Virus record (IMG/VR): IMGVR_UViG_3300016674_000136
Coordinates: 1-34,106 of that record
Length of the DNA: 34,106 nt
Reading direction: 5' to 3' (one strand)
DNA from: a virus
Taxonomy: Duplodnaviria; Caudoviricetes
Part shown: positions 1 to 34,106 of the stretch, piece after piece
Layout of the letters: every line of letters begins with the position of its first letter
Numbering within the stretch: position 1 is the stretch's first letter
The notes under the pieces: model-generated
The model's input: only the letters and a program-made list of their open reading frames with translations
The model's database searches: none
Told to the model about the DNA's origin: nothing
Program-made: the position numbers and the translations under genes

Positions 1-1259
1 GCGGTTGTGGAGGTTGCGTATAGAACGCCACCCGCCGCAGCGAACGTGCCGAAACTCTTTCCATCGACGGAACCCGCATCTCCCGAGATGGAGCCCTGGA
101 TCGTGCTGCTGAAGGTCTTGACGCCACTGATGGTCTGAGCGGAGTCAAGATCGACCATCGTCTTTGTTGCGGAACCCGTGCCGACCTTCAGCGTCTTTGT
201 CGCGCTATCCCATGTCAGGTCGCCGTCAGTTGTAGGCGCGGCAAGGTCACGCAGGGTGATTGTTGCGCCTGCAACCGTGCCGCCGCTGAACGTCTTGTTC
301 GTGAGCGTTTGGGCGCTGTCCGTGTTGACCTGAATCTTGGAGCCGCTTGACGTACCAAGGATCAGAAGATCGTCGTCGCTATCCCACTCCAGACGACCTT
401 CAGCCGTCGGTGCGGCCGTCGTGGATTGAACCAGCGTGATTGCAGTGCCGGAAATAGCACCACCCGTGACTGCAACGTTGTTCGCAGCCTGCGTGCCGAG
501 CGTTCCGATGCCCAGGTTCGTGCGAGCCGTTGCCGCGTCGGTTGCTCCAGTGCCACCGTAGGCCACCGCAATCGCAGTGCCGTTCCAGGCGTTACCCGAG
601 CCGAACGTCTTGTTCGTGATGGTCTGGGTGTTGTCGGTATTGACAACGGTCTTCGTCGCAGTGCCAGTACCGATCTTCAGCTCGTCGCCGTCCGTGTCCC
701 ACTCCATTCGACCTTCGGCTGTTGGAGCTGCGGTCGTGGATTGAACCAGCGTCAGAGCTGTTCCGCTGATTGCGCCGCCAGTGATCGTTACGTTGGATGA
801 CGCTTGAGTGGCAATTGAACCGAGAGCGGCTGTCGAAACAGCCGTGATCAGACCCTTGCCGTTGACGGTGATAACTGGAACCGCAGAAGCGGAACCGAAA
901 GAGCCCGTGTTGGAGTTGACGGTGGCCAGTGTTGCGGCGAACGAGATGTTGCCCGAGCCGGTCCAGGCTGCGGAGGTTCCTGTTACGTCACCCGTGAGCG
1001 CAATGGTTCGCCCGGTCGCCCAGGCGTTTGCCGTCGCTGCGTTGATTGAGTAGGTGGCCGCCAGGTCTGCCCAGGCGGTGCCGTTGTACTTCTCCCACTT
1101 GGTCGAAGCCGAGTTCCAACGAATCGAGTTCGTCTTCGGGTTCGTCAGCGTCGTAACGGCCGGATCAAGGCCATACGCAAGGTCATTCAGCCGGCCATCA
1201 AGTTCGGCTGTGTAATTTGCGTATGCTGAAGCGGTTGTGGGTAGAGACCAGTTTGCCAT
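1..1259 (-). CDS. Tail fibre protein, truncated at the window edge and absent from the ORF track
   Basis: My manual translation from ATG 1259 (MANWSLPTTASAYANYTAELDGRLND...) stays open to position 1. It is Thr/Ala/Gly-rich, contains the fibre-type motif VAYGGTGATDAATARTNLG and three ~50 aa internal repeats, and lies directly downstream of J. Confidence 0.8.
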   Translation of the reverse strand, partial: MANWSLPTTASAYANYTAELDGRLNDLAYGLDPAVTTLTNPKTNSIRWNSASTKWEKYNGTAWADLAATYSINAATANAWATGRTIALTGDVTGTSAAWTGSGNISFAATLATVNSNTGSFGSASAVPVITVNGKGLITAVSTAALGSIATQASSNVTITGGAISGTALTLVQSTTAAPTAEGRMEWDTDGDELKIGTGTATKTVVNTDNTQTITNKTFGSGNAWNGTAIAVAYGGTGATDAATARTNLGIGTLGTQAANNVAVTGGAISGTAITLVQSTTAAPTAEGRLEWDSDDDLLILGTSSGSKIQVNTDSAQTLTNKTFSGGTVAGATITLRDLAAPTTDGDLTWDSATKTLKVGTGSATKTMVDLDSAQTISGVKTFSSTIQGSISGDAGSVDGKSFGTFAAAGGVLYATSTT

Positions 1260-1304
1260 GTTTCACTCTCAATTGCTGGATTATCCGTCATTCGTGACTT
1301 AGCA

Positions 1305-4300
1305 TCAATAGCCCTTGACGGACCAAGAGAAGCTACCGCCGACTCGGTTGCCCGAGGCGTCATACAGCAGAACCTTGAAGCCAGCAGGGTTGGCAACGTC
1401 AGTGAAGTCAAACAAGCCGTACCGAGCCGACGATCCAGCAGCGACCGAAATGTCGATAGCTGCAATGTCGATGAATGAGTTCTCCGGACGAACCATCGTT
1501 CCCGCGCCGTCCGGAACCCGGTTGCCTGACGCGTTGAGCGGGTTAGGTGTGGACACGCCATTCACCGTTGCGGTCGTTCCGGAAACAGAGTCCGTTGCCG
1601 AGGCCATTCCCATACCAGCCTCGTTGCGAATCTTCGCGTCCAGCTTCACGTTGAGCTTCGTCAGGCGATACAGGGAGGTCTGATCACCGGAAACGTTGAA
1701 CCGAATCTTCGCGTACCGGAAGCTGCTGACGAACACCGACGAAACGTTCGTGTACGTTGTCCAAGCATCACCCGAGTTCAGCTTGACGCTGATTTCAATG
1801 GACACGACCGGGGTGCCCGAAATCACAGAGCCTGTCGGCGTCACGGTGATCTTCGTTCCGCCCAGCGGAGTTCCGTAGTCAATCGTCTCTTCGTAGTAGC
1901 CAGGGCTGAGCGCGGGCTGAATGAAGATCGGATAGCCGGCATTCACCTGATCCTGCGGCGTTGCCCAGCTACGGGTCGTGAAGTGCTGCGCCTGAGTCTC
2001 GGTCGTGTTCACCGGAAGCACGTAGCTGCCATCAACGTCCGTCACAGTGTTGGAGAAGACGCCGAGCGGCGTGATGATCCCGGCGTCGATCAGATCGTTA
2101 TCCGCACGAAGCACGTAGTCGGGCGGCTGAGTGACCGTCACGGAGATGGCTCCAGGCGTCCCGACGTTTCCAGCAGAGTCGATTGCGGCCAGGAAGTAGG
2201 TGTAAACGCCTGCGGTCATTTCGAACACGGTTGTGAACCCGCCCGATTTCTGACCAATCGACACTGCCGTTTCCCAAGTAGCGCCACGACGCAGCTCGTA
2301 GGTCGTCACAGGCAGCGTGCCTGTCGATTGCGTCCAGTACAACAGCACGTTGTTGTCCACAACCTGAGAAGTCATGGACGGAGCTGTCGGTGCGCTGATG
2401 GTGAACGACTTCGAAACGGGTGTGCCTACGTTTCCATTAACGTCAATCGCAGCCACCCACCATGTCTGAGAGCCGACCCATTGGGCCTTGGTGGAGATAG
2501 TCGTGCCCTTGACGCGACCGAGAGTGGTTCCGCCCGCCCATGTGGCTCCATAGCGAACCTCGTACTCTTCAATCGGCAGAGAGGCTGTCGGCTCGGTCCA
2601 GGTCAACTTGAACTGGTCGAGAACGAACGTGCCGTCAACGGTTGGCGCTGTCGGCGCTGAAACCGTAACCGCTGCGCTACCTGCCGTGCCAACGTTGTTG
2701 TTCACATCGCGGGCGGCGATCCAGAACGTCCGAGAGCCTAGCCAGTCAATCGGTGCGCGATAGGCTGTCGAAAGCGTTGTCGCAACCAGCGTTCCTGCTG
2801 CAAAGGATGCGCCGTGACGAATCTCGTACTCTTTGATCGGCAGAGAGGCGGTCGGTGCGCTCCATGTCAGCTCCGCCTTCGCAACGACAATCGCAGCGTT
2901 CACGGAAGGAGCCGACGGCACGTTGATCGTGACGGCAACGCTCGCACTGGTGCCGAACTGCCCGTTGGTATCGACCGCAGTTACCCAGATGGTGCGAGAG
3001 CCTGTCCAAGTCACGGGGATCGAGATTGTCGTCGTGTTGGCCTTACCGATCAACGCACCGGATGACCAGACGCCGCCGTGACGAATGTCGTAGAAGGCAA
3101 CGGGAAGCGAACCGCCCGTTGCTGCCTGCCAGGACAGAGTGACAATGGCTTGAGATACTGTTGCAGCCAGGCTGGTGACTGCGGCGTACAGAGCATAGGT
3201 CGTGACCGTGCTGCCGGCCGTTCCAACGTTGTTCGCGGTATCGACCGCCGCCACCCAAAAGGTCTTGCCCGATGTCCAGTTGACTGGGATCGAGTACGAA
3301 CGGTCAGAAGTCGTGCCGATGACAGTGCCTGCGGCCCAGGAGCCACCCTCACGGACTTCGTAATGCTTGATCGGCAGCGATCCAGCGGTCGGTGCGGCCC
3401 AGGACAGAATCAGGTTTGTGTCCTTGAACTGGTGCGCGACCGAGACGGCTCCGGGGTTCGTGATTGTTGCGATGTAGCTACCTTCGGAAGCGCTCGCGTT
3501 GCCGTTTACGTCATAGGCTTTCACCCAGAACGTTGCCGAAGTCGTCCAGCTTACTTCCAGAGTCAGCGTGTTCGTGTACGCCTTTCCGACAACAGCTCCG
3601 GTCTCCCACGATGCGCCACGGCGAACTTCGTAGTAATCGATGGGCAGGCTCGTTTTCGCGTTCGACCACGAGAGAGTTGCCTGGCCCTGGTTGTAGGCGA
3701 TGGCAAAGCCGCTCGGTGTCGCGGGAGCTGTCACCGTCACGATGGAGCTGCCTGCGTTGCCAGTGTTGCCGTTCAGGTCTGTTGCCGCAACCCAGAAGGT
3801 GCGAGAGCCCAGCCAGCCGACCGGAATCGTCAGTGTGTTACCGCTGATTACGCCAACAGACGTGCCGCCTGCAAACGAGCTGCCGAAACGCACTTCATAG
3901 GAAGCTACGCCCAGAGTCGATGCGGGCTGACTCCAGGACAGAACAAGGTTCTGCCCATTGAAGGCAGAACTAACAGAGGGCGCACCGGGAACAGCGAACG
4001 GGACGGCCACGCTCGTAGGTGTACCGAGGTTGCCCGCGCTGTCAATTGGCGCAACCCAAAGTGTCTGTGCGCTCGTCCAGTTGACGCGAACGGTGTACGT
4101 GGTGTCGGTCGTCGTACCGATTGCGGTTGCTGTGGCCCATGTCGAGCCCCGACGAACCACGTATCCGGCAATCGGCAAAGACCCCGGTGTGGAAGCGGGC
4201 CATGTCAGGATCAGGTTGACCGACTTGTACTCATAGGTGGGCGTGATCGCCGAGGGCGCAACCGGAGTGATCGCAACGCTTGCCGGCGTACTCACGTTGC

Positions 4301-7300
4301 CGGCGATGTCTTTGGCGCGAACCCAGAACGTCCGGGAGCCCAGCCAGTTTGCTGCCAGTGAGTACGTTTCGGCCGTGACAATGGCCACCTTGGTGCCGGT
4401 GTCAAACGTCGCGCCATGACGAATTTCGTATTCTTGAATTGGGAACGAAGTCTTCGCGGAGTCCCAGGACAGGACGGCGTTTTGCTGCTGAAAGGCGCTC
4501 GTCACCACCAGAGTGGACGGGCTTGCAATCGTGACGGTTGCGCGACCTTCGGCCGCACTGTAGTTGTCCGATGTGTCAATTGCCTTGATCTGCCACTCAT
4601 GCGTGCCAACGGGCCCGAAGGGTGGCACCAAATAAGTCAAGTTCTTTGTCTGAACTGTGAGCGTTGCGGCTGACCACGCCTGGCCAATTGTTGCGGACTT
4701 GCGAATCTCGTATGTCTTGATGTCCGGATCGGTAATGGCGATCCAGTCCAGCTTGACGCCCTGATCGGTAATGTTGGCGTAGAAAGTTGGAACGTTGCTC
4801 GGCGGCTTGAGCTTGCCCAGCACCGTGTAGGTTTCATCCACGGTTTCGGAGCGCTTACCCAGCGGGTTGATGCCGGTGACGCGAACCTCGTAGATGGAGC
4901 CCTTCTTCACCGAGTCCAGTTCAAACGACAGGTTGTCCGTAACCCGTGTCTTGACCCAGTTCGATGTCAGGCCGTTGTAGGTGTGGCGGTACTCCAGATC
5001 GTAGGTGTGCGAGTCGCCCTGCCAAGTGATCAGCAGGCGAATTGCGGTGACGCCCGGAGCGCTCAGGTACGTCTCCTCGCTGATCTTCAGCAGCTTTGGC
5101 GTCTGCACGAAGTCGGGAGAGATGATGCTCGTCGGGCGCTCCACAAGCGTCAGGCCGTTCTCAATGGCTCCGTACTTTGTGGAGTTGTGCTCCAACGCCG
5201 TAATTTCGAACTCGCCGGGCTTCTGACTCTGCGCAACGCTCAGCACGCGGGCTGTGACGGGAGCCAGGTTGGGCTCCGTGATCATCCACATTGCGCCATC
5301 GACGGGCAGAGTTGACAGAACGTCACCCCAACTGACGACCGAGTAGGTTCCAGCGGCTTGATACAGGCTTCGGTCCACAAAAGTCCCGTCCGGCATCATG
5401 ATTGAAATGGTCGCCGGTGCCGTGGTGATCGTGATGGGCGAATCCAACTCCGCAGTGTTCACTCCGCATGATTTGAGTCGTCCGGCGAGACGCTTTCCTG
5501 CGCGGTTTGGGTCTTGAACCTTGATGGTGTTGCCGGGACGAACAAAGGCTGAATCGATGCCCACCTTAAAGGTGATGAAGTCCGATTCATACTTCTCGGT
5601 GTAGAGAATCCAGCGCCCCACACGAGCCGCTTGGCCGCGACTCGTGCAGCCGAACGCCAGGGTGTCCAGCTTACGAATGCCGTACTGAGTGATCAGCTCC
5701 GCATCTTCGACATACTCGATCTTCTGGCGGTAGAAGTCTTCAGGGTCGTTCCATGTTACATGAACGACGCTGTGGCGATCCTTGCGGGCGCTGCCGGTGT
5801 AGTTGAACTGCCCGTCGATGACGTTCGCCGGGCCGTAGAGCATCGTGGCGTCGGAAGGTGAGTCCTGGGTGAAGTTCACCATTCCACCATCCCAATAGGC
5901 CATGCCGCGCAGGGCCGATGTGATGTCTGTCACCAACTTGTAGGCTTCAGCCTGCCCTGCGATCACAGTGTTGATCGTGAAGCGAGGCTCAGTGCCACCG
6001 AAACCATTGGGAACCAACTGGTCGCAGTATTTGCCGATGGTGTACAGAGCCGCCTTGTCGATCTGCGTTTCGCTGATGTAGTTGCCCAGACCGTAACGGG
6101 TGTTCGTCAGAACGTCAAAGAGAATCCAGGCAGGATTGTCCGTCACGGCGTACTGAAACGTTCCATTCCAAACACCAGAGTACACGCGCGTGTCCGCGTT
6201 GTAGTTGCTCGGCACGCGGACGCGAAGACCCTTCACCAGATAGGCGCGAGTCGGGACGCTGCTGAACTGCTCCGAATCGATCCGCAATCCGAAGATCGCA
6301 GAGTTCGGGTAGCTCAGATTCATCGAAACAATTTCGTTGTAGGCGTCAACGTACAGGTCGTTGTTCAGGTAGATGGACGACGAGTCGGCCGTGATTCGCG
6401 TCACGCGAAAGCTGACAGTCGAAGCGCCGGAGGGAACCGAAAGCAGATGTGCGCGCTGATACTTGGAACGCGTCTTGCCCGACATCGTGATCGTCGGTGT
6501 CGGCACGAGGCTCTGAAACGATGTCTGCTCGATGCCAATTGAGCCAGAAGGGTAACTTCCGTACTTGTCACTGATGAAGCTGGTTACATTTTGGGAAACG
6601 ATTACAAAACGAACTTTAGCCTGTGACGAGCGAACCGTTGCAGTCCCGCGAGTCCCATAGCTGTAACCGCCGCCACCATACTCACTGTCCGTGTAGCTGT
6701 AGCTGATCGGAAGAACTTGAGCCGAGCCGAGGTTCGACCAAGTTGAGCCGTTAAACTCCTGCGGCTGAACTGTAATCGTGCCGCTCACGTAGTTGCCGCT
6801 TGCCAGAACAGGGCGAACTTGAGTTTCAAACTGAACCGCATTAGCCGGTTTTGTTGCAGTCAGGTGCCCACCCTCAATGGCCCAGGCTGTACTGTTAACC
6901 CACACATATGCGGCATCGACATCCGTGTACGCGCCACCGTTGACGGACATCGAGAATTTGTACTGGATTGTGGCACCGTAGGTGTCACCAGTGTCGGAGT
7001 TCGTTGACAGCAGGCCCGGCGTCGAGACGATCACACGAACCTTATCTGTCTCGGGATTGGATATGGTGAATGTGTAGGGCGTCGCTTGCTTGACCTGAAC
7101 GTTGGCTTCGTAGGGTGTTTCTGTGAAGTTGCCGAAACCGGCCATGACTGATTGAGAATTGAAACCCGTTCGCCAATCCGCTTGCACGCCCTTGAAGTTG
7201 TACGTGCCATTAGCGTTCTGAATCGGCGTCTCATTCAGGTACACCGATTTCAGGCCATCAACCAGGCCACCAATCTCACCCTCGCCAAGCAGATCGAGGA

Positions 7301-7349
7301 TGGACAGAACCGCACGGGAGCGAAGTGAGTCGCGGGCTTCAGTGGCCAT
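1305..7349 (-). CDS. Tail tip/central fibre protein (lambda gpJ-like) with about 11 FN3-like repeats
   Basis: Contains J-type motifs DLLGEGEIGGL, YPNSAIFGLRIDSEQF, TDNPAWILFD and AFGCTSRGQAARVGRWIL. It follows the L/K/I genes and shares a TAATG overlap with the upstream gene. Confidence 0.93.
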   Translation of the reverse strand: MATEARDSLRSRAVLSILDLLGEGEIGGLVDGLKSVYLNETPIQNANGTYNFKGVQADWRTGFNSQSVMAGFGNFTETPYEANVQVKQATPYTFTISNPETDKVRVIVSTPGLLSTNSDTGDTYGATIQYKFSMSVNGGAYTDVDAAYVWVNSTAWAIEGGHLTATKPANAVQFETQVRPVLASGNYVSGTITVQPQEFNGSTWSNLGSAQVLPISYSYTDSEYGGGGYSYGTRGTATVRSSQAKVRFVIVSQNVTSFISDKYGSYPSGSIGIEQTSFQSLVPTPTITMSGKTRSKYQRAHLLSVPSGASTVSFRVTRITADSSSIYLNNDLYVDAYNEIVSMNLSYPNSAIFGLRIDSEQFSSVPTRAYLVKGLRVRVPSNYNADTRVYSGVWNGTFQYAVTDNPAWILFDVLTNTRYGLGNYISETQIDKAALYTIGKYCDQLVPNGFGGTEPRFTINTVIAGQAEAYKLVTDITSALRGMAYWDGGMVNFTQDSPSDATMLYGPANVIDGQFNYTGSARKDRHSVVHVTWNDPEDFYRQKIEYVEDAELITQYGIRKLDTLAFGCTSRGQAARVGRWILYTEKYESDFITFKVGIDSAFVRPGNTIKVQDPNRAGKRLAGRLKSCGVNTAELDSPITITTAPATISIMMPDGTFVDRSLYQAAGTYSVVSWGDVLSTLPVDGAMWMITEPNLAPVTARVLSVAQSQKPGEFEITALEHNSTKYGAIENGLTLVERPTSIISPDFVQTPKLLKISEETYLSAPGVTAIRLLITWQGDSHTYDLEYRHTYNGLTSNWVKTRVTDNLSFELDSVKKGSIYEVRVTGINPLGKRSETVDETYTVLGKLKPPSNVPTFYANITDQGVKLDWIAITDPDIKTYEIRKSATIGQAWSAATLTVQTKNLTYLVPPFGPVGTHEWQIKAIDTSDNYSAAEGRATVTIASPSTLVVTSAFQQQNAVLSWDSAKTSFPIQEYEIRHGATFDTGTKVAIVTAETYSLAANWLGSRTFWVRAKDIAGNVSTPASVAITPVAPSAITPTYEYKSVNLILTWPASTPGSLPIAGYVVRRGSTWATATAIGTTTDTTYTVRVNWTSAQTLWVAPIDSAGNLGTPTSVAVPFAVPGAPSVSSAFNGQNLVLSWSQPASTLGVASYEVRFGSSFAGGTSVGVISGNTLTIPVGWLGSRTFWVAATDLNGNTGNAGSSIVTVTAPATPSGFAIAYNQGQATLSWSNAKTSLPIDYYEVRRGASWETGAVVGKAYTNTLTLEVSWTTSATFWVKAYDVNGNASASEGSYIATITNPGAVSVAHQFKDTNLILSWAAPTAGSLPIKHYEVREGGSWAAGTVIGTTSDRSYSIPVNWTSGKTFWVAAVDTANNVGTAGSTVTTYALYAAVTSLAATVSQAIVTLSWQAATGGSLPVAFYDIRHGGVWSSGALIGKANTTTISIPVTWTGSRTIWVTAVDTNGQFGTSASVAVTINVPSAPSVNAAIVVAKAELTWSAPTASLPIKEYEIRHGASFAAGTLVATTLSTAYRAPIDWLGSRTFWIAARDVNNNVGTAGSAAVTVSAPTAPTVDGTFVLDQFKLTWTEPTASLPIEEYEVRYGATWAGGTTLGRVKGTTISTKAQWVGSQTWWVAAIDVNGNVGTPVSKSFTISAPTAPSMTSQVVDNNVLLYWTQSTGTLPVTTYELRRGATWETAVSIGQKSGGFTTVFEMTAGVYTYFLAAIDSAGNVGTPGAISVTVTQPPDYVLRADNDLIDAGIITPLGVFSNTVTDVDGSYVLPVNTTETQAQHFTTRSWATPQDQVNAGYPIFIQPALSPGYYEETIDYGTPLGGTKITVTPTGSVISGTPVVSIEISVKLNSGDAWTTYTNVSSVFVSSFRYAKIRFNVSGDQTSLYRLTKLNVKLDAKIRNEAGMGMASATDSVSGTTATVNGVSTPNPLNASGNRVPDGAGTMVRPENSFIDIAAIDISVAAGSSARYGLFDFTDVANPAGFKVLLYDASGNRVGGSFSWSVKGY

Positions 7350-7924
7350 TACACAGAAATCTCGTCAATGGAAATGGATGCGGAGATGGGCTGAGAACCC
7401 ACCAACACTCGTTTGCCGTAAATCAGCGGGACCGGGTTGCCCTGGCGCTGCGTGTTCACTGGCCCGTTGAAGTAGTAGGACTCTGAGCTTCCGCTGTCGT
7501 CCTGGTTGCGTGTCTTCGGACGCGGGCTGAGCAGCTCCACAACGCCCGACATGAACATCGCGGCACCGAACTTGAACAGGTACGGGTTGCCGAACACGAA
7601 GCCTGCAACCATCGCCACCACGCCGACGATGGCACGAACAATACCGGACGCGCCCTGAACGATTGGTTCGAAAATGATTTCCTTCAAACCGTCCCGAAGC
7701 ATCGGGTAGTCCTTGTCACACAAGTCTTCCTCGCGGTCGTCGGCATAGACCACGGTGACGCGGTAGTGGGCGTAAGTCTCGGCGTTGTTTGCAATCCAGG
7801 CTTCGACACCGGGTTCGTTCGCCTCGATCAGACGCAGGGCTTCAGCGGGACTGGAAACTGCAAGCTCCCACTCCTCACCAAACTTTTTGCCCATCACGCC
7901 TTTGAGGCGAACTTTTGTCAACAT
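7349..7924 (-). CDS. Tail assembly protein I-like
   Basis: N-terminus VRLKGVMGKKFG...SPAEALRLI, a hydrophobic middle segment, and C-terminus SYYFNGPVNTQRQGNPVPLIYG. Located between K and J. Confidence 0.88.
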   Translation of the reverse strand: MLTKVRLKGVMGKKFGEEWELAVSSPAEALRLIEANEPGVEAWIANNAETYAHYRVTVVYADDREEDLCDKDYPMLRDGLKEIIFEPIVQGASGIVRAIVGVVAMVAGFVFGNPYLFKFGAAMFMSGVVELLSPRPKTRNQDDSGSSESYYFNGPVNTQRQGNPVPLIYGKRVLVGSQPISASISIDEISV

Positions 7925-8775
7925 CGTGATTTGTGCCGAAGGTGGTGTGTCATTTCTGACAGCCAGATGTGTCCACAGGTTTCTCGCCTGGATAGGCGAT
8001 TCAGTAAGTGGTGAAGGATTATATCATTGCCTATGTAGATGGCAACATGGTTCGGCTGCTGTGATCCCATCGCAAACAGCAGTACGTCACCCTCGTTGTA
8101 CGTGCCGTCCGTGACCTCGACAAACCCTTCTTTTTCAAAGTATTCCGCGAAGTAGTTCTTGCCAGCCCACCACTCCGGTGTCCGAAGTTCCGGGTACTGC
8201 GTCAGCTTGATTTCGTACTCCCGCTGAAAGTAGTCCGTCAGCAGTGAGTAGCAGTCAAACACGCCAAAGACGTAGGGACGTTCGGTGTACGGCATTTCGA
8301 ACCCCGAAGGTTCGATCAGGTTCGGGCCCGCGTGAGTAAAGCTGGCATCATTCTTGCTTAGCGCTGAAACGAGCCAGGGGATCGCCGTTGCTTCGCACCC
8401 TGCCCTGTCTGCATCTGACGCAAATGGCACGCCCTCGGGGTGCGAATGCCAGATCGCAATTACTTCGCCCAGCTTTTCCGCTTCTGCGTAGTCACTGCGA
8501 TTGAGTAGGAAGAAATGCTTCGGGTCGAGCGCGTCATTTCGGCACGGAACGAATCGAGCCCGCTTGCCCACCTTGACGATGACGCCGCACGCTTCGTTTG
8601 GATACCGAGCTTCAGCTTCAGCCTTAAAGGCTTCAGTCAGGTCAGATGCGAACAGCGCCTGGGAAGCCGCCGAATCGCACAGCTTGGCCAACTGTTGCGA
8701 AGCGTACTCGGCAGGCGGTAATGGTTTTTGAACACTTGTCGCCTGCGGCGTTTGTTGGGTTGTTGTTTGCGTCAT
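7918..8775 (-). CDS. Tail assembly protein K-like (JAB/MPN + NlpC/P60); start uncertain
   Basis: JAMM motif EACG...HSHP...SDAD and NlpC/P60 residues FDCY...NHVAIY...LHH. The nearest in-frame ATG (8775) lies inside gene L. Confidence 0.88.
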   Translation of the reverse strand: MTQTTTQQTPQATSVQKPLPPAEYASQQLAKLCDSAASQALFASDLTEAFKAEAEARYPNEACGVIVKVGKRARFVPCRNDALDPKHFFLLNRSDYAEAEKLGEVIAIWHSHPEGVPFASDADRAGCEATAIPWLVSALSKNDASFTHAGPNLIEPSGFEMPYTERPYVFGVFDCYSLLTDYFQREYEIKLTQYPELRTPEWWAGKNYFAEYFEKEGFVEVTDGTYNEGDVLLFAMGSQQPNHVAIYIGNDIILHHLLNRLSRRETCGHIWLSEMTHHLRHKSRC

Positions 8776-9334
8776 AGTAGCCACCACTCCATCCACACTC
8801 GGTCCCTCGGTACTTCCACGGGCAGGAGTTCTGAATCACCTGACGGTGCGGCAGCATGACGCCCTGTACGTCGAAGGCCGACGACAGTTCGAACTCGATC
8901 ACGTAGCGGTTCTCCGAGAGCTTTTGCTCCACGTACCACGTTTCGTCGGGCATGTACTGGTTCGGATCGGCCGTCGGGTTCACACCGCCCGGAAAGTTCA
9001 CCGCGTCCAGATACTTGGCAAATGTGCGCTTGCGCGTGACCTTGCAGCCCACGAAGTCGTTGAAGTTCTTCACCGAGGCTGACAGCAGGCCGCCGACGTT
9101 GGCCACGCGAATCTTCGGGCGAGGTTGGGAGCCGCGAGCTGTCAGGTCGAACCCTTCAGCCTGGATCGGCATCGGCTCATACGTGTTGCCCTGCCACACG
9201 ACAGGCTGATGAAGCCCGTTGGTGCCGGCGTGGAACCGAGTGATCGACCCGCCGGGCAGGTTCGTCGTGTCAAGGATGAAGAACTCCAGCAGCGCTGTAT
9301 GCTCCAGCGATTGAATGTCAGCCTTAATCGTCAT
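8642..9334 (-). CDS. Minor tail protein L-like
   Basis: Motifs VVWQGNTYEPMPIQAEGF and RKRTFAKYLDAVNF, plus the four-Cys C-terminus (CPWKYRGTECG...DKCSK...C...FGGFPG) typical of the Fe-S-binding gpL. Confidence 0.92.
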   Translation of the reverse strand: MTIKADIQSLEHTALLEFFILDTTNLPGGSITRFHAGTNGLHQPVVWQGNTYEPMPIQAEGFDLTARGSQPRPKIRVANVGGLLSASVKNFNDFVGCKVTRKRTFAKYLDAVNFPGGVNPTADPNQYMPDETWYVEQKLSENRYVIEFELSSAFDVQGVMLPHRQVIQNSCPWKYRGTECGWSGGYYDANNNPTNAAGDKCSKTITACRVRFATVGQAVRFGGFPGAVRI

Positions 9335-9663
9335 TCGGGCACTTCCTCAAAGTCCACGCTCAGCACCTGATGACCTTCGCGGCGCGTGAGCTTCCACTTG
9401 CGAGCCACGAAGACCTTCTCTTCGTTCAGTGGGGTCGTCCAGTTGAACGCCTCGACGGCGTTGCGGGCCCGCAGGAACGTCAGGATCGCCGGCGTCGATG
9501 CACTCGACGCGGTGAACTGAAGGTTCCACTTCTGAAGGTTGCTGTTGATCCCTTCAGGTGCGCGAACTTCGTAGCCGTCGCCGAACTTGGTCACGTTGAC
9601 CTTCGGCTCTTCGCTAAGCTGCGCCCCGTATTCGGGCTGCCATGTGAATGTTGTTGCTGCCAT
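9331..9663 (-). CDS. Minor tail protein M-like (distal tail)
   Basis: Motif KFGDGYEVRAPEGIN...FL...AFNWTTP...FEEV; located between tape measure and L. Confidence 0.9.
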   Translation of the reverse strand: MAATTFTWQPEYGAQLSEEPKVNVTKFGDGYEVRAPEGINSNLQKWNLQFTASSASTPAILTFLRARNAVEAFNWTTPLNEEKVFVARKWKLTRREGHQVLSVDFEEVPE

Positions 9664-9677
9664 AGCTTACTCGTGAC

Positions 9678-12600
9678 TTATCGGTAGAGGACGCCACCAG
9701 GACGCTGCTGGTTGACCATTTCCTCCAGAACCACGCCCTTGACTCGCTGAGCCAGTTGGCTCCAGTCGGACTCGTTGTTGCCGGTCGTGACTTCGCTGCC
9801 GTCGTTGTTCACTTGGATGCTGATCTGCACGACAGTTCCACCACCGCCGCCACCGCCGAGGTTGCCCTGAACGGTCACGGGAATGGTGCGACCGTCAGGC
9901 AGCGGCACGTAGGCTTCCGGCATGGAACCTTCGCCGAACAGCGCGAGCTGCGGGGAATTGGCGATACCACCGTTGAGGTACTTCTTCAGCGGAGCCGGGC
10001 CGAACTCGGTCATGATGCCGCCGTCGGCAAAGCCGAAGAAGCTGGCAATCGTGCTGAAGATGCCACCACCGCCGCCACCACCCATGTTGCTGAAGATCGA
10101 GCCAAGCCAATCGACAGCGCCGTTGAACAGTGAGGAAATGTTGGTCGTCACCCAGTCCCAGGTGCTGCTCATGCCGTTCTTGAGAACGTCCCACACCTTC
10201 ACAAGCTCGTTCTCAGCCTCTTTGAAGATGCCTTCCTTGCCACCCTTCGCAACGTCAGCGATGCCGCTGACATCCTTGACGTACATCGGGTTGTCGGCCG
10301 TCTGACCGAGCTTGGAACCATCGTTCAGGCCCAGGAAGTCGCCCACAGTCTTGCCCAGCGAGCCGAACATGTCGGTGATGAGACCGCCCAAGTTTTTCTT
10401 GATGAAGATCGTGTAAACGTCCTTCACCATGTCGCGCAGGAATTCACGCCAGCTCACCTTGCCGCCCGTGGTGGCTTCAACGAACTTGTCCACAAAGTCG
10501 CGTGACCACTTGGCTGTTACTTCGCGCATTGCCCGGCCGGAGTCTTCCCACTCCTGGCGCAGCTTCTGCATGGCGGTCATGTTCGCAATGACTGCTCGCT
10601 GAGCCAGCGCTTCGCGGCCCTTCTCGGCGGCGGCACGAACGTCTGCAACCTGCTGCTCCAGCTCCTTGCGGCGACCAGCGCTCAGTTCCTCGCTCTGCAT
10701 CACGCGCTCAAGAGAGGCGATGCGAGCTTTCTCCTTGTCGTTGATTTCGCGCAGTGCGGCTTCGTATTCGGCCTGACGAGCCTGGCTTTCGGTGCCGAAT
10801 GCGCGCACCCAGTCCACCGACAGGTTGCGAACAGCCTCACGCTGGTCTTCGATGAAGCCCAGAGCGTCAGTTTGAGCCTGGTTGGCAAGCGCTTCAGCTT
10901 TTGCCTTCTGGAAGGCTTTGAAGTCGTCCGTGCCCGCCTTGATCTTCTGGCCGAGCGCTTCGAAGTTCTTGCGCAGCGTGATCATTGCCGAGCTTTCGGC
11001 GTTCGCACCGTTGTTCGCTGAGCGAGCCATTGCTTCACTCAGGTCTTCCTTGGTACGAGCCGCCTGCTGCTGGGCGTTGGACAGAGCTTGCTGCTGCTCC
11101 CTCAGAACGTTCAGCTCGGCAGTTGCCTCAATCGCACGCAGAATCAGGTCTTTGTCAGCCTGATCGATGCCCTTGAGGCTCTTGATGTACTGCTCGGCTG
11201 TCGTGGTGCCGTTCTGAAGCGCCTTGACGAAGTTCTGAACCAGCTCGACTCGCTTTTCGCCGCCAATTTCGACACGCTTCTGGTTGCCGTCCTTGTCTTC
11301 AACGGTGCGGTCGAATCGACCTTCCGCGACATCACCCAGCACCTTCGCAACGGCTTCATTGCGGGCGTTCACAAGAGAGCGAACACCTTCTGCGTTGGCT
11401 TCCAGGCGCAGCTTGCCGACGGCCAGATCGTTCTCGACGGACTCGACGTAGCGCAGCAGCGGATCAATCGGCTTGTCTTTCGGAGGCTTCGGCAGCGTGT
11501 TGATACCGCCAGTCTCCAGGTTGACCGCCAGGTTCTTCGCTTGGGCAATCAGACCCTCGCGCTCGTCCGTCAGGCGCTTGAGCTTTGCCTGAATGACGTT
11601 GCGTTCGGAATCGGTGTTCGCACGGTTCAGTGCGGCCGTCAGTCGTGACGCTTCCTGCTGGTAAGCCTCAATCTCACCCGCGACGAGTTGCTTGCGCAGA
11701 GCTTTGGCACGCTCAGCGCCCTCTTTCGCTACCTTCTCAAAGTCTTCCGTGGTCGCACCGGGCTTGTTGCGCAGTGCTTCTTGCTTCTCGGCGGTCTCCC
11801 GACGGATGTCTTCGATCTGCTTGTTGGTTGCGGCGTACTTTGAGTCGATGTCGGCACGCAGGCGACGGAACCACTGACCGACATCCTGCTCGATGTTCTG
11901 CTTCTCCAGCAGATTGCCGGTGTCGCCCAGGTTCGCAATCAGAGCCGCACGCTCTTCACGCGCCTTCTTCAGTTGGGCGATTTGCTCGTCGTACAGCTTC
12001 TGCTGAGCCAGGATGTTCTGACCGTAGGTGGACTTGGGGTCAGCCCCGTTCAGCTCCGGACGAGCCTTGTTCAGCATCCGCTCCAGGGACGCAATCTGCT
12101 GATTCTTCTCCGCAATCCGAGCCGCGATTTCCTTCGGGTCGCCGTCTTCAGCGATGCCTTGCTTGATGCGCTTGGCGATCTGTTCTGCACGCTCCCAGCG
12201 GTTCAGGAATTCGAACAGTTTTGTAGTGAGCCACCCCAGCACCGTGACGGCTACGCCAACCCAGCCACCGAAGGCGTTGAAGATCATCTCAGCGCCGGCC
12301 ATCGCCTTGGTCATGCCAGAGACGGCAAAACCGGCTTCCGTTGCCTTCTTGGCTTTTTCACCAAGAGCGCGAGCGCCTTTACGAGCCTCTTCGGTTGCTC
12401 GGTTGACGATGATGATGTCGGCGCGAGAGATTTTTGTTCCATTGGTAATGGCGTCAGCCACTCGACGCTGCGCTTCGGAAACGCGAATCAGCTCCTGAGC
12501 CTGCTGACGACGAGCGACAGCTTCCGTCTGGATGTCAACAATCGCCGCACGTGTCTCGGCAATCCGAGCGTTCAGGCGGTCAATGCGAACCTGACCAGCC

Positions 12601-13892
12601 CAGCCGAGATTGCGACGCTCCAGGTCTGCCACCTGACGAGCGTACTGAGCCTGCTCCGCGTACAACTTGCCCGCCATCTGGGTCTGCAAGTTGGCGTTCT
12701 TGATGAGCGCTGCGGCTTGAGCTTCGCGGTTGGCAATTTCCTGGCGGTGCGCTTTCGCCTCTTCCAGAGCGGCTTCACGAATCTTGGCGATCTTGTCGTT
12801 GAAAGCAGCCTTCTGCTTCTGCACCGCAGCGGAGATTGCCTCGCCAAACGCGGCGATCTTCTGACCAGCAAAGTACAGCAGGAACAGCGTTCCCACGGTC
12901 TTTATTTCGTCACCCCATTCCTTGAAGAACTTGATGACGGATGTGACAACCTTCACGGCGTCAGCAAGCCCCTGACCGATTGAGTAGGCCAGAGACTTCG
13001 CTTCGTTCGTGTCGAACGCCTCAATCAACTCGCGCAGAGACTTCTTGGACTCTTCGAAGAAGTCGCTCTTGCCGGCTTCCAGCTTGAACAGTTCGAACTT
13101 GGTCTTCAGGAGGTTCAACATCCCGGACCACGTGCCCATCATGCGCTCGGCGGCACCACGGTTCTCAACCGCCATCACCGCGAACATCGCCTTGAGGGCT
13201 CCTGACGCTTCGACGGTGCCGGTGGAGATGAGCTTGGTCAGCTTGGGCATCGACATGCCCACGCCTTCAGCCATCAGGTTGATCGCGTTTGGAACGGCTT
13301 CGCCCAACTGCTGACGAAGTTCTTCCATCGAGATGACGCCCTTGCCGGCCATCTGCTGAATTGCGATGGAGGCTCGGTGCATGGCTTCCGAAGAGCCACC
13401 GAAGCGGGCAACGGAATCGACAAGCGCCTTCATGGAACCGTCAGTGGGATCGAGACCCGCTGACTTGAACTTCACGAAGGCGTCTGTGAGAGTCTTGACC
13501 TCAAACGGCGCGTTCTGCGCCATGTTGAAGATGAACTTGACGTTGGAGGCGGCTTCGACCTTCCGAGAGTATTCATCGGTGGCCTTGCTCATGCCCTCCA
13601 TGAGCGTTTGCATCCGCTCGATTTCGCCGGATGTGCGGAGGATCGCGCTGGGCAGAGAAAGGAACACATCATGGATGTCATGCAGCGCATAGCGCAGCAT
13701 CGAGGCGGTCATGATCACCGTGCGGAACTGACCGTACAGCCCCGTGAAGTGACGCTCCAGACGTTCGGTGGACGTAGCCGTCTGATCCAGAGTCTTCTTC
13801 AGCTCCTGGATCGTCTGCCCTGCCTTCTGTGTCTGAATCGTGAATTGCCCGTTATCCAGGGTCATCACGACTTTGATTTCGCCGCCAACCAT
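9678..13892 (-). CDS. Tape measure protein
   Basis: 1404 aa, Ala/Glu/Lys-rich and helical. N-terminal QMAGKGVISMEELRQQLGE motif, C-terminal FADGG...GEGSMPEAYVPL. Lies downstream of the chaperone genes. Confidence 0.93.
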   Translation of the reverse strand: MVGGEIKVVMTLDNGQFTIQTQKAGQTIQELKKTLDQTATSTERLERHFTGLYGQFRTVIMTASMLRYALHDIHDVFLSLPSAILRTSGEIERMQTLMEGMSKATDEYSRKVEAASNVKFIFNMAQNAPFEVKTLTDAFVKFKSAGLDPTDGSMKALVDSVARFGGSSEAMHRASIAIQQMAGKGVISMEELRQQLGEAVPNAINLMAEGVGMSMPKLTKLISTGTVEASGALKAMFAVMAVENRGAAERMMGTWSGMLNLLKTKFELFKLEAGKSDFFEESKKSLRELIEAFDTNEAKSLAYSIGQGLADAVKVVTSVIKFFKEWGDEIKTVGTLFLLYFAGQKIAAFGEAISAAVQKQKAAFNDKIAKIREAALEEAKAHRQEIANREAQAAALIKNANLQTQMAGKLYAEQAQYARQVADLERRNLGWAGQVRIDRLNARIAETRAAIVDIQTEAVARRQQAQELIRVSEAQRRVADAITNGTKISRADIIIVNRATEEARKGARALGEKAKKATEAGFAVSGMTKAMAGAEMIFNAFGGWVGVAVTVLGWLTTKLFEFLNRWERAEQIAKRIKQGIAEDGDPKEIAARIAEKNQQIASLERMLNKARPELNGADPKSTYGQNILAQQKLYDEQIAQLKKAREERAALIANLGDTGNLLEKQNIEQDVGQWFRRLRADIDSKYAATNKQIEDIRRETAEKQEALRNKPGATTEDFEKVAKEGAERAKALRKQLVAGEIEAYQQEASRLTAALNRANTDSERNVIQAKLKRLTDEREGLIAQAKNLAVNLETGGINTLPKPPKDKPIDPLLRYVESVENDLAVGKLRLEANAEGVRSLVNARNEAVAKVLGDVAEGRFDRTVEDKDGNQKRVEIGGEKRVELVQNFVKALQNGTTTAEQYIKSLKGIDQADKDLILRAIEATAELNVLREQQQALSNAQQQAARTKEDLSEAMARSANNGANAESSAMITLRKNFEALGQKIKAGTDDFKAFQKAKAEALANQAQTDALGFIEDQREAVRNLSVDWVRAFGTESQARQAEYEAALREINDKEKARIASLERVMQSEELSAGRRKELEQQVADVRAAAEKGREALAQRAVIANMTAMQKLRQEWEDSGRAMREVTAKWSRDFVDKFVEATTGGKVSWREFLRDMVKDVYTIFIKKNLGGLITDMFGSLGKTVGDFLGLNDGSKLGQTADNPMYVKDVSGIADVAKGGKEGIFKEAENELVKVWDVLKNGMSSTWDWVTTNISSLFNGAVDWLGSIFSNMGGGGGGGIFSTIASFFGFADGGIMTEFGPAPLKKYLNGGIANSPQLALFGEGSMPEAYVPLPDGRTIPVTVQGNLGGGGGGGTVVQISIQVNNDGSEVTTGNNESDWSQLAQRVKGVVLEEMVNQQRPGGVLYR

Positions 13893-13901
13893 TTGTATTC
13901 C

Positions 13902-14198
13902 TTACAGTGTTGCCATCGCCTTCAACTCCGCAAAACCTGCTTCATCTCGTTCGACACTGGTTGCCGGCTGTTTCACAACATCGCCGATTTCCAGTACCAA
14001 CCTCTCCTGCAACTCCGTGACCCCATCGGGGCTTCCGGCAGCCGCTGATGTCGCCAGAGTTCTCAGGTCATAACCTGCTCTGATGCGACGAATGTTTCCA
14101 CTCATCAGCCAGAAGGTCTTCATCGGCATCCGCAAGACCTCCTCGTAAGACATCGAGTAGAAGTGGCTCACTTCACAGAAGATGAACCCGAAGTCCAT
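13902..14198 (-). CDS. Tail assembly chaperone, T part (probably made as a G-T fusion by -1 frameshift)
   Basis: The -1 frame from the slippery site at 14228-14234 is open (AGG CTA AGG GGC TTA CTT CCC ACA GGA GAG ATG GAC) into this ORF, which sits immediately before the tape measure gene. Confidence 0.78.
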   Translation of the reverse strand: MDFGFIFCEVSHFYSMSYEEVLRMPMKTFWLMSGNIRRIRAGYDLRTLATSAAAGSPDGVTELQERLVLEIGDVVKQPATSVERDEAGFAELKAMATL

Positions 14199-14221
14199 CT
14201 CTCCTGTGGGAAGTAAGCCCC

Positions 14222-14578
14222 TTAGCCTTTTCCCTGCTCACTCTCGCCTTCAGCTTTGGCTTCGGCTTGCGCCTGGGCGACGATCTGCTCGGGATCAGCA
14301 CCACGCACGAAGGCGGTCAGAGCGCGAAGCTGGTCCAGAGACAGAGACACAAGGGTTGTGTCATCAATGTCCGGGATCGAGCGCTTCAGCAGATCGACGG
14401 TTGCCTTCAGTTGCTTGGCGTAGCTCTGCTCTTTCTCCATCTCCTCGGCAACGCGAGTTGTCTCGATGAAGTCCTCGACCGACATTTCCTTGATCTTGTA
14501 GGTCTTGTCGCCGATCTGAACTTCACGGACTGCCGTGTTGCTCAACTGGTTCAGGTTCAAAAGTTTCGTCATTTCCAC
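14222..14578 (-). CDS. Tail assembly chaperone G-like
   Basis: 118 aa acidic protein between the major tail and tape measure genes, ending at a slippery site. Confidence 0.8.
   Translation of the reverse strand: MEMTKLLNLNQLSNTAVREVQIGDKTYKIKEMSVEDFIETTRVAEEMEKEQSYAKQLKATVDLLKRSIPDIDDTTLVSLSLDQLRALTAFVRGADPEQIVAQAQAEAKAEGESEQGKG
14228..14234 (-). other. Programmed -1 frameshift slippery heptamer G GGA AAA
   Basis: An X XXY YYZ heptamer in the last codons of the G-like gene (CAG GGA AAA GGC TAA), at the position equivalent to lambda G/T. Confidence 0.8.
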
Positions 14579-14592
14579 TCCTTGTAACTGCG

Positions 14593-14625
14593 AAAAAAAG
14601 AAAAGCCTCGCACTTGGCGAGGCTT
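14593..14625 (-). terminator. Rho-independent terminator after the major tail gene
   Basis: Minus strand reads AAGCCTCG-CCAAGTG-CGAGGCTT followed by TTCTTTTTTT. Confidence 0.8.
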
Positions 14626-14658
14626 ATTCTATCTGAGTTCAGTCAGTTGTGAAAGACT

Positions 14659-15531
14659 TTACTCGCCGATACGGAACAGACGCCCCGTTGTGGAGTCGGG
14701 GTAACCCATGAACTCCGTGTTGTAGATACGCTCGTTCTCCAGCTTGTAGGCGAAGCTCAGAGCGCCGGATGTCGCGGCCAGCGGAATCACGAAGTCTTCG
14801 GACTTGTCGCTTGCGGCCTTGGAGACCGGGTGCAGACGCAGTTCCTTGGCCACGGACAGCAGATCGGTGCCGATACCAGTGTTCACATCCACGCGCTTGC
14901 TGGTCGGGTCAGCGCCACCAGTCAGGGTTGCGCCCGACAGGGTGACTTTCACGCCGGCTGTGCCTGCGTTCAGAGTGAAGCTGTTGCCTTCCACGCCCTT
15001 CACGCCGCCAGAACCGTAGATCGCGGCACCGTAGGTCACGGTCACGGTCGCGGTGTTCACCGTGTACTGAGCGGCAGCGATGCCGGGGTCAGTCGAGGCG
15101 TTCAGCACGGCAGCCAGGTTGGTTGCGGTGGCGTTTGCGGATGCGCCGATCACCACTTCCACGCCAACGCCAGTGGCGGCAGTACGGAAGGTCACGGTCG
15201 TGCCGTTGACGATGATTGTGTCGCCAGTGGTGGGGTTGGTGGCGATCAGGATGGTGCCGGAAGCGACAGTGCCACCCACGGTCACGAGAGAAGCGCCGGG
15301 CATGATGGGCACCATGTTCTCCAGCGTGGTCTCGGCCAGAGGCACCTTGGCCATCACTTCGCGGCCCATGATGTACTCGTTGATCGTGGTTTTGCCGAAC
15401 TGGTCCACGTTGACTTTGTGAGTGTCCGTCTTCACGGTCACTTCGACGCCGCCTTGGGTGTAACCCAGGTCAACGCCATCGAAGAAGACCTGGCAGACGC
15501 CGATCTTCACGTTCTTGGTGCTTGATGCCAT
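14659..15531 (-). CDS. Major tail (tube) protein with an internal inserted domain
   Basis: N-terminal DLGYTQGGVEVTV tube motif; positioned before the chaperones; has its own promoter, RBS (AAGGAG) and terminator. Confidence 0.85.
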   Translation of the reverse strand: MASSTKNVKIGVCQVFFDGVDLGYTQGGVEVTVKTDTHKVNVDQFGKTTINEYIMGREVMAKVPLAETTLENMVPIMPGASLVTVGGTVASGTILIATNPTTGDTIIVNGTTVTFRTAATGVGVEVVIGASANATATNLAAVLNASTDPGIAAAQYTVNTATVTVTYGAAIYGSGGVKGVEGNSFTLNAGTAGVKVTLSGATLTGGADPTSKRVDVNTGIGTDLLSVAKELRLHPVSKAASDKSEDFVIPLAATSGALSFAYKLENERIYNTEFMGYPDSTTGRLFRIGE

Positions 15532-15558
15532 TTAAATGCTCCTTTGCAAAGGTTTTTC

Positions 15559-15617
15559 AGTCATGCCTGACTAAAGCCGGTGCCGCCGAATCTAACACAT
15601 AATGGCGAATTTGTCTA
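15559..15617 (-). promoter_or_regulatory. Sigma70-type promoter for the major tail gene with a downstream palindromic operator
   Basis: TAGACA (15612-15617), 17 nt spacer, TG-n-TAGATT (15589-15594). A perfect AGTCA-TGCC-TGACT lies at 15559-15572. Confidence 0.6.
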
Positions 15618-15620
15618 GCC

Positions 15621-16085
15621 TTAGTAATATGCCCGCAGCACTTCGACCATTCGCTGCGTAATTCCGCGCCCAATTTCGTCAGCGGCGCGTTCAAGAAACA
15701 GACCGCCCACCATTTCTGATTGACCAGCCTGTTTTGCTTGTGAGTTCTTGCCCAATTTGTAGGGCCCATACGGCGCAAGATGCTCGTGCATGATGTAGGC
15801 GTATCGACCAACATCACGACCGTCGAATGCCGGGTAGTCCATGTCGATGTAAACCTCAAAGGACTTCCGCTTGAATCGACCGAGCGAGTCTCGGCCGCCA
15901 CCCAGCTCACGCACCTTGATCGCCTCTTCCAGATTGCCGTGATCGAGCGGAGCGAACTTCCGAGCGAGGTCACGCATCTTCTTGGCTTCCTTGCGCATGT
16001 GTTCGACAAGGTGCTTTTGGGCGTGATCGCCCGACTGACGGATCAGTACCGCCAGTTCATCGAGACCTTCGTACTCCAGACCCAT
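15621..16085 (-). CDS. HK97 gp10-like tail completion protein
   Basis: Start reassigned to MGLEYEGLDEL (TGATG overlap). Motifs ARKFAPLDHGNLEEAI, YAYIMHE and FLERA. Confidence 0.75.
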   Translation of the reverse strand: MGLEYEGLDELAVLIRQSGDHAQKHLVEHMRKEAKKMRDLARKFAPLDHGNLEEAIKVRELGGGRDSLGRFKRKSFEVYIDMDYPAFDGRDVGRYAYIMHEHLAPYGPYKLGKNSQAKQAGQSEMVGGLFLERAADEIGRGITQRMVEVLRAYY

Positions 16086-16471
16086 CAGCTTGCGGCGAAG
16101 CAGAATTCGAAGCGAACCTGGACTTCGAAGTAGTTGCCGTCCGAGACCGGAAAGGTGACAGGCAGCGTCTTGGGGCGCATGTAGTGGACCCAAATGGACT
16201 CGATCTGAACTTCACTGAGCTTCAGGGCGGCACTTGCTTCTTCCATCATGGTGTTTGCGGTGGCGTAATCCTGTGCCCGAGCGATCACCGTGAACTCGCC
16301 CTTGAAGTAGCCAGGCATTTCATGGTTGATGTCGATACCGGACAGCGGCGTGCGAAGCATGTAGCCGCGCTTGCAGCTCATCGGCATGAAGTTCATGAAC
16401 AGGTTCTCAGCCGCTGTGCCGAGGCCCGCACCCTCCATGTAGTTGATGATGGTCAGAAAGTCCATGTTCAC
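16085..16471 (-). CDS. Tail terminator/neck protein
   Basis: 128 aa in the neck gene cluster; the FTVIARAQDYATA...L pattern resembles tail terminators. Confidence 0.6.
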   Translation of the reverse strand: MNMDFLTIINYMEGAGLGTAAENLFMNFMPMSCKRGYMLRTPLSGIDINHEMPGYFKGEFTVIARAQDYATANTMMEEASAALKLSEVQIESIWVHYMRPKTLPVTFPVSDGNYFEVQVRFEFCFAAS

Positions 16472-16812
16472 TCCCAGATCGTTCCTGTGACCTCGTAGTG
16501 GTCAAGCTGACCGCTGACCGAGTGACGCGGGAACATCGAAACGATGCGCAGAACGACACCATGCACTTCCATGATGTCGTCAATGCTGGCCACGGTCTTC
16601 GGGTCAAGCAGAATCAGCGCTTCAACCTGCTTCTCCTGGGCTGTGCCTCGGGATGCGGTCGTGTCGGCGCGAACCGACGACTTCATGTTCTGGACGTTGA
16701 GCTTCACGATGGCGCAACGCTCGCTCACGGTCGAGCCGGGAAGCGGCTGTCCGTAAACGTCCGTCTTGCTGGATGAGCGGCGAATGGTGCAATTCTGGTT
16801 AGGGCGAAACAT
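16468..16812 (-). CDS. Head closure (stopper)-like protein
   Basis: 114 aa, beta-rich, with DVYGQP near the N-terminus and DHYEV near the C-terminus; in the neck cluster. Confidence 0.6.
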   Translation of the reverse strand: MFRPNQNCTIRRSSSKTDVYGQPLPGSTVSERCAIVKLNVQNMKSSVRADTTASRGTAQEKQVEALILLDPKTVASIDDIMEVHGVVLRIVSMFPRHSVSGQLDHYEVTGTIWE

Positions 16813-17464
16813 GACGAACCATCGCTTGTGCGTTGAAGTGGAAGATCGAATCCCGCAAGCTGTCTAGGCTTGGGTAGTCCGGCGCGTTTCCTGTGATCGA
16901 GAACACCAGCCCGTTGTTCGGGTGCTGGCTGTTGGCGTAGTGGACTTCAGCCAGGTCTGAGGACTCGGCAATCTTGGCCAGCTCGCCTTCTAACCAGACG
17001 TTGTAGGCGAAGTGACGAGCTTCGGCCTTCAGGTAGTGCTGAGCCTTGTACTTGCGCCCGGTGTGCGTCTTGATTTCGAACTCCGGCTGAGTCATCTGCT
17101 TTTGCAGCAGCAGACCCATCGCGCTGTGAGCCTCCATGCGCAGGGGGTTGACTTCTGAACCTTTAAGCCTACCAACGAGATAGCTCATGTTCTGAACCGT
17201 CGCACGGTAAACGTTGCTCATGAAGTCGTCGTACAGCATGTCAGAGCGTGCCGACTTGTGTTCTTGCAAGAAGGTAGTCGCACGCTCTTTGGCGGTCTGC
17301 ATGAACGCTTCTCGCTGCTTCTTTGCCCGCGTGTGAAAGTCCATGACCGTCCGAGGTGTCACTTCGACGCCTGGCATGACCAAGCTCAGGTACTCACCCC
17401 GGAGTGCCATCAGGAACAGCTCGTAGTCGCCACGTACACGCATGGCAAAGTCGTCATAGATCAT
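16799..17464 (-). CDS. Degenerate minor capsid (MuF/min_cap2-like) protein
   Basis: Start MIYDDFAM with an ATGA overlap. The segments TGRKY..Y....R and GLVFSITGNAPDYPSL...IFHFN echo the minor capsid protein 2 pattern, but the Cys residues are missing. Confidence 0.45.
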   Translation of the reverse strand: MIYDDFAMRVRGDYELFLMALRGEYLSLVMPGVEVTPRTVMDFHTRAKKQREAFMQTAKERATTFLQEHKSARSDMLYDDFMSNVYRATVQNMSYLVGRLKGSEVNPLRMEAHSAMGLLLQKQMTQPEFEIKTHTGRKYKAQHYLKAEARHFAYNVWLEGELAKIAESSDLAEVHYANSQHPNNGLVFSITGNAPDYPSLDSLRDSIFHFNAQAMVRHVSP

Positions 17465-18273
17465 GTGGAGCGGCCGATACGACGAGACAGGTTGACCCAC
17501 GAGCCAAGGTAGCTCATGGCGCGACGACACACCGGAAGCGTCAGACCCTTACGGAAAGTCCACTTCTGGCTCGATTCGCCGATGCGCTCTTCCACGAGAC
17601 CTTGGGCGCGACGAAGCGCTTCGGGATCGCCACCGAGGATGTAATCAGCCTCGACAATCTGAGCCTTGCGCAGAGCCCGCTTCATCGCTTCGGGCAGCGT
17701 TTCGTAGTCCGCTTCCTTGAGGTCGCTGATGTCACCTTCAAAACCCCACAGCGAGGCGTTTCCGAAGAACAGCGAACTCTGGTTGCGGTCAGTGTTGGCC
17801 ACAACGTAGTTCAACTGGATCAGGTGTTCGCGGGCTTCGATGAGAGCGGCGACACGTTCGGATTCGGAAGCTGCGTTCCAGCCAGGAATGTTCGGAACGT
17901 CCATTGCCGTCAGTTGCGCCTGGGCGTAGCTCTGGAACGAGTTGACCCCGGTCTTCAGCGGCTCTTGCAGCTCCAGACCGTAGGTGCGCGAGATGGACAC
18001 GGTGAAGTTGTCCGTCACGCAGGTAAGGTGGATCGTCCGCACTTCCCGAGTGTTCGGTGCGACGATCTGGTTGATGTTTGCGGGAACCGTGACGGCCGCT
18101 TGAGGATCGCCCGAGACGAAGCCTGTCAGCGCCGTCGTCGGGACAACCTCGACACCATCCTGATTGACCACTCGATAGTCCACCGAGTTGGCCGTGATCG
18201 GGCTACCGGCGTTGTCCACCAAGTCGATGGCGACGGTGACGGCCGTGTTGCTCAGATAGACATCGAGTGACAT
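17461..18273 (-). CDS. Head-tail adaptor/connector with an N-terminal beta-rich extension
   Basis: C-terminal half reads NSFQSYAQA...WNAASESERVAALIEA...LP..KAQIVEA...EERIG, like DnaT-like head-tail adaptors. Located after the capsid genes. Confidence 0.6.
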   Translation of the reverse strand: MSLDVYLSNTAVTVAIDLVDNAGSPITANSVDYRVVNQDGVEVVPTTALTGFVSGDPQAAVTVPANINQIVAPNTREVRTIHLTCVTDNFTVSISRTYGLELQEPLKTGVNSFQSYAQAQLTAMDVPNIPGWNAASESERVAALIEAREHLIQLNYVVANTDRNQSSLFFGNASLWGFEGDISDLKEADYETLPEAMKRALRKAQIVEADYILGGDPEALRRAQGLVEERIGESSQKWTFRKGLTLPVCRRAMSYLGSWVNLSRRIGRST

Positions 18274-18276
18274 GGC

Positions 18277-18747
18277 TTACTCCTTGGGAGCGGCAGCGAC
18301 TTCCTGAGCCTTCAGGATCGCTTCGATCAAGCCGACGATGCTGGTGCCCTTGACGCCAATCGAGTCACCGATTTCGCGCAGGCCAGCGATGCCCTTCTTG
18401 TCGGCAACTTCGGCCAGCTCTTCGGCGGTGTACACGTGCGCAGGTTCGGCCGGCGTTTCTTCCGCAACCACTTCGACCGGAGCTTCTTCGGACTCCACTT
18501 CGACGGGAGGTTCATCGGTGCCCTGCTCGGTCACGCGGCCCACGGGCGCTTCGTTCTGCATGTTGCGCAGAAGCAGTTCGTTCACGTTCGCGGGCGAGCC
18601 GTCTTCCCACTCAGCGCCGATCACACCAGCGACACGCACGGCGTCAACTGGCAGTACGTCGCCTTCGGACAGACCGTCCTTGAACTGAATCACACCCATT
18701 TGCCCGGTGTACTTTTCGAAGCCTTTGGCTGTCAGACGAAGTTTCAT
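18277..18747 (-). CDS. Hypothetical virion-associated protein with an acidic linker and a C-terminal HeH/LEM-like helical domain
   Basis: ATGA-coupled with an AGGAG RBS. The N-terminus is paralogous to 18744-18965; the C-terminus is YTAEELAEVADKKGIAGLREIG...LIEAIL. Confidence 0.65.
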   Translation of the reverse strand: MKLRLTAKGFEKYTGQMGVIQFKDGLSEGDVLPVDAVRVAGVIGAEWEDGSPANVNELLLRNMQNEAPVGRVTEQGTDEPPVEVESEEAPVEVVAEETPAEPAHVYTAEELAEVADKKGIAGLREIGDSIGVKGTSIVGLIEAILKAQEVAAAPKE

Positions 18748-18965
18748 TCGTTCTCCTTTTCCGCGAGTTGTTTTGCGGGTCGATTGATTACAGGGCGCTT
18801 TTCCTCCACCACGACTGCACGGAAGCGCACAGATGCCAATGCAGTCAGGACGGCGTTGACATCCTTCAGCGCAACATCACGGATGGTCGTGCCGTTAGCG
18901 AAAGCAACGCCTTGAATCACCCCGGTGAAGTTTTCCTTCCCCGGCTCAGTGATTTTCAGCTTCAT
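18744..18965 (-). CDS. Hypothetical protein (short paralogue of the downstream gene)
   Basis: RBS AGGAG; MKLKITEPGKENFTGVIQGVAFANG aligns with MKLRLTAKGFEKYTGQMGVIQFKDG. Confidence 0.7.
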   Translation of the reverse strand: MKLKITEPGKENFTGVIQGVAFANGTTIRDVALKDVNAVLTALASVRFRAVVVEEKRPVINRPAKQLAEKENE

Positions 18966-18977
18966 TTTTGCTCCTAC

Positions 18978-19007
18978 AAAAACAAAAGGGCGGGATTGCT
19001 CCCGCCC
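18978..19007 (-). terminator. Rho-independent terminator after the major capsid gene
   Basis: Minus strand reads GGGCGGGA-GCAA-TCCCGCCC then TTTTGTTTTT. Confidence 0.8.
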
Positions 19008-19038
19008 AATTGTATGTCAGTTGTGAGTGATTCGCAAC

Positions 19039-19941
19039 TTAGATGTTGGTCACACCCTTCAGACGCGCCACGGACTTGGTGGACTTCAGCGCGAGGCCGG
19101 TGTACCACTTCAGACGGATGCGGGTTGCGTCCTTGTTCTGCACCGTGCCGATGTTCTCGACCACGATACCGGCGTCACCGCCACCATACAGACCGTGCAG
19201 ACCGTCCAGCTCGTTCAGGCGCAGGGCGTAAACGGAGCAGGTGTCGGTTGCGGAGCCCTGGTCTTCGGTGCCGTCCAGGAACTCGTTCATGATGATGGGA
19301 ATGCCGTTGTGGGTCAGCATCGGGCGACCGAAGTTCTCCAACTGCTGCATCACGGCGTCGGTGCCGTAAGTAGCGCGGAGCAGACCACGGTAAGCGCGGA
19401 TGGTGCCACGACGCATCACCAGCACATCAGCACCGTTGGGCACGGCGTCGCACAGCTCGTCCAGCATGGACATGGTGAGCGCGTTGCCGTTGGCACCGGC
19501 AGTGATGGTTTGGCTGCCGGAAACCAGTTGGGGCAGACCGTCGAACTCCTTGGCGTTCGTGGTTGCATTGCCCTTGGCCAGAGTGCGGTGGAACTCGCGT
19601 GCCACGGCTTTGGCCTTCTTGGCGATCTGGATCGCCATCTGGTCGTTGTGGTCCTGCATCGTGGACTGGAGGAACTTGTCCACATCAACGTCACCAGCCA
19701 GGATGCGCAGCTTGGCCACCACTTCGGTGAACGTTGCAGCGCTTTCGCTGATGGCTTCGTTGGGGTCCAACCATGCAGCAGAACCCAGAGTGTTCTCGCG
19801 GTTGTACACGTAGGCTTTGCCGCTCACGCCCACGAAAGGCAGAATGGCAAACAGATCATCGCGGTCGATGATTTCGTCAATGACGCCCGAAACGAGCTGG
19901 TTATTACTCAGTTTCTCGGCTTCAGCTTTCAACAGAGGCAT
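19039..19941 (-). CDS. Major capsid protein (HK97 fold)
   Basis: 300 aa, follows the scaffold gene; motif LAKGNATTNAKEFDGL and C-terminal VARLKGV; has its own promoter, RBS and terminator. Confidence 0.9.
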   Translation of the reverse strand: MPLLKAEAEKLSNNQLVSGVIDEIIDRDDLFAILPFVGVSGKAYVYNRENTLGSAAWLDPNEAISESAATFTEVVAKLRILAGDVDVDKFLQSTMQDHNDQMAIQIAKKAKAVAREFHRTLAKGNATTNAKEFDGLPQLVSGSQTITAGANGNALTMSMLDELCDAVPNGADVLVMRRGTIRAYRGLLRATYGTDAVMQQLENFGRPMLTHNGIPIIMNEFLDGTEDQGSATDTCSVYALRLNELDGLHGLYGGGDAGIVVENIGTVQNKDATRIRLKWYTGLALKSTKSVARLKGVTNI

Positions 19942-19993
19942 TTCATGCTTCCTTTCAGATTGAATGAGTCGCTTTTCGGGCCTAAGTCGCTCT

Positions 19994-20053
19994 AGTCACC
20001 GATGAGGCTGCACTATAACACAATTGGCGCCATATTGCAAGTCATCGGTGACT
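19994..20053 (-). promoter_or_regulatory. Sigma70-type promoter for the capsid gene flanked by two palindromic operators
   Basis: TTGCAA (20035-20040), 17 nt spacer, TG-n-TATAGT (20012-20017). AGTCA-TCGG-TGACT at 20040-20053 and AGTCA-CCGA-TGAGG at 19994-20007. Confidence 0.7.
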
Positions 20054-20063
20054 TATTTTTCGA

Positions 20064-20954
20064 TCAAACGACCTTGAGACCTTTCAGACCAGCGCCGATC
20101 TTGGAAATAGAGTCCGTGGGCTCGTCTTTCTTTGTCGCCTGAGTCTGCTTGGTGGACGAAGAACCTGCGCCCTGCTTCACTTTGCTCTTCAGCAGGTGGT
20201 CTTTTTCGGGATCGGCTTCCACGATCTTGCGAATTGCTTCTTCGAAGGTCAGCGAATTGCCGTATTGATCCACCAGTGCGGTGCGATTTGCAGCGCCACG
20301 CGGCTTGTCGTAACCGACAACCTTGCCGTCTTCCACATCGAAGTGATCACCGTAGATCACGCGAGCCTTGCCCGGCGTCAGGGTGGACTCTTCCGAGATG
20401 AACTTCGATTGCGCGAAGTGTTGGCCGACGCTCAGCTCCTTGATGGTGCCTTGCGTGTTGCTCAGTTGGTCTTGCAGCGTCTTGATCTGGTCCTGGAGGC
20501 TCTTGACTTCCTTGCCATGCTCTTCGGCCATGCGAGCTTTCAGGCGATCCCATTCGCCCTTGGCTTCAAGCTGCTTTTCTTCAGCCGCTTTCTGGTCGTT
20601 CAGCAGCTTGCGCACCGCTTCCGGATCGATGCCTTCGAACTTCGCCAGCGCTTCACGAGCCTTGGTCAGTTCGGCATTTGCATCGTCCAGCGCCTTCTTG
20701 CGCTTCATGTTCTCTTTCAGCAGGCGGGCTTCTTCGTCGGTCGGCTTGCGGCTGCCATCGCCACCGTCGCCGTCAGCGGGCTTTCCACCATCAGCGGGTT
20801 TGCCACCGTCAGCGGGCTTGCCATCGCCGGAGTCACCGTCACCACCATCGGGTTTGCCACCGTCACCGGAGCCACCACCGCCACCACCTCCGTCTCCACC
20901 ATCACCGTTTTGGGGAGACATGTACTTCAGACGCACATTGCGAGTCACAAACAT
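20064..20954 (-). CDS. Capsid scaffolding protein
   Basis: Between portal and capsid genes; Gly/Asp-rich N-terminal region with a DG(G)KPA triple repeat, then a long coiled coil. Confidence 0.8.
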   Translation of the reverse strand: MFVTRNVRLKYMSPQNGDGGDGGGGGGGSGDGGKPDGGDGDSGDGKPADGGKPADGGKPADGDGGDGSRKPTDEEARLLKENMKRKKALDDANAELTKAREALAKFEGIDPEAVRKLLNDQKAAEEKQLEAKGEWDRLKARMAEEHGKEVKSLQDQIKTLQDQLSNTQGTIKELSVGQHFAQSKFISEESTLTPGKARVIYGDHFDVEDGKVVGYDKPRGAANRTALVDQYGNSLTFEEAIRKIVEADPEKDHLLKSKVKQGAGSSSTKQTQATKKDEPTDSISKIGAGLKGLKVV

Positions 20955-21028
20955 TTTGTTGCCTTTCTGACCGTTCTCTTGGTCAATGGTTACAGATGCG
21001 GCAAGTCTCTTTGCCGCGTTTCACAACC

Positions 21029-22627
21029 TTACGGTTGATCGTCTTCGTCAGCCGCCGGTTTCTTGGCGGCTGGCTTTCCGGTTGCCGGATCAGCCAGTTC
21101 TTCCGGATCAGCCGGCCACTCCTTCAGTTCGCTTGACATCTTCTCCCGCAGCTCCTTCTTCAGTTGCGGGAAGAGTTTGTCCAGAACCGTTTCCATCTGC
21201 TGCTGACGAACCAGCTTGGGTGCGTCGATCAGCATCAGGCGTGCCGCGATGTCGAATTCGTCGTAGAGGCCACGGGTGTCGAAGGTATCCGGGTAGGACA
21301 CCAGATTGCCCATGTCTTCCTTGTACTCACCGTTCCAGCGAGCCACGAGTTCGACCAGCTTGTTCTCGACCACTTCCAGGCTGTCAGCTTTGGCTGCCAA
21401 CAGAGCATTCACTCGCTCAAAGTCGTAAGCCTTGGCCACGCCTGAAGAGTTGTCGATACCGAGAGCGTTGTCCTGCTTGGTGCGTTCACCGGCAAGGCCA
21501 ACGGTGTGGTAAATCTCGTTGATGATCTTGTTGATCACCGCCAAGATCATCTGCGCTTGTTTCGGGTCAGGCGACAAATAGAACGGCTGACCCCCACCCT
21601 CCCCGTCGTACAGGAAGATGCGCTTGGTGCCCATGTCCAGCAGCTTGTTGTAGTTGTCTTCGCCGGGCATCACGTTCTGAGCCGGCATGGCAAGCTGGGA
21701 GAAGGTCTGATCCTGGATGATTGCGTCCAGGTTCGACAGGTAGTTCGCCACCGCCCGATCCAGGTAGGCGATGTCGTTGATCAGCGATGCGGAATCGTAG
21801 GTCTCGTCCGTGATGATGTTGTCGGCCAGGATGACCGGCACAACGCCAAGGTCATGATTGCCTGACCCGATCAACTTCACCACCTTGCGACGGCCTTCCT
21901 TAAATTCCTTGTACAGACTCCAGTCCGCTTTCGTCCAAAGGCGGTACTGGTACTCCTCGTCGCCGGACGAGGTGAAGGGATCGGCGGCGTCACGAACGAT
22001 TTCGCGGATCAGCACCCACTCCAGAGAACCCTTGTCGTCAAAGGCGTAGTCCAGGAGCTGCTCGGGGCCCACGACGTAGGCGTAGGTGCGAACTTCGGCT
22101 TTCGTTTCGTCGGCTTTGGAGACGAGCGGGCCATCTCCGCGAACTTCGTTGTCCACCACAATGCCGATGCGGCCCTTGATCGAGCTTTTCTTCGACACCT
22201 GACGCGACAGGTCGGTGATCCCGAGACCGTTGCGAGTGGAGCGCTCCCAGAAGCGTTTGACCGAATCGGGGGCGTCTTCAATGTTGCGGGTGATGTTCTG
22301 CTTGAACAGGTACTTGTTCAGGAGGTCAACGACTTCGCGGCTGTGGTTGAAACGATAGGCGCGATTCAGACGGTCGCCGAACTCGGTGTCGCCTTCCTTG
22401 ATGTAGCGGAAGACGTTTTCCTTGAACCATTCCCGGCCGCCTTCGTAGGTCTGCTCCAGAAACATCCAGTGTGACAGCATTTCGTCGTACAGAGGGTGAC
22501 GACGCTCGATCAGCTTTCGCAGCCGCTTCTGGTCGTCTCCGAGAGCCGGCATGGCAGCGCCCTGCGCCGCATCATTCGGGTCAATGCGGTACTCGTCACC
22601 AGTTTTGAAGGGTTTATTCGTTGCCAT
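21029..22627 (-). CDS. Portal protein
   Basis: 532 aa directly after terL; motifs HDLGVVPVI, LINDIAYL and SGVAKAYDF are typical of SPP1 gp6-like portals. Confidence 0.88.
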   Translation of the reverse strand: MATNKPFKTGDEYRIDPNDAAQGAAMPALGDDQKRLRKLIERRHPLYDEMLSHWMFLEQTYEGGREWFKENVFRYIKEGDTEFGDRLNRAYRFNHSREVVDLLNKYLFKQNITRNIEDAPDSVKRFWERSTRNGLGITDLSRQVSKKSSIKGRIGIVVDNEVRGDGPLVSKADETKAEVRTYAYVVGPEQLLDYAFDDKGSLEWVLIREIVRDAADPFTSSGDEEYQYRLWTKADWSLYKEFKEGRRKVVKLIGSGNHDLGVVPVILADNIITDETYDSASLINDIAYLDRAVANYLSNLDAIIQDQTFSQLAMPAQNVMPGEDNYNKLLDMGTKRIFLYDGEGGGQPFYLSPDPKQAQMILAVINKIINEIYHTVGLAGERTKQDNALGIDNSSGVAKAYDFERVNALLAAKADSLEVVENKLVELVARWNGEYKEDMGNLVSYPDTFDTRGLYDEFDIAARLMLIDAPKLVRQQQMETVLDKLFPQLKKELREKMSSELKEWPADPEELADPATGKPAAKKPAADEDDQP

Positions 22628-22669
22628 AGGACACCTATCTTATACGTCACTACTGAATTAGTCAACGGC

Positions 22670-23914
22670 TTATATTGACAAGCCGCCAATCTCGATCTTG
22701 CGCACCGGGTATTCCAACTCAATGCAGTAACCACCCGCGTCAGCGGAGTGTTCCAGACCCATTGATTTGTCCACTTCGCGGGTGCCCTTCTTGTAGATGG
22801 TCTGCTCCAGCGAAGTGATGAAGTGCTTGCAACGCTCATCGATCCTCAGACGCACGCGACCTGTGGCGTCCTTGAGCATTCGGTTCACTGCGTTCACGCG
22901 GTCGGCCACCAGCGGGTGCTTCTTTCGGTACTTGATCCGCTTGAAGCCCTTCTCGCGCAGGATGTCCATGTCGGTTTCACCGCGAGCGTGCTGGCGCTGG
23001 CCGCCGGCCGGGTCGGGGTACACCACCACTTGCTTTTGGTTGCGCCAGTAGCGCTTCTCCAGCTCCTCGCACACCTCTTCGGTGTTGGAGCCGAACAGAA
23101 CGATTTCATCCACGGCCCAAAGTTCCCCATTTTCCTGGGGCTGGTAGATCACCGTGGACATCGGGTCGATGTTGAAGTCCATACCCACCCAGATCGGCAG
23201 CTTCGGGTTGAAGGGGTAGCTGCCCACGTGCGTGGCGCGTTCGAAGGGGTAGTACACCCGTCCGGACATCGTTTCGAACGAGGCTTCGAATTCCTGGGCG
23301 AAGCTCTTGGGGTCCATGTCCTGACGGGCAGCCTCGATTTCCGACACGGGAATGAACGGAGAGGTGATTGTCGGGAACTGCCAGGACTGCCACTCTTTGC
23401 GAGCGACGGCTTTCGGGTTCTGGCCCTTCTTGTAGAGCTGGTACAGGTAGTTGTACGCCTTGGGCGTGCCGATGAAGATGGCGTCACCGCCCGTGTCGGC
23501 CAGCGTCGGGCGCAGCACCTGCGTCCAGACTTCTTCGGCCATGTCCTGAAACTCGTCCAGAACGAGGAAGTGGATACCCACGCCCCGCAGCGAGTCGGGT
23601 TTGTCCGCGCCCTTGAGTTCGATCCGGGTGCCGTTGATCAGGACGATGGTGAGTGAGGTTTCGTTGATCTTGCGAATCCACTTGCGCGGGATTGCGTCGA
23701 GCAAGTCCACCCACATAATCTGCTTGGCCATCTTGTACGTCGGGGCCACATACCAGATTTTTCGCTTGGGTCGCTGGGCGTTCTTGATGATCAGAACCCG
23801 AGACAGCGCAGTCTTTCCCCAGCGGCGGCCGGCCACGACGACCCGGTATCGGCACTGTGACCGATACACTTCCATCTGCTTGGGGTGAAGGGAGAGCGCT
23901 GCCTTGTGCTTCAC
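22670..23914 (-). CDS. terL: Terminase large subunit
   Basis: Walker A VAGRRWGKT, Walker B LRG...FLVLDE, motif IGTP, nuclease motifs GMDFN and HSADA. Confidence 0.95.
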   Translation of the reverse strand: MKHKAALSLHPKQMEVYRSQCRYRVVVAGRRWGKTALSRVLIIKNAQRPKRKIWYVAPTYKMAKQIMWVDLLDAIPRKWIRKINETSLTIVLINGTRIELKGADKPDSLRGVGIHFLVLDEFQDMAEEVWTQVLRPTLADTGGDAIFIGTPKAYNYLYQLYKKGQNPKAVARKEWQSWQFPTITSPFIPVSEIEAARQDMDPKSFAQEFEASFETMSGRVYYPFERATHVGSYPFNPKLPIWVGMDFNIDPMSTVIYQPQENGELWAVDEIVLFGSNTEEVCEELEKRYWRNQKQVVVYPDPAGGQRQHARGETDMDILREKGFKRIKYRKKHPLVADRVNAVNRMLKDATGRVRLRIDERCKHFITSLEQTIYKKGTREVDKSMGLEHSADAGGYCIELEYPVRKIEIGGLSI

Positions 23915-24570
23915 TCATTCTCCTCCACGATCCCATCCTCGTCGTCATTGGCGTTCTCAGAAGCCCCTTCGGCTTCGTCCTCGACGCCTGGGAGGTCAAG
24001 ACTATCCAGGTCTTCGTCAACGTCCCTGAAGTTGCGCGAGCGCAGCATTTCGATCTGCTCCGCCGTCAGCTCCGAAATCACCAGTTCCGGCACATCATTC
24101 TCGTCAACCGCATCCGGACGATCCAGACCCAGAACGGAGTAGCGCTCCTCACGGGCCTTCTTGAGTGCGCTCATGGCGATGTCCAGAGACTTCAGGTTCA
24201 TCTGGATCGTGCCCAGGGCAACGCCGTCTTGTTTGGCTTTGAGAATCTCCGCCCATGTGAGCTTGGCCAGGCCGGCGGCCATCTTGTAATGGTCGTCCTT
24301 GGTTTCGCGGATGCGAGCAGCGATGATCGCGGCGTCGTTCTCGGCTTCCTTCTCCATGCGGGCGTGCGCCTTCTCGGCGATCTTGTCCGCCTTGGAGCCC
24401 TTCTTGATCCCCTTCTTTTTGAAGTGGTTCATGAAGGTCATGCGGTGCCGATTGAACTTCTTGGCGAGGTCAACAATCGTGACGGTGCCGCTGGCCCAGA
24501 GAGCTTCCGCTTCTCGCCACTCTTTCGGCGTCATTTGGCGACGCGACGGTTTCTCGACTGTTTCTTCCAT
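23911..24570 (-). CDS. terS: Terminase small subunit
   Basis: N-terminal HTH (W.EAEALW...IVDLAKKF), a helical oligomerisation region and an acidic tail; overlaps the terL start. Confidence 0.75.
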   Translation of the reverse strand: MEETVEKPSRRQMTPKEWREAEALWASGTVTIVDLAKKFNRHRMTFMNHFKKKGIKKGSKADKIAEKAHARMEKEAENDAAIIAARIRETKDDHYKMAAGLAKLTWAEILKAKQDGVALGTIQMNLKSLDIAMSALKKAREERYSVLGLDRPDAVDENDVPELVISELTAEQIEMLRSRNFRDVDEDLDSLDLPGVEDEAEGASENANDDEDGIVEENE

Positions 24571-24581
24571 CTTCGATGCTC

Positions 24582-24608
24582 AAAAAAAATGGGCGTGGAG
24601 AGACGCCC
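24582..24608 (-). terminator. Terminator-like hairpin in the terS leader
   Basis: Minus strand reads GGGCGT-CTCTCC-ACGCCC-A-TTTTTTTT, ending about 11 nt before the terS ATG. Confidence 0.6.
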
Positions 24609-24634
24609 GTGGAGATGACTGAAAGCCACGGCGC

Positions 24635-24676
24635 AATGTAGCAATTTTGCCACACATTGTCAAGTCAGTCGTGACT
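24635..24676 (-). promoter_or_regulatory. Sigma70-type promoter of the packaging operon with an operator abutting the -35
   Basis: Consensus TTGACA (24658-24663), 17 nt spacer, TG-n-TACATT (24635-24640). A perfect AGTCA-GTCG-TGACT lies at 24663-24676. Confidence 0.72.
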
Positions 24677-25069
24677 GATGTCAGAATTTGCATTAAGGAT
24701 CGTGATTGCACTTAGCAGCCCGAACGCAGCGGCCCGCTCTTGAGTCGTTTCCGCGTCCGTCTCGATCATCCCGTCTTCCATCTCAAGCTGAGCCGTCCAC
24801 ATCCCCGTGGAGTCTTCTTCCAGGGTGATGTCGATCTTCATGCTTTCGAGAAGCTCCAGGGAGAAGTCGAGATTGTTGGCGAAGTCCGGGCCTTCGATCC
24901 AGTTGGTGTCGTCCGGATGCTCGACATCTTTGGGCCACATCTTGACCTTGCCGTCGAACAGCTCCGCCCGAAAGCCCAAGCCGGCGGCGATCATGAGGTT
25001 CATCATCGGGCCGGGGATTTCGAACCGTTCCGGGACTTCCCGCTCTTCCCGCTCATTTTCTTCTTTCAT
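24665..25069 (-). CDS. Acidic hypothetical protein, possibly phage ABA-sandwich domain
   Basis: 134 aa ORF filling the gap; the pattern PDFANNLDFSLELLE...W.A.......AET.ERAAAFGLL.A loosely resembles that family. Confidence 0.5.
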   Translation of the reverse strand: MKEENEREEREVPERFEIPGPMMNLMIAAGLGFRAELFDGKVKMWPKDVEHPDDTNWIEGPDFANNLDFSLELLESMKIDITLEEDSTGMWTAQLEMEDGMIETDAETTQERAAAFGLLSAITILNANSDISHD

Positions 25070-25144
25070 TACTTTCTCTCTTTCTTTATTAAGTAATACT
25101 ACGTTGGGAGAAAAATCTCCCGCGCGGGAAAGGAGTTTCCCGCA

Positions 25145-25480
25145 TCACTCGGAAAGCAGATCGGAGAACTCTTCCAGGAAGGCTTCGGTCTCCGGATCGA
25201 CAACCATCGCCGGCTCGGATTTGTCCCGCCCTTGCAGCTTTGCGCCCAGCTCGGTCAGGGAAATAACCACGCGGAAGCGGCCCCGGCGCTTCTCTCGGCC
25301 GTCCTTTTTGATCAGGTCACGGTTGAGTAGGGCCCGGATCGAAAACTGCAAGGACTGCTTCGAAGTCTCGTAGCTCAGCCTCTCAAGGATTTGGTCGAGG
25401 TCGGTCGCCGTCCCGTCGGGGTTGCGCTCCCCGATGATCCGCATGAGTTCGAACTGTTTGGCTGTGAAGTACAGGTGCAT
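25145..25480 (-). CDS. Winged-helix (MarR-like) DNA-binding protein
   Basis: Start reassigned to MHLYFTAKQFELMRII, 2 nt after the GNAT stop. SKQSLQFSIRALLNRDLI...RRGRFRVVISLTELG matches a recognition helix, wing and LTxxG. Confidence 0.75.
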   Translation of the reverse strand: MHLYFTAKQFELMRIIGERNPDGTATDLDQILERLSYETSKQSLQFSIRALLNRDLIKKDGREKRRGRFRVVISLTELGAKLQGRDKSEPAMVVDPETEAFLEEFSDLLSE

Positions 25481-25482
25481 GG

Positions 25483-26394
25483 TCAGATTCTGGAAAGGTC
25501 CAAAGGCTGATTGGTGGGCTGGTTGTCGAACGCGATGATCGGGACGCGGGCCGGCAGCCGGGAAGTTCCCTTCTCGGGCGTTGCGTCCGGGTTGATGTAC
25601 ACGCCGTACAGAGGACTGGCCAGGGTGAGCTGCTGGAGCGCCTTGAGGATGTGCCCGATTTCCATGTTGTCTCGGCGGCTTTCGCCTCGGAAACGGGCGT
25701 TCCCGGTCTTCTCCAGGGCCGAACAGGCGTAGTAGAACTTGCGCATCTCGGCTTCGCACTTCGCACGCACCGCCGGCTTCATGGCGTTCAGCTCGGCCAT
25801 CACGCCCACGTAGTCCGACGGCTGCGAGACGAACCAGCGTCGGAAGAAGGCGAGCCCCTTCTCGTAGTTCGCCGAGCGCTTGGGCTTGACGAACTGGATG
25901 CCGGCTTTCGCTGCGAACGGGTTGAACTTCGACATCGAGGACTGGAACTCGATGAATTGGCAGCCCGTCATCCGCATCATGATGTTCTGCATCCGATAGG
26001 CGATGCCGGCACCGCGATACATGGTGTCGAGGACCAGCCGGCTGTTCAGGCACGAGTGGTCGTTGATCCAGTAGGCGCGGTGACGGTTGATGATCCGCGA
26101 GTCCATTCCGCCCGTGTTGGGCTTCAGGTGTCGGAAGACCTCGTTGCGCCCGGACAGCAGAATCTTCGGCACGGTCATCACACCGACGCCAATCGTTTTG
26201 CCGTGCAGCACGCAGCGGTAAATCTTCGGCCCGATCCCGAGCGACTCCGCCTTGTAGTGGAGTTCGTGCAGCAGGTTCCAGTCATCGATGTCGCCCCGCT
26301 CGACGTAGATGTCAGGCAACAGCGACAGGGAATGACCAGAAGGCACCTCCCGGCGCTCCAACAGGAGGTCTAGGTTGTCAGCGACGGTCAGCAC
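25483..26394 (-). CDS. GNAT-fold acyltransferase of the type associated with phage ABC ATPases (Mom-like candidate)
   Basis: Acetyl-CoA motif A SRLVLDTMYRGAGIA, N-terminal LHELHY and the later SMSKFNPFAAKAG. Probable GTG start at 26394 after GGAG. Confidence 0.7.
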   Translation of the reverse strand: MLTVADNLDLLLERREVPSGHSLSLLPDIYVERGDIDDWNLLHELHYKAESLGIGPKIYRCVLHGKTIGVGVMTVPKILLSGRNEVFRHLKPNTGGMDSRIINRHRAYWINDHSCLNSRLVLDTMYRGAGIAYRMQNIMMRMTGCQFIEFQSSMSKFNPFAAKAGIQFVKPKRSANYEKGLAFFRRWFVSQPSDYVGVMAELNAMKPAVRAKCEAEMRKFYYACSALEKTGNARFRGESRRDNMEIGHILKALQQLTLASPLYGVYINPDATPEKGTSRLPARVPIIAFDNQPTNQPLDLSRI

Positions 26395-26656
26395 TTTTGC
26401 GGCGCTCCATGACGTTTCGGTAGAACCAGATCGAGCTGGCGATGCCAAGACAGCCACCAAGCATCGAGACTCCCAGAACCTGAAGAGACCCGCCGGCGGC
26501 GTACTTGACGAAGATGAACTGGGAGAGCGAGATGCCGGCCGAGGTGATCATGGCTGCCATGTAGCGGCCCGCGACCACGTTGCGCGACTGGAGCCCCAGA
26601 AGGAACACCACGGTGTACGCGCCCGCGAAGACGATCAGGATGTCGGCCAGCGTCAT
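26378..26656 (-). CDS. Small membrane protein (about 3 TM helices)
   Basis: 92 aa from MTLADILIVF with three hydrophobic stretches; starts 1 nt after the thioredoxin stop. Confidence 0.7.
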   Translation of the reverse strand: MTLADILIVFAGAYTVVFLLGLQSRNVVAGRYMAAMITSAGISLSQFIFVKYAAGGSLQVLGVSMLGGCLGIASSIWFYRNVMERRKSADRR

Positions 26657-26657
26657 T

Positions 26658-26978
26658 TCACAGCCCGAAGAACGCTTTGAGCTTGGCTTCGTCGGCGGCA
26701 CCCACGATGCGGGCGGTTTCCTGGCCGTTTTCGAACTTCACCAGCGTGGGCACGGCGCGAATCTTGGTGTCGCTGGCGGCCGCAGTCGCGTGGAAGACGT
26801 TCACGTAGGACACGCTCAGCTTCGGGTTCGCGTCTTCGATCTTCTCCAGGACGCGCTTGACCATGCCGCAGGGCCCGCAGGTGGGCGAACTGAACAGCAC
26901 GTAAGACTTCTGGTCGCCCGTCCACGAGGACATGATGGCTTGTTCGAAGGTTTGTTGGTCGTTGAGGACATCGGTCAT
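26658..26978 (-). CDS. Thioredoxin
   Basis: FSSPTCGPC active site and the cis-Pro loop IRAVPTLVKFENG; 106 aa. Confidence 0.9.
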   Translation of the reverse strand: MTDVLNDQQTFEQAIMSSWTGDQKSYVLFSSPTCGPCGMVKRVLEKIEDANPKLSVSYVNVFHATAAASDTKIRAVPTLVKFENGQETARIVGAADEAKLKAFFGL

Positions 26979-27625
26979 TGTTTTTCTCCGTTCCGGACGA
27001 TTTCGATCTTTTCCCGATAGCGCTTCTCGATGTAAACGTTGGGAGCCAGGTCATCCACCATGTCCGTGTGAGTGGTGGCGACCATCAGAGTCGCGCCAAC
27101 TTTGCGGGCGATCTTCTGGAGGTTGAAGGCGATGACCTTTGCGGTCGTGCGATCCAGGACGGCGAGGAACTCGTCCGCGACCCAGACCTGTGCGCCGGAT
27201 TCGATCAGCTTGGCCAGCTTGAAGCGGTAGCGCTGCCCGTCGGACAGCTCCTGCGGCTTGCGAACGAACAGGTACGCGTCGTTCAGCCCGGCAATGGACA
27301 GAAGGTTCAGCGCCTCGTTGGTGTTCTTGCCGATCTGGTCGATCAGCGGACGCGTTGAATCAAGCTCCACGAGGTCGATGTCCGCGACCTTGAGACCTTC
27401 GTCCCGCATCTGAATGGCCAGCTCGCGCAGCGAAAGGGACTTGCCGGAGCCCGATTGCCCGGTGATGTACACGACATCGCCCTGCTCGACTTCAATCGGC
27501 TGGTTGTCGTAGATCACGAACTCCTTGTCGTCCAGCACGAGGCCGAACGCTTCCGCGATTTCCAGCACGCGGTCGGTGCGGTCAACTTGGGTCTTGAACC
27601 GCTTGTCCAGGTGGTAAATGCTCAT
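26975..27625 (-). CDS. Soluble ABC-type ATPase
   Basis: Walker A GQSGSGKS, signature LSDGQ, Walker B VWVADE and H-loop ATTH. Start reassigned to MSIYHLDK (GGGGAG RBS, TGATG overlap). Confidence 0.9.
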   Translation of the reverse strand: MSIYHLDKRFKTQVDRTDRVLEIAEAFGLVLDDKEFVIYDNQPIEVEQGDVVYITGQSGSGKSLSLRELAIQMRDEGLKVADIDLVELDSTRPLIDQIGKNTNEALNLLSIAGLNDAYLFVRKPQELSDGQRYRFKLAKLIESGAQVWVADEFLAVLDRTTAKVIAFNLQKIARKVGATLMVATTHTDMVDDLAPNVYIEKRYREKIEIVRNGEKQ

Positions 27626-27765
27626 CACCAAGTCTCCCCTTTCCACAGAATTCGGCTCACGCCGATCACGACATAGAGAAAGAAGGCGAACATGAGCGCG
27701 CCCACGATCCAGAACGGCACTACGGTCGCCCAGAACGCCCAGGTTGGAATGCATACGTCACTCAT
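27625..27765 (-). CDS. 46 aa single-pass membrane microprotein (not in the ORF track)
   Basis: MSDVCIPTWAFWATVVPFWIVGALMFAFFLYVVIGVSRILWKGETW*; ATGA overlap upstream and TGATG overlap downstream. Confidence 0.65.
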   Translation of the reverse strand: MSDVCIPTWAFWATVVPFWIVGALMFAFFLYVVIGVSRILWKGETW

Positions 27766-28415
27766 GACTGACTCTCCACGAGGTTCGAAACGAAGCTCAT
27801 GAAGGCTTCAGCGCCCTCCTTGCCCGTCTCTGCTTCGATTTCGGCCATGAAGCGAGCGACGATGCGCTCTTCGGCCACGGTGATGTCCTTGAAGCCGAGC
27901 GCCTTCTCGATCTTCACGCGCTTGTTGTCCACTTCCTTGACTTTGGCGTTGGACTCTTCGCTCTGCTTCTGGACTTCGACTTCGATGTCTTCCACGAAGG
28001 CGTCGGTGTTGTACTCACCAAGGTCGGCTTCCAGGAAGTCCAGCTCCTTCTTGTCGAAGAAGGCGCTCAGGTCGAACTCCAGGTCGGCCAGCTCTTGAGC
28101 CAGCAGGGTGCTGTCCAGATCAGAGATGGCGACACGGTTGTCAGCCAGGCGAAGGGCTCGTACCTGCTCTTCCGTCAGGTCGTCACGCCGCAGCACCGGC
28201 ACCTGCTTCATCCCGAGCTTGATTGCGGCCAGGCGACGGCCGTGACCGGCGTTGATCACGCCATTCTGGTCAACAACGATGGGTTGTGTCCAGCCAAACT
28301 CCTTGATGGACGCCGCGATCTTCTCGACTTGCTTGTCGTCGTGAATCTTGGCGTTTTTGTCGTAGGGCTTGATGTTCTCGATCAGCTCCAGGGCGATGTT
28401 GGGTTTCTTGCTCAT
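27762..28415 (-). CDS. ParB/Srx N-terminal domain protein 2
   Basis: IKPYDKNAKIH...IAASIKEFGWTQPIVVD...AGHGRRLAA...LADNR; start MSKKPNI with an ATGA overlap. Confidence 0.88.
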   Translation of the reverse strand: MSKKPNIALELIENIKPYDKNAKIHDDKQVEKIAASIKEFGWTQPIVVDQNGVINAGHGRRLAAIKLGMKQVPVLRRDDLTEEQVRALRLADNRVAISDLDSTLLAQELADLEFDLSAFFDKKELDFLEADLGEYNTDAFVEDIEVEVQKQSEESNAKVKEVDNKRVKIEKALGFKDITVAEERIVARFMAEIEAETGKEGAEAFMSFVSNLVESQS

Positions 28416-28582
28416 GCGGCGTTTCTCCAGAATTCCTTGAACTCGGTGATGGACATGTCCTCGATGTCGTCGTCCTCTTCGTCTTCGTAGGGCTCGTAGT
28501 TGGAGGCGTCCTCGCAACCGTCGCACTGGAATGGATCGAACTCCGCGTTCATGCAGTTTTCGCACTCTGGGAACTTGTTCAT
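28412..28582 (-). CDS. 56 aa acidic CxxC-x9-CxxC microprotein
   Basis: MNKFPECENCMNAEFDPFQCDGCED...EDEEDDDIED; fills the gap between the two ParB genes. Confidence 0.6.
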   Translation of the reverse strand: MNKFPECENCMNAEFDPFQCDGCEDASNYEPYEDEEDDDIEDMSITEFKEFWRNAA

Positions 28583-28598
28583 TTCAATCACCCGTGAC

Positions 28599-29243
28599 TC
28601 ATTCACCGTTGACAAGTAGATGGACCAGTGCGTTGCCTGCGTTGGAGAGCGAGTCTTCATTGGTGAACCCCTGGTCCTTCATCGTCTTTTCGATCAGCGC
28701 CGTGATCGTGCCCACATCATCGACAGGCACTTTGAAGCGCATGATCTGGTGGGTTTGTACGGGCTTGTCTTTGGGCTGTGCGGGAAGATCGCTTTCTTCC
28801 GGTAGGTCAAGCTCATCAAGCGATATATTCACGCTTGAGAAGATCGAAGCGAAGTCGCTCTCCGAGTACGGCATAAAGGAAGCCAGCTCGTCGGGATCGA
28901 CGCCGAGGTCTTCAAGCAGACTGGCAAGCTGAAGAGTGTCGTCCGCACCGTAGCGGCCGTTGTCCACCAGACCAATCTCTTTGGCTTTCTTGTCGGAGAT
29001 GCGACCGAGGTTGACAACTGGGACTTCCTTCATTGACAAGGAGATAGCTGCTTCCCAGCGGTGTTCTCCACCAATGATCTGCAACGTTCCGTCAGTGAGG
29101 GTGCGAACGATGATGGGTTTGAACATTCCGAAGCGCTTGATGGACTCCTCCAGCTTGTGCTGGTTCTCCGGACTCACCACATTGGTGTTCCAGGGATTCT
29201 TCTTGAGCTGCTTCGGATCGAGATTGTTTAACTCGACGGTCAT
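28599..29243 (-). CDS. ParB/Srx N-terminal domain protein 1
   Basis: LKKNPWNTN...LEESIKRFGMFKPIIVR...IIGGEHRWEAA. Confidence 0.88.
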   Translation of the reverse strand: MTVELNNLDPKQLKKNPWNTNVVSPENQHKLEESIKRFGMFKPIIVRTLTDGTLQIIGGEHRWEAAISLSMKEVPVVNLGRISDKKAKEIGLVDNGRYGADDTLQLASLLEDLGVDPDELASFMPYSESDFASIFSSVNISLDELDLPEESDLPAQPKDKPVQTHQIMRFKVPVDDVGTITALIEKTMKDQGFTNEDSLSNAGNALVHLLVNGE

Positions 29244-29268
29244 TTTGATGTGGCCTTTTTACTGGATC

Positions 29269-29313
29269 AGTCAGTAGTGACTGGAATATAATCCTTATAT
29301 AAGAACTTGGCAA
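29269..29313. promoter_or_regulatory. Divergent promoter region with a palindromic operator
   Basis: Minus strand: TTGCCA (29308-29313), 17 nt spacer, TATATT (29285-29290). Plus strand: TATAAT at 29287-29292. A perfect AGTCA-GTAG-TGACT lies at 29269-29282. Confidence 0.65.
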
Positions 29314-29319
29314 GAGCCT

Positions 29320-30876
29320 ATGGCAAAAGAAATTCCTCCGCAGACGGTCACGATTGCCTACAACGCGACCATCGCAAAACTTCATGAACCCACCCGAGCT
29401 ATGAAGCTGCGGGTGATGTCACTTCTTTCCTACAAAGTTGAGGGTGCGGAACATTCCGCATCGTTCAAGGCAGGCACGTGGGACGGCCGTAGCTCGTTCT
29501 TCAACTTCAACGAGGGAACTTTCCCGGCAGGCTTCGTCAACTTCGTCGCCGGCAACCTCACTCGGGAGGGTCACAAGGTCAACCGGGTGCGCAAGCCTCT
29601 GCCTCTGCCTTTGGGCCCCGAGAACCCGAAGATCGACTCGTTCCCGGAAGACCCTCGCTACGACTACCAGATGGAGACCGTCAACCGCCTGGTGAAGTAC
29701 GGCTCCATGATTGCTCAGGTCGCTACGGGTGGCGGCAAGTCACGGATCGCACGCCTGGCGTTCATGCGGATCAACCGCCCTACTCTGTTCCTCACGACGC
29801 GCTCGATCCTGATGTACCAGATGAAGGACGCGTTCGAAGAGCTGGGCGTGCCCTGCTCGGTTCTGGGAGACGGCCAGTTCGGTCACACGGATGCTGAGGG
29901 CCGGCAGTTCATCAAGAAGATGAGTGTCGGCATGGTGCAGACCCTGGTGGCTCGACTTCAGGAGCCCGATCCACGCGATCCGCCCGAGGTTCAAGCCAAG
30001 CAGGCTGCGATCCGCGCTCAGACGATCAGCCTGCTGTCCAAGTTCGAATTCGTCATCGGTGAAGAGGCTCACGAGGCTTCGGGCAACTCCTACTACGAGA
30101 TTCTTCGGCACTGCAAGAACGCTCACTACCGCCTGGCGCTGACCGCGACACCTTTCATGAAGGAGAGCGAAGAGTCGAACATGCGGTTGATGGCGGCGTT
30201 CGGCTCCATCGGGATTCGCATCTCCGAGAAGATGCTGATCGACCGTGGCATTCTGGCCAAGCCGATCTTCAAGATCGTGAAGCTGTCCAAACAGCCCGAA
30301 GGCTTGCGTCGAAACACGCCCTGGCAGGCTGCCTACCGACTGGGCATCGTGAACAATGCGGAGCGCAACGATCTGATCGTCCAGGAGGCGATGCGGGCGG
30401 CCCGCAACGGTCTGTCCACGATGGTTCTCGTGCAGCAGAAGGCTCACGGGGAGCTGCTGGAGGCCAGCCTGAAGTCGAGCGGGGTTCGCGCTCAGTTCAT
30501 CTTCGGTGAGAACAACCAGAAGGAACGCAAAGAAGCGCTTACCAAGCTCGCCACTGGTGAGATTCAGGTGCTGATCGGTTCAACCATTCTGGACGTTGGT
30601 GTTGACGTTCCCGCTGTCGGCATGGTGATTCTCGCGGGCGGTGGTAAAGCCGAGGTCGCAATGCGTCAGCGGATCGGCCGTGGTCTTCGTGCGAAGAAAA
30701 GGGGGCCGAATATCGCCTTGATCGTGGACTTTTTGGACGAACACAACCACTATTTGAAGGATCACTCGATGCAACGGCTGAACATTCTTCGACAAACGGA
30801 AGGCTTTGCGGAGAATATCCTGCCGATGGGTGACTTCGATTTCGCAGCACTGGGTCTTGAAAGGAAAGCAGCATGA
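29320..30876 (+). CDS. Superfamily 2 DNA helicase (UvsW/D10-like)
   Basis: Q motif YDYQ, Walker A ATGGGKS, motif II EEAH, motif III TAT, motif V GVDVP and motif VI QRIGRGLR. Confidence 0.92.
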   Translation: MAKEIPPQTVTIAYNATIAKLHEPTRAMKLRVMSLLSYKVEGAEHSASFKAGTWDGRSSFFNFNEGTFPAGFVNFVAGNLTREGHKVNRVRKPLPLPLGPENPKIDSFPEDPRYDYQMETVNRLVKYGSMIAQVATGGGKSRIARLAFMRINRPTLFLTTRSILMYQMKDAFEELGVPCSVLGDGQFGHTDAEGRQFIKKMSVGMVQTLVARLQEPDPRDPPEVQAKQAAIRAQTISLLSKFEFVIGEEAHEASGNSYYEILRHCKNAHYRLALTATPFMKESEESNMRLMAAFGSIGIRISEKMLIDRGILAKPIFKIVKLSKQPEGLRRNTPWQAAYRLGIVNNAERNDLIVQEAMRAARNGLSTMVLVQQKAHGELLEASLKSSGVRAQFIFGENNQKERKEALTKLATGEIQVLIGSTILDVGVDVPAVGMVILAGGGKAEVAMRQRIGRGLRAKKRGPNIALIVDFLDEHNHYLKDHSMQRLNILRQTEGFAENILPMGDFDFAALGLERKAA

Positions 30877-31094
30877 GTATCCGCCAATATCACCCTCACA
30901 TAATCCTGAAGATGCGCGAATTGTGGGGAAAGCCCGAGCAATTTGAAGCCTACATCGAAAGCCTTCTCGTGATGGATCGTGAGAATCGCCAAGGTTTCAG
31001 CTTCAACATCATGCAGGAGATTGCTCTGGTTCAAGACGCGCACCGGATTCTGTATGGTGTTCCTCCGAGAGCCTACCAACATCCGGAACTTTGA
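30873..31094 (+). CDS. Hypothetical small helical protein
   Basis: ATGA-coupled to the helicase; pattern PHI....LWG.....Y...LL..DR..RQGF......EI. Confidence 0.7.
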   Translation: MSIRQYHPHIILKMRELWGKPEQFEAYIESLLVMDRENRQGFSFNIMQEIALVQDAHRILYGVPPRAYQHPEL

Positions 31095-31130
31095 TGTATC
31101 CTGTCAGTCATCGCTGACTGAAAGGACACC

Positions 31131-31316
31131 ATGAACCATGCGCTGATCATCAACCTTGCCATCATTGCGGTGGTCGTTCTCGCTCTCATTCTCACCCTCA
31201 ACCCGATGTGTCTGTTTGGCCTGTTCCTGCTGCGGGAAATGCCCTACGGTCTGCTCCAGCGGGAACCTGAAGAGGAAGAAGGTCGCCCCATCGGATTTGT
31301 GCATCCCAAAGACTGA
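31131..31316 (+). CDS. Small membrane protein with an acidic C-terminus ending RPIGFVHPKD
   Basis: RBS AAAGGA; hydrophobic N-terminal 33 aa; preceded by a perfect palindrome at 31106-31119. Confidence 0.65.
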   Translation: MNHALIINLAIIAVVVLALILTLNPMCLFGLFLLREMPYGLLQREPEEEEGRPIGFVHPKD

Positions 31317-31366
31317 AACAACCGAAAGTCGTATATACTCAAAGCGTTGCATGACAACTCTCCTCC

Positions 31367-31394
31367 AAGCCCCTCTCTAGGGGCTTATTTTTTT
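31367..31394 (+). terminator. Rho-independent terminator
   Basis: AAGCCCCT-CTCT-AGGGGCTT followed by ATTTTTTT. Confidence 0.82.
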
Positions 31395-31503
31395 GCCCGT
31401 TGGGAATTGTCTGCTACCATGCAACCGGGTACATAACCCGCGATATACTGACTTTTGTCTGATGTGATCAACTGGTCACAATTTTGATCAACTGGAGAGA
31501 AAC

Positions 31504-31806
31504 ATGACTGAAGCAACCGAAGGTCAAGCGACCGCGACCCCGGCTCGCTACGCCATCCTGACCGACAAGGACACGCAAGCACGTGTCGCCACTCTGTCGA
31601 AGGACCACAAGCTCAACCAAGGCATTGTCGTGTCGGTGATGCTCGACATGCTCGAAGGCAGGCAGGAGTTCATCGACGCCCTGGCAAAGCGCCGGGAAGA
31701 ACGTGTCAGCTCCCGCAGCGGCAAGACCGCCCTTCTGAAGAAGTTGTCCCAGCTCTCCGCTGAGGAACTCGCTGAGCTGGCCAAGCAGTTGGAGAAGAAA
31801 GCGTGA
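31504..31806 (+). CDS. Probable ribbon-helix-helix-like DNA-binding protein
   Basis: RBS GGAG; RYAILT (strand), KDTQARVATLSKDH (helix), NQGIVVSVMLD (helix), then a basic helical tail. Confidence 0.55.
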   Translation: MTEATEGQATATPARYAILTDKDTQARVATLSKDHKLNQGIVVSVMLDMLEGRQEFIDALAKRREERVSSRSGKTALLKKLSQLSAEELAELAKQLEKKA

Positions 31807-32012
31807 CCACGACAGTCTCCCGTGTCCTCATGAACGGTGAGGCTGCCGAGCTGTTGATGGAAACGTGCCGTCTGGTTCGCAACCTGGGCGGCGCGTTTTC
31901 CATCGACCAGGAGTGGGCCAGCAACGACTGGTACGCAACCTTCACGATTCACTGGCCAGATCGGTCACTCGTGACTGCAACTTCTGGGGGTTCCGATGGT
32001 AATGCCGACTAG
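31803..32012 (+). CDS. Hypothetical protein
   Basis: GTGA overlap with the previous gene and a GGAG RBS. Confidence 0.55.
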   Translation: MTTTVSRVLMNGEAAELLMETCRLVRNLGGAFSIDQEWASNDWYATFTIHWPDRSLVTATSGGSDGNAD

Positions 32013-32442
32013 GCCGGTTTCGGTGCGGCCACCAGCGCCGCTCAGGGATGCAGCGTTAGCCATCAAGGAGCCCATCGCTAAGTACAAGGCGTACAAGGCT
32101 GTGCTCATTGGCGAGTCGAATGACCTTTCCAGTCTTGCGGATCGGCTTCGGGCGCTCAGAAACCTTCTCACCTGGGCCGAGAACGAGTACCAGCGTCGTC
32201 AGAAGGCAATTCGAACCTTCACCGATGATGGCTACAACCAGTCGTGCGTCAAGGAGGCCGACCTCAAGGGTCTCACTCTGGTCGAAGCCAACATTCTGGT
32301 GTGGGTCGCGACCTCGCCGAAGTTCTACGAGCAAGAACTGAAGGAAATCGCCGACACCCTGTACGAAATCGAAGGTGGCCAGCGAGACGACACCGAATCG
32401 TCAAGGGACGTTCCAAAGACCAGCACGGGAGAAGCGTGGTGA
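31996..32442 (+). CDS. Hypothetical helical protein ending in TGEAW
   Basis: 148 aa ORF tiled between its neighbours; its stop overlaps the next start (GTGA). Confidence 0.65.
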   Translation: MVMPTRPVSVRPPAPLRDAALAIKEPIAKYKAYKAVLIGESNDLSSLADRLRALRNLLTWAENEYQRRQKAIRTFTDDGYNQSCVKEADLKGLTLVEANILVWVATSPKFYEQELKEIADTLYEIEGGQRDDTESSRDVPKTSTGEAW

Positions 32443-32888
32443 GAGTTCTTGTCTGTGGCGGCCGCGACTACACGGACTCCGCCTTCGTGGATTTCGTTCT
32501 GGACTCGCTGCACGCGAAGAAACCCATCGAGCTGATCATCCAGGGCGAAGCCCAGGGTGCGGACTCCTTTGCGAAGAAGTGGGCCGAGAAGACGCCAGGC
32601 TGCACCTCCTATGGTGTGCCGGCCGACTGGAAAACTCACGGCAGTCGAGCGGGCCCGATTCGAAACCGTCAGATGCTGGAGTACGGCAAACCCAACCTCG
32701 TCGTTGCTTTCGAAGGCGGTGCGGGAACCCGAGACATGTGTGCTGCGGCAACCTCCGCCTGGGTGAAGGTGATCTTCGCCGAGAAACTCCGGCCGCACTT
32801 CAAACCTTCAAAATCCGAAAAAGCGGCATGTGGGTGTGATGTGCTGCCCTGGGAAGACTGCGAACACACGCGAAAGGAGAAGCGATGA
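32439..32888 (+). CDS. SLOG-superfamily (YspA-like/DUF2493) protein
   Basis: RVLVCGGRDY, IIQGEAQGAD, ADW..HG..AGPIRNRQML and VVAFEGGAGTRDM. GTG start at 32439 with a GGGAG RBS. Confidence 0.85.
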   Translation: MRVLVCGGRDYTDSAFVDFVLDSLHAKKPIELIIQGEAQGADSFAKKWAEKTPGCTSYGVPADWKTHGSRAGPIRNRQMLEYGKPNLVVAFEGGAGTRDMCAAATSAWVKVIFAEKLRPHFKPSKSEKAACGCDVLPWEDCEHTRKEKR

Positions 32889-33145
32889 TTTCCTATGAAG
32901 AGTACCTCTGGTACAAAAACCTCTACAGCGGCGCTCTTGAAGAGCGTCACGTGGACAACCAGAACCTTCGAACCTTGACTCGGGATGAGTGGGACAGCGC
33001 TCATTCCGACGCCCGGATCGGCGTCATCGTCTGGCTGAAGGTGCAACTGCTTGACATGAACGTGGCGTTCAAAGAGTACGTATGTCAGCCTCTGAAGGAG
33101 GCTCCGCTGATGCACTACGAACAAACTCACGGGAGCGCATGGTGA
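32885..33145 (+). CDS. Hypothetical protein, one SYExY...Wx7R domain, ends YEQTHGSAW
   Basis: AGGAG RBS and ATGA overlap; paralogous to the next two ORFs. Confidence 0.75.
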   Translation: MISYEEYLWYKNLYSGALEERHVDNQNLRTLTRDEWDSAHSDARIGVIVWLKVQLLDMNVAFKEYVCQPLKEAPLMHYEQTHGSAW

Positions 33146-33354
33146 GTGAAACATACTCCTACGAACTGTACGTGGAGCTTCGCACGAAGCTGCGTCCTGG
33201 CAGAAAGCCTCCCATCACGAAAGAAACCTGGGGCGGGATGAAGGAGTACGACCGCGAGGGAACGATTCTCTGGCTGCGGCAAACGCTGAAGAAACGCGAA
33301 GACGAGCAGGCGAAATTCGCCCCCTATCAACAAACTCACGGGAGTGCATGGTGA
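33142..33354 (+). CDS. Hypothetical protein, one SYExY...Wx7R domain, ends YQQTHGSAW
   Basis: GGGAG lies 6 nt before GTG 33142 (ATG 33139 is the alternative); GTGA overlap with the previous stop. Confidence 0.75.
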   Translation: MSETYSYELYVELRTKLRPGRKPPITKETWGGMKEYDREGTILWLRQTLKKREDEQAKFAPYQQTHGSAW

Positions 33355-33980
33355 ATCCACACGACTACGCTCTATACAAAGCCACGGCCGAAAAACTGGG
33401 CCTTCAGATCATCTTCACCGAACAAAGGTGGAACGAACTGAAGGATGTCGAGCGCAATGCGGTGCTGGCCGACCTCTGGAAAGGAAAGAAAGAACAGCCG
33501 TCGAAGATTCTCGGTCTGAAGGCTGACAAGTGGTGGGTGGACGAATTCTCGTCACCCAACGAAATCGACGTTTCTTACGAAGCCTACCTGGAAGCCAGGA
33601 AGGAAGCGCTGAACCTTGGGGTTGTCGGCATTCGGTACGATCCCATCGACCAAGAGGGCTGGGAACAGACGGTGATCGAAGCCAGAGAGAAGGTCATGAG
33701 AAACTTCCAGGGACTCATTGAGGCTCAAAAGAAGGAACTTGAAAAGACGCTCGACACCTCCTACGAGAACTACCTGCGGCTGCGCGAGCGAGCAAAAGAA
33801 GTTGGAGGCATTCGTCTGGCCTCAGAAGCTCGCTCGGCTAGGGGCTGGGAGAGTCTAAGCCTGCCTGCGAAGCGCAACATCGTTCGGCGAGTGACGGCTC
33901 ACCTTGCTTTAATGGAGAAGCAGCAAAACGAACTTCGGAGCATGGATCAATACGCTCAGACTCACGGAGCGGCGTGGTAA
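33348..33980 (+). CDS. Hypothetical protein, three SYExY...Wx7R domains, ends YAQTHGAAW
   Basis: Coupled start (ATG 33348 or GTG 33351); an internal triplication is visible. Confidence 0.8.
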   Translation: MVNPHDYALYKATAEKLGLQIIFTEQRWNELKDVERNAVLADLWKGKKEQPSKILGLKADKWWVDEFSSPNEIDVSYEAYLEARKEALNLGVVGIRYDPIDQEGWEQTVIEAREKVMRNFQGLIEAQKKELEKTLDTSYENYLRLRERAKEVGGIRLASEARSARGWESLSLPAKRNIVRRVTAHLALMEKQQNELRSMDQYAQTHGAAW

Positions 33981-33989
33981 TCTCGGCTG

Positions 33990-34077
33990 TATAAGGACGT
34001 TCTGGCAGGAACCGGGGTCTGGCCATATAAGGACGTTCTGGCAGGAACCGGGGTCTGGCCATATAAGGACGTTCTGG
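33990..34077. repeat. 36-bp perfect tandem repeat, about 2.4 copies
   Basis: TATAAGGACGTTCTGGCAGGAACCGGGGTCTGGCCA at 33990 and 34026; the first 16 nt recur at 34062. Confidence 0.95.
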
Positions 34078-34106
34078 GAAGGTGGAAGACGAGGAAGGGA
34101 GCGCCC

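Follow-up and report, generated by a model that had tools for sequence, protein, structure and literature searches.

A group-wide aromatic-glycine C-terminal tail on small proteins of SSU5-like phages

Introduction

Why do three adjacent small phage proteins end in almost the same nine residues? In a 34-kb fragment of a tailed phage, analysed as a whole record (34,106 nt, hereafter the window), proteins of 86, 70, and 210 aa form the end of an operon 3' of a helicase gene and carry closely similar C-terminal tails. The original prediction regarded this tail as a docking or sorting signal that is under selection at the peptide level and recruits several proteins to one partner. SSU5-like elements, to which the window was assigned here, form the largest set of related phage-plasmids in enterobacteria, according to the accessible text of PMC7969092. 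Most of the small genes of these elements lack annotation.

Assignment of the window to the SSU5-like phages

Family matches identified capsid, terminase, ParB-like, ABC-like, and helicase genes in the window. The helicase is 53% identical to that of Stenotrophomonas phage BUCTxx99, 49% to that of RHEph10, and 48% to that of SSU5, and its identity to uncultured contigs reaches up to 81%. These identities indicate that the window derives from an SSU5-like phage. Its virion genes and helicase-ParB-ABC core are homologous to those of the group and conserved in order. The helicase, ParB-like, ABC-like, terminase, portal, capsid, and tail families are held in common with the SSU5 supergroup, and 17 families are common to the window and all 14 compared genomes. 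The window differs from SSU5 itself, as the helicase identity of 48% illustrates, and belongs to an uncultured branch.

Table 1. Features of the window around the tailed operon.
Feature	Position	Strand	Remarks
SF2 helicase	29320..30876	+	Synteny anchor; places the window among SSU5-like phages
Fourth tailed protein	31996..32442	+	Tail KTSTGEAW, same motif class; start may be 32101
Untagged gene within the operon	32439..32888	+	phrog_289 match, E = 1e-24
86-aa protein	32885..33145	+	One three-helix domain copy; tail YEQTHGSAW
Tail copy 1	33116..33145	+	Contains GGAG and the GTG start of the next gene
70-aa protein	33142..33354	+	GTG start; one domain copy; tail YQQTHGSAW
Tail copy 2	33325..33354	+	Contains GGAG and the start of the next gene
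210-aa protein	33348..33980	+	Three domain units (first weak); tail YAQTHGAAW; last operon gene
Tail copy 3	33951..33980	+	TAA stop; no coupled gene
36-bp tandem repeats	33985..34092	+	TATAAGGA core; mark the operon end

Tail copies in the window

The three tails were present as predicted. A degenerate 30-nt pattern representing them occurs at exactly three places in the window and had no match in 100 dinucleotide shuffles. Direct reading of the sequence confirmed that copies 1 and 2 are identical at 27 of 30 nt; copy 3 and copy 1 share 21 of 30. The synonymous changes claimed for copy 3 (CAA>CAG, GCA>GCG, and TGA>TAA) were all found, together with GGG>GGA. Copies 1 and 2 had also been said to supply the ribosome-binding site and start of the next gene, and both GGAG and GTG do lie inside them. 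GGAG is located 6 nt before the GTG within TGGTGA and 3 nt before the ATG, and this spacing makes GTG the likelier start. A public gene call (P0007) also begins at GTG; an in-frame ATG at 33139 would extend the 70-aa protein to 71 aa. The statement that copy 3 has no evident downstream gene held in that nothing but a 6-codon frame and the 36-bp repeats comes after it; the contig, however, has only 126 nt left beyond this copy.

The fourth ORF ends in TGEAW, as had been noticed, and also contains CACGGGAG, in a different frame. In relatives, its slot carries the tails KTSVGEAW and TTEGAFW. The phrog_289 gene between the fourth ORF and the 86-aa protein is presumably YspA-like.

Relatedness of the tailed bodies

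The bodies of the three proteins had been described as highly diverged. They are diverged, but five units of the three proteins align on Y-x-x-Y and a Trp, and a profile search identified three domain stretches in the 210-aa protein. After removal of the tails, a model built from 45 other proteins still matched the bodies of the 70-aa (E = 2e-13), 210-aa (E = 5e-14), and 86-aa (E = 1e-6) proteins. Judged by these matches, the three are duplicated paralogues of one small three-helix domain. The fourth ORF falls outside this family (E = 0.07 with the same tail-free model) and is the only ORF in the window with an unrelated tailed body.

In the predicted structure of the 70-aa protein, helices span residues 8-18, 28-33, and 36-64, and the tail is of low confidence, with a pLDDT of 56-57 at residues 61-71 versus 85-93 in the body; the tail is thus predicted to lie outside the folded domain. 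Searches of Pfam, PHROGs, ESM Atlas, and PDB sequences returned no named family or fold for the body, and the best structural Z score was 5.4; these results do not make the fold new. A search for full-length homologues of the 210-aa protein returned none, and when one family member was used to scan GTDB, two weak, uninformative matches resulted, neither of which indicated a host.

Among 72 profile hits of the three-helix family, 61 end in W, two in F, three in WG, and six otherwise; four of these six are long proteins that look like chance matches. The profile included the tail, and with body-only scoring 47 of 50 still ended in W, F, or WG. Fifteen family tails read YxxxHGxxW, and others read WGSW, WGDW, or WGMF. 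Since one family carries both registers, we treat them as one signal.

The likeness of the window tails is due partly to descent from paralogous proteins, and taken alone it could still reflect duplication plus a ribosome-binding site. Under this explanation, the tail has no peptide function and is a by-product of tandem duplication, a ribosome-binding site, and an overlapping GTG start. The paralogy, the near identity of copies 1 and 2, the ideal spacing of GGAG, and the out-of-frame CACGGGAG in the fourth ORF are all in its favour. Evidence for a peptide signal therefore had to come from other genomes. A scan of viral contigs for the exact tail gave nine matches, none of them at the end of a real gene.

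Tailed genes at the same locus in relatives

We read 45 of 63 helicase loci. Arrays of W-ending genes with different tails were found at the loci L017/L040, L060, L061, L064, and L072; tails in the arrays of relatives include YNQRYGVAW, FGGDHW, PKTTVEVVW, and DYGDAW. Three other loci have one W-ending gene each after the helicase. Many helicase loci, including four close ones, showed no tagged array within 7 kb, some of them being incomplete. At L061, three unrelated proteins end in IGTW, SGTW, and VGTW, with the stops TAA, TAG, and TAA and without start overlap. In the cultured phage ANB28, YGxW-type tails occur on nine consecutive annotated genes of the helicase locus; in JGB6, four genes there carry them.

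Two features of these records are added here. In L060 (12200-12960), the tagged operon appears, on reading the sequence, to be separated from the helicase by an inserted LuxR-like gene. The JGB6 record has many of its core genes broken into fragments, probably through sequence errors.

Selection on the peptide

Genes were counted in the 14 genomes and the window with our own crude gene caller, which missed some. Because the tail pattern is permissive and the genomes share ancestry, the p values assume more independence than the data have. At a Trp content of about 1.3%, W-ending genes amounted to 13/153, 14/164, 16/165, and 18/163 in four uncultured genomes and to 9/112 in an Acinetobacter-type genome. 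Among the annotated ANB28 proteins entered, 15 of 163 end in W (p = 4e-8). W ends were not enriched in SSU5 (3/116, p = 0.15) or in the genome G009 (2/128); these two have two tails each, those of SSU5 being divergent. RHEph10 has no W ends and seven to eight ends of the NPxFG[RM]F type. The window tail is one dialect of a C-terminal motif, aromatic-Gly-x(1-2)-aromatic, that each of 15 SSU5-like genomes has on roughly 2-17 proteins.

The loose pattern matched 120 of the 2067 called genes, some of them surely falsely. Position counts in these genes gave aromatic-G-[STA]-W/F. Their stops comprise 60 TGA, 44 TAA, and 16 TAG, and their penultimate Ser codons fall into both blocks (15 TCN and 13 AGY). 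No called gene lies within 20 nt downstream of 41 of the 120, and 36 show a -4/-7 overlap. Among genes followed by a gap of at least 20 nt, 51 of 1066 end in W, against 14.4 expected. The final genes of the arrays in the window, L061, and L072 retain the W.

The use of all three stops and both Ser codon blocks, together with the retention of the tail in uncoupled genes, supports the predicted selection on the peptide. Homologues do not keep merely the nucleotides of the ribosome-binding site and start, as the W persists with TAA or TAG stops and without start overlap. Duplication plus translational coupling, although consistent with the 36 overlapping genes, fails to explain the 41 tagged genes without a close neighbour, the half that use TAA or TAG, the two Ser codon blocks, and the W of the last array genes; it is largely refuted and, in our judgement, extremely improbable. 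The ribosome-binding site shapes only the local GG-AG register: the Gly-Ser/Gly-Ala positions of the peptide signal double as ribosome-binding site, and the window dialect arises because the longer register HG-E/S/A-x-W puts GGAG 5-6 nt before GTG. Of the signal as first described, the shared C-terminal character stands, but the exact YxQTH represents no more than a local dialect that the three proteins have in common partly through descent.

Carriers and dialects

The tail is found on unrelated bodies, namely the WGR proteins (8/8), a post-SbcC family (8/8), ExoX-like proteins (4/4), and two BRCT proteins, which are both stand-alone domains within the nine-gene array of ANB28; all six members of the phrog_5241 family end in W. 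One family is tagged in only two of its eight members, so tails can be gained or lost. Tagged genes recur in fixed slots, following primase or the helicase or lying around SbcCD and RuvC, and these slots are kept even where BLAST finds no link between the bodies. The linkers in relatives are of a Pro/Thr/acidic type.

The dialects are NPxFG[RM]F in RHEph10, NYGxW in ANB28 and JGB6, and FGxW[AS] in Pseudomonas phage nickie, which has about ten tails in the same slots, nearly all extended by one Ala, Ser, or Gly. As this extra residue shows, the aromatic need not bear the free carboxyl. Each lineage keeps to a single dialect genome-wide, which points to one co-evolving reader, and a genome-wide shift such as that of nickie would best be explained by one reader per lineage. 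The dialects could follow the host lineage as well as the phage lineage.

A reader with one defined pocket would be dispensable if the tail acted as an aromatic sticker and gathered proteins into a phage replication condensate. Many of the tails follow acidic, Pro-rich linkers, and the Trp of McdB also tracks condensate formation, according to the accessible text of PMC11321042. The strict Gly, the fixed spacing to the C-terminus, and the one-residue shift in nickie nevertheless fit a shaped pocket better, and we regard the sticker as very unlikely.

Two tail-pattern scans of 2.9 million viral contigs gave 123 matches. All 43 matches in loci with at least three SSU5-like genes end a frame of at least 50 aa, many of the 43 being repeats of three enterobacterial proteins. 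Another 34 loci were too short to class, and elsewhere most of the frames were short, with a few exceptions. One of these is a large terminase in the record L272 (3615-5024), an unrelated 46-kb phage that has no CobT match; its end, NNNPTWGMF, reflects either chance or an outside use of the tail.

These scans bear on a host reader. A host protein might recognise the tail as a degron for a cytoplasmic protease or as a ligand of a host hub, and the tail would then govern how long many early proteins persist or where they are located. Protease signals often have aromatic termini, and the dialects differ among phages of Rhizobium, Xanthomonadales, Pseudomonas, and enterobacteria, both of which suit such a reader. 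A host protein should, however, serve other phages of the same hosts too, whereas the two scanned patterns are almost confined to SSU5-like loci and the phages Pollock, ICP2, CRP-810, and Demosthenes are without the tail. We therefore consider a host reader unlikely.

Comparison with known docking tails

Known docking tails include those of bacterial SSB, T7 gp2.5 and gp4, and the clamp-binding proteins of T4 and RB69. Like the phage tail, they combine a flexible linker with an aromatic end, and the clamp serves as the common reader of several proteins. Their motifs are different, being acidic-Phe or LxxF-like and placed on known enzymes, whereas the present tail reads aromatic-Gly-x-aromatic and sits on small proteins without assigned function. 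The consensus for beta-clamp binding is QL[SD]LF-like, and the position counts above do not follow it. With a peptide conserved at the extreme C-terminus and common to unrelated proteins, the tail would, on sequence grounds, fall into the docking-tail class.

The tail also resembles McdB, in which a short C-terminal motif with a Trp that is partly replaceable by other aromatics docks an adaptor (accessible text of PMC11321042). McdB differs in being one protein per system with a carboxysome shell partner and, in the alpha type, the end V(I)WPD (accessible text of PMC8359340); the phage tail occurs on many unrelated proteins per genome, has an aromatic-Gly before the last aromatic, and is associated with no carboxysome. 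The window tails end in GxAW rather than V(I)WPD, and their neighbours are phage genes, with no microcompartment operon. The tail is a member of no named motif family tested.

A literature search, with supplements and most subscription journals outside its scope, found no publication on the tail; in the main texts as accessed, 'C-terminal' does not occur in PMC7969092, nor 'motif' in the ANB28 paper. The tail is thus a genuine, peptide-selected, group-wide motif of docking type and apparently undescribed. The shared C-terminal signal of the original prediction is borne out in this form; docking on one partner is a proposed role.

Candidate readers

We place at about even the probability that the reader is one phage-encoded non-structural protein, likely of the replication-recombination module. 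The leading single candidate, itself still doubtful, is the CobS-CobT MoxR AAA+/vWA motor; SbcCD, the helicase-primase, a gp32-like SSB, or another core family are the next candidates. CobS-CobT is favoured for two reasons. Bacterial WGR proteins are encoded with MoxR-vWA systems. In cells, moreover, CobT acts as the adaptor that links the CobS ring to its client (bioRxiv 2026.07.21.739949, accessible text). CobS-CobT, a motor pair of the kind treated with CbbQ-CbbO in the accessible texts of bioRxiv 2026.10.09.757910 and 2026.07.21.739949, is encoded in all 15 SSU5-like genomes tested, one of them a fragment, and hence wherever tails occur in this set. About 20 other core non-structural families are equally universal, and co-occurrence therefore does not single out this pair. 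Three unrelated phages that encode CobS-CobT differ in being without the tail: none was found among 64 called genes in each of ICP2 and CRP-810, and Demosthenes gave one doubtful tail in 85. CobS-CobT is thus not sufficient for tails. The cellular motor differs further in acting on one folded client through a large surface, and the accessible texts of the two preprints describe no short-tail adaptors. No CobN-type client was evident among the annotated SSU5-like genes examined. Complex prediction of CobT with Mg and residues 40-71 of the 70-aa protein scored 0.18, the mark being 0.32. The predicted fold of the core family phrog_2500 is all-helical and gave no match.

One other gene was rejected as a universal reader. 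The FtsH-like gene of ANB28, coding for a classic AAA ATPase of 481 aa (L091, 11517-12962) directly upstream of the nine tagged genes and about 52% shared with N4-like and KPP25-like phages, is absent from the three genomes tested, and the neighbourhoods of its relatives in Pollock and KPP25 are without tails. The HslV-like gene of RHEph10 is likewise absent from these three genomes.

The partner might instead belong to the virion. Tagged proteins that bind the procapsid, scaffold, or portal could be packaged and injected with the DNA; conservation of the capsid, portal, and scaffold extends throughout the group, and McdB needs its C-terminal Trp motif to bind a protein shell, as the accessible text of PMC11321042 reports. 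The tagged genes, however, are found not among the head genes but in the replication-recombination region and in the operon behind the helicase, the scaffold's own end is of the GLKGL type and unlike the tail, and a literature search on virion proteomics of the group found nothing on point. Capsid loading is, in our estimate, distinctly improbable.

Proposed role of the tail

With a phage-encoded reader, the Gly-x-x-Trp tail, borne on a flexible linker and bound as a terminal peptide, would plug each three-helix protein into one pocket of a single phage core protein, and dozens of unrelated tagged SSU5-like proteins would use the same pocket as exchangeable adaptors. Each body may bind its own target, which could be DNA, RNA, or a host protein, and deliver this target to the reader. 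More targets would come within reach as body-plus-tail cassettes duplicate, and where genes form coupled arrays, the tail codons would double as the ribosome-binding site of the next gene, selecting the HG[ESA]xW register. We propose only tentatively that an ATP-driven phage machine, CobS-CobT or another core protein, reads the four-to-five-residue tail as a plug-in adaptor system. It is likewise no better than a speculative possibility that grafting the tail onto small binding domains yields new targets and that the three-helix family is a fast-expanding adaptor set. If true, bacterial viruses would possess a counterpart to substrate-receptor libraries, of which the F-box proteins are an example. 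Through their common tail, as much as about a tenth of the proteins of a genome would belong to one pathway; the tail could give the phage CobS-CobT pair its first role and could serve as a portable five-residue tag that recruits proteins to a phage machine or virion.

Other features of the window and its relatives

Clusters of two to three TATAAGGA cores follow the same operon in seven of the compared genomes, and none were found in SSU5, RHEph10, or JGB6. A single core lies at about 29292 on the minus strand of the window, between the helicase and ParB-like genes. The repeats are possibly a protein-binding site near the genome end.

A Cys-rich core family (L075, 15285-15875) always adjoins the tagged slot after primase and often ends in a PGET-x-x-(Q/D)-x-A-x-R helix, which looks like a second shared motif. 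In the same record (19026-19307), an Hfq-like gene, present in nine of the 15 SSU5-like genomes, is located just upstream of the DnaB-like helicase. A small membrane protein at 31131-31316 of the window, conserved in five compared genomes, has an acidic run and ends in PIGF; its IGF recalls the ClpP-docking loop of ClpX.
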